Part shown: positions 1 through 64,000 of the stretch, one piece after another | How positions within the stretch are numbered: position 1 is the stretch's first letter | How the letters are laid out: the number at the start of each line of letters is the position of its first letter | DNA from: Octopus vulgaris | Taxonomy: Eukaryota | Direction of reading: 5' to 3' | DNA: 64,000 nt | NCBI GenBank assembly: GCA_951406725.2 | Contig: OX597820.1 | Coordinates: 19,592,001-19,656,000 of the forward strand | Translations under genes and position numbers: made by a program | The notes under the pieces: generated by a model | Told to the model about the DNA's origin: nothing | The model's database searches: none | The model's input: the letters and a program-made list of their open reading frames with translations, nothing else

Positions 1-194
1 ACATTGAACCCAGTATTCAACTGGTACTATATAAATGAAGACAGACGGAATGCTACTAAGCACTTTGCATAGTGTGTGAACGATTCTGGCAGCTAATAAT
101 AATAATAATAATAAAGAATTTATTATTGCTACAAAGGGATGGTTGTTTACATTGAAATTGAATAAAATTAAATGGAAAGAAATGGTATACACCG

Positions 195-1137
195 TATGCA
201 AAACGCCATCTCAGGTCCCCCCCCCTAACAGATCCAGAATTATTCTTAAGTGCCCTATTCCAGTTTTATTATTTGGTTTATAAGTGCATGCTGAAAGTCA
301 AGCCATGCACTGCACTCTCACTTAATATTCAAAATATTTTTTGGAGGGTAGTATTGCGCTCATTCTCTTCACCCTGAAGTCGATGAGGTTTTGGATTTGG
401 TTGATGTTTGGTTATATCTAACGTGCACCCTTCTTCACCATTGCCACCTGACAGAGGAAAATTGCTTACAACCCTTGTTGGTCATAGGAAGGTGATTGTT
501 AATTTCGATGGACTCAGCCATTACCTGGATCCATCCTATACAAGTCAACAACTGCTCAACAGTGTTCATATACAAGTATGTGCCAAGCAGTCTGGGTGCA
601 CCATTGACAGGACCAACCTGATGGTGCTTTAGCCCCTTGTAGAGTTTATTGTGAACTGACAGTACCCACCACATATACACATACCTGATAGCATTTGTTT
701 CTTTATCGCCCACAAGGGGCTAAACTAAACAAGGACAGCAAACGGATTAAGTCGATTACATCAACCCCAGTGTGTAACTGGTACTTAATTTATTGACCCC
801 GAAAGGATGAAAGGCAAAGTCGACCTTGGCAGAATTTGAACTCAGACGAGCCCAAATATTACTGTAAGTAATCCTTAGCCCTTGCACTAAAAGACCTCCA
901 GGCCTTCAGTCCAATTGATTTTCATTGAACCTCACATTCATAGTTTCCCTTGATGGTGTTGGTCATGTCCATCACCGGCCCTCTGTAAAAAAAGCTGATG
1001 CGGAAGTTCACCAGCTTCGTTACCTGACAGGTAGAAGTCTCTGAGCACTTGACAACCTTCAAAATGCCAGACACCCAATTTTGGTCCTCAGTTCAACCTA
1101 GGCTGTAACTCTGTCAGCTTTGGCAGCTGCGAAAGAT
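195..1137 (-). mobile_element. Decayed Tx1/L1-clade LINE, 3' end of ORF2 (C-terminal region), interrupted by a SINE at about 695-850
   Basis: Minus-strand translation fragments VLSVHNKLY...VEQLLTCIGWIQVMAESIEI (ORF 435-713) resemble the Tx1-type ORF2 C-terminus (LPVRDKLY...VEQLL...LSAESI, recalled); frameshifted and GC-richer than the flanks. Confidence 0.6.
695..850 (-). mobile_element. SINE family B (Meta-SINE-like central domain), partial
   Basis: Reverse complement of the gtcgactttgcctttcatcctttcggggtc...aagtaccag motif shared by more than 15 copies in the window. Confidence 0.85.
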
Positions 1138-1902
1138 AATGGGGATGATGATAAATAAAATTTATTTCTAAAATTAAAATAAGACTCAAATGTATTGTTA
1201 ATGTATGGTTTATTCATTGTCGTTCTGTGTTCATTGCTGTGAATACTCGAGATATAAAGTTGTTTTGAGCTTACACTTAAATGATAATGATACCTGCACT
1301 TGTCTCTTTTCATTATTTAGTAAATAAATTAAGAATTAATATTTTTTTTATTTCTCTCATGGTGTGTTATTATTGAAGGATTTTCTTTTTATTTGCGTCT
1401 TTCTATGTATTAAAACCAGAAATTATAAAACGATATTAAGATATTGTTGATGATGATCATAAACACCAAACAAAATCCTAATACTTTTATTCCGTCTTCA
1501 CCAACCAAGTTTGTTTATTTTACAACAAATCATGTGATGATTCTATTGCCATGGTAACCACTTTATTAGCACAATCACACACACAGAGCAATTCTCACAC
1601 ACACACATTCAAAAGCTTAGTTACATGTTTATACGAAATTCCATTACATAGAGAAGTTCTATTTATCAAACTTGCTTATTGCTTAATCATACTTTGCTGT
1701 GTAATCAGTGTTTGGAAACTAACGAAGTCTTTATGTATCATTCTAGTTAAGACGTGTCCTAGCTTCTGTCTCTTTCATCATATGCGTCTGGTGTTGTGCA
1801 GTAGTGCACTAATATTATGCAGTGTTGCAATTTATTATTTCTTTTTTTTGTTTTTCAATCAACTATATTTAATAGTGTAGTACATTTAATGAAACCTACC
1901 AT

Positions 1903-2230
1903 AGGTGCAAGCATGGTTGTGTGGTTAAGAAGTTTGCTTCCCAGTCACATGGTTTCAGGTTCAGTCCCACTGTGTGGCACCTTGGACAAATGTCTTCTAT
2001 AGCCCTAGGCTAACAAAAGCCTTGTGAGTGAATTTGGTGGACAGAAAGTGTGTGAAAGCCTGTATGTATGTGTATCATGTTTGTTTTGTTCACTGCTTGG
2101 CAAATGATGTTGGTTTATTTACATCCCCATAACCAGAAGTAATATTAGTACTGGCTTAAAAGAGACACCTTTGTTTGACTAAAGCCTTCAGGTCAGTGCT
2201 CCAGCATGGCCACAGTTCAACAATAAAAGA
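1903..2230 (+). mobile_element. SINE family A (tRNA head, CORE-like accttgggcaagt block), diverged
   Basis: tggttgtgtggttaag...ggttcagtcccactg...gcaccttggac...ccagcatggccacagt; matches younger copies such as 46083-46482. Confidence 0.85.
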
Positions 2231-2999
2231 TGTCTTCACAGTGAAGCAACCCATTTATTTGACATATTCCTTATAGCTTCATACACATACACACGCACAC
2301 GCAGGTTTTTATTTTTTTTATTTTACTATTTACGATGTTTCTATCTTCTCCGTTTTCAAGATGTTTTGTCTGGACAATTATTTTAGCAACCTTGAAGTTC
2401 TTCTCCCTCCTCCTTGCATACTTCCTCCACTTGTAACTCTGGCTTTATTTCTTGTGTCTAAAGCATATCAAATGAAAACTGGTTTCTGGGTTGGTTGCAT
2501 TTACTTAAACCAGAGACAGAACCTTAGACATACTGCAAGGTTGTGGACATTCTATTAGAATGTACATACATGTGTGTTTTCTCTCTCTCATCTCATCTAG
2601 ACTGGTTGCAAACCAAAAGCCACTGAAAATCCACTTGACCCAACCAGCCAATAATAATAATAATAATAATAATACTGTAACATAACAAAGTGTAATATCA
2701 TTGCCACCAGGGTAAAGTGGGTAAGGGTGTTATGTAATATAAAATCCATATGCTGAGATTCCGTTTGTGAAGCCAGACGGCATATACCTTGATGTGATCA
2801 TTAAAGCCTGGAAGGGAGAAATTGTTCTGGGTGTCATGTGGGATGTCTCTTCTCCTTTCAGTAAGTGGCACATTTGCCTCATATCTTGGTAATCTAAGGC
2901 TTGCTGCATTTGTGCTTACCTACCCACAACACAAAAATACAAGGTGAGAGTTTTATACATGGAGCTTGAGTCTTGTTAATATTGGTGCTGGTTCCTGCC

Positions 3000-3134
3000 A
3001 AGGACGACTTCGCCTTTCATCCTTTCGAGGTCGGTAAAATTAAAATTAAGTACCAGTTGCATACTGGGGTTGATCTAATCGACTGGTTCCCACCCCAAAA
3101 ACCTCGGGCATTGTGCCTAGAGTAGAAAAGTATA

Positions 3135-3165
<31 letters not shown>

Positions 3166-3382
3166 TCATTAAGGTGGTAGGCTGGCAGAATCGTTAGCAT
3201 GCCAGGCAAAATGCTTGGCGTTTCATCCGTCTTTAACATTCTGAGTTCAAATTCCTCTGAGGTTGACTTTACTTTTCATTCTTTTGGGGTCGATAAGATA
3301 AGTATCGTTGGAACACTGGGGTTGATGTAACCAACTTACCCCCTCCCTTGAATTTGCTGGCCTTGTGCCAGAATTTGAAATT
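3000..3382 (+). mobile_element. Two SINE family B copies separated by (TA)n
   Basis: gcctttcatcctttcgaggtcg...aagtaccag at 3012-3057; head ggtggtaggctggcagaatcgttagc at about 3173. Confidence 0.8.
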
Positions 3383-3489
3383 AGTATTGATATCGGCGAG
3401 ATCTCGTTCAAAATGGTGCTAGCTTCTTGTGCCTCGCTACAAATATAATAAAAGTTGACAGTTTTTTGTTTTTTACCTTGTAAACAAAT

Positions 3490-3610
3490 AATGCAATATT
3501 ACTTAAGCATTTCATAATGTTTCTTTCTTTTCTGGAAACTCACCACAAACTGGCAGCTGATGGCTCACAGACCAACACCGGTCTGTGGACCACCTCTTTG
3601 AATAGCACTG
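3490..3610. mobile_element. hAT/Charlie (MER5-like) MITE end fragment
   Basis: accggtctgtggaccacctctttgaatagcactg resembles a hAT terminal sequence ending in CACTG. Confidence 0.45.
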
Positions 3611-5754
3611 GTCTAGAGTATACAATACCTGCCCTTCCTGCCAAAATGACAAAGTCATTTTAGCTGCAGTATCTTTGATCATAGATTTACTTGACCAGGG
3701 CTGGTCTGAGGCTAAACAGCAACTAATCTCACAAAAGTCACACATCTTCAATTTGTGTACATAATAAAAAAAATTTAATTTACTATCTCACTCTATTAAA
3801 TGACTTTAAATCATTATTTAATTATTTTTAAGCCACCCTTCAGTCATCAGTTCCTTTTTAATTATAATTTCACAGTTAATGATATTTATCCATTAAGCTA
3901 ACAAGATTGTCTTGATTTTGTTTTGGTAAATGTTTGTGGCATTTGCCAGCAATAATCATTTCTAACAGAGGCACAACAGGCCACAGATTTGGCAGGAAGT
4001 GTTCGTTGGTTACGAAGTATAAAAGTCAAACCCCAGCAAGATTTGAACTCAAGAACGTGAAGGATCATAACTAAATACTGCCAGGCATTCTGCTGTCCAG
4101 TGCTTCACTAACGATTTTGCCTATCCATCATCTTGATATTTGTCTATGACTTTATAAACTGGAGTTGAAAAACATTGTTTATAGAAACAAAGAAAACTAT
4201 AGTCTGTTTACTGTAGCAAACCTCTGGCACCTGGCTATGTCTCACTAACAAGCTTTTAAAATTGTAAGCACACAGCACAGCTGTAGATTTGACTATTTTA
4301 TTTTCATCATCATCATCATCAGTTTTTATCGTCATTATAATTACACAGGTGGTGTGGCAGAATTAGTAAAGTGCTGTGTGTTGTATTTAGTTACTTTGTA
4401 AGTTCAAATTCCTGTAGAGCCATCTTTCTGGGGTCAATGAAAAGTACCTTCCAAATACAGTGGGAGCAATAAAACTGAACTATCTCAGAATTTGGATGTC
4501 CCTGTCTCAGAATTTGTACTTTTTCTGCCTTTGGTAAAAAATCATCATCATCATCATCAGTGGAAAACTTCAAGTGAGCTGGTAGCATCGTTAGCACTCC
4601 AAGCAAAATGCTCAGTGGCATTTCTTCTGACACTTTACATTCCAAGTTCAAATTCTACCAAGATTTTTGACTTTGCCTTTCATCCTATCAGGATTGATAA
4701 AACAAGTGCTAGTTTAGTATTGGGGGTCAATGTAATTGACTTCCCCCTCCCCTCAAAATAGCTGGCCCTGTGCCATAAATTGGAAGGAATCATTAGAAAA
4801 CTTCAAAATTTTTACTTTTGCACTTCAGTTTTTTTCATTCTGTGAAAACAAAAATCTTTCATGGAATTTCAGAATTGTTTTATCCGACTGCTAATTGAAA
4901 AAGCTCCACCAGCTACTTAAATTGTCATTTACATATCCATACAAAACTAGTATAAATTTCCCTACAATATCATTCTACAAATAAACAATCACATCATCAA
5001 AGTCTCAGAGATTGATTGCATGATTGCTATAAAATGATGTGAATAAATGACCATAACATTTGACAGAATAATCTAAATGCTAAAGGATTAAACTTATTGT
5101 CTCATTTATTTGGGGTATCTTTGGACATTTCATGTTCTGATATTTTAAAAAAATAAATATCTACTAGAAATTAACACTTTCACCACAAGCTAACAGATGT
5201 CAATTATGCAGTTCTCTCTCTCTCTGCTAAGAGTAGGGAAATTAAACCTCTTTGTTGTAGGATTTAATTACACCTTAATTAAGTGAAATCTTTTATTTGT
5301 TTCAGTCATTGGGATGTGGCCATGCTGTGGCATCACCAAATTAACTCCCGTATTCGTCTTTTTTTTTTTAAAGTCTGACACGTATTCTATTGGTCTTTCA
5401 GGGAAACTGTTAATTTATGGGGATGTAAACAAACTGTCATCAAGTTGTCAAGTACTGGGAGAGATGACATACTCAAAGAAATACACACACAAACATAGAT
5501 AGATAGAAGTATGTATGTATGTATACACACACACACATTCACACGGTTTCTGCCTACCAGAATTACTCAGCAGGTATTGGTCAGCTCAAGGTACCACACA
5601 GTCAGACTGAACACACAACCATTTCTTGTACATAGCATTGACAGATTGGAATAGGAACTACCAATCTTTTTGCAGTAACCCAGGACTATACAGAGACTTG
5701 TACAAACTGTAAGCAGCTGTATGTTACAGTACTTCAATCCAGTTCCTTCCTTCT

Positions 5755-5995
5755 TGAGCCATGCCAGGCTCATAAGGGCCGGTTTCCCAGTTTCAGTGGC
5801 ATAGAAATTTACCCACCTGGATGGGACACCGGTCCGTCGCAGGATTACTCATTTTTGCCAGCTGAGTGGCCTGGAACAATGTAAAAATGAAGTGTTTTGC
5901 TCAAGAACACAACGCATCGCCTGGTCCAGGAATCGAAACCACAACCATACGATCATGAGTTCAACACCCTAACCACTAAGCCACGTGCCTCCACA
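5755..5995 (-). mobile_element. tRNA-derived SINE with CORE-like and V-SINE-like blocks
   Basis: Minus strand: A-box tggcttagtgg, B-box gtttcgattcc, then ttgtgttcttgagcaaaacac and gacggaccggtgtcccatccagg. Confidence 0.75.
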
Positions 5996-6619
5996 CTTCA
6001 ATCCAGTGGTTTTTAATATATAGTCTGAACAATAGACAAATGTTGAATGATATCCTCTAATCCATCCCCTATGTCTAACCCCTCATTTCAACTGGGTGAG
6101 CTTGAAGTGCCATGGAAAATATAATCTTCAGTGTAAAGATTATAATTTGAACATGAGCTACCAATAAAGCTGAATTTTGTAAGCAACAAAGCTTTGATAT
6201 AAACATTTGTTATACGCCATATGCAAATGTCTCACCTTGTAAAAGCCATCCCATTTCTTCGAAGTACGTGGAAAACAGGTGTAAATATATTTCATATATT
6301 GATTCGATCGTTTGTATAATGAACCAGCTATTTTCTCTGCAGTGCTACATCTTGTTAATCTCTCGGTCAACATGAGCGGTGCTCTTTAACCAACTTAGCG
6401 TTATCAAACATATTTCCTCTAGCTTCTTTGAACCTCTTAATGTAAACGAGAATATCATGATACATTGTTAGGTGAAAAAATATGGGATAGTTTAGTCGAC
6501 TAACTGGAATGTCATGTTTGGCCAGAATATTTTCTGTTTTTTTTTTTTTTGGTGTTTGTTGGCGTGGAAAAAGTGAACTGATTCTGTAACATTTAAGTCT
6601 AAATAATGTTCTGATGTAG

Positions 6620-7020
6620 GTATGGCTGTATGCTAAGCAGTTTGCTTCCCAAGCCCATGGTTTTGAGTTCGGTTCCACTGCATGGCACCTTGAAGCAAGT
6701 ACCTTCTATCAGTCGTAGCTCTGGGTCAATCAAAGGCTGGTGAGTGGATTTGTAGTGAATGGAAACTGAAAGAAGCTTGTTGTGTGTGTTACTATCTCTT
6801 TTCCTTGACATCATGTGATAGTTGTAAACGAATGCCACCATCATGCAAGTGGTGTCCTTTGTTTCCAATCGCCTGTGAAACCTTGTCTGGTCATGGGGAA
6901 ATATATCACCTTGCTTGGAAACAAGGTGAAGGTTGATGACAGGAAAGGCATCTAGCCACAGAAAAATCTGCCTCAGCAAATTTCATCCAAGCCATGCAAA
7001 CAATTTGGACATATTAAACG
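6620..7020 (+). mobile_element. Composite SINE: family A head with a family C-like tail
   Basis: Family A head through gaaactgaaagaagc, then a distinct middle module and ggttgatgacaggaaaggcatc...ggacatattaaacg. Confidence 0.7.
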
Positions 7021-7088
7021 CATTCGCTGTACATGCTGCACACAAACAATCCACAAATACAAATGTGTATCCAAATGCTACCACACAC

Positions 7089-7372
7089 ATCATCATCATC
7101 ATCGTTTAACGTCCGCCTTCCATGCTAGCATGGGTTGGATGATTTTGACTGAGGGCTGGAGAGCCAGATGGCTGCACCAGGCCCCAATCTTGATCTGGCA
7201 GAGTTTCTACAGCTGGATGCCCTTCCTAATGCCAACCACTCCGAGAGTGTATTGGGTGCTTTTTACATGCCACCGGTATGGGGGCCAGTCAGGCGGCACT
7301 GGCAACGATCTGGCTCGAATCTTTTTACAGGTGCCAGTGAAGCGACGTTGGTAACGACCACGCTCGAATGGC
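7089..7372 (-). mobile_element. Retroposon family C ((ATG)n tail)
   Basis: (cat)n cgtttaacgtccgccttccatgctagcatgggttgg...ctggatgcccttcctaatgccaacc; recurs at 19535, 29310, 43635, 47470 and 59536. Confidence 0.85.
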
Positions 7373-7449
7373 GATAGTGCTAATTGTCTTGGTCCTAAAC
7401 TGTAAACACACAAACAGTGTGTATACATGTTTGTGTGTACAAAATAAAG

Positions 7450-7632
7450 TATCGTGAAAGGCTTGGTCAGAGGCCCAGCCTTCCAAGTTCTTTTACGGGG
7501 CTTAGAAAAACTGAAGGAGTGTTGCGATAAGTGTATGAATCTGAGAAGGGTATATGTTGAATGAAATCATAATTAATTGCTCTTCCTGTATTTTATTTTA
7601 TCCAAAATCAGGAACTTTTTCAGAACCCTTTC
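7450..7632 (+). mobile_element. Mariner-derived MITE, partial
   Basis: Encodes GLEKLKECCDKCMNLRRVYVE*, like the mariner transposase C-terminus (GIxKLxxRWxKCxxxxGxYVE*); same family as 8058-8241 and 58224-58438. Confidence 0.7.
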
Positions 7633-7927
7633 TGTATATGATAGCATCAGAACATAAATATATTAAGACATCAGAACATGTATGCATGTACATGTGTGTA
7701 CACTAATACATACATACATACATAAATATATATATAATATACAAATTAAAGATACAACTACTATTATGCAATTCAAACAATGATAGACATAAACCAAAAC
7801 ATAAATAACAAATAGAATATATTTTATATATTTATATTGTGAAATTTGATTTAATACTAAATTGAATTTTTCCCTGTAAGTTTGTAGTTATACTCCCTAA
7901 TATTATAATTATTATTATTATTATTAT

Positions 7928-8056
7928 TGACTGCAAAGAGCTCCGCTCGAAACGTTAAAAACCTCCTTTCCTGAGCGTCCAATAATACTATATTTGTTCC
8001 ACGTCCTCGCGTTGTTGTGTTTTTTTGTGCTTTCTTGTTTGGATTAACTATATATA
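7928..8056 (+). mobile_element. Penelope-like element tail with a degenerate hammerhead core
   Basis: ctgcaaa-GAGC-tcc-GCTC-GAAA-cgtta (7931-7957), then a T-rich tail ending in (TA)n. Confidence 0.5.
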
Positions 8057-8057
8057 C

Positions 8058-8241
8058 ACACTGGTGGGTACTGAAAAGTTCCAGGTTGGAGGCCCAATCT
8101 TCCGAGAAAAACCGAAGGACCACTGCAATAAGTGTGTGAATCTGGCAGGGGATTATATGTTGTACCAAATCATAATTAACTGATCCTCCTGTATTTTCTT
8201 TTTTAACAAAAGCCAGAAACCTTTTACCCCCCCCCTCCCCG
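8058..8241 (+). mobile_element. Mariner-derived MITE, diverged
   Basis: gggtactgaaaagttccagg...tgcaataagtgtgtgaatctg...aaagccagaaaccttt; homologous to 58224-58438. Confidence 0.7.
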
Positions 8242-8798
8242 TATATATATCTGTGTATGTATTTAGGGACATGAAGTTAAACTTAGGAGAACATATTTTT
8301 AGTAAACACGCGTTTTTAGTCTGGCCCTGTAAAGTAGGTAGTGTGGTTTAACCACATGTTTTTCTCTCTCTGACCAGGAAAAGGAAATTGGCTTGACTAG
8401 TTTCAGCACTTACCATTTTTGTTTTTTTTGTTTTTCTCTTTTACTGCTTCATTAGAGATTGGTTATTCATTTTCCTGACCACAGAGAGGGAGAGAGAGAG
8501 AGAATAGTTAGCAAACGGCTATTTATAGAATGCACAAACTTAAAACAAAATAGAAATTGGTCACAGAGAAAAACGTGGTTTAACTGCAACATCTACTTTT
8601 CGTAGTGAAGCTAAAAATGTGTGTTACCTAAAAATACCTGCTCATAAGCTTACCTTGTGTCTCAGTTTAAAACTACTAATGTTTAAATATTCTGTCTGTA
8701 TGTGTCTTTATGGACATATATACATACATATACACACGCATGCTTGCTATTCATCTATTTATTCCCCCTCCCCACACATATATATTTGCATCCCTGTG

Positions 8799-9215
8799 GT
8801 GTAGCAGGAGTGGCTGTGTGGTAAGTAGCTTGCTTTCGAACCACATGGTTCTGGGTTCAGTCCCACTGCGTGGCACCTTGGGCAAGTGTCTTCTACTATA
8901 GCCTCGAGCCAACCAAAGCCTTGTGAGTGGATTTGGTAGAGGGAAACTGAAAGAAGCCCATCGTATATATATATATATATGTGTTTGTATGTTTGTGTGT
9001 CTATTTGTCCCCACCATCACTTGCTGGTGTGTTTACGTCCCCACCATCACATGCTGGTGTGTTTACGTCCCCGTAATTTAGCAGTTCGGCAAAAAGAGAC
9101 CGATAGAATAAGTACTATGCTTACAAAGAATAAGTCCTGGGGGTCGATTTGTTCGACTAAAGGTGGTACTCCAGCATGGTAGCAGTCAAATGACTGAAAC
9201 AAATAAAAGAGTAAA
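8799..9215 (+). mobile_element. SINE family A, full length, with a 28-bp internal duplication
   Basis: Complete head-microsatellite-tail; gtccccaccatcac...gctggtgtgtttac is repeated at about 9007-9066. Confidence 0.92.
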
Positions 9216-9624
9216 TAGCTATATTTTATAATATACATCCACAGATACAAACAAAAGTAGCTGGGGTGTACATATAAATTTACTTACTCCCGTTGTTTAG
9301 CTCCAACTCCGCTCAAATCCATGTACTTACCTCACGAAAGCAAAAGATTTGGTTGTTATTTTACGCAGGTTGGGAGACCTTGCAAATGCCCCCCCACACA
9401 TACACACACCTTCATTTTCTTTTCTTATTCAGTTAAGGAGTGTTTCACAGTTGCTGCTGGTTTCTTTTTCTTTTTTTTCTTAAGGTGGCTCTCTTTATGG
9501 ATTGGGAGCAGTCCACTCCATGCCTTGGCTAAATTCTCTTTATGTGTGTAAACATCTAAATAAATAGTTTGTTTGTGTGTGTGGTACTGTAGAAAGCTGT
9601 TTTATATATATATTTTTTTATATA

Positions 9625-10038
9625 GGCGCAGGAGTGGCTGTGTGGTAAGTAGCTTGCTTACCAACCACATGGTTCCGGGTTCAGTCCCACTGCGTGGCAC
9701 CTTGGGCAAGTGTCTTCTAACTATAGCCTCGAGCCGACAAAAGCCTTGTGAATGGATTTGGTAGACGGAAACTGAAAGAAGCCCGTCGTATATATGCATA
9801 TATATATATGTATTTGTAGGTATATGTCTGTGTTTGTCCCCCCCCAACATCACTTAACCGATGCTGGTGTGTTTACGTCCCCGTCACTTAGCGGTTCGGC
9901 AAAAGAGACCGATAAGTACTAGGCTTACAATGAATAAGTCCTGGGTGTCGATTTGCTCGACTAAAGGCGGTGCTCCAGCATGGCCACAGTCAGTCAAATG
10001 ACTGAAACAAGTAAAAGAGAGTAAGAGAAAAGAGAGAT
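9625..10038 (+). mobile_element. SINE family A, full length, young
   Basis: ggcgcaggagtggctgtgtggtaag...gactgaaacaagtaaaagag; CpGs retained. Confidence 0.95.
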
Positions 10039-11298
10039 ATCAAGTTGATTGAGTAGTGTGTGTTTGTTGGTTAAATTAAAGGTTTGACTTATACAAAAAA
10101 AAGGACCCCCCCCCTCCAACAAATTTTCTTATTTTATATATTTATTTATATGTTTGTTTGTTTTTTATAATGGTCAGTGGGTATCACTTAATCCCTGTCC
10201 ACCTAGTTGCCCTCTCCTTGTTTAGGAGTATCACAAGAAGAAAAAGAAAAAAAAGTAAAAAAAGAAAGAAAGAAAATAATACATTAGTGATGGGTAGGGC
10301 TATGTTAGTTGCTATCTAGTCAGCTTTTAAAAACTGGTTGTTTTTATAGAAAGATGGATATATGATTTGGTCTCTGCTTATACCTTAAAAGTTCTCCACC
10401 GGGGAAAAAAAATATGCTTTACAATCACACAGTAAGTTAAAATTATAATTTCTTCTACACCCACCCTCCTCTCTTCATTCATATATCGACAGAAATTTTG
10501 GCATCTTTCATGTAAAAGTGTTTTGACAAATTATTTCAAGTAACGCATTTAAATTTATATTTTGTTCTTATCAAAGTTGGTATTAATTAATACTCAGAAC
10601 TGCTTTCTTGTTTAACCTGCCTTGTACTCACTTCCTTTACGTATTAATTTGCCATGAAATCCACGTTCTTATATCTTTGCTTTGTAACCACATGGTTTCG
10701 GGTTCGAGTCCCGCTGCATGGTACCTTGGGGGAATGTGTTTTCTGTCTTGTAGTCCCATGCTTGGTAAGCAGTGTCGATTTTACGAATTTAAATAATAAT
10801 AATGATAATATTTTATAAGCTTAAGGCTTTATAAACGATCACCGTGCACTGACTAAGGTAAATGGTCTAATAAATAAATAAATATTATACATACACGTGC
10901 ATGTATGTTTAATGTATTTGTCTTTCGTTTGTGTACATCCCCATAACTTAGCAAACGAGGCCAGACCGAAACCTGGATGTTCTGTTCGAACAAATTATAC
11001 TGCAGTAAACACCATGAAAGAAACTCCTATTTTTGGTACAAAATGCACTCTTGTTTATGTCTGGGGGGGTCATTTTGTTTCACTAAACTTTTCACTGTAA
11101 AGCGCCGTAGCATGGCCACAGTCCAGTCATTAACGCAAACAAGTAAAGCATACAATATATATATATATACATACACTGTATTGACATTTTTCTAATTTTT
11201 CAGATTTTTTATATGCTAGGCTACTGGTTTTAAATTGATATTAATTAAATTAATATTCAATTTATCTCCCTCATTATTTAAATATATATATATATATA

Positions 11299-11429
11299 CA
11301 GGGTGTCCCAAAAAAATGTATACACACCTTAAATAATTGTAAATTTGTTATTCTTTGTAAGCCTAGTACTTATTCTATCGTTCTCTTTTGCCGAACCACT
11401 ATGTGTATACATTTTGGGGGGACACCCTG
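11299..11429. mobile_element. Tc1/mariner-type MITE with TA flanks and a captured SINE fragment
   Basis: TIRs cagggtgtcccaaaaaaatgtatacaca / tgtgtatacattttggggggacaccctg, flanked by TA; interior 11348-11400 is SINE A tail (minus). Confidence 0.8.
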
Positions 11430-11432
11430 TAT

Positions 11433-11640
11433 ATATAAAATTAAATAAGGGTAGAAATTGATATTAATCCAATTAAAACCAGTGGCTTAGCATATTTTTA
11501 AAAAATCCGAAGATTAAAAATTATTTTACATACAAAAATTTAGAGGGCTGACCACTAAAAGTGGACAGCCTATATTTGACGTCTATGTTTAACAATATAG
11601 GCTGTCCGCTTTCAGTGGTCAGTCCTCTAAATTCTGTATA
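11433..11640. mobile_element. TA-associated fold-back element, with an inverted partial copy at about 11185-11285
   Basis: About 40-bp arms aatttagagggctgaccactaaaagtggacagcctatatt / aatataggctgtccgctttcagtggtcagtcctctaaatt (11536-11632). Confidence 0.65.
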
Positions 11641-12848
11641 TATATATAAGGTGATCTAGATGTGTTAATCTTAAACTTAATAACCTAGCTGGTTAGATCT
11701 AAACCAGCTAGTAAGAAAACACTTCTTTGCTCAAAACGAAAAACAACAAAAACCCAGACTTTTTTTTTTAGAGAATTAATCCTTATCTACTCAGTGCAAA
11801 TCTAACTTTTTTTTTTTTTGCTGCTGCTGCTGGTACTACTACTACTTGTAATATAAACCATTTTCTTCCCCCATCTCTCTGCTTTTTGGAATTGCATTTA
11901 TTACTACTATTACTGCTACAACTACTACTACTATTACTACTACTATACACACATATATATATAAAGTTGCAATAATTTAGGAATCTTTGAATTCTCTGCT
12001 ATTCTAATGTTCAATTGTATAATAAACAAGATGCTATATATAATAATATTGATTGGGTAAAATATCTCCAAACGCCTATAATTTTTTTAATACTTTTTTG
12101 CTTATTTTATTTTATTTTAATTATGTTCTTTACTTTATTTATTTTTTTCCTTTTGTTTAAGATGTATTCAAGTGTTTTAATCTCATTTATTCAATTAGGC
12201 TTCTCGTTTCGCAAGCTTTTTATTTTATTCATCGGGTCTTTCATTAGATGAGTGAATATCTGTGGCATAGACTGGTGGTAGGTAAAAAGAATAAATAGAT
12301 AAATAAATAAAATTAAAGAAAGATAGAAAGAAAGAAGGAAAGCTAGTAAACTAAAGTTGGCTGCATCTGTGCGACCCACTACATTATATCTCTTACTCTC
12401 TCTTTCTGCCTCTCTCGCTCTCTGCTTCTCTCTCTCTCTCTTGTCCTGCATACTTTACACACTTCTCACTGCTTGTATGTGCCACATTAGCTACATCAGT
12501 GATAATCATCCAGATAATAGAAAGAGAATTTTGTCTTTGTGTTGTCATTCATGTTGTGCTTATTTCTGTTCTGTGTCTTTCTTTCTCTCTCTCCCTCCCT
12601 CCATCCCTCTTTCAATCTCTCTCCCTCTCTCTCTCTCTCTATTTCTCTCTGTGCTTGCCTTTACAAAAGAAGTCTAGTAGTTCATTTTCAGCAGTAAGGA
12701 TGGGGTTGTTTTTTTTCTTTTTTATAATGTAGAAAAGCAGCTTCTGTTCTTGTTCTTGTTTTGCCTCACTTTTTTTTCAGACTAACACACACACACTCTC
12801 TCTCGCTCTCTTCCTCTCTCTCTCTCTATCTCTTTCTATCTTGGCTAG

Positions 12849-12859
12849 GTCAAACCAGG
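12849..12859 (+). other. Candidate 11-nt microexon (GTCAAACCAGG)
   Basis: ACTAAC branch-like motif at 12781, about 50-nt pyrimidine tract, TAG acceptor (AG 12847-48), donor AGG|GTAAGC at 12860; lies in TE-free DNA. Confidence 0.45.
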
Positions 12860-13269
12860 GTAAGCTGTGTTGGCTTTGAACTCCAGCCTTATATTGTTTA
12901 CAAAGCTACAAAGCTCTCCCCTCCATTTATATTGTATAGGGAGGTCAGTTTACTAGTACTTTTTTTCAGGGTTGTCTTATTGCTTTCCAACCAGAAAAAA
13001 AAAGGGGGTAAAGGTGTTATATATAGACAGATGTGTGTATGTTTTGTGTATTTCAAACTGAAGGATTGCTTGGAAGCTTGAGGCAAGATATATAAAAATC
13101 TGCCAATTTATTGTTGCTCCAGCAAGAACCTGACAGCAGCCCCTATTTAAATACTGTGTATATTAAATATTTATCCCTCACTGGAAGGAGTCCTTTCTGT
13201 GTTGGCCCCTACCTATAACAGAAACGACATAGTTTTACATATTCGTACACACACACACAGACACACGTT

Positions 13270-13760
13270 TTTTCTTTATTCTGTTGCTTGTTTCAGTTAT
13301 GACTGCGGCCATACTGGAGCACTGCCTTAAAAGGTTGTTTTTATTTTCATTCAGTCGAACAAATCAACCTCAGGACTTATTCTTCGTAAGCCTACTACTT
13401 ATTTTATCAGGGGTGTTTTTGCCGAACCGCTATGTTACGGGGACGTAAACACACCAACATCGGTTGTGAAGCGATGGTGGGGTGGAGGGCATAAGCACAA
13501 AGACACACGAACACACTCACAAGTAAATAATGTATATGGTAAGATCAGCTGTGGTGGATATATAATACTGTACATTTCGGATTATATATATATATATATA
13601 TGACGGGCTTCTTTCAGTTTCCGTCTGTCAAATCCACTCACTAGGCTTTGGTTGGCCCAAGGCTATAGTAGAAGACACTTGCCCAAGGTGCCACGCAGTG
13701 GGACTGAACCCGGAACCATGTGGTTGGGATTCAAGCTACTTAACACACAGCGGCACCTGT
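13270..13760 (-). mobile_element. SINE family A, full length
   Basis: Reverse complement of the family A consensus; Penelope-like tail fragment inside its microsatellite at about 13537-13590. Confidence 0.9.
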
Positions 13761-13847
13761 ATCTTCTAAGGGCACAGCCTTGAACAATTGCTAGTAGAAT
13801 GAATGAAGCCTAGTACAATTTTTTCGTTTTATATATATATATGTATA

Positions 13848-14205
13848 GGCGCAGGAGTGGCTGTGTGGTAAGTAGCTTGCTAACCAACCACATGGTTCCG
13901 GGTTCAGTCCCACTGCATGGCATCTTGGGCAAGTGTCTTCTGCTATAGCCCCGGGCTGACCAACGCCTTGTGAGTGGATTTGGTAGACAGAAACTGAAAG
14001 AAGCCTGTCGTATGTGTTTGTATCCCTAGCATTGCTTGACAACCGATGCTGGTGTGTTTACGTCCTCGTCACCTAGCGGTTTGGCAAAAGAGACCGATAG
14101 AATAAGTACTGGGCTTACAAAGAATAAGTCACGGGGTCGATTTGCTCGACTAAAGGCGGTGCTCCAGCATGGCCGCAGTCAAATGACTGAAACAAGTAAA
14201 AGAGT
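13848..14205 (+). mobile_element. SINE family A, full length
   Basis: ggcgcaggagtggctg...gactgaaacaagtaaaagag. Confidence 0.95.
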
Positions 14206-14221
14206 ATACCTTTTATACATA

Positions 14222-14320
14222 TGTGAGTTGAGAAAAATCTGGAGTTGAATTTGGGTCTTTGGGTCCCTCTTCCCCAAACCCAAACAAACAAATTCAATTC
14301 CAGATTTTTTCCAACTCACT
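14222..14320. repeat. Fold-back inverted repeat (about 30-bp arms) in a TA-flanked insert
   Basis: gtgagttgagaaaaatctggagttgaatttg / caaattcaattccagattttttccaactcac. Confidence 0.75.
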
Positions 14321-14880
14321 CAAATATATATAAAATGTATGAATTTTCTGTAAAATAAATCATTCATGAGGAATCCCTCAAAGGGAGAAAAGTGCTAAAT
14401 AAATACTCTTTTTCCAAATCCCGACTATTATTTTCTTCATGCACACACATGACAGGCTTCTTTCAGTTTCTCTCTAGCAAATCCAATCACAAGACCTAAG
14501 TTGGCCTGAGGCTCTGTAGTAGAAGACATTAGTCGAAGGTCCTGAGGATTAAACATTTTACCATAGAGTCACACCTAAGCCTCTCTCTATATATATAAAA
14601 TCAAAATCACCCCATTTGATTTATATGGATAATACCATACCAAATTCTGGTGCCTTAAGTACCATATTCATCTGAATCTAAATTTTGCTGAACTTATATA
14701 TATATAGACATGGCCTGGACCAATCTTTGGTCAAAGCAAGTTTATATATATGTATGTATATTAACTCTACTTTTAATTACTCTTTTTAGTTGCTCCACTA
14801 TCTTATTAATTATACTACACTGCTATCTCTTCCATGATAAAAGCTTCATCATTTCCATAGGGGTAGCTTCACAAAACAGT

Positions 14881-14934
<54 letters not shown>

Positions 14935-15590
14935 TATACACACACTAGCCAGTGGACAAATGAAAGAAAAAGGCACTTTTAGTAGCAGTTTCTGTTGAAA
15001 GCTTTGAAAAATTACTCAACCAATATTGTTTTTAATTATAAAAGCAATGTTGCTCTGACTGGTAGGATGGCTATATTTAATTACTTTTCAGTATCTGTTG
15101 GGGATTTTGTTAACCTTGGAAATGTCTGAACTCCACTTGACCTTATATTAGTTGCAGTATCTCCACAAAAAAAAAAGAAAGAAAAAATAAATAAATAAAT
15201 GAAGAGCGAACTCCTTGTTATCAGAGACAAGAAATACCTTGCTTGTATGCAGTGTTATCTCATCTCATCATTAGGTTCTGAGTTCAAATGTTAGTAGGGC
15301 TGATAAAATATTTACCAGTCATTTATTTAGTGATGCCCAGATGATCTACATTTAATTACTTTTACAGGTGTTGGTGTAAACCATATATATATATATAGAG
15401 AGAGAGAGAGGGAGTGATAGATATAGATGATTGGAGCCTGGTGCAGCCATCTGGTTTGCCAGCCCTCAGTCAAATCATCCAACCAATGCTAGCATGGAAA
15501 GTGGACATTAAATGACGATGATGATGATATATATATATATGTATGTATATTTATGTTAATTGAAGTGTACAGTATTATATGTCCATTATG

Positions 15591-15678
15591 GCTGATCTTT
15601 CCACTTGGTTTCACACTAGGGGTTCAATGGAGTGTTAGGTAACGGTCCAATTATAACCTTGTGCTCTTCAGAGGTGGC
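15591..15678 (-). ncRNA. Type I hammerhead copy with a mutated cleavage triplet (GAA)
   Basis: Minus strand: gccacct CUGAAGA gcacaagguu...aaccccuagugu GAAA ccaagugg AA agaucagc. Confidence 0.5.
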
Positions 15679-16028
15679 TGTTATGGAATGAAATATGGGG
15701 ACTGTCAGTTCGCGTAAGCATGGCAAGAATGATAAACCTGGTATAGAACTCAATATGCATATGTTTCTGGACAAAGTGTTAGCTGAGTATAGAGCAGTAA
15801 TTAGAAAGAGACATGACAAAGGAATAAGTGATTATCTTATGAACTTCATTATCTTACAGTTATTTCTGCTATAAGATGCAGTGGGCTCATAGTTGAGTGC
15901 TTGAATAGCACCTTATAGCTTCATCAGAGCCTTGAATATGAAGTGCAATTTATTTAGTAGTAAGCTAACGAAGTTCATAAGATAATAATTTATTCCATTG
16001 TCATCTCTCTGTCTTATACATGTATGTA

Positions 16029-16070
<42 letters not shown>

Positions 16071-16375
16071 AATTAGAAAATAAACACCTTTTATCAATTA
16101 AATTATACCGTAGAAAGATTGAATATAAGATAAAACATATAACGATGATTAAGTAATGTACAAAATAATAAATAAAACGTAATGTATATCTGTATGTATG
16201 TAAGCCCTCAAAGAATCCATAATTCAGGAAGAAATGCACACCTGTATCTGTCAGTAGAGTGGGTATATTAATCAAAGTGTACAGTATTATATATCTGTTA
16301 TGGCTGGTCTTACCAATCAGTTTCACACTAAAGGTTCAACAGTGTTAGGTAGTCGCTGTATTTCATTCCATACCT

Positions 16376-16465
16376 GCTACCTCTGAAGAGTGCAGGGTTA
16401 CATAATTGGACTGTTACCTAACACTCCATTGAACCCCTAGTGTGAAACTAATTGGTAAGATCAGC
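16376..16465 (+). ncRNA. Type I hammerhead ribozyme, core intact
   Basis: CUGAAGA (16383-89), stem II GUGC-AGGGUU...AACCCCU-AGUGU, GAAA (16444-47), stem III CU-aauu-GG, GUA (16455-57), imperfect stem I gcuaccu/agaucagc. Confidence 0.6.
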
Positions 16466-17135
16466 TGTAATGGATGTACACTTCGATTAACATATCTATG
16501 TATTTGTATATATACACACACACTGTGGGCTTTTATAGTTTTTGTCTGCCAGATTCACTCACAAGGCATTTGTGAGACTAAGGTTACAGTAGAAAACTCT
16601 TGCTCAAGTTGCTGCACATAGGGACTGAATCCAAAACCTTGTGGTAACAAAGTGAGCTTCTTAGCCACACTGACATACCTACATTTATATCTCTGTACAA
16701 CATATTTTAATTTACATAAAAACGAAGAATATTTTATGAAAGTATTGATATAAATGATGGTTGTATACAACAATATTATTGGTTTAGCTAAACTAGGGTA
16801 TGTCACACATGTTAGGTCATGTCAGATATGAATGAAATGTGTATTATTTAGTTGTGAGCTCTTAGAAAACATACATTGACTGGCTGTTTATTTAGGTAAA
16901 GCTTTCTGCTATGCATATTCTATTTATTGATCACATGAATATTTGGTATTCGCTATGAATTCAGGGGAAAAGTCAGAGGAGAGTTCCAGTACCTTGAAGT
17001 GTGTGTGTGTGCACGCGCATGTATGCATGTTGTTGAGAGCTTAGCATATAAGTAGGTATATTTATGTTTGTGTATGTGGGTGGATATACACTCACACACA
17101 CCTACACACGTATGCACGTGTTTGTGTTCCTGCAC

Positions 17136-17597
17136 CCGGCAGAATTTGAACTCAAGACGTAGACAGCCAAAATACTGCTATGCATTTTGCCCAGCATGCT
17201 AACATTTCTTATTTCTTTATTGCCCACAAGGGGATAAACTCAGAGGGGACAAACAAGGACAGACAAATGGATTGAGTCGATCATATCGACCCCAGTGCGT
17301 AACTGGTACTTATTTAATCGACCCCGAAAGGATGAAAGGCAAAGTCAGCCTGGGCGGAATTTGAACTCAGAATTTAACGGCAGGCGAAATACATATTTCT
17401 TTATTACCCACAAGGGGCTAAACACAGAGGGGACAGACAAATGGATTGAGTCAATCATATCGACCCCAGTGCGTAGCTGGTACTTATTTAATCGACCCCG
17501 AAAGGATGAAAGGCAAAGTCAGCCTGGGCGGAATTTGAACTCAGAACGTAACGGCAGACGAAATACCGCTAAGCATTTCTGCCAGCTCTCTGCCTTC
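17136..17597 (-). mobile_element. SINE family B tandem dimer plus a duplicated head fragment
   Basis: Two units of about 180 bp (17210-17392, 17393-17580) joined at gaaatacatatttcttt. Confidence 0.9.
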
Positions 17598-17884
17598 CAA
17601 ATACCAGTGTGGGCATTTTTACGTCTCCATAACTTTGCAGTTCAGCAAATGAGACTGCTGGAATATGTACCTAAATTTAAAAAAATAAATAAAGCACTGG
17701 TGTTGATTTGTTTAATCAAACCTCCTGAAAGCAGTGCTCCAGCATGGCTGCAGCCTTATGGCTGGAAATAGTATAAGACAGACGATAGAATTTCTGTGTC
17801 AATGGGTGTCAGCTTAAAATATTCATTTTTGTGGTATGTAATCTTTTAACATTTAAACTGGCCATATCTGGCCTAAATACCAAA

Positions 17885-18117
17885 TATTCTTTTCTACTCT
17901 AGGCTCAAGGCCTGAAATTTTGTGGGGAGGGGGCCAGTCGATTAGATCGACCCCCCCCCTCCCCAGTATGCAACTGGTACTTAATTTATTGACCCCGAAA
18001 GGATGAAAGGCAAAGTTGAACCCGGCAGAATTTGAACTCAAGGCATAGATAGCCAAAATACTGCTATGCATTTTGCCCAGCATGCTAACATTTCTGCCAG
18101 CTCACCCACCGCCTTCC
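17885..18117 (-). mobile_element. SINE family B (second tail type) inside a piggyBac-like MITE
   Basis: Tail ttcttttctactctaggc...aaggcctgaaattttg; flanks 17845-17885 and 18120-18645 are MITE sequence. Confidence 0.85.
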
Positions 18118-18279
18118 AAATACCAAATCTTTTACCTGTTTTATGTTCAAGCCAGCCAGATCCTGCCTCTTACCCTATGATGTCACTCTAAAAAAAATTC
18201 CATCACATTTTGAAGCTGTGAAATAATGTATGACCAATTCAAAACAATGTGGATGAATAAGCATTACATATGACAGATT

Positions 18280-18612
18280 GAAGGCACATGGCTCAGTGGT
18301 TAGAGTGTCAGGCTTGCAATCATGAGGTAGTGAGTTCAATTCTTGGACTGGGCTGTGTGTTGTGTTCTTGAGCAACACACTTTATTTCACGTTGCTCCAG
18401 TTCACTTAGCTGTAGAAATGAGTTGTGATGTCACTGGTGCCAAGCTGTAATCGGTCCCTTTGCCTTTCCCTTGGATAACATCAGTGGCGTGAAGCGGGGA
18501 GGTTGGTATGCATGGGCGACTGCTGGTCTTTCATAAACAACCTTGCCCGGACTTGTGCCTTGGAGGGGAACTTTCTAAATGCAATCCCATGGTCGTTCAT
18601 TTACCCTTTTAC
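18280..18612 (+). mobile_element. SINE family E (tRNA head, CORE-like block)
   Basis: A-box tggctcagtgg, B-box gttcaattc, ttgtgttcttgagcaacacac; homologous to 44497-44832 (-) and 59815-60131 (+). Confidence 0.85.
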
Positions 18613-18944
18613 ATATGATGGAGTAATATCAGTGCTAAAGGGTGAAACAAAATGATTTTATGTGACGTCTCTTCCTGATCAAAATTGTGATTCCATCTCC
18701 TACTTCTGTGACTTAATTTCCATCACCTTTGTTGTACCAACTAAATCATTTGTTTGATATCCATCTCCTGTTTTATACACACACATTATATCCATACATC
18801 TTTCATGTTTATATTCATATGTACACAGTAAGTAAAATGGCATTTTCATTCTGTCAAAAAAGATAGGAAAGATATTAAAGAATTTGGTCAATATTTAAAA
18901 TGTATATATATTTATTCAATCCTTGCTATAAAATCAAATTTAAG

Positions 18945-18978
<34 letters not shown>

Positions 18979-19348
18979 GGTTAACTTTACTAACATCAAA
19001 AGCTGATTGTTTTGTGTTTAGCATTTTATCACTCAAAACATTGGTTCCGTTGTTTTTGTTACTATTGGAAGTTTTGATGGTCTTCAGGAATTGTTTGAGT
19101 TTGAACTAATTAATTGTTAATTCTGAACTAACTTGCAAAAAAAAAATAATTAAAAAATCGGTCCAGAATCAGAAATCTATTTCTGAAAACTTTGGCTGTG
19201 TACTAAGAAGTTTGCTTCACAACCACATGGTTGGTTCCAGGTTCAGTTCCACTGCATAGCACCTTGGGTGTCTTCTTCTATAGCCTCAGGCCAACAAAAG
19301 CCTTGTGAGTGGATTTGGTAGACAGAAACTGAAAAAAAGCCCATCATG

Positions 19349-19954
<606 letters not shown>

Positions 19955-20364
19955 CGTTTAACATTTGCTTTCCATGCTAGCATGGGTTGGACGATTTGAC
20001 TGAGGACTGGCAAAACAGATCGTCTCACACAAGCATGCACAACTTGTCATTATATTTGGGTTTTCAACCATAAGACTCCAAAAATATACACATGCCTATA
20101 TAGTGTAGGTTCAGTCCCACTGTGTGGCACCTTGGGTAAATGTCTTCTGCTGTAGCCCTTTGCTGATCAGTGCTTTATGAGTGAATTTTGGTAGGTAGAA
20201 GCTGTATGAAGTCCATTAGTTGTTTATTCATGTGTGCACATGTTCCTTTGCATTTGTACTTCCAAAAGAAAGTGTTGTATGACCAGTGGTAGTATCAACA
20301 GGAATACACATATATATGCATGCATGCAAGTTTAAACACACATATAGAGACAAACACAAATACG

Positions 20365-20575
20365 ACCCTTTAGCTTTTAAACTGACCAAACAAATACTTT
20401 GCTTGTTTTGCATTCGAAATGGTCAGATCTGGCCTCTCACACTTGCCCTACAATGTCATTCTGCAAATAAACATATGCCTCATCGAAATCTTGAAGCTAC
20501 AAGATAATGCAAGATTAAACAATGTGATTAGATAAGCATTACTTTCGACAGAATAATCCGAATGTTAAAGGGTTA
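20365..20575 (+). mobile_element. piggyBac-like MITE family (CCCTTTAGC...GCTAAAGGG ends)
   Basis: accctttagc...atgttaaagggttag; interior agatctggcctctcacac...caatgtcattct is shared with other copies. Confidence 0.65.
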
Positions 20576-21246
20576 GAATAGTTTCCATCTACCAAATTCT
20601 TGTGAATCATTGCTTTGCTCAGGGCAATAGTAGAAGACAAATGTCTGAAGTACTGTGCTGTGGGATTGAACCCAAAACCACATGGTTGTGGAACAAACTT
20701 CGTAACCACTCAGCCACTATTTTGAAATAAACATTTTTAGATACATTTTTAAAATTCCTACTGAAATTCTAGCCTGTAGAAATTTCAAACCCTGGCTTTG
20801 AAATGAGGTTAGTTTGGTGGTATCAGGAATGCGGTGTACAACACAAAGTAAAGTTGAAATTGCATACTTTTTATCTAAAGTGGGATATTCCAAAGTTTAC
20901 AACCCTAAATTGAAATTTTTCAAAACTAAAAATACGTGTTCACTGCTTGCTGTTTTCATTTAGATTCATGCGACTCTCTGCTTGTGTAAGAAAGTTAACT
21001 ACACAAAATATAATTCCGTTGACCCCTACGAAATTTCATCAACCTAAAGCATCCTCTATATTTTCATAAATCTGTGCAAATTGCATTAAAAATAAGCTAT
21101 AACGTTTCTGTTGAAATATTCTTCCATCATCTGAGTTAATTTTGAAAATAATGAATTAAGTACAAGAAATTTATCGCTATTAATTTGGTGTTGGAAGCAT
21201 AAATTAACCAGAAATCTTGCTGGAAGGTTTTAATTTAACTCTTTAG

Positions 21247-21635
21247 CACACCAGGTGAAATGCTTAATGGTATTTCGTATGTCTTTATGTTCTGAGTTCA
21301 AATTCCGCCGAGGTCGACTTTGCCTTTCATCCTTTCGAGGTCGATAAATTAAGTACCAGTTACGCACTGGGGTTGATGTAATTGACTTAATCCGTTTCTC
21401 TGTCCTTGTTTGGCCTCTCTGTGTTTAAACCCTTGTGGGCAATAAAGAAATAGGTATTTCATCTGTCTTTATGTTCTAAGTTCAAATTCTGCCGAAGTCG
21501 ACTTTGTTTTTCATCCTTTCAGGATCGATAAATTAAGTACCAGTTGCATTATTGGGATCAATAAATTAAGTACCAGTTGCATATTAGGGTCGATCTAATC
21601 AAAATTTTGGGCCTTGTGCCTAGAATAGAAAAGAA
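21247..21635 (+). mobile_element. SINE family B tandem dimer
   Basis: Second unit starts after aaagaaatag|gtatttc at about 21453. Confidence 0.88.
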
Positions 21636-21636
21636 T

Positions 21637-21996
21637 TTAACTCTTTAGCATTTACATTATTTTGACAAAAGTAATGCTTATTTATTCACATTGTTTTAAA
21701 TCAATCATGCATTATTCTGTAGCTTCAAGATTTCAGTGATGTGATTGTTTATTTTTAGAATGACATAGTAGTGTAGGTGTGAGAGGCCAGATCTGGCTGG
21801 TTTGAACATAAAATGTTTAATTTTAGCATAACATTGTAGGGTAGGTGTGAGAGGCCGGATCTGGCTGGTTTGAACATAAAATGTTTATTTTTAGAATGAC
21901 ATAGTAGGGTAGGTGTGAGAGGCCGGATCTGGCTGGTTTGAACACAAAACACAATATTTGGGCCAGGCATGGTCGGTTTACATGCTAGAGGGTTAA
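21637..21996 (-). mobile_element. piggyBac-like MITE with three internal tandem copies of about 60 bp
   Basis: ttaa-ctctttagcat...atgctagaggg-ttaa; gtaggtgtgagaggcc(a/g)gatctggctggtttgaaca repeated 3x at about 21750-21945. Confidence 0.75.
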
Positions 21997-23814
21997 GGTG
22001 ACATGAATTATGACCTTCGATCAAATTTTCATATTAATTTAGATTCAAAGCAACTTAATAATGACAAAATCATTTCACTAAATTCTTCACTATTTTCAAA
22101 ATCAATTGAAACACAAACAGTAGAATTTAAAAAGCAGTTTGGTAATAAATGGGTTAAATACAAACACTTGAAAACTGAAGGGTTTTGTATCATAGAATCA
22201 GGTGTGATCTCAGAGCGACTGCTATCGAGAGGACTCGATAAATATATAAAGGAACTCTATGAATTACTCACTCGAGTAATCAGAAAAATATATTTTTGGA
22301 ATGGAAATAACATCTAAGTCTTATAGTTATAAGAAAAGATTTTTTTTTATTTTTCCAGTTTGCATGTGAAGGTTTTTGATTAGCATTTTGTAGTAAATAT
22401 TTGAAATGGAGAGGAGCTTATAGATTTGAATGGAAATTGACATTTTTATTAGCAATAACTATTATTAAATTTGATCGGAAATTCTGCATTTTGCCTTCTA
22501 AGACATTTGTATTTTATTTTCTCCTTTCTTTGACAAGTGTATAATTGCTTTTCACTTTAAAAACAATGCCTTATTAGAAAGGCTTCTATCCAAACTGCAT
22601 CTTCACTCTTTAATTTTTCATTAACCTCCGCTCTTGTTAATATTGGCAAAGCTATTTTTAAAAGCTTTATCACGTTTGCACTTTCCCAAGTAGAAACATG
22701 TTTTTGCATAATAACTTCATGAGTACTTATGGTCAAGATAATAAAAACATGTCATTTTTATTGAAAAATGTTAAAAATTTCTGTGGAAAATTTTAATATT
22801 TATTTCTGTACTATATTAGGCTAGATAACTCAATGATAGGGGTGAAGGTGTGACGTGTTAACACTTCAGTAGCGGGGAAATCTTATTGTAAATGACAGTA
22901 AAATAAAAAGATTAAAAAAATAGAAAATTCACTGAATATTTAGACACTCTATCTATTTAAATCACCTGATATTAATTTGATTTTTTTGTTCTTCTCTATT
23001 TAATAAACGTATTAAAAAGCAATTATGCTAGAATTTCTTCTGGTGTTCTCTCCCTTGAGTATGTGATTGTTCTGCGTAATGATAAGATGATGTGAAAGGA
23101 AGGCAAATTGGCAAGATTTAGAGTACTCAAATGCATAGGCGTTGACTGTGTGGTTAAACAAGCTCACTTTGCAACCACATGGCCTTGGTTTCAGTCCCAC
23201 TGTGCAGCACTCTCAGCAAGAGTCTTGTTATAAACCCCGAGCCAACCAATACTTTTGTGAGTGAATTTGGTAGATTGGAAACTGTGTGGAAGCTTGTCAT
23301 GTATGTATCTTTCTGTTTGCATTTGTCCTGTCACCACATCAGAAATGGTGTTGATTTATTTATGTTTCCATCTACTAAATCCATTCACACAGGGCTATCA
23401 TAGAAAGCACTTGCCATTCAATGGGACTGAACCTGAAATCATGTGATTATTAAGCAGACATCTTACCACATCTCCATTCTGTCAACCCTTATAAACCTTA
23501 ACAAAAAAAAAATGCACTCAATTATCCTTCCTGAAATAGAACATATGAGCTATACTAATGAAGTCCATTTATAAGACGATATCAGGAAACATCCAGCTGT
23601 ACTTATCTACAGCCATAAAAAGCTAAATAAGAAGTATTGTATTTGATGGCATGAAAGACACATGGTTATGTTAGATACAACCCAATTTCAGCAGTGCATT
23701 ATCAGAAAAAAATTTTTCAGTGCATTAAAGGATGTAATATAGGCCCCACTTAGCATATAGGTTCCAGGGTGAGTTTTCAAGACATTTTTGTGTGGGAAAG
23801 CAAGTACATCTTAT

Positions 23815-24030
23815 ATACCTATTTCTTTACTACCCACAAGGGGCTACCCACAGAGAGGACAAACAACAACAGACAAACGGATTAAGCTGATTACATCGAC
23901 CCCAGTGCGTAACTGGTACTTATTTAATCGACCCCGAAAGGATGAAAGGCAAAGTCGACCTCAGCGGAATTTGAACTCAGAACGCAACGGCAGACGAAAT
24001 ACTGCTACGATTCTGCCAGCTTGCCGCCTT
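23815..24030 (-). mobile_element. SINE family B
   Basis: Family B domain in reverse. Confidence 0.88.
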
Positions 24031-24439
24031 CAAGAAGTGCATCTTATATACCATCAGATATAATATCGATGTAGTCTCTATCATATTTGTCTGTACATTT
24101 GACGGCAGATGCCGTCGAATGAAGCTATGGAGATAAACTTGTGTCCTCCACAGATTGACTTTTCATTCAGTATTTGAAACCTTCCACCTACCTACTTCAC
24201 TAATTCGAAGTAAACAATGAATGCCACAACTTATTGTTTTGAATTCTGCTTGGACTTAAGGCTTGCTTCCATCATATTTTTAGCTAGTCTTCATATCCTT
24301 GCTGAAATGTTTTCAGAATGACTAGGTTTCGCCAAAAACAATTATAGCTGCAGATTTTGTTCCTCTGCTGACAAAAATTGTCACAAGTGTATCATTCTGT
24401 AGCCATTTCTTGCCACAAGATATATATGATTAACAACGG

Positions 24440-24762
24440 TGTTTTATATGTATATGTGTTCTATGTACGTGTATATAGATACGTGGGTGTATATATGTAT
24501 GTATATATGTGTATATGTGCATAAACATATGTGTATGTATGTATGTTTGTGTGTGTATAGATACGTGGGTGTATATGTATATATGTATGTATATGTGAAT
24601 ATGTGTGCATGAACATATGTGTATGTATGTGTGTGTATATGTATGTATATATGTGTATATGTAAATATGTGTGCATGAACACATGTGTATGTATGTATGT
24701 ATGCATGTGTGTGTTTATATGTACATATACAGGTGTTTTCTCTGTGTGTGTGTATATATATG
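24440..24762. repeat. TA/TG-rich minisatellite (irregular 60-80 bp period)
   Basis: tatagatacgtgggtgtata twice; gtgcat(g/a)aaca(t/c)atgtgtatgtatgt three times. Confidence 0.85.
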
Positions 24763-25835
24763 TAAGGAAGTTAGTAAATACATTTGTTGCATTTACAGTA
24801 TAAATCTGTTATACACCATATTGTCATGCTTCATGTTTATTATTCTCCTCTTCCACATCATTCTCTTCATCACCAATAATAGCAGCAGCGGTAGCAGCAG
24901 CAGCAGCAGCATGTTTTACATTTGTTTGCCCTCACCAGCGCAAGTTAAACATAGCTGAAATGTACACTAACCTACCTCCACTTTATATATTTGCGCTATT
25001 GCTGTTTTCCCTGAAACCATAACACTTAAATTTTACTTTACATTAAACAAACACCAAAGCACTTTCAAAGATATATATATAAATATACACACTACATATA
25101 AATTATGAATTACACTTTGAGGTTTGATTTTTCAAATTTTATAGAAAAACTGGGGTGGTTGGGGTGACTAGGGGGAAGTATTTATTTTATCATAGGTTAT
25201 TGTTTGTTTGCTTTCTTTGGGTTTTTTTTCGGTTTTTTTTTTCTTACTTTTTTAAGCCATGGTTTTGGAAAATTTGGACATTTGCAGCGAACTAGTTGAA
25301 GAATTTATTGTTCTGACAACAGCTACCCATGAAGCCATCAACATCACCATCATCATCATCATTTTAATGTTTGCTTACCCAAGCTTGTATGGCTCGGACA
25401 AAGTTTATCGAGGTAGATCTTTACAGCTGGGTGCCCTTCCTGTTAACAACCCTTACTGGTTTCCATTTCCCAGCTAGTCAGACATGTTTTCCCATAGTCG
25501 GACATGTTTCTGCAGAATATTTGAAACAAATGACATTTATAACATTATATGGTGTCAAGGCAAGGATACAATAACGACACATACTCAAACATGTGTGAGT
25601 GGATATATGAAGGCACTTGGCCTCGTGACTTATAGTGTTGATCTCAGGATCATGGTTTCAGTTCCTAGATTGGGTGGCATGTTGTGTTCTTGAGCGAAAT
25701 ACTTCATCTCCCATTGCTCTGCATTCATTTCGACACGTGACATGTGGTACACCGTGTAACTGTACAAGCAACATCAATATGATAGGGAATGAGCTTATTT
25801 GCAATACGTCTATTTGATCAATATAAACAAATCGT

Positions 25836-26220
25836 AGACGTAAGAGTGGCTGTGTGGTAAGTAGCTTGCTCACCAACCACATGGTTCAGGGTTCAGTCCC
25901 ACTGCATGGCACCTTGGGCAAGTGTCTTCTATAGCCTCGGGCTGACCAGAACCTTGTGAGTGGATTTGGTAGACAGAAATTAAAAGAAGCCGTTGTATAT
26001 ATGTATATTCTTGTGTCTGTGTTTGTCCCCCCCAACATAGCTTGACAACTGATGCTGGTGTGTTTACATCCCCATAAGTTAGTGGTTCGGTAAAAGAGAC
26101 TGATAGAATAAGTACTAGGCTTACAAAGAAAAAGTCTTGGGGTCGATTTGCTTGGCTAAAAGACGGTGTTCCAGCATGGCCGCAGTCAAATGACTGAAAC
26201 AAGTAGAAGAGTAAAGGAGT
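25836..26220 (+). mobile_element. SINE family A, full length
   Basis: Consensus match. Confidence 0.92.
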
Positions 26221-28591
26221 ATCAAAGGATTAGGATTTTGAGTTTTTAATTAGATATTTGGCTGATATTTCTAGCAAGTTAGGTGACCACATATAAGCTA
26301 CCTCTGTTTACCTTACACATAAAAAAAAACATAGGTGGCAATATGATGTGTATTACCTGTACACGAGCGAAACATCTGTTTCAAGAATTCATGCAAATTT
26401 TACAACCTATCTAAATAGAAAAATGTCAACACTAGACAAAAAAAAAAGTGTGTGTTTGTAAGGGTCAGAGAGAGTTTTAAATTGATTAAATAACCCAGGT
26501 TTGGTGGAATTGTGATATTGTATCTGACTAGCTGTCAGTTCAATATCTTTTGTTATATGGAAAGTCTAAGTTAACCTTCAAAAGGCAAAAGTTAGGACAT
26601 TAACTTGGTAAAAGTCTGGCACTGTGATAAAACGACCATTCTTACTATGACTTTACTTACAAGCACCCCATACACATATACACACAGCTGGGTGTATAAA
26701 ATCAGTGAGACTGAACTGTTCATCTCATGTATGTTTAAGTTGATTTTGTATCGTCTGTGAATATATAATAAATACAATGGCTCATAGCAACATTGTAGTG
26801 AAAGCTCTTATTCACCTCTTTTCAAAATTATTTCTAACCAACTGTGGTTAGTAAATTGAATTGCAATACGCTTCAGAGATTTTATTTTCTTCCTAGATTC
26901 CAATTATGAAACATAGCAATAACTGCATTGCTGTAACCTGTCCAAGGCTTCACCTCACACTGGGTGCCAGTGTGCGAATTTAGATTTTAAACTATGACTC
27001 AGATTTGGCTCAATAGAACACTTGTGCAGTTCCCGTTCCACTCCACTGGTTCACACCTAACAGATCAGCAAAATGGAATCCCTATATTCCGCTCCTGTTC
27101 CCCGCCACGACCATCACTCGCCACTTAGTTTTTCTAATACTGCTGCTGTTACTGTTGTTGCAGTTATTTAAATGGCTTTGTTAATCTAATCTATCGCTGT
27201 TATCTCCTCTAAGCAGTTATTATTACCTTTGGTTTTATAATGTCTTGTTTGTTATAGTCTGCGCGAAACCCCAGTCGTTGAAAAATGAACAGCTGTGAAA
27301 CAGTGATAGGAGAGGGTTACATTGGATAAATATTTATATGAAATTATAGTTCAGCATGTGTTGACAGGCACTGTTCCTATCGATCTATCCCTCCACTGTT
27401 AGAACTGCTTGTTCAGCATAACATGTGCATATGTGTATGAGAGACGTGTGTGTGTGTGTGTGGTACTTGCCCTAAGGTTTCAAGCCTGTTCCAGAAATCG
27501 TTGCGCTGTATATTTTATAGTTTTTCAGATCAACACTGCATTTTTCAAGGAAGGAAATTTGGCCCTTACCAAAGCTGACTGGTCATTTAGATATGTTGAA
27601 AAAGCTAGCCAATCTATATGGCCCCTTTGGTCTTTCTTTGTAAAGGAGAACAATAAAGAGAATAATTACCAGATAGGGTTTTTTAAGTGCAATTTTATAG
27701 GCGTTTTTACAGCCCTTTTGAGACATTCTCCAGCTTGTATGATAGGAATTTGAGAGAAATTCACCAGGAAAAATAAAGCATAAAAACTAGGATGGACTTG
27801 CCTGAAAGAAAATCAGTCAAGTGTTTTGAAGCATATCATGTTCATGTTGAAGGACTGCTTTGTTTCCACTTAACTATTCTATTATAGTGTTAGATGATTT
27901 GGAGTAGTATTGCCATAAAACTTCTGTATACTATGTGTGTTTATACTAATGATTTTAGTCAGCCATACTGGTTTCAAACTTGTTTTGTTCTCCCTCTTTC
28001 TCTGTGTTTTGATAATAATTTTATTGTTTCTTATAGTTTAGTAAACTCTCCAATCCATCATGCTCGCCCTTTCATTATTCATGTCACTAAGTTCCCTTTA
28101 CCAATCTACTTGATTGATAATAAACAGTATTATATTCTCCCCTGTTCACCTGGCCAATGGTTGTGATGGTAGTAAGCTGTGAAAACTGTGAGTATATAAA
28201 GAGTTCAAAAGTGAAATAAATTGGTTTGCTGCGAGAAACAAGACAAGTCCAATGTTTTGAATAACACCTTTCATCGTCAGAATTGCTCTTAGAATTACTG
28301 ATTTTGCAGTTCTGTTTTTACTTAGCCCTTGATACCAAACCACCTGAGACCCTGTCAGGTTTTAAGATACACACTTCCTGCTTTAACACTCAACCATTTA
28401 AAATGGTCATATCCAGCCCAAAATCTTCTCCGTTTTGTGTTCAAACTGGCCAAATCCAACCTCTCACACCTATGCTACAATGTCATTTTAAGAATTAATC
28501 ACATCATCATCATCTTGAAGCTTTGAGATAATGCATGATTTATTCAAATGAATGTGAATAAATAAATTTCATTTGACAGTTTCTGAATGCT

Positions 28592-28998
28592 AGGCGCAGG
28601 AATGGCTGTGTGGGAAGTAGCTTGCTTACCAACCACATGGTTCCGGGTTCGGTCCCACTGTGTGGCACTTTGGGCAAGTGTCTTCTACTATAGCCTCGGG
28701 TCAACCAAAGCCTTGTGAGTGGATTTGGTAGACGGAAACTGAAAGAAGCCTGTCGTATATATACATATGTGTGTGTGTGTGTGTGTTTATGTGTCTATGT
28801 TTGTCCCCACAACATCGCTTGACAACCGATGCTAGTGTGTTTACATCCCCGTAACTTAGCGGTTCGGCAAAAGGACCAATAGAATAAGTACTAGGCTTAC
28901 AATGAGTAAGTCCTGGTGTCGATTTGCTCGACTAAAGGTGGTGCTCCAGCATGGCCGCAGTCAAATGATTGAAATAAGTAAAAGAGTAAAAAGAGGGA
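28592..28998 (+). mobile_element. SINE family A inserted in the terminal repeat of a piggyBac-like MITE
   Basis: MITE end tctgaatgcta | SINE | gctaaagggttg; gcta duplicated. Confidence 0.9.
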
Positions 28999-29989
28999 GC
29001 TAAAGGGTTGAAATGGTCTAAATTTTTAAAACCTTACATCAAAATTTCTTGTCAATGCTTTTGCTAAGTATCTTCTTCAAAATTATTTCACTAAATTCTT
29101 CATCATTTTCAAAATTAATTAATGTAAAGTTAGCCAATTTTAATTGAAATACGGTAACAAAAAGATTAAGATACTAACAACAGACACTCCATTGATTACG
29201 ATGGTGAGGGTCAGAACAGGCTGCTCAGGGAGATTTGGGTTGACACAGAATGTAACAAGGGTAGACCTTTGAAATACAGGTACAGATGACAAAATCACAG
29301 TTGTGGCTGATACCGGTGTCATGCAAATGGCACCCTTGCCAGTGGCAATTAAAAGCACCCGTTATACTTGGAGTGGTTGTTGGTGTTAGGAATGGCATCC
29401 AGCTGCAGAAGACCATGCCAAATTAGACTAGAGTCTGGTGCAGCCTTCCAGCCCCAGTCAAATCATCCAACCCATGAACAGTGGACGTTAAATGATGATG
29501 ATTATGATGGGTGGACTGGAGCAACATGAAATAAAGGGTCTTGCTGAAGGACACAACATGCTGCTGGGAATTGAACTCATGACCATATGATTGTGAACCG
29601 AATACCCCTAACCACTAAACAACATGCCTTCACAATTAAGATACTACAGGACTTAGTGGAGAGGGTTGAGGCTTATAACTTGTGATTAATTTACATCTAG
29701 TTTGATCACCCCCCTCACATCTGGTCAAATTTCACTCCATCAAATACTGATGGCATGAAAAAATATAAAAAAATAACCTTTTACACATCGTAAAGTGTTT
29801 GGCATCAGGAAAGGTACCCAGCCAAAGCAGATATTGAAGCACAATAATACTCTCCTTGGGTCCACTGGATCCTGTCATAACATCCAACTCCTGCCAGCAT
29901 GGAGCATGAACATTAAATGATGATGGTCAGTCAGTGAAATATACATTAATAATATACAGGTCTTTAGTCTACTCTCCAGGTTTCCTTAA

Positions 29990-30603
29990 CCTTTTAGCAC
30001 TCAAACTAGTCATATCCAGTCCGAATATTCTACTTGGTTAGCTCTGGCCTCTCACACCTGTTCTACAATGTCATTTTAAAATTAAACATTCACATCAAAA
30101 TCTCGAAGCTATGAGATAATGCTTGATTTATTAAAAATACTGTGAATAAATATGGAGGCGCAATGGACCAGTGGTTAGGTCAGCAAACTTGTGGTTGTAG
30201 GATCGCAGTTTCGATTCCCAGACCGGGCGTTTTGAGTGTTTATTGAGCGAAAACACCTAAAGCTCCACGAGGCTCCTGCAAGGGGTGGTGGCAGTCCCTA
30301 CTGCATTCTTTCGCCACAACTTTCTCTCACTCTTTCTTCTGTGCAGCCAATAATATATTTAGTGGACTACAAGGCAGCAAGCTGGCAGAATCATTAGCAC
30401 ACCAGACAAACTGCTTAGCTGCAGTTCCTTACATTTTTAACTTCTTAGCTTAGCTAGCGAGGTGGCGTCATTTGAAGGCTAAAACAATGCGAAGGACATT
30501 GTGACCAGCGATGTGTAGCAACATCTGATAGCCTTGTCAGTCACGGTGATCACGGTGAATAAATAAGTATTACATTTGAGTGAATAACCTGAATATTGAA
30601 GGG
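29990..30603 (+). mobile_element. piggyBac-like MITE with TTAA flanks containing a V-SINE-like insertion (30154-30556)
   Basis: ttaa|ccttttagc...gaaggg|ttaa; SINE flanked by a gtgaataaata duplication. Confidence 0.75.
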
Positions 30604-31304
30604 TTAAATGAAAGCACTTGTATCAATTAAAAGAATTATTTGCATATCTGTTCCAGTTTTCAGCAGACCGAGTTCAAGTCTTGAAATGGATACTGATTAA
30701 AATCTTGGCTACTAATGAGTTTATTATCATTATTAAAATCTAATACTTTTAGTTGATTAAGCCAGTGTGTTTGTGTGTGAGCAAGTGGACCACACATCTG
30801 TTCGGAAAGCACCAGAGGCTGGATATTGTGTGTGAACATTGGAAATTTGATTGCAATTAGTTCACTAAATTTTAACTCAAGGCCAGCAATTTTAGAAGAA
30901 GGGGTAAGTCAATCGCATCAACCCCTAGTGTTTAACTGGTATTTTACTTAGTTGATCCTGAAAGCTGGAAGGCAAGCTCAACCTCGGCAGAATGTTAACT
31001 AAAATGTAAGGAACCGCAGCTAAGCATTTTGCCTGGTGTGCTAATGATTCTGCCAGCTTGCTGCCTTGTAGTCCACTAAATATATTATTGGCTGCACAGA
31101 AGCGCTGGTGTGTTTGAGTGGTTAAGAAATTTGCTTCCCAACCACTGGGTTCCGAGTTCAGTCCTGCTGTATAGCACCTTGAGCATATGTTTTCTACTAT
31201 AACCCAGGGCTGATCAAGGCCTTGTGGATGAATTTCATCATCATCAACATTTAATGTTTGTTTTCCATGCTGGCATGGGTTGGACAGCTTGACAGAAACT
31301 AGCA

Positions 31305-31532
31305 GAGCTGGCAAAATCCTTAGCACGCGAGGCAAAATGCTTAATTGTATTTCACCTGCCGCTATGTTCTGAGTTCAAATTCTGCCGAGGTTGACTTTGC
31401 TTTTCATCCTTTTGGGGTCAATTAAATAAGTACCAGTTATGCACTGGAGTCGATATAATCGACTTAATCCGTTTGTCTGTCCTTGTTTGTCCCCTCTGTG
31501 TGTAGCCCCTTGTGGGCAGTAATGAAATAAGA
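31305..31532 (+). mobile_element. SINE family B
   Basis: Consensus match; inserted in a family C copy. Confidence 0.85.
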
Positions 31533-31869
31533 AACTGGACCAGATTCCATAAGCTGTTTTGGTTTGGTTTTTACAGCTGGATGCCCTTCCTAATGCCAAC
31601 CACTTGACAGAGTGTATTGGATGCTTTTTATGTGGTACCTCAGTTTTAGGATCTCAGTTCTGCTGTGGTGGGTGGGTTGAGTCTTCTTGCGTATAGCAAT
31701 TTGGTGGATGGAAACTGAAAGAAGCCCATCAAATATATGTATGTTTGTGTCACCTTGTCTTGATATTGCTTGATGTTGTAAATAAGTGCTACTGTCATGT
31801 CATTCATTTCTAATCTTCTATGAAAACACATCTAGCCAGAGGGGAAATATTACCTTACTTGGAAACATA

Positions 31870-32460
31870 AGGCTTTGAGCAGCTCCGTCGCGTGGTTTTT
31901 AGAAGCCCCCTGCAACTTTTTGTTTCAAGGCCCCATCCCTTCAATCAAAATTCATAATCTACACGCCTTTTATTCATAGCTATATTTTACTTTATTCTAA
32001 CTGAAGTTCAATATTTCACATTATCCTAAAGAACATCTTTAAAAGTACAAGAAGTTAAATTTATTTAGGTCTATTACAAATTTCAATGAGTAAAACTTCC
32101 AGATATGAAAAAAGGAGCACTTTTATAATCCAGGCAAGTTTGAAAGAGAAACATGGCACACCTTTAACTTTATGAAATCATCAATCTGTTCAGAATAATC
32201 AAGCTAAGGGCTAAGTTCATGTTCAATAGATATCATAAACAATCCACAAAGTTTGGTACACATTTGTGGTACAATGTGATATTTTTACAAGAACTTTTGC
32301 AGGTACAATATATTACCGTTTTATTTCTTGAAATTTTCAGTTAACATAGATTGTTCAATTCTTGTTCAATATCTTAACCAAAGTAAATAGGTGACTCATC
32401 TATATACTTAGATCTTAACATGGGGTCCCTCAACCGCAGAGGCTCCCTGCATCTGCCCTA
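31870..32460 (-). mobile_element. hAT (Tip100/ZMYM-like) DNA transposon remnant inserted in a SINE
   Basis: Minus strand 32254-32156 translates KLCGLFMISIEHELSP*LDYSEQIDDFIKLKVC, resembling the hAT C-terminal dimerisation region (RLxxLxxxSIExE...LDYxxIIDDF). Confidence 0.7.
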
Positions 32461-33301
32461 GGTTTGAGAAATAGGAAGGGCATCTTGCCATGGAAGAAAA
32501 TCTGCCTTTACCAATTCTGTCCAACTCGTGCAAGGATGGAAAAAAAATAGACATTCAAACAATGATGATGACACTAGAGATTTGATTACAACTAGAAAAT
32601 TCTCTCCATCGAAGCTGTTCCTTAATATTCTAATGTATGACGAACATTTAACAATGATGGCATCATCTAACAAACCAGCTCAATATGTTGAACAGACCAA
32701 AACCTCTGCAATATTAATCATAAAACCGTTGACAGCCGAGCAGCCCCCGTCTCCCGCTCTGCCAACACTTTCCAATGCAGCTCTTCAATTGGTTGTTGTC
32801 ATAAATTCAATGATACATAGCAAGTTAACTCAAAATAATTAATGCCAATTATATTCACCGTTGATCCAACAGTTAACATCTCCTTTGCATATGAAAAGTT
32901 TTGTGGAGGGGGGGGGCAGCGTTGTGTGTGTGTGTGTGTGTGTGGTGGTGGTGGGGGTGATGTTTGAGGAGCTGATAACAATAACTGGAATGAATCACCT
33001 GATAACAATTGGATTTTTCATAGAATCAATAGATTGCCAGCCGCAAATGACAATAGATCCTAACAGGACAGACAAAATACCTAACAGGCGGCTTATAAAC
33101 CAAATATAGATGGAAACAGTTGCATTTAGAAAACCACTACTTCTCTGTGTTTTTCTCTCTCTCTCTCTCTCTCTCTGAGTAAACACACACACACATACAC
33201 ACATGCAATTGTTTGAAATTATAAAAACAAAACAAAAAAAAGTCTATTTTGTTAGTATAGATACTGCAGTGGTAGATTGGTTGGCAGAATTGTTAGAATG
33301 T

Positions 33302-33660
33302 GGCGGCAAGCTGGCTGAAACATTGGCACGCTGGGCGAAATGCTTAGCGGTATTTTGTCTGCTGTTACGTTCTGAGTTCGAATTCCGCCGAGGTCGACTT
33401 TGCCTTTCGATTAAATAAGTACCAGATGTAATCGACTTAATCCGTTTGTCTGTCCTTGTTTGTCCTCTCTGTGTTTAGCCCCTTGTAGGTAGTAAAGAAG
33501 TAGGTATTTCGCCTGCCGCTACGTTCTGAATTCAAATTCCGCCGAGGTCGACTTTTCCTTTCATCTTTCTGGGGTGGATTAAATAAGTACCAGTTATGCA
33601 CTGGGGTCGATATAATCGACTTAATCCGTTTGTCTCCTCTGTGTGTAGTAAAGAAATAAG
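33302..33660 (+). mobile_element. SINE family B tandem dimer
   Basis: Junction aaagaagtag|gtatttcg at about 33503. Confidence 0.88.
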
Positions 33661-34924
33661 AATTATTAGAATGTGAAGAGTTACTGCAAACCTTTTTTTC
33701 CTGATGCTCTGAGTTCAAATCCTTCTACGGTCAAATTTGCCTTTTCTTAACCTTTCATCCCTCCTGGGAATACGATAACTGGTACTGAGGTTGTTACAAT
33801 CAACTAAGCCCCTCCCTTCAAAACTACTTTGTACCTGCGTCAGAAACACTAACAGGACATTAAAGAGTGGAAGAGTTAACTTATAAGTTAGTTCCTAGTG
33901 TGCTTCTACTGTTTTTCCCTTTCAAATATCTTATATGTTGGAAGCATTAAGGGCACATTGTGATTTCTAAGTTCAAATCCTAAGTTATCTTTGTTGTTGT
34001 TGTTGTGACTTATTAAAGGAAACAATTGTTGTTATTGGTTTTGATACCAGTGTAAGCAATCATCATCATCATTATTATTATTATTACTATTTTGAGGAGT
34101 ATTGGAAGATTTGTGTGATATCTAAGGAGAAGGCTGCATTTCAAACACTTGAATTTATTGGTTGTTTAGAAAATGAAATTTTAATTTATAATGGCTCTCT
34201 TAACTCTTACGAGATGATAGGACCCATCATTGGTCATTCCTTTTTATGCTAGAAAGAAAGAGCCAAATTACCAAATTCTTAAAAAAATATATATAATTTT
34301 CTTTGTTTATTAAAATGGGAGTTTTTTGGGATTTTTTTTCTACAGAATTCTAAATAAACTTTTTTTTTTGGAACCTTCAAGTGTGTGGCCTCGTGGTTAA
34401 GATGTTGCACTCACAATCTGACAATCATGGGTTTGATTCCCAGATCAAATAGTGCATTGTGTTCTTGGGCAAAACACTTCATTTCACATTGCTGTAGTGC
34501 TGTTTTGGGGCCAGCACGCCAAAGAATAGATCCAATGTTTCGTCTGCATGTGATAAAAGGCAACTAAAATAGTTTGAGGTAGGATTTGCACTCCGACCTT
34601 ATAAAAACCCTCACCAGCAACGACTACCCAAACATACCCATGGCTTGGAGGGTTGTTACCCGAGTGGTGCCACAGTGTCATCCACCAGGTGTAGTCGGGT
34701 ATCGCCAACAAATGGTGGATACAGCAATGTCCCCATGCTATTACTGCTTCATCTGTTTCGATCTCGGATGCATTACATATTTATCTATCTCTGTGTTTTT
34801 CGTTCCCCTGCCTTGTATTTGGTCTTTAATTCTCTGTTGGTCTTTAATTCCATTTTACTCTTGGAATATCTTTGAAATACACCCCATATTTATGGGAACT
34901 CTAGACATAAAAATTATTAAACAT

Positions 34925-35270
34925 AGGCACAGCAGTGGCTGTGTGGTAAGCTTGCTTACCAACCACACGGTTCTGGGTTCAGTCCCACTGCATGAAATCT
35001 TGGGCAAGTGTCTTCTACTATATCCTTGGGCCGACCAAAGCCTCGTGAGTGGATTTTGTTGATCGAAACTAAAAGAAGCTTGTATATAGGTGTGTGTGTG
35101 TGTATGTATATGTTAGTGTGTCACTTGACAACCAATGTTGGTGTGTTTACGTCCCCGTAAATTAACAGTTTGGCAAAAGGGACTGACAGAATACGTCCTG
35201 GGGTCAATTTGTTCGACTGAAGGTGGTGTTCCAGCATGGCCACAGTCAAACTGACTGAAACAAATATGAG
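34925..35270 (+). mobile_element. SINE family A
   Basis: Consensus match. Confidence 0.88.
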
Positions 35271-36150
35271 AAAACAACTTTATTCATTTTATTCTTCTTC
35301 TTTTACAAGATATGTTTGCTGATTTTGTTTCTACCAAAACCAAGTTCTCACACATATTCCTGTTAAGTCTTGTTTCTCATAGCCTCATCTTGTTATCTAT
35401 AGAGACCAGGCTTTCCTCACTTTACTGAATAAAGTGCATTTACAACAAAATTACAAAGAACGGAGCAGATGTTGCTCTGTGGTAAGAAGCTTGTTTCCAA
35501 TCACATGGTTCCAGGTTCAGTCCCACTTCTTGGCACCTTGGACAAATGTCTTCTACTATTATAGCCTTGGGCCAACCAAACCATAAGGATTAGAGTGTTG
35601 CACACACTATCATGAGATCATTGTTTCAGTTCCTGGATTGGGTGGTGCATTGAGTTCTTGAGCAGAACACTTCAGCTCATCACTTCAACACTTGGTACAG
35701 GGTACACCATGCACCTGTTGAAGTAACTTCAATTTGATGGAGGAAGTGAACTAATGTACATCTCATACATTTGATCACTATAAATAGATCCTTTGAGCAG
35801 GTTCAGCTAAAGACTGAGGAACCATCTTTCTTAAGACTACAAGAGACGGTTTGTGTGTTGTGTTCTGTTGGAAGTGATGACAATGCGCTCCAACCACTAC
35901 TGTGTCACTTCACCTGTCATCAGAGCCCCACAGTCAGCAGTTAATTAAATAGACCCAGTTTATGACTGGTACTTTATTTCATTTGCCCCTGTAGAATGAA
36001 AAGCAAGGCAAAGCAAATTCAATGCAAGCCAGAGCAAACATCACAAGATCTTATGGACCCTTATGGATCTTCACTGGTACCTAATTTTATCGACACCAGT
36101 AGGTTGAGAAAGAAAGCAAATTTGACCCAAATAAGTTTCATTACATATCA

Positions 36151-36555
36151 AGCGCAGGAGTGGCTGTGTGATAAGTAGCTTGTTTACCAACCACATGGTT
36201 CCTGGTTCAGTCCCACTGCGTGGCACCTTGGGCAAGTGTCTTCTACTATAGCCTCGGGCCAACCAAAGCCTTGTGAGTGGATTTGGTAGACGGAAACTGA
36301 AAGAAGCCCGTCGTATATATGTATATATATATATATATGCGTGTGTGTGTCTGTGTTTGTTCCCCTAGCATTGCTTGACAACCGATGCTGGTGTGTTTAT
36401 GTCCCCGTTACTTAGTGGTTCAGCAAAAGAGACCGATAGAATAAGTACTGGGCTTACAAAAGAATAAGTCCCGGGGTCGAGTTGCTTGATTAAAGGCGGT
36501 GCTCCAGCATGACCGCAGTCAAATGACTGAAACAACTAAAAGAGTAAAAGAGAGT
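36151..36555 (+). mobile_element. SINE family A, full length, young
   Basis: Consensus match; flanked by similar agccagagcaaa sequence (36028 and 36557). Confidence 0.95.
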
Positions 36556-36748
36556 AAGCCAGAGCAAAATGATTCAAGATCTTGTGGACCCAGAACTTGA
36601 TTAGCGTCATTATTGGTCCCAGTAGGATGAAAAGCAGAGCCATGTTGACCCCAAGCGAGATTCAGAAATTAACAAGCCAGACCAAAATAATACAAGGCCT
36701 TGTGCCTAAGGAAGAAATCAATATGAAGTGTAAGTCAGTGCTGCCAAG

Positions 36749-36789
<41 letters not shown>

Positions 36790-36824
36790 CAGTGCTCACT
36801 GTCATGGAGTGTGCAGCAGTAACA

Positions 36825-36886
36825 GCTGTGATTGTAGTGCAGTATTCATTAACATGGAGTGAAAGTACTGCATTCAATTTCATGGT
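36825..36886 (+). ncRNA. Candidate pre-miRNA-like hairpin
   Basis: GCUGUG-AUUG-U-AGUGCAGUAU-UCAUU [aacaugg] AGUGA-AA-GUACUGCAUU-CAAU-UU-CAUGGU; about 25 bp with several G·U pairs, unique DNA. Confidence 0.35.
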
Positions 36887-38089
36887 GCATAGAAAGTACA
36901 CCGACAGCTGTGGAGATTATAAAACACACTTGTGTGAAATATACACCACTCAAGTGTCGTATGTTGAGTTTCTGGCAAATAGAATGATTTGAATATATCT
37001 AAGAAGAATAAAAAAAAATAATTTAAAAAAAAATTTTTTTAAAAAAAACCTCTGTGGATTTTCTTTTAAAGAAATAACTGGCACCTAAGCACACACACAC
37101 ACACACACGCGCGCACACATACACTCACATTAAAAAAAAAATGGTTGCTGTGAAAATTATTCAATTTAATTCATAAACTTTTTTTAAAATTTTATTTGCT
37201 TCTTTTTTTCTATCTTTTTTTTTTTTTTTTTTTTTTACTTAGTACAATTCTCTGTGATGCTGCTGCCATAATGGTTGTACGTTCTTTTAGCTGAATTAAG
37301 ACTGTCTCAGCAGAATATTCAATAAGTAGAGATAAGAACCATGGGTGTTTTTCATTGTTAGTTCCTATGCTATTGAATGTCGTGGTATTTAATCTTATAA
37401 TTAAATCTCTTGGCATTTTCTCTCTCTCTCTCTTTTCACTTTTGAAATATAAGTGAGGTAAGATGAGAAAGCGAATTTCAATACATGTTCTCTGTGATTA
37501 AAGCTTTCCTCTGAATCCTTTTATTCAAAGGTATCTTTTTATAACAGTCTTTTCTGAAATTTATGTAACTTCTAAAATTCCGTCATTTAAGCTTAATAAG
37601 TTGTTGAATTGTGCTTGATTTATTACACTGCAGCTAGAAAGTAAAACACACCACTGAGGGAAATAGCTATGGCTTAATGCAGTTTAATTTATAATTTATT
37701 GACTAATAAATACCTATGTGATACAGAACTAGCTGGAAAGTCTTCAAACTAGATGAAATGAGTATAGGCTGTTAATCGAAGTAGAAATAAACCCGGATTA
37801 AATATAGAAATGATCGAAAATTGAAAGAAAATAAAATAAGAAAGACTGATGTTTTATTGAATGGTGGAGGAAGAATAGAGAAAAAAATATATATATTCTT
37901 TATTGAATACAAAATGGAAAATAGATATTCGAATATTGATATATTGGTAACCATAGTGAATAGATTTTTTGTTGCAGGAATAAGTTTCCAAATATTCCAT
38001 TCTGAAGAGGAACAGATAGTGGCACCTTGGGCAAGTGTCTTTTACTATAGCCCTGGGCTATAGTAGAAGACACTTGGGATGAGGAATTA

Positions 38090-38466
38090 CTCTCTTTTAC
38101 TTGTTTCAGTCATTTGACTGCGGCCATGCTGGAGCACCGCCTTTAGTCGAGCAAATCTATCTCATGACTTATTCTTTGTAAACCTAGTTCTTATTCTATC
38201 AGTCTCTCTTGCCAAACCGCTAAGTACAGGAATGTAAACACACCAGCATTGGTTGTCAAGCAATGTTGGGGGGACAAACACAGACACACACACATACACA
38301 CATACAACGGGCTTCTTTCAGTTTCGGTCCACCAAACCCACTCACAAGGCTTTGGTTGGCCCGAGGCTATAGTAGAAGACACTTGCCCATGGTGCCACAC
38401 AGTGGGACTGAACCCGGAACCATATGGTTTGTAAGCAAGCTACTTACCACACAGCCACTCCTGCAC
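38090..38466 (-). mobile_element. SINE family A, full length
   Basis: Reverse consensus match. Confidence 0.92.
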
Positions 38467-38468
38467 CG

Positions 38469-38652
38469 TTTGACAGATATTTGCCCTCATCTTGTTTAAA
38501 ATTTTCTCCAAGATATTTGCCCTCATCTTGTTTAAAATTTTCTCCAAAATTTTCTCTGATGAAGGCTGGAGAGTATGTCAGCCGAAACGTGTTAACAACA
38601 AACAAGATGAGGTCAAATATCCGTCAAATATCCGTCAAATCTAAATAATGTA
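38469..38652 (+). mobile_element. Penelope-like fold-back mini-element with a hammerhead core
   Basis: tttgacagatatttgccctcatcttgttt is inverted to aaacaagatgaggtcaaatatccgtcaaa; core CUGAUGA-A-GGCUGG...UCAGCC-GAAAC-GU-GUU at 38556-38593; 36-bp tandem duplication at 38475-38546. Confidence 0.7.
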
Positions 38653-40294
38653 GAATAGTTGTAGCTTTTAAATTCAAATTGTATTAACCTGTGTTCATGG
38701 AACATGGAACTGTAATGTCCTGTCTTCATGGAGCAGTTACTCTATGTTTCTGTGGTGGTTGTTGTCGTCTCATCTACCTTGTGTTTTCATAGGACAGACC
38801 ATGGTTTCATGTAGTGACCATGTTGTGTGTGTGTGTTCTTACTGCTCCTTGCCTGACATTGTTAAGTTGTCAAACTAGGTATGCTTGGACAGTGAAACAG
38901 AATCACCATTATATTATCATTTGGAAAGCAATGAATATTCTCTCACCTTCTGTTAATTACATTTTTCTAATGTGTGTGTGTGTGTGTCTGTGTGCATGTT
39001 TGCTGAACTACAAAGTTACAGAGGGCATAAACAAACCAACACTGGTTGTCAGGTGGTGAGTGGCAGACACAAACACAAAAACATGCATACTCATGCATGT
39101 GTATATACACACAATCGCACATTTGTGTGTGTGTATGCAAAACAGGCTTCTTTCAGTTTCCTTCTACCAAATTCACTAACAAGGCACTGGATTGACCAAC
39201 CTGTGGCTATAGTAGAAAACACTTGTCCAAGGTGCCACACAGGGGGACTGAACCTGAAACCATGTGGTCGAGAGGGAAACTTCCTCCCTCACAGCTCCGA
39301 TTTCCCTACTGGCATCGGTTAGGCAGGTCAACATAGATGAAATCAGTTCTTATTCAGAGTTACTGCCATCTGAGCCGGTTTCGAAAACTAAATCTTACTT
39401 GTACTTTACGCTTTTGGTTCAGGGTGTATATGTGCTGGATGTACGTGTGTATGTACTCGTGCATACACACACACTGCTTTGGTGAAGACTCCTAATCTTT
39501 GTATGATGTGTGAGCTGTACAATGTCACTGAATTTAAGTACTAAAGACTATAACAGTACATTTGATTCTCTCTCTCTTTCCCCCCATCTCCCACTTTTTC
39601 TCATCCTCACTCTCTCTCTCTCTTTCTCTCGGCATATTAAGGGGAAGGGGTTGGCCTTGCTCTCTTTAATTTGAGACGAGGGGTCAGTTGGTGCACAGTG
39701 TATAGCTTATATATTTTATCTGAATAGCTAAAGATTAAGAATTCAGATTGTAGCACCTGCTTTGAAGTCTTAAATAGATGATGAGAGCTTGGGTGAAGCT
39801 AATTTTAACTTGAGAAAGCCCTCATGCACCAATAAAGTTCGTTTCACCACAAGTACACACAATACTTGTTAATTTATCTTTTGCAAATCACCTTTCTTAA
39901 TATTCATGAATTTTTATTAAAATTTCACAGGAAGTTTTATAAACAAAATACAACATAAACTGAATGATTAAACATTACCTTAGTCCTCGTTACAGGTGAA
40001 TCTATTTTTGTGATTGTTTTTTTTTTTTACTGGCGCTAAAATAGATTCCAGTGTATCTTGTGCAAGTAAAAAAAAAAACCAAGAAAATGTGATTCCGTTT
40101 GTCTGTTAATTGTTAGTTTTAAGGTGCACTGAGTAAGAAATTTTGCAAAACCATTGTTGCGCACGTGCGCTTGTGTATGTGTGTTCATATGTAGACATGG
40201 AAGTGCATGCATATGTATGTAATTTTGTATGTATAGATAAATGTGTCAAGATTTCTAAACATGCTTGTGTGTATGTATGTGTATATATATACTC

Positions 40295-40696
40295 TTTACT
40301 CCCTTTTATTCTTTTCCTTGTTTCAATCATTTGACTGTGGCCATGCTGGAGCACCGCCTTTAGTCGAGCAATATGACCCCAGGACTTACTTTTTGTAAGC
40401 CTAGTACTTATTCTATCGGTCTCTTTTTGCCGAACCGCTAAATACACCAGCATTGGTTGTCAAGCGATGTTGGGGAGACAAACACAGACACACAAACATA
40501 TACATACACACACATGCATATATATATATTCATATATATGATGGGCTTCTTTCAGTTTCTGTCTACCAAATCCACTCACAAGGCTTAGGTTGACCCAAGA
40601 CTATAGTAGAAGACACTTGCCCAAGGTGCCACACAGTGTGACTGAATCTGGAACCATGTGGCTGGTAAGCAAGCTACTCACCACACAGCCACTCCT
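40295..40696 (-). mobile_element. SINE family A, full length
   Basis: Reverse consensus match. Confidence 0.92.
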
Positions 40697-42147
40697 ATAT
40701 ACATACACACACATATACACATGTGTTTTATGTCCTTAATTATGTGTATGTATAATTGTATCTATACAAGTATTTTTTATGTGTATGTGTGTATATAAAC
40801 ACACATGTGTGTGTGTATATGTATGTATATTTATGTGTATGTGAATGAATTTATGTATATGTGCATGTGTGTGCGCGCGCACACACACACACGTGTAGAT
40901 GGCACAGTTGGGTTGTTGAGAAGATCATCTTTTACCATTGTCTCTTATCAGTACAAAGCTTGTGAGTACAACTGGGCAGATGGAAACTAGTTCAGCAGGC
41001 CAGCTTTGTCATACTCAGCATCACTCTCATTCTGCCTTAGAATTACACGTGTCTGTGGAATACTCAACCACTTACTAATACAATGAGTAGGTGGTTCAGT
41101 TGATTGAACAAGAATACTCATTATCAAAACCTAGAGTGGATCTGTTTATTACACACACACACACAACTTGTGTGTGTGTGTAAGATTATATGTGTATGCT
41201 TACCTTTATATGCGTTTGTATGTATATGTGTGTTGAGCCAATGTTGGATCTTGTAAAATTCCTTCCAACCACTTGAAGTTATTTCAAATTTTCACCAGTT
41301 TCACCAGATTATTTTATTTTTTTATAAAATGTATGTTTGTGTGGTGATGACAAAAATTGCATTTCTTTTTTTTTTTTTTTTTCCCCATCCCCTGGAAATT
41401 CATCATCATTTAATGCCCATCTTCCATGTGGGCATAGGTTGGTGGGTTTAACAGGAGCATGGTTTTTATGGCTGGACACCCTTCCTAACACAAACCACTT
41501 CACAAGTGTGGACTGGGTGGGTTTGCTTTGGTATGGTTTTTATGGCTGGATACCTTTCCTTACACCATCCACTTTACTTTATAATAATCCTTTCTCCTAA
41601 AAGAGCCAGGCCTGAAATTTCTCAGGTGGGGTCTAGTCAGTTACATCAACCACATACACACACAAACATAAATATTGTAGGCACTGGTATGGCTGTGGTG
41701 AGAAGTTTGCTTCCTAACCACATGGTTTTGTTGTGAGTCCCCCAGTGTAGCAACTTTGGCTAGTGTCTTCTATAGCCCTGAGCAAACCAAAGCTTTGAAA
41801 GTGGATTTGGCAGGTGGAAACTGAAAGACGCCTATCACATATATACATATGTGTGTGTGTGTGTTTATGTTTGTTTTCATAACTTGATGGTTCAGCAAAA
41901 AGAGACCAATAGAATAAATACCAAACAATGACAAAAATTTACCTGGGTTGATTTGTTCAATTAAATTCTTCAAGGTAGTGCCACAGCATGGCCACAGTCT
42001 AAAGACTGAAATGGGTAAAATATAAAAGATAGTTATATCATTACCGACTGCCAACTGACCCTTTAGAATTCAGGGTACTCTGCCAAACGTAATGCTTATT
42101 TGTTCACATTGTTTTGAATTAATCATGCAGATTTTGATGATGTGGTT

Positions 42148-42564
42148 ACTCTTTTACTTGTTTCACTCATTTGACTGCAGCCATGCTGGAGCACCACCTT
42201 TAGTCGAGCAAATCGACCCCAGGACTTATTCTTTGTAAACCTAGTACTTATTCTATCAGTCTATTTTGCCAAACCGCTAAGTTACGGGGGTGTAAACACA
42301 CCAGCATCGGTTGTCAAGCGATGTTGGGGGTACAAACACAGACACACAAACATGCATACACATACACACATATATATATGTATATATATGTATATATATG
42401 TACATATATATAACAGGCTTCTTTCAGTTTCCATCTACCAAATCCACTCACAAGACTTTGGTCAGCCCGAGGCTATAGTAGAAGACACTTGCCCAAGGTG
42501 CCACGCAGCAGGACTGAACCTGGAACCATGTGGTTGGTAAGCCAGCTACTTACCACACAGCCAG
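42148..42564 (-). mobile_element. SINE family A inserted in a piggyBac-like MITE (about 42058-42660)
   Basis: Reverse consensus match; MITE halves on both sides. Confidence 0.9.
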
Positions 42565-42792
42565 TTTGTTTTTAGAATAACGTTGTAGGGTAGGTGTGAG
42601 ATGTTGGATCTGGCCGGTTTAAACATGCAGGATATAGCCTGTTTAACTGCTAAAGAGCTGGAAGTTAAGTCAGACCAAGAATAGATGAGAACAGATTGAG
42701 GGTGGGAAGATACGTTTAGAAAGGTCGAGAAACAGATTTACCCATGTGAAGGGGTGAGGTTTTTTTATATTACCAACATAGTTATATTTCTC

Positions 42793-43017
42793 AAGCTGGC
42801 AGAATCGTTAGCGCGCCGGGCGAAATGCGTAGCCGTATTTCATCTGTCATTACGTTCTGAGTTCAAATTCCGCCGAGGTCAACTTTGCCTTTCATCCTTT
42901 CGGGGTCGATAAATTAAGTACCAGTTACGCACTGGGGTCGATGTAATCGACTTAATCCCTTTGTCTGTCCTTGTTTGTCCCCTCTATGTTTAACCCCTTG
43001 TGGGTAGTAAAGAAATA
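42793..43017 (+). mobile_element. SINE family B, young
   Basis: agctggcagaatcgttagcgcgccgggcg...gtagtaaagaaata; flanked by a tatatttctca duplication. Confidence 0.95.
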
Positions 43018-43634
43018 TATATTTCTCATGTTTGGTTAAAAATGAATCGGAGTGTTGTTTCCGTAATGTGATTCCATCCTGCAAAGTTCATATACTAGCA
43101 CTTAATAGCAGTAATGAGAAAGGAGGAGCAACGGAGCAGTAGATGTAGGTGAATAATAGTGACTATGAATGGACGAATAAATGAATGAAACAAAGCTAAT
43201 TTAATGGCCATTCATAGAAATTAGCTCCATGTTAATGGGAAGTGATTAAAGAAAATGAAGCCAAGATAAATTAAGAGTTGTTATTGAAGCTCTGAAAATA
43301 TCCACGTGAAGAGTGATTGTTCCTGTAGTTAGTTATATTATTTAAAAAGCTGTTAAGATGCTGCTGTATGAATATTATATACTTATACTACAGGACTTAA
43401 ATTCAACTGAGAATCAAAGGTGGTGAGGGGTGTTTGTAGCTGGGAGGTGTTAAGTTAGTTATAGATAAAAAACTAAGGTGATATGTTTCTCTGTTAAAAG
43501 CCTTAATGATGTAAGGTGGAGGGGGTGATGTATGAAGGTTATAGGTGTATGTATGCATAGCTGTGTGGTTTAAGAAGCTCGTTTTGCAACTGCCTGGTTT
43601 CGGGTTCGATCCCACAGCATGGCAACCTTGGGCT

Positions 43635-43792
43635 TCATCATCATCATCATCATCATCATCATCGTTTAACGTCTGCTTTCCATGCTAGCATGGGTTGGAC
43701 GATTTTGACTGAGGGCTGGCAAACCAGATGGCTGCACCAGGCTCCAATCTTGACCTGGCAGAGTTTCTACAGCTGGATGCCCTTCCTAACGC
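43635..43792 (-). mobile_element. Retroposon family C with (CAT)n, inserted in a family A SINE
   Basis: (cat)9 cgtttaacgtctgc...ggatgcccttcctaacgc. Confidence 0.88.
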
Positions 43793-44496
43793 TTCTTCTA
43801 CAATATACCTTATGAGTGAATTTGGTAGAGTGGACACTGGAAGCCAATCATGTGTGTGTGTATTTGTGTACTGTTAATACACAGGTGTGCTGTCCTCGAA
43901 ACCTTCGTGCCTTTATTATTAAAATACCTCGATTCTGTTGGATCCTGGTATATCAATTGACCTCTCAATCAATCGATGATGTCGAACTGATGCCAGTTGG
44001 GTGTTAAATGATGATGATGTGTGTTTCTTGTGTTTGTCCAACACCCCCTCTCGACAACTGGTGTTGGTTTGTTTATGTCCTTTTAACTTGACAGGGATAG
44101 AATAAGTACCAGCTTAAAAATAAATACTGAGGACAATTTTATTCAACTAAACTCTTCAGCATTGTGCTCCAGCATGGCTGCAGTCAAGTGATTAGAACAA
44201 GTAAAAGATAAAAGATGTGTGTGTGTGTGTGTGTGTGTGTCTTTGTACCTGTTTTTGTCTTCTCTGCCACTGCTTGACAGCTGGAGTTGGTTTGTTTACA
44301 TTCCCTTAACTTTATGGTTCGGCTAAAGAGAACAATAGAATTAAGTAACAGACTTGGAAAAAAAAAAAATAAATGCCGGGGTTAATTTGTTTGAGTTAAA
44401 CCCCTTCAAGGTGGTGCCCCAGCATGGGCACAGTCCAGTGACTGAAATAAATAGAAGATACAGTGAAAAATGTAATCAATGTTATGTTGTCAACAT

Positions 44497-44832
44497 AAAG
44501 GGGTAAAGACCCCTTTCAATCATGATAGACCATAGGGTAGCACCTAGAAAGTTTCCCTCCGAGGCACGAGTCTGGGCAAGGTTGTTTATGAAGACTAGCA
44601 GTTGCCCGTACATACCAGGCTCCTCTCTCCTCGCCACTGATGTTATCCAAGGGAAAGGCAAAGGCAGATAAAGCTTGGCACCAGTGATGTCACAACTCAT
44701 TTCTACAGCTGAGTGAACTGGTGCAATGTGAAATAAAGTGTCTTGCTCAAGAAAACAACCAGGTCCTGGAATTGAACTCAGAGCCTCGTGATTGTGAGCC
44801 CGACGCTCTAACCACTGACCCATGTACCTTCA
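44497..44832 (-). mobile_element. SINE family E
   Basis: Reverse of 18280-18612. Confidence 0.85.
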
Positions 44833-46082
44833 ATAATTATTTTCAGCATAATGAATGGCTTAATGAAGAGGAGATTCGGCAGCTTTAGGATTAACCTCGT
44901 CATAGGTACAAAAATCAGTTTTTACTAAACTCAAGGAAAAAGTTTTAACTGAAGTGAATCTTTAGGAGTTTAAAACCCTTTAGAATTAAAATGGTCATAT
45001 CTGACCCTAATTTACTACCTGTTTTATGTTCAAGCTGGCCTCTCACACCTACTCTAGAATGTAATTCCAAAATTATATAAATCACATCATTGAAATTTCA
45101 AAGCTACGAGAGGATGCAGGATTGATTAGAAACAATGTGAATAAAAAATTACATTTCTCAAGTGATCTAAATGCGAAATGTTTGTTAATTGTTTCAATTA
45201 ATCTTAGTTATCTTTTACATGATTCACTGAAATAAATTGTCTTCAGTTCTATTTTTGAAATCCGATACTTGTTCTCTCAATGCATTTTGCCGTACCACTA
45301 TAGGGGTGTAAACAAACCAGTACTTTTTCCTCTTTTTAAGCTTGGTACTTATTCTATCGGACTCTGTTGCAGAACCGCTAAGTTATAGGGACAAACACAA
45401 AGGACACACATGCTGTGTATTATTAAAGGATTCCCTCTCCCTACTGAAAGCCAAGTATTCACTTAGAAGATATAGTGTGGTTTGAAGGGAGATTTGGTTG
45501 TTATTTCTAGCGTGTTGAACTACCACATAGAAGCTCCTTCAATAAGGGCTTCGACATGACCAGCAGCAAACTGAGAGAGTGAGGGAGGAGAAAAAGTCAC
45601 TACTAAAATAATTTTAAAAGTGTCATTATTCTCTCTTCATTGTTTTAACTCGGTTATTTTATATTCCTAATTAAATCTTATAAATTATAAATCCAATTAA
45701 TTAACACCAATTAAAGCTTTCTCTTTTTTTTCTTCTTTTTGTTATGTAGCCTTGGTAGTGGTGTCATCCTATGGTCAAAAAGTGTTCTAACCTAAATAAT
45801 GGATTTTTTTTTAGTCATAGCGAGAATTTAAGACTACACATTATCCAATGTGTCATTTAAAAAAAGGGGAGAGTTGACTTTTTTTTCTCTTTATTCTCGC
45901 AGGTGGAGTGGCATAGCATAAAGGTCCCTTTGTTAGGATGACAGGATTTTTTTCTTCTTGTTACTTGTATATGCCTTACCCTATAAAAACCTTAGTTATG
46001 GAAGGAAGGAAGGAAGCTTTCGAGTTTATCTTAGCTAAAATTACTGACTTAGTAACATTATTTTAACACTTTCATTACCATA

Positions 46083-46482
46083 GGCGCAGGAGTGGCTGTG
46101 TGGTAAGTAGCTTGTTTACCAACCACATGGTTCCGGGTTCAGTCCCACTGCGTGGCACCTTGGGCAAGTGTATTCTGCTATAGCCTCGGGCCGACCAAAG
46201 CCTTGTGAGTGGATTTGGTAGACGGAAACTGAAAGAAGCCCGTCGTATATATGTATATATGTGTGTGCGTGTATGTTTGTGTTTGTCCCCCTAGCATTGC
46301 TTGACATGACAACCGATGCTGGTGTGTTTATGTCCCCGTCACTTAGCGGTTCGGCAAAAGAGACCGATAGAATAAGTACTGGGCTTACAAAGAATAAGCC
46401 CCGGGGTCGAGTTGCTCGATTAAAGGCGGTGCTCCAGCATGGCCACAGTCAAATGACTGACACAAGTAAAAGAGAAAGAGTA
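46083..46482 (+). mobile_element. SINE family A, full length, young
   Basis: Near-consensus, CpG-rich. Confidence 0.95.
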
Positions 46483-46669
46483 TATTTTAGGTGAAATACA
46501 CTGCTTTGTTTCAATTACTCTCGAAAATAATGAAGACTTTATTAAAATAACTTTTGCTTTTATTAGGCTGGTTTTTGAAGTAACAAAAGTTTTTGATGGA
46601 AGGTTTTTAATTTAGACCGCTTTACAACTGGTAGTCATAAAACCAGGGACAGTCTCAGGCTGGGTAAAG

Positions 46670-47751
46670 TAGTGGTTTGCGACTCTCTTTTAACACCATG
46701 AAATAGTTTCATGCAAGACAGTTTTTCTACAAGCCCTGGGCATTATGCATAGCAAAACACAATAAAGTATATAATATGTAATTCAATTGTTACATATATA
46801 GGCAGAAGTGTGGTAAGAAGTTAAGCTTTACAACTACATGGTTCCGGGTTCAGTCCCACTACACAGCACTTTAGGCAAGTGTTTTCTCTTATAACTTTGA
46901 GTCAACCTAAGTCTTGGGGGTGGATTTGGTAGGTGGAAACTGGAAGAAGCCCATCGTATATATACATCAATATGTGTGTATCCTTGTCCCCACCATCACT
47001 CGACAACCAGTGTTGGTGTATTTACGTCCCCGGGGAGACCGATAGAATAAATACTGGGGTCATGCTGAAACAAGTAAAAAGAATAGGTGTGGCTGTGTGG
47101 TAAGAAACTTGCTTCCCAACCACATGGTTCCAGTTTCAGTCCCACTGCGTGATGGATTTGTTAGATGGAAACTGAAGGATGCCTGTCATGTATATTTATG
47201 TGTGTGTGTCCATCCACCATAGCTTGACAACTGATGTCGGTGTGTTTACACCCCTATAACTTAGCGGTTCGGCAAAAGAACCCGATAGAACAAGTACCAG
47301 GCTTACAAAGAATAAGGCCTGGGGTAGATTTCTTCAGCTAAAGGTGGTGCTCCAGCATGGCCACAGTCAAATGACTGAAACAAATACCAATTGTGAAGAC
47401 CCATTGAGGCAAGTGAGGATCAGAATCGAAATCGATCAATGGAAATCGATCAATGGAAATTGCAGATGTGTTACCAGTGCCGGTGGCATGTAAGAGACTG
47501 GGCCTGATGAAGCCTTCTGGCTTCACAGACCCCAGCAGAACCGTCCAACCCATGCTAGCATGGAAAACGGACGCTAAATGATGATGATGATGATGATGAT
47601 GAATGCATGTATAATGGAACAACCTCCTCAGACTGCAACAGGGCCATGAAACAGAAATAAAATTTTTAAATGTTATTCTTTCTGTTTGGCCTAGTTCCAA
47701 ATTCTCCATGGCCTGGTACTGGTCTGCAGCCCTGGTTATTGGGGACCCCTG
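46670..47751. mobile_element. MER1-like hAT MITE split by nested SINEs (about 46800-47600)
   Basis: Right end ttggggacccctg; left part gtttcatgcaagacagtttttctac; near-identical 8-bp flanks gggtaaag/ggttaaag. Confidence 0.55.
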
Positions 47752-49519
47752 GGTTAAAGCATATCAATAATTGATTTGTGTGATATTTTCCCTTCTTGTT
47801 AATAGGGAAAAAAAAAAATCAAAACAATCATTTATTATTATGCTTTAACAAAGATATTTATTGTCAAGTCGAAATCTGTTCAATTTTTTTTTCTGTTGAA
47901 TCTTGTTAAATTTCTTCTGACCACACTTGAAGTGTTTCAAATTTTCACCAGATTATTTTTCAAATTTTCTACACTTGATGTAATTTCTTTCTTATTAATT
48001 TCAAGATAAAAAAAAAAAAAAATGAACATGATGTTCATTATCAAAATATAACAATACACTTATTTTGAAAATAATCTAGTGAACATTTGAAATATTTTGA
48101 GAGATTGGAAGAAATTTTAACAATTGAGATACAAGACTGCCCCCCGGTTCCATGATATAAGCCCTTATTTTGGAGTGATCTAAATAAATAATGAAGAAAA
48201 AAACAACAACTTTCCATCAAAATTTCATGTTATGTTCCAAACACTACCTTAATAAATGACAATAGTTTATATTTTACTAAATTCTCTATAATTTTCAAAA
48301 TGAATTGAATTAAAACAAATGCACTGTATTTTCACAGAAATATGGTAATGAAAAGGTTAACAAGATCTTTTTCATGTTATTAAATGAGTTAACAGTTGTG
48401 CATTATTACAGTGTTTTAGTGAACATTTGTAACTTTTTATTTTTTTCCCTATGAGTTTGCAAGCTGAACAGACTGCTCTTTCATATGCGAGAGTTTTAAA
48501 GTCTAAACTTCTGTTGTCTTTTCTCCACAAACAGCAGCAGTTTTTCTCATATAATATTGATTATGTATAGCTACATATTGATTAGTGTCATAAAACATTT
48601 TCTTCCTACAGAAGTAATAACTGTTCGTTCTCCAGTTCTTTCTGTGATCATCATTCAGAGCCAAAATAAAAATGGAAAGAAAAAAAAAAACAAACCGAAT
48701 CGAGTCTTTCCCCTATTTCATTTTTCTCTGCTACCTACCACCCCAGGGTTTTTTTTACCCCCATCCGCACCTCTCATCTTAACAAGGAATTCGGTGTAAA
48801 AGATACTCTCTTTCCCCACCGTCACTGCCACCCTAACAGTATATGCGTGTGTGTGTGTGTACAAGCTGCTGGCTTTGGGACACACTTTAGTAATTCTACT
48901 ACTGTGCGATATTTTTAGTAGGTACTGTTTGTACTAACAGCCGGCTAGCTCTCTCTCTCTACTTACTTACTGACTGCTTGACTGTTTATTGAGGAAGTTT
49001 TCTTTCTTGTATGCGTAACTACTTCTTCTTTCATAGCCTCTCTCTTCTTTCTAGGAAGTTCAACTTTGCCAAACAAAACTATCAAATGAGAAAATCTTAT
49101 ACCCCCCCTCTTTTTTTTCTCCGCCGTCACCGTCATCTCTCTTCCCCCCTCTCTCTCTCTCTCTTTCGTGTTTTGGGCTAAAAATGTGAATGCTAAATAG
49201 AATTGATCTGGGCATTAATAGATGTTTTAAGGCTTTTCTCTTTCTATTCCTGTTTCCCCTTTTGTCCTTAGAATAAAGCCTTGTCTTTTCACATATATAT
49301 ATATATTTTTCCTTCTTTATTTTCTATTCTTAATCTTGAAAACGAGTTATTTTGCTAAAATTATTTTCCTCTTAGAATATGTTTAGAAATTAGCAATGTG
49401 TAATGCGAGTCATTCAGTTATAAATACCTCAACAAATAAACTTATTCACCTCGTTTTGACCCAACTCCTCAAGGAATCTGTGTGTAATATATATGCTTTG
49501 AATAAATACATAACACACA

Positions 49520-49557
<38 letters not shown>

Positions 49558-49561
49558 TATT

Positions 49562-49729
49562 ATAATTAGGGTTCAGCAAAGATTTGCTTTACCACATACC
49601 GAAGTTTAGAAATAGCAGCCAAAGAACCTTAGCTATTTCCTCTACTTTAAGAGACTAGCTAAGGTTCTCTGGCTAATATTTCTAAATTTCTGTATGTGGT
49701 AAAGCAAATCTTTGCTGAACCCTAATTAT
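49562..49729. repeat. Near-perfect 74-bp inverted repeat (fold-back element) in TA microsatellite
   Basis: Arm 49562-49635 versus 49656-49729, 20-nt loop, few mismatches. Confidence 0.92.
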
Positions 49730-49839
49730 GAAATATTACTTAAGTTTACCTAGAAATGGTCCTTTTTCATGCCGAATTCTACTTGGTGAAATTATTGATT
49801 ACTAGTTAATTAATTAATTTTACCCTTTGTTATTATTGA

Positions 49840-49969
49840 TAATATATATATATATACATATACATATACATATCATATCATATTATATATATATCATATC
49901 ATATTATATATATATCATATCATATTATATATATATATATATCATATCATATATATATATATATATATC

Positions 49970-50000
<31 letters not shown>

Positions 50001-50145
50001 CATATCATCATCATCATCATATATATATATATCATATATATATATATATATCATATCATATATTATATATATATCATATCACACACATATATATATATAT
50101 ATCATATCACATATATATATATATCATATTATATATATTATATAT
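49840..50145. repeat. Low-complexity (TA)n/(ATATC)n tract
   Basis: Directly visible. Confidence 0.95.
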
Positions 50146-51003
50146 TGTGTGTGCTGTGAAATTTTGAATTCGTGAAGAGGGGGGAAAATATAGTTTTAGG
50201 TTGCAGTTTTTCTTTTTAAATTCCACGTTTTGGTTTATTTCTCCTTCTTCACGGGGTCTTGTGGCTGATTGAATAGAAATGAAACCAGTTTTATTGCACA
50301 TAACGTCTCTTATTTTAAAAAAATTCATTAATGATATTATAACCTACACTGTGTGTGTGTGTGTCTTGGGTCTATTAGTGTGCTTTTTGCGGGTTCGTTA
50401 GTAGTGGCTGCTGTTGTCAATCGTGGCTTCTACGTCCATTCTCTGTCTCACATCATCTCATCTCGTCCCCTTTTCAAAATTTTTGTTTTCCTACACCATA
50501 CATCTATATCTAGATTAGCCTCAATACGCACTCACTATATTATTGATTTTCCTGCCCGTGACAGTTTGGTTCATTCAAGCTTCCATTTCTAAATTACTCC
50601 CTCTTTATGTGTGTGTGTGTGTGTGTTTGGATAAGATATTTTATCTATTCCTTCTTAATCCTTGTGTGTGTATGTGAATATACATGCATACATACATTAT
50701 ATGTGTGTTGTGTATATATATATATATATATTTCCCCTTAATCCTAATGCCTGTGTGTGTATATACATATGTATATTTATATGTATGAGTATATATATAT
50801 ATATATATACGCATATAAACACAAGAGATGACCATAATAGGAGATCTGACTCACTAGAAAGAGCAGTTAAACTCCAAACCACTAATAGTTGTATATATAT
50901 ACGCATATATATTTATGTGTATGAGTATATTTATGTGTATATATGCGCATATATATTTGTATGTATAAGTATATATATATATATACACAGACACATATAT
51001 GAG

Positions 51004-51057
<54 letters not shown>

Positions 51058-51080
51058 CATACATACATACACACACACAC

Positions 51081-51116
<36 letters not shown>

Positions 51117-51196
51117 GAGTGTGTATATATGAAATATATAACATTCCCTTTTGTGCGTGTGTGTATAGCTTTTATTGTAACAACATAGAAATAAAC

Positions 51197-51261
<65 letters not shown>

Positions 51262-53797
51262 GGAATATTATACACACATACACGTGTGTGTGTGTGTGTG
51301 TATGATATTCCCTCTTGTGTATGCGTGTATAATATTCCCTCTCCGTGCATGTGTGTGTGTGTGTGCATATATAATATTTCCTTTTCTGCTCTGTGTACAT
51401 CTAGTTAATTGCATATGGTTTTTACGTGCACACTGCTGTCACCAAGCTATCCAACAGCTACGATAGCAAATACTCTTTCCTTCTCTCTTACTGTAAAGCA
51501 CATGCCCATGTATGCACAATCATTATATATATATATATATATATATATATCCATATATACACACATACACACACAAATCTATATATGCTACTTTGCTGAA
51601 ATTGTTAAATGTATTATTTACGAAAAATATTTTCTCCCTCCTTCCCTAGCCATGGTATAACTGGTAACTGGAACTATATTACTATTCTGTGTCAAGATGT
51701 CACCAGGTAAAAGAAAAAAGAAAGAAAACCTGGTGAGCTTGCCATTGCACTGCTACTCAAAAGTTTATCTTGTAAAAAAAAACCTTAAAAAAAAAAAAAA
51801 ATAATGATAATTGTTTTTGGCCAGGTGCGTGCGTGTGTGCATGCTTGGGTGCGTGCCTGAGTTGTATTGGGGATTTGTAATTTAGTAATTAATAAATGAG
51901 TGTTTTTTTTTTTTCTTTAAACAAAAAAAAAAAAAGCTTGCATTCTTTATAAAATCTTGCTGTTGTTCAGCCTCAGACCAAGCTCGGTCGGGATCCATTA
52001 GATGTTTTTTTAACCAAAGGCATTCCATGCATGGCTATCTGTTTTAGGGGACGTAAAATAGGACTTGCCTCTTATCTAATGTGCCCATTTATTTATTTTC
52101 CTTTTTATTTTTTTGTGTTACTTTTTTTTTGGTAGCAGTCGAATGGTATTTAAGGGAAGGGATTTGGCTGCTATTTCTAGCATGTAGACACTGCATGAAT
52201 ATTTTATTTGGATCCTAAGTAAAATAATCCCAGGATTGATGTGTTTCTTCTGCTTTTATAAACCCTATTCTATCGCAAAAAACGATTTTCTTATAGAATT
52301 ACCATAACCGTTCAATATACTGCTTAATAATAATAAAAAAAACTTTGGTGATAAAATATATTTCAACCGTATTTTCCCCATGGCTTTGTTCTATGATATT
52401 AGACCAATATATACTGATATAGAAGAGGCACCAACCAAACAGATATATGTGTTGAATAAATGAATAACAATTAGTTTTTTTTATAATTTTTCACCTTAGT
52501 AATTAAATGTTTATAAATTATTAGCTATTTACGATTTGTAAACTTGGTAATTTATTTGAAAAAAATCTAATTATTAAAGTAGAAAAATTATCATAAAAGT
52601 CACTATTTATTTATTTCAAATATATAATACTGTACAAAGAAAGGACTTTGTATTTCTAATTCTGTGACACATATTATAGTTTGGTGTTCACCATCTCTCG
52701 TCGAACCGTCCGACCCATGCCAGCACGGGAAACGAACATTTAATGATGATATTGATTGATGTATATGTACGTTTATACATACACATACAAGCATTCTTTA
52801 AGATCTTCCTATCTTGTTCTGTAAAAGTGTTGGAGCGAGTGAGAAGTGGAAAATATGTAGTGTTTTATAGAAGAGTACCTCTCTTTATTGAAGGGTGATT
52901 AAAAAGATTTTGATATTTCCCGTTGAAGTCCTTAAGATTGGGTTTTACACAGCAAAACCCTCTGCTAGTGTTAGACACAGAAAAGAGTAAGTTAGAATCG
53001 AATATAGATATACGTTACTTAGGTAAGCTCGCCGTCAGCTTACTACATTGTTTGTATATGATGCTAGTAGAACAATAATATGTGTGTGTGTATATTCTTT
53101 TACCTGTTTCAGTCATATGACTACAACCATGCTGGAGCAATGCTTTTTAGTCGAAGAAATCGACCCCAGGACTTATTCTTTGTGAGCCTGGTATTTTTTC
53201 TCTGTCTCTTGCCGAACTGCTAGATCAGGGGGGGGGCAAATAGACACAGGCATATACATGTGTGTGTGTATGTGTATATATATATAAATTTAATTAGAGG
53301 ATGTGTAAGCCTCATGAAGGGATGGTTTCATTTGAGGAAATACTGGTTCAATACCTAGTATTTTGGGGGGAATGAATTTCCTTGAAATAATAGGTATATA
53401 TAAAACATAGTTTATATTCATTTTAAAGAAGAAGAGTAATCATTGAAACGGCTGTAAGTGAAGATGACCAATTTGGTGTTAAATAATAAACAATTATTAA
53501 CTTCCTAATCTCCATTTTCTCTTCTTTTTAAATGATTTATATATATATATATATATATATATACTATAAGGATAAAATCTACATAAGAATATATGAAGTA
53601 GCCAGCATGAAAAATCAGTTAAGAGGAAATTTTAAACAAAATGTATAATTATTCCCTTTAAATATAAATACATTCATTATATTAAGGGCTATAACTACAT
53701 GTAAATGCCTAACGCTATAATGAATGTATGTATGTACATATGTAATAATATAAATAATATATAAATATATGCATATATACATACATATATGTATATA

Positions 53798-53844
<47 letters not shown>

Positions 53845-53974
53845 GCATACATGGGTACAGGACATCAAAAAAACGTACACAGAATGAGAAACGAGAACAT
53901 AAAAACAAAAACAGAGAAACAAACTTTTTCCAAATAACGAAAAAAAACAAACACAGAAACCAGACATACTCTGC

Positions 53975-54124
53975 TTTAATTGAAGAAATCGACCTCAGGA
54001 CTTTGTAAGCCTAGTACTTATTCTATCATCACTTTTGCTGAACTGTTAAGTTATGAGGATGTAAACACACCAACATCAGTTAAGTGATGGTGGGAGGGAC
54101 AAACACAGATGCACAAATATATAC

Positions 54125-54160
<36 letters not shown>

Positions 54161-54423
54161 GTGGTTATATATACCAGTGCTTTTCAAACTTTTTGCTGGA
54201 GCGGAACCCCAAGGAAACCTTCCACTGGCTCAAGGAACCCCTGTGCAATAATTTAATAGTCTTATGCACACATATATGCACAGGAGAATTCAAAATTACT
54301 GCCGATTTTAGCAGTTTTGTAACTTCTTGCGGAACCCCTGGACTGCACTGGCGGAACCCTGGTTGAAAACCACTGATATATACACACGTATATATTTGTG
54401 CCACACACACACACACACATAAC

Positions 54424-54458
<35 letters not shown>

Positions 54459-54548
54459 ATGGGCTTCTTTCAGTTTCCATCTACCAAATCCACTCACAAG
54501 GCTTTGGTCAACCCGAGGCTATAGTAGGAGACACTTGCCCAAGGTGCC
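53975..54548 (-). mobile_element. SINE family A (truncated at both ends) hosting a hAT MITE
   Basis: Tail half 53975-54120 and head half 54458-54548. Confidence 0.85.
54175..54375. mobile_element. hAT MITE with an 8-bp target-site duplication
   Basis: TIRs cagtgcttttcaa / ttgaaaaccactg; TSD atatatac at 54167-54174 and 54376-54383; repeated ggaaccc subterminal motifs. Confidence 0.9.
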
Positions 54549-55142
54549 TTATATGTTAATTTTACAAGCAGGCTGTTCTGTCGATCAGATCACTTTGAAC
54601 ACTTGTCATTGTAACTGAGATGGAGTCCCAGTATAGTCTGGGTGTTTTTGTTTTTTATTTCTTTTCACTATCTGCTCTCTTGATAGGATTGAAATTTGAG
54701 AATTTTGGCACAAGGCCAGCAATTTCGGGGCAAGGGATAAGTTAATTACATTGACCCTTCCCCAGTGTTTAACAGGTACTTAATGGACAAATGGCAAAGC
54801 CGATTGTGGGCAGGATTTGAACTCAGAACTTCTCTGACTCAGAAAATCAGAGAAGGAATGCTGCTAAGCAGTTTTCCCAGTGCTGTAATGATTTTGCCAG
54901 CTCACCACCTGTGAAGCATATCTGTGTATGGGAATACACAGAACTATATAAATATAAAGATATGGGTTCTACATCTAGCATAATGGATGACCATTTAGTG
55001 GTCATCCCTCTTATATATATATGTAATATAAAGATAAATGTATAGATAGATTCAAGGTCTGAGATTTCCATGCATTGAGAACTTATGTTTTGAGTTCTAT
55101 TTTTCCTGTTTGTATCACCAAACCCACAGATATACATACATA

Positions 55143-55385
55143 CTGTTTTTTGTTAAAGCTGCAAAAAGAACTCACAAAAAACTGTTACTCAGAGTTTACA
55201 CGTTCCTGTTCGTCAGACAGTTGCTTGCGATCAAGTTGTGAGTCTTGATTCACAACTGCCCGACAAATGGGAACATGAAACTCTGAGTAACAGTTTTTTG
55301 CAGCTTTAACAAAAAGAATATTACTCTACGCTCGGTATTCAAGTACTATTTTCTCCAACTAGTTTTGCATTTACGTGCTTACTCT
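55143..55385. mobile_element. Penelope-like fold-back element with two inverted degenerate hammerheads
   Basis: Arms about 55146-55223 and 55253-55315; consensus aacugu-CUGACGA-acg-ggaa-cgu-GAAA-cucugag-UA-acaguu. Confidence 0.75.
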
Positions 55386-55507
55386 TTGTGTGTGTGTGAA
55401 TGAAAGATAAGGATAAACACAAGTTTAGCCTTTTACAGTTCCTGTGTGCATTTCATCATTATGGCTGTTTGGAATCCTGAAAATAGGTGTTCCAAGTACA
55501 TTTAGAT

Positions 55508-55754
55508 CAATGTTCTCAATTAGGGTCCTTATGACCCTTTGAGACTTCATATAAATTTTTTTTTAATTAAAATTTATGTAATAAATTGATTATACTCCTT
55601 TAATTTACCAAATAACTTAATTTTCTTTAATGAAATTTCAAATGATATTTAATTCTAAAAAATATGAGATTTTTTTTTCTAACATCAAATGACTACAAGT
55701 ATGATAGGGATTGGATGGGTCCCTAGATAAAAAAAAAATGCTTGAGAACCACTG
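55508..55754. mobile_element. hAT-type MITE, diverged
   Basis: caatgttctcaa / ttgagaaccactg ends; flanks atttagat/atttagtt (7/8 match). Confidence 0.65.
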
Positions 55755-56051
55755 ATTTAGTTGCTTAACTAGACTGGATTATCAAGGGATACTTTTTATT
55801 GCATTAAGTTTTAAGCCTAGAGGGGTTCCCCAACGACTGTCTACATCAGTTAAGGGATTTAGATGATGATCCATCTTCTCCATTTTCTTCTTTACAGTTG
55901 TTGGGGAGCCCCTCTAGGCTCTTTCATAGCCAGCCATTGCCACTGGTGTTTGTTCTCTGTCATGCATAACAGGATCTCTGTGCTGTGACATGTCCAGTCC
56001 TTGACGCTGTAAAACCAGCATTTTCATGCATGCACACACACATACACACAC

Positions 56052-56119
<68 letters not shown>

Positions 56120-56645
56120 CATACATATACATACGGATCCCTATTCTTCTCACTGGCTTTGGAGTACCTAATCTGTGGAATTCTTTCTACCATCAGATTA
56201 TCTCACCTTATTCATTCGGAGTACCTTGATTATATATATATATATGATCACCCATGCCAGCATGGAAGGCTGATGAGGATGATGATATATATACATATAT
56301 ATATATATATTTATATATGTATATATATATATATATATATTTATATATGTATGTATATCTATATGTATGTATATGCCCCTGGGAATTGATCTCATGGCAT
56401 TACATTTGTGAGTTAAATACCCTAGCTACATAATCAGGCACTCTAATTGATATCATTGATGTAGATGTCAGTGTACACTCATTAACCCTTTTAATACCCA
56501 CTCACCTGAGACTGTCCCTTGATTCTACTTGTTATAAAGTAATTTAAATTGGAACTTGCAATTAAACTTCCAAATATAATTCTGTCTGAAACATCAGCTT
56601 AGTAACAAGAAAATTATTTTAATGCTATTCATCAGCATCTTTCAA

Positions 56646-56867
56646 CCCTTTAGCATTCAAACCAGCCACATCCGGTCAAACACTTCTGCCTGTTTTATGT
56701 TCAAACTAACCAGATCTGGCCTATCACACCTACTCTACAATGTCATTCTAAAAAAATAAACGACCACATTGTCAAAATCTCAAAGCTACAAGGTAATGCA
56801 TGATTAATTCAAAACAATGTAAATAAATAAGCATTACATTTGATAGAAAAACCTGAATGCTAAAGGG
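56646..56867 (+). mobile_element. piggyBac-like MITE, cleanest copy
   Basis: TIR ccctttagcattca / tgaatgctaaaggg; flanks tcaa and ttaa. Confidence 0.8.
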
Positions 56868-56894
56868 TTAAATTAAGTGAAAGAAAAAATAATA

Positions 56895-57285
56895 CTCTTT
56901 TACTCTCTTCTACTTGTTTCAGTCATTTGACTGTGGCCAAGCTGGATCACCACCTTTAGTTGAACAAATCGACCCCAGGTCTTATTCTTTGTAAGCCAAG
57001 TACTTATTCTATCGGTCACTTTTGCCAAACCACTAAGTTACGGGGACGTAAACACACCACCAGTTGTCAAGCGATGGTGGGGGGACGAACAGAAATACAT
57101 AAACATACACACCTATAATATACATATATACGATGGGCTTCTTTCTGTTTCCATCTACCAAATCCACTCACAAGGCTTTGGTCGGCCTGAGGCTATAGTA
57201 GAAGACACTTGCCCAAGGTGCCACTCAGTGGGAATGAACCCAGAACCATGTGGTTGGTAAGCAAGCTACTTACCACCTGTGCCTA
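56895..57285 (-). mobile_element. SINE family A, full length
   Basis: Reverse consensus match. Confidence 0.92.
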
Positions 57286-57748
57286 TAATAGTGTACTTCA
57301 ATAAACAGTATCCACCAGACCAAATTGGTTATACATCACTGGCCACAATGTGCTTCCTGGCATTGCTGTAGCCTCCAAATGATACCACCTTCCCAGTAAT
57401 AAAACGCTATATTAATCAGTGTAATTCTGTTATGAAACTTTGTTCTTCTTATGTCCCTTCACCCCACTCTCTCTCTCTCTCTCTGTGTGTGCTTCAAGGT
57501 CTATAGATCTTTTTTCCCTCCTTTTTCATTCTACTTCTAATTGTTGTGACTGAGGGTACAAAGCTAGGTCCTGTAATAATTTCAATTCCCCTGCTTCAGT
57601 GATCCTAAAACCTCAATTTCTCAACAGTAGATGTCGATCATGAAAATATGTTCGATAAAGTGACCTCTAAGCTAAATTGACCGTCTGCATAGACGAAAAG
57701 GGCCAATTATTATTATTATTATTATTATACATATATATATATATAAGT

Positions 57749-58058
57749 GGAGGCGCAATGGCCCAGTGGTTAGAGCAGCAGATTTGTGGTCGGAGGATCA
57801 CAGTTTCGATTCCCAGACTGAGCGTTATGTGTGTTTATTGAGCGCAAACACAAGCTCCACGAGGCTCCGGCAGGAGCTGGTGGCAACCCCTGTTGTACTT
57901 TTTCGCCCCAACTTTCTCTCACTCTCTTCCTGTTTCTTGTGTAACACTGCAATGGACTGGCATCCCGTCCAGTTGGGGGGAACACATATGCCACAGAAAC
58001 TGGGAAACAGGCCCATGAGCCTGGCTAGGCTTGAAAAGGGTTTCATAAATAAACAAAT
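57749..58058 (+). mobile_element. tRNA-derived SINE family D (V-SINE-like domain)
   Basis: A-box tggcccagtgg, B-box gtttcgattcc, ctgcaatggactggcatcccgtccag block, (taaa/caaa) tail. Confidence 0.85.
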
Positions 58059-58223
58059 ATATATATATATATATATATATGCAGATTGGACCAAAAGTTA
58101 CAAAAAAGATATGAAATTTGAATAGATTAAATAAAATTGTATTTAAACTAAAAATTAAGAAATTGTTAAAAAAATTTAAACACCTCCGTGAATTTTGTGT
58201 TACCCTCTGTGTGTCTGTATATA

Positions 58224-58438
58224 CGAAGGGGTGCTGAAAAGTTCCTGACTTTAAGGGTATCGTGATAGGCCTGGTTGGAGGCCCAAACTTCCAAGTTCTT
58301 TTATGGGGGCTTAGAATAATGAATGGCTCCTGCAATAAGTGTGAATCAGAGAGGGGAATATGTTCAATGAAAACATAATTAACTGTTTCCCTAGTATTTT
58401 CTGTTACCCAAAGCCAAGAACTTTTCAGCACCCCCTTG
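58224..58438 (+). mobile_element. Mariner-derived MITE, complete
   Basis: TIRs cgaaggggtgctgaaaagttcctgacttt / aaagccaagaacttttcagcacccccttg; TA on the left. Confidence 0.85.
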
Positions 58439-58627
58439 TGTGTGGCTGTGTGGTTAAGAAGCTTGCTTTGCAGCTTCATAGTTTCAGGTTCAGCCTCTCT
58501 GCACAGCATGCTAGGCAAGTGTCTTCTACTGTAGCTCCAAGCTGTGTGTGAATTCAGCTGGCAGAAACTGAAAGAATCTTCCTCATATATCCTCTTACCT
58601 TACAACACAGTGGCTAATAATTAATAA

Positions 58628-58895
58628 ATACCTATTTCTTTACTACCCACAAGGGGCTTGACTGATGAAATACTCATTTCTTTACTACCCAGAGAGGACA
58701 AACAAGGACAGACAAATGGATTAAGTTGATTATATCGGCCCCAGTGCATAACTGGTACTTATTTAATCGACCCCGAAAGGATGACAGGCAAAGTCGACCT
58801 TAGCGGGATTTGAATTTGAACTCAGGAACGCAGCGGCAGACGAAATACCGCTAAGCATTTCACCTGGCGTGCTAACGATTCTGCCAGCTCGCCAC
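58628..58895 (-). mobile_element. SINE family B with a partial second unit
   Basis: Flanked by a ctaat...aattaataaatacc duplication. Confidence 0.88.
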
Positions 58896-59027
58896 TTTCT
58901 AATTAATAAATACCACTGCCATGCAGACTGTACTCTTTATGTGCAAATCTAAGGAGAAATATTATTTTGCTTCAGGTTGGCTACTGGAAGAGCATCTGGG
59001 TGTTAAAAATCTCCCTCAACAAATTTC

Positions 59028-59059
<32 letters not shown>

Positions 59060-59105
59060 CTCTCTCTCTCTCTACATGCAGGAGTAGAAGGACACTGATT
59101 ATGTA

Positions 59106-59313
59106 CAGGGTGGCCCAAAAGTAGGTTTACAGTTGTTCAAGTGCCTCTTTCGCATTCATACATTAACAGTTTAGATCTTAATTATGAAAAAAAATATGAA
59201 ACCATTATTCTATGCTAAATTTGTAAGATAGAAATTTAAATGTAATAAAATGTTTTAAAAGAAATTTAAAGTGCCTACGTGATAACTGTAAACATATTTT
59301 TTGGGCCACCCTC
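59106..59313. mobile_element. Tc1/mariner-type MITE
   Basis: TIRs cagggtggcccaaaagtaggtttacagtt / aactgtaaacatattttttgggccaccctc; TA flanks. Confidence 0.85.
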
Positions 59314-59535
59314 TATATATCAAACAATGTGACTCTAGTAGAATACTTCAGACATAAAGCTTATATACCAAAAGCATATGTATTAAGGTCTTGTAGGTAA
59401 GTCTTTTTGCTACCAACCTGACTGTGTCTTATCTCTGCTTTTATGATACAAAGCTTATTGTTTTAAAGTTATTTGAATTAAACTTTCCATGAAAAGTTTT
59501 GCAAACACAAGCTTTATAGTGACAAAGTTATTTTT

Positions 59536-59805
59536 GCCTTGGCTGGCTTCCGTGCCGGTGGCACGTTAATAGCACCAACCGATCGTGGACGATGCCAGAC
59601 TCCCCCGGCACCTGTGCAGGTGGCATGTAAAAAGCACCCACTACACTCGCGGAGTGGTTGGCGTTAGGAAGGGCATCCAGCTGTAGAAATTCTGCCAGAT
59701 CAGACTGGAGCTTGGTGCAGCCTTCTGGCTTCCCAGACCCCGGTCAAACCGTCCAACCCGTGCTAGCGCGAAAAACGGACGTTAAACGATGATGATCATG
59801 ATGAT
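59536..59805 (+). mobile_element. Retroposon family C, young
   Basis: ggttggcgttaggaagggcatcc...ggacgttaaacgatgatgat. Confidence 0.9.
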
Positions 59806-59814
59806 TGTTATATT

Positions 59815-60131
59815 CGGGGTGCATGGCACGGTGGTTAGAGGATCGGGCTCACAATCATGAGGTAGTGAGTTCAATTTCCACACCAGGCTGTGTGTTGTTT
59901 TTGAGCAAGACACTATTTCGTGTTGCTCCAGTTCACTCAGCTGTAGAAATGAGTTGCAACGTCACTTTGCCTTTCCCTTGTATAACATCAGTGCCATGGA
60001 GAGGAAAGGTTGTTATGCATGGGCGACTGCTGGTCTTCCATAAACAACCATACCCAGACTTGTGCCTCGGAAGGGAACTTCCTAGGTGCAATCTTATGGT
60101 CATTCATTACCAAAGGAGGTCTTTACCCTTT
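59815..60131 (+). mobile_element. SINE family E
   Basis: Homologous to 18280-18612. Confidence 0.85.
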
Positions 60132-60424
60132 ATATTTGGGGATGGCCATATTTTGCCCATTAAACATAACCTATATATTTGGTCTTCTCTTCAGTATTAT
60201 ATATATATATTTATATATATATATAATACTGTGTGTGTGTATATATATACACACACACATATATATATAGTGCATGTATTTAATTGACAAAATACAACCA
60301 CCTTCATATATAACAATATCTGCTTAAACACAGTTTCACATCGAGAATTTTGCAAAACAAATACCTTATTTTACTAAATTTTTCATTTTCAAAATTAAAG
60401 AAAGTTTTGTTTTTTTAATATTTA

Positions 60425-60629
60425 GTTTAGGCACAAGGTCCAAAATTTCCAGGGAGGGGGACCAGTTGATTAGATTGACTCCAGTACACAACTGGTACCT
60501 AATGTATCGACCCCAAAAGGATGAAAGGCAAAGTCGACCTCGACAGAATTTGAACTCAGAATGTAAAAACACGAAATACTGCTAAACATTTCGCCCGGTG
60601 TGCTAACATTTCTGCCACTGCGCTGCCTT
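60425..60629 (-). mobile_element. SINE family B (second tail type)
   Basis: Family B domain in reverse. Confidence 0.85.
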
Positions 60630-61341
60630 AGAAGACATATATTTGAATGGGAGTATCATGATAAAAGGGTTGACTGCTTTAGTAAACTTATATTATCTAA
60701 ACAATTAGTTTATTAAAAAAATCCCTGGGTGTTTAATTGAAAACACATGCAAGAGAAATACCTTTTAATTAGCAATGCTGAATCAAGTAAAATCTGAAAT
60801 TCTGAACTAGTTCTGTAATACAAATTCAATATTTTTAAAGTAATCTAAATTAAAAACTTCCTTAAAAAATTTAATGTTAATTCTTGTTGCAAACCCCAAA
60901 GTTATAATGATAACAAAATTGTTTTACTAAATTCTTTATTTTTCAAAATTAATTTAAAACAAAAGCATGTTTTAACAGAAATACAGTATCAACAACTCCT
61001 AAGTGGTTTTCATTTTTTAATGTCAGAAGCTTTATAATAACCAACTTATTAAAATATATGTGATGTTGGTTTGTAGAGTATTTCAGAAACATTAGTAGCC
61101 ATTATAAATACATTCATTATGTAAATGTTTACTATCTGACTTGTGATGGTAGATTCAGCGTTGCTTTCATCTATCATTGACAAACATTGAGATGTTTGAT
61201 CACCTGAGCTTACCTATTTGTGGAATTACTACTCACCTTCTTACTTCAACAGACGTGTATGGTACCCTTATCTTAATTCTCAAGTCATGTCAGTAGGACA
61301 CAATGCTGGGCCTTCAAATTAAATTTATAGGTGTTATAAGG

Positions 61342-61540
61342 AAGGCGGCGAGCTGGCAGAAACGTTAGCACGCCGGGCGAAATGCGTAGCCGTATTTCGT
61401 CTGTCGTTACGTTCCGAGTTCAAATTCTGCCGAGGTCGACTTTGCCTTTCATCCTTTCGGAGTCGATAAATTAAGCACTGGGGTCGATGTAATCTACTGT
61501 CCCCTCTGTGTTTAGCCCCTTGTGTGTAGTAAAGAAATAT
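61342..61540 (+). mobile_element. SINE family B, young
   Basis: aggcggcgagctggcagaaacgttagc...; flanked by a tataggtgttat duplication. Confidence 0.92.
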
Positions 61541-62539
61541 ATAGGTGTTATTCAGCCTGGTGGGTTTCTGCTGAGTTTTTGTAACTAAGTTTTATTCACT
61601 AAGCTCAAACCAGTCCCAAAGCTATATTTATAAAAAAAAATGTGCCCTAAAAGCCACAAGATCTCATATAAAATGAGCTTTTTAAGGTCAGTCCCAAACC
61701 TATACTAAAAAAAAAACGCCCTAAGATCTGAGTGAAATGAGCTTCTTAATTACTCAGCTTTACCTACATTTAATTTTGATTTTAGAAATTTTAACAGTTT
61801 CTACTGAAATCATTACCATTATCAAGCTCGTTCATCTTCATGCTAATCCTTTAGCATTTGAACTGGCTGTATCCGGGCCATATATTCCGTTTTATGCTCA
61901 AACCAGTGAGATCCAGCCTTTCACACCTGCACGTTGATGTCATTCTAAAAATATACAATCACATCATTGAAATATAAAAACCACGAAGTAATGCATGGTT
62001 AATTCGAAACGATGTGGATCAACAAGCATTACGTTTTGACAGAGTAATCCGAATGCAAAGAGGGTTTAAATCCTAAATTCTTGATTATGTTTTTAATTTA
62101 TTTATTTCAACTTTTTATACTTGTTTCACTCATTAGACAACAGCCATGCTTAAATTCTGTCTCTCAAAGGTTTCACCTGATTTGTGTTGATTATATCGAC
62201 TGGTATTTATTTGTATTGGATCTCAAATGAAAGATAATTCCAAGTAGGAGTAAAGATATATAAAAATAAGGCGTAACAAAATATTTTTTTTTTTTTAAAG
62301 TCTAAAGTATTTTTGCAAGCACTGAGTTTGCAAGGAACATGGACCTTAAATGATACACACATTATATATATACATGTATATTTGTCTGTCATGCTTTGTA
62401 TGTGTGTGTGCTCATTTTCTAGTGTATATTTATGTGTATGCATGGATCTGACGGAATTTATTGAAACTGAATTTTCTGTGGCCGGATGCCCTTCTTGTCA
62501 ACAATCTTCTGTTTCCTTACAAGAAACTATGGCCCTATT

Positions 62540-62748
62540 AAGGCGGCGAGCTGGCAGAAACGTTAAGCACACTGGGCGAAATGCTTAGCGGCATTTCGTC
62601 TGCCGCTAACGTTCTGAGTTCAAATTCTGCCGAGGTCAACTTTGCCTTTCATCCTTTCGGGGTCGATTAAATAAGTACCAGTTGGGCACTGGGGTCGATG
62701 TAATCGACTTAATCCGTTTGTCCCCTTGTGGGCAGTGAAGAAATAAGA
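62540..62748 (+). mobile_element. SINE family B, young
   Basis: Consensus match. Confidence 0.92.
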
Positions 62749-63125
62749 AACAATGTCCCTATGGATAATCATGTTTCATGATAGACTGGTAATAAAGGAC
62801 ACCTATTTGACAGTGACCCTCATTTGTATATATCGCTTGATGTCAAGATAAGAACACACACACACACGTGTGTATGTGTATATATATATATTCGACAGGC
62901 CCTTTTCAGTTTCAGTCTATCAAATCAACTCACCAGCTCTGGTCAGCAGAAGATATTTTCTCAGTGTCACACAGTGGACAGAACCCAAAGTCATATGGTT
63001 GAGAAGTAAACTTAACCATCCTGCCATGCTTGCACCTATCACACACACACACACACACATGTATGTAGCTCCCAATAAATGTGTTGAATGCCCTTCTTTC
63101 GTTTGTGTACTCACTCGTGTGTGTG

Positions 63126-63156
<31 letters not shown>

Positions 63157-63159
63157 CTG

Positions 63160-63360
63160 TGTTTGTTCCCCCCCACATCGTTTGACAACCGATGCTGGTG
63201 TGTTTACGTCCCCGTAACTTAGCGGTTCTACAAAAGAGGCTGATAGAATAAGTACTAGGCTTAGAAAGAATAAGTCCTGGGGTCGATTTGCTCGACTAAA
63301 GGCGGTGCTCCAGCATGGCCGTAGTCACATGACTGAAAACAAGTAAAGGAGTAAAAGAGA
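63160..63360 (+). mobile_element. SINE family A 3' half
   Basis: gacaaccgatgctggtgtg...aagtaaaggag. Confidence 0.9.
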
Positions 63361-64000
63361 GTGTATATATATATATATATATATATATATTCCGATTTTA
63401 AAATAGGCACACCGTGTCCCTTTGTGGTGTAATAGATGACTGAAAGGGTCGGTGACAGAAGGACATCTTGCCGTAAAATACACCCTAGAAAAACGCCTCG
63501 AACCCTTGCCGGCTTAGGAAAACAGACGTAAAAACAGGGGCGGTGGCGGTGGTTGTCAGGCGACGACAACATCCTACTGAGCTTTCCCTATCTTTCTCTA
63601 TCTACCTCCTCCTCTCTCATAGTTCCCATCTGTTTAATTTTACTCCATAGACTAAAGAAAGAAGGCATGCTCTATACAGTGGGTTCGAATCCGCACTATT
63701 TTCGTTTGCGAACCGAAACCACATATCCTCATAGCCAATTTCCATTGTTCATCTTTCTCTTGGTTTTCTTCTCTGGCTCCACTTAAAAAAAAAAAGAAGA
63801 AAAATTCTCATCTATCTGTCTACATTGTAAAATACATGTCTGTTCACACTGTATAGATCTTTCTATTAACTTTCACTCCTACCTCCTCTCAATTTTCCTC
63901 TCTCACTGCTGCTGCTGTGCTACACACTTTGTACTGTCTTCTAGCATCAATATCACAATCACATGTCTCTAGCCATTTTCATCGTCACCGCACCTCCTAC

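What the first reader, a model, noticed from the sequence alone, without database searches (positions are those of the whole stretch)
15550..16500. Non-coding Penelope-like cassette with an intact type I hammerhead ribozyme in direct and inverted repeats
Seen: a unit of about 140 bp occurs three times (minus 15555-15695, truncated minus 16265-16351, plus 16355-16495). The plus copy has every conserved hammerhead residue in order: CUGAAGA 16383-89, a long stem II, GAAA 16444-47, a near-palindromic stem III (consensus ACCAAUUGGU) and GUA 16455-57. The minus copy keeps stem II with different pairs (GCAC/GUGU) but has GAA at the cleavage site. Established: Penelope-like elements carry minimal type I hammerheads with palindromic stem III in pseudo-LTRs that can be direct or inverted. 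Inference: this is a non-autonomous, ORF-less, retrozyme-like family with an unusually long stem II loop, and it could self-cleave the host pre-mRNA if the host is transcribed on +.
Basis: partly seen in the sequence, partly recalled or inferred. Interest (0 to 1): 0.75.

Follow-up and report, generated by a model that had tools for sequence, protein, structure and literature searches.

The report
Worn hammerhead ends of Hydra retrotransposons
These are old, decayed end-repeats of a known class of protein-coding jumping gene (Hydra-type Penelope-like elements); their self-cutting RNA motif has an unusually long extra hairpin, but this copy is predicted to be folded shut and unlikely to cut the host transcript.

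Summary
The hammerhead motif is real and at the stated places. The retrozyme reading is not supported. The unit is the pseudo-LTR of a Hydra-clade Penelope-like element: other copies run upstream into a GIY-YIG endonuclease and RT, and one locus shows unit, tail, start codon, RT and endonuclease in order. None of 56 sampled loci has a head-to-tail second copy; 10 have the inverted 5' copy typical of these elements. The copies decay neutrally: the 'different pairs' in stem II are CpG decay, and covariation does not beat shuffles. The plus copy's active fold costs 10 kcal/mol alone and 57 in context, because the inverted arm pairs with its core. The one unusual trait is helix II: a 54-nt extended hairpin in both families, against 10-21 nt in metagenomic relatives. 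The scan noted similar Penelope end-repeats elsewhere in this genome. Not tested for cleavage.

The parts
16351..16495 (+). HHR1: 5'-truncated (solo) pseudo-LTR copy of a Hydra-clade Penelope-like element, ending in a TA-rich tract
16383..16457 (+). Hammerhead core: CUGAAGA 16383-89, 54-nt helix II 16390-16443 (basal stem GUGC/GUGU), GAAA 16444-47, stem III 16447-56, predicted cut after 16457
16368..16478 (+). Stem I: two proximal pairs, internal loop, distal helices (5' arm 16368-82, 3' arm 16458-78); partly decayed
16183..16351 (-). Inverted 5'-truncated HHR1 copy starting inside helix II, with the ~80-nt tail (16183-16264) that is the start of the next element unit; antisense to the plus copy's core in a + transcript
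15552..15703 (-). Second HHR1 pseudo-LTR copy; cleavage triplet GAA (U16.1 lost), stem III broken; ends in (TA)n
15710..15957 (-). HHR2: unit of a second abundant hammerhead family (CUGAUGA 15927-21, 54-nt helix II with A.A at its base, GAAA 15866-63, GUA 15857-55); its 3' end abuts the 5' start of the minus HHR1 copy
15960..16017 (+). Inverted partial copy of HHR2, beginning at the GUA triplet
16021..16070 (.). (TG)n/(TA)n tract closing the left insertion; a (TA)n tract at 15528-15551 closes its other end

Best explanation
The repeated unit is the hammerhead-bearing end repeat (pseudo-LTR) of a protein-coding Hydra-clade Penelope-like retrotransposon, and the window holds old truncated copies that were likely pasted into TA repeats by the element's own endonuclease and reverse transcriptase and are predicted to be inactive as ribozymes today. 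Shown: linkage of the unit to RT and GIY-YIG remnants, the inverted 5' partial copies, two 3' ends (short, and with tail), TA-rich flanks, CpG decay, and a second family (HHR2) joined to one copy. Inferred: reverse transcription began inside uncleaved element RNA at either of two sites downstream of the ribozyme (as shown in vitro for Poseidon PAc, PMC11167929), usually stopped 4-55 nt upstream of the core, and often added an inverted partial copy. Inferred: in the active element the ribozyme cut at GUA, most likely as a dimer through the near-palindromic stem III. Predicted: in any + strand transcript of this locus the inverted arm pairs with the core and blocks cleavage.
For: Upstream extension into endonuclease in loci picked by the unit alone (L004, L007, L023, L026). 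The reverse search with the RT-EN linker gave 9 of 19 non-self loci with HHR1 within 1.5 kb, 8 of them downstream in sense. L127: inverted HHR1, HHR1, tail, 5' UTR, start codon, RWK, DKT, RT, CxCX5C linker, start of EN. By eye these remnants follow Hydra-1_Obim in the supplement of PMC8557442 closely. Arrangement census 0 of 56 direct, 10 of 56 inverted upstream. G12 is lost in 16 of 66 copies, 15 of them by G-to-A at a CpG; 11 of 66 keep core, G10.1-C11.1 and all basal stems. Highest identity between any two of 66 copies 93%, median 80%. Folding gaps: 3.3 kcal/mol for the CpG-restored majority, 10.1 for the window copy, 57.3 with the inverted arm.
Against: 17 of 27 pattern-picked copies start within 55 nt of the core and none between -55 and -178, which would also fit a short RNA copied on its own. 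The tree is star-like and its bootstrap had not settled, so a short lineage is not excluded. In the BLAST-picked set, core columns vary less than stem columns (9/352 against 72/1344); base make-up and the way copies were picked may explain this, but it was not resolved. G.U at 10.1-11.1 occurs in published Hydra consensus ribozymes, so that change alone does not kill the copy. No intact ORF was found, and no coding partner was found for HHR2. Folding energies are model predictions.
Confidence: 0.88

Rival explanations
1. The short unit is a self-propagating non-autonomous element (SINE-like or retrozyme monomer) transcribed from its own start about 15-45 nt before the core and mobilised in trans by the Hydra-clade protein.
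For: 17 of 27 copies are short with clustered 5' ends; about 1900 first-look candidates; animal retrozymes derive from Penelope pseudo-LTRs and include monomers (bioRxiv 10.64898/2026.07.22.740005).
Against: No direct repeat in 56 loci; both N7 variants occur in short and long copies (22:18 and 11:7) and the labels are mixed on the tree; all full copies span the cut site, so no circle junction at GUA was seen.
Confidence: 0.08
2. The plus copy is a working intronic ribozyme that cuts the pre-mRNA of a + strand host gene (a BCL9-like gene lies downstream).
For: All core residues and GUA are present; a BCL9-like gene on + starts 81 kb downstream or nearer (E 0.006); an exon-like stretch with AG/GT ends lies at 12781-12859 on +.
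Against: Active fold +10 kcal/mol alone, +45 to +57 with the upstream inverted arm, also in transcripts ending just past the site; all eight variable CpGs of the unit are decayed in this copy; no second sense copy nearby for a dimer; that the cassette lies inside that gene is not shown.
Confidence: 0.03
3. HHR2-HHR1 is one composite two-ribozyme element family rather than an accidental or template-switch junction.
For: The same flush junction occurs at L009; 2 of 56 HHR1 loci have HHR2 within 500 nt, far more than random placement would give.
Against: A junction pattern found only L009, a second pattern found none, and none of 39 other scored hits spanned the junction; L009's HHR2 is only 74% like the window's; Penelope-like elements are known to insert next to one another (PMC6765202).
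Confidence: 0.04

Closest known systems
Hydra-clade Penelope-like elements, especially Hydra-1_Obim (Craig et al. 2021, PMC8557442; passages, section 11, supplement parts 2 and 52 and search hits seen)
   Same: RT with RWK and DKT motifs, CxCX5C linker, C-terminal GIY-YIG, (TA)n targets, hammerhead near the 3' end, inverted 5' partial copies, tail. The tail resembles the first bases of the Hydra-1_Obim consensus by eye.
   Different: Different ribozyme sequence; helix II spans 54 nt whereas the listed Hydra ribozymes have loop 2 of 3-10 nt; 3' UTR of about 700 nt; tail about 80 nt rather than 30-40; family decayed.
Minimal type I hammerheads of metazoan PLEs (Cervera and de la Pena 2014, PMC4209133; parts 1-2 of 4 read)
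   Same: Type I, helix II of 7-8 bp at its base, palindromic helix III, mostly single dispersed motifs from truncated elements, opposite-strand pairs 100-700 bp apart.
   Different: Long paired extension of helix II; HHR1 has no extra base between positions 9 and 10.1; stem I has an internal loop and long distal helix.
Metazoan non-LTR retrozymes (PMC7229834, passages; bioRxiv 10.64898/2026.07.22.740005, part 1 of 5 and passages)
   Same: Small non-coding unit with a type I hammerhead, derived from or shared with a PLE pseudo-LTR.
   Different: Retrozymes are head-to-tail tandem repeats giving circular RNA; here 0 of 56 loci are tandem and the unit is attached to an ORF.
Poseidon PAc of the green anole (Frangieh et al. 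2024, PMC11167929; passages)
   Same: Two 3' ends downstream of the ribozyme that define a tail; copies made from uncleaved RNA; AT-rich targets.
   Different: Other clade; in PAc the ORF starts in stem II, here about 230 nt after the cut site.

Membership tests
Type I hammerhead ribozyme | CUGANGA, GAAA, NUH in order around three helices, helix I open | tested here: met
   Window plus copy and 42 of 66 copies keep the core; helices pair in 87% of cells.
Type I hammerhead ribozyme | Covariation in the helices | tested here: inconclusive
   None above shuffles among decayed copies (423 of 500). Between subfamilies two stem II pairs switch (C-G to U-A, G-C to A-U) in 2-3 of 8 divergent copies.
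Type I hammerhead ribozyme | Self-cleavage at NUH | not testable with these tools
   Needs an in vitro assay; only contigs, no raw stranded reads, were available.
Hydra-clade Penelope-like element | Single ORF with RT and C-terminal GIY-YIG endonuclease | tested here: met
   Remnants in order in L127, L113, L118-L121; broken in every copy seen.
Hydra-clade Penelope-like element | RWK and DKT motifs, CxCX5C linker, CxxC and CxH around the conserved E and N | tested here: met
   RWK and DKT in L127; linker and EN motifs in L007, L023, L119; definitions from PMC8557442 section 11.
Hydra-clade Penelope-like element | Hammerhead in the pseudo-LTR, (TA)n targets, partial-tandem and inverted copies | tested here: met
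   ATATAT follows the short end in 21 of 50 ends read, the tail start in 7.
Hydra-clade Penelope-like element | Placement in the Hydra clade on an RT tree with reference sequences | not tested
   Reference proteins were only read in the supplement and compared by eye.
Hydra-clade Penelope-like element (HHR2 family) | Linked RT and endonuclease ORF | tested here: inconclusive
   Shared upstream sequence reaches only about 250 nt; one of 59 loci has a Hydra-type RT remnant nearby, on the other strand and not shown to be linked.
Non-LTR retrozyme | Two or more head-to-tail units each with a hammerhead | tested here: not met
   0 of 56 loci within 1.5 kb.
Non-LTR retrozyme | No coding capacity in the family | tested here: not met
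Non-LTR retrozyme | Monomeric linear and circular RNA in cells | not testable with these tools
   Only unstranded contigs of guessed-RNA runs.

The most novel reading that the evidence does not exclude
Two abundant Penelope-type families in this genome carry type I hammerheads whose helix II is extended to exactly 54 nt. The extension could be a selected module (a docking arm replacing the usual loop I-loop II contact, or a binding site for the element's protein), and such ribozymes fall outside the spacer lengths of standard descriptors, so a class of long-arm hammerheads may be uncounted in animal genomes. The rare flush HHR2-HHR1 joins would record the reverse transcriptase jumping between RNAs of two families.
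Probability: 0.25. Interest if true: 0.45.

Novelty: new variant of a known kind. Interest (0 to 1): 0.22.

Why it matters
Mostly ordinary: Hydra-clade elements with hammerheads are described, including one from an octopus. What is added is a new family pair with a long helix II that I did not find among the published Hydra ribozymes or in five literature searches (Lunse et al. 2017 was not held and may bear on this). It also shows that the inverted 5' copy made during insertion can lock the ribozyme in an antisense duplex, which may help explain why such copies are tolerated in transcribed DNA. The family offers a simple test of whether a long helix II lets a Penelope hammerhead cut as a monomer.

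Tried and rejected
Rfam scan: no hammerhead model matched. Pfam: no useful match for the RT/EN remnants, their full-length relatives or the neighbouring gene's ORFs. Expression: no RNA holder on record was listed; contigs of four guessed-RNA runs on 9000-16900 were dominated by repeats, gave no start, end or strand and no clear splice joint, so they are no evidence either way. A sharp transcription start at one base was considered after but the unbiased set shows a 50-nt cluster, not a point. A composite HHR2-HHR1 family was searched three ways and found only once more. Covariation was tested and not found. Homology between the two 54-nt arms is unresolved: 21 of 54 identical in register, 99 of 2000 shuffles as good. 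No coding exon was recognised inside the window. Look-ups of earlier findings by place and by sequence gave nothing. My notebook's '10 of 19' counted the query locus; the right count is 9 of 19. Three rows (L081, L101, L106; deletions or insertions in the unit) were dropped from the 69 collected before alignment A1, and L082-L084 were treated as duplicates of L081.

Full report
Observation. The unit occurs as a minus copy at 15552-15703, a truncated minus copy at 16264-16351 and a plus copy at 16351-16495. The window lies at G000:C7:19592001-19656000 in a 2.8-Gb genome, probably an octopus (inferred from the likeness to Hydra-1_Obim and from earlier scan notes). The unit had 1926 first-look candidates, and a 24-nt core pattern matched exactly 191 times against 0 for the reversed control. 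Rfam gave no hammerhead hit, as expected for so long a helix II.

What the unit belongs to. Among the 29 best other copies, L004, L007, L023 and L026 continue about 1 kb upstream through a shared 3' UTR into a GIY-YIG endonuclease remnant, and L014 joins an RT-linker piece to the unit across a deletion. Searching with the linker peptide returned 19 other loci, 9 with the unit within 1.5 kb, 8 of them downstream in sense. In 27 independent loci picked by the core pattern alone, 10 reach 170-1090 nt upstream and 17 stop 4-55 nt before the core. L127 shows the whole partial-tandem layout: inverted copy, then 3' UTR and unit, tail, 5' UTR, start codon, RWK, DKT, RT, CxCX5C linker and the start of the endonuclease, broken by a SINE, frameshifts and a later insertion. 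These are the features given for the Hydra clade in PMC8557442 (section 11). By eye the remnants follow Hydra-1_Obim in that paper's supplement closely, but its ribozyme is a different sequence with an 8-nt loop 2. A longer-protein search gave 103 relatives of 600-900 aa. So the unit is a pseudo-LTR and the tail is the start of the next element unit.

Retrozyme test. Retrozymes are head-to-tail repeats (PMC7229834, passages; bioRxiv 10.64898/2026.07.22.740005, part 1 and passages). Of 56 loci none had a direct second copy within 1.5 kb, 10 had an inverted copy upstream (a lower bound; the script missed overlapping ones such as L012) and 10 had the tail. Short and long copies share both N7 variants and are mixed on a star-like tree whose bootstrap had not settled. 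The cluster of short 5' ends is the one result that favours a short RNA template; it is also what internal initiation on uncleaved RNA would give (PMC11167929, passages).

Ribozyme anatomy. In an alignment of 66 copies (three of 69 dropped for indels) the stretch between CUGANGA and GAAA is 54 nt in 62 copies and folds as one extended hairpin. Stem I has two proximal pairs, an internal loop and distal helices; stem III is a near-palindrome able to pair with a second molecule (-12.4 kcal/mol for the restored majority, -8.4 for the window copy). The structure pairs in 87.4% of cells against at most 38.2% when slid, but covariation does not exceed shuffles (423 of 500). A divergent ORF-linked subfamily has a continuous 8-bp basal stem with two switched pairs in 2-3 of 8 copies, the only sign of compensation. 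Eight CpG sites split into CG, TG and CA forms, which accounts for GUGC/GUGU in the plus copy and GCAC/GUGU in the minus copy. G12 is lost in 16 of 66 copies, and 11 of 66 keep core, G10.1-C11.1 and basal stems. Against full neutrality, core columns varied less than stems in the BLAST-picked set (2.6% against 5.4%).

Can the plus copy cut a host RNA? A BCL9-like gene lies on + 81-108 kb downstream (E 0.006 to BCL9 in the PDB), and an exon-like stretch lies at 12781-12859, so + transcription through the cassette is plausible but not shown; RNA contigs were uninformative. The active fold of the plus copy is 10.1 kcal/mol above the ensemble alone, against 3.3 for the restored majority, and 57.3 once the inverted arm is included; 13 of the 14 bases from GAAA to GUA pair with that arm at probability 0.94-1.0, also in transcripts ending just after the site. 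Cleavage is therefore unlikely. G.U at 10.1-11.1 alone would not settle this, since published Hydra consensus ribozymes have it.

The missed second family. 15710-15957 (minus) is a copy of HHR2, with 3174 first-look candidates and its own inverted partial copy at 15960-16017. It has a 12-bp basal helix II, A.A at 10.1/11.1 in 32 of 34 copies, palindromic stem III and again a 54-nt spacer. Mismatches at that position are common in listed Hydra ribozymes, but no coding partner was found. Its usual 3' end abuts the 5' start of the minus HHR1 copy; L009 has the same join, and further searches found no more. A template jump or insertion beside an older copy (PMC6765202, passages) both fit.

Novelty. 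In 14 metagenomic Hydra-type loci, 10 hammerhead-like motifs in 8 loci have spacers of 10-21 nt, and the Hydra ribozymes listed in PMC8557442 have loop 2 of 3-10 nt; a spike-moss PLE-X ribozyme with a 34-nt loop is the nearest listed long form. PMC4209133 (parts 1-2 of 4) describes 7-8 bp helix II and weak dimer cleavage. Five searches showed no description of a 54-nt arm or of these families; Lunse et al. 2017 was not held, and bioRxiv supplements were closed. Verdict: a real but decayed ribozyme of a known kind of element, with one modest structural variant. Interest 0.22.

Noticed in passing
window 38556 (+): A compact minimal hammerhead (CUGAUGA, extra A, 5-bp helix II, GAAA) of another Penelope-type family.
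   Followed up: no
window 12781-12859 (+); G000:C7:19689885-19716500 (L170, L172, L173): Exon-like non-coding stretch with pyrimidine tract, AG and GTAAG ends; a BCL9-like gene on the same strand 81-108 kb past the cassette. The window may be its long 5' intron.
   Followed up: partly
HHR2 family, L031-L060, L132-L156: Core positions 4-5 read TG 19, CG 10, CA 1 of 34 copies, so the source element may have had C at position 4 (CCGAUGA), a non-standard core.
   Followed up: partly
L009:1495-1863 and window 15700-15712: Flush joins of the HHR2 3' end to the HHR1 5' start at two independent loci; L030 has the two families tail to tail in one TA tract.
   Followed up: yes
L014, L088, L096: Internally deleted copies that join ORF or 3' UTR pieces directly to the pseudo-LTR.
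   Followed up: no
L081-L084 (G000:C1:21.18-22.30 Mb): Four near-identical loci with shared flanks: a recent segmental duplication.
   Followed up: no
L157:5800-7760 (-), L127:2047-2723 (-): Remnants of further, more divergent Hydra-type families next to HHR copies.
   Followed up: partly
window 13537-13600: A short further piece of the HHR1 3' end inside the window.
   Followed up: no
L131:sense 1599-4886: A 1096-aa open frame of an APE-RT LINE, apparently little decayed, beside an HHR2 copy.
   Followed up: no
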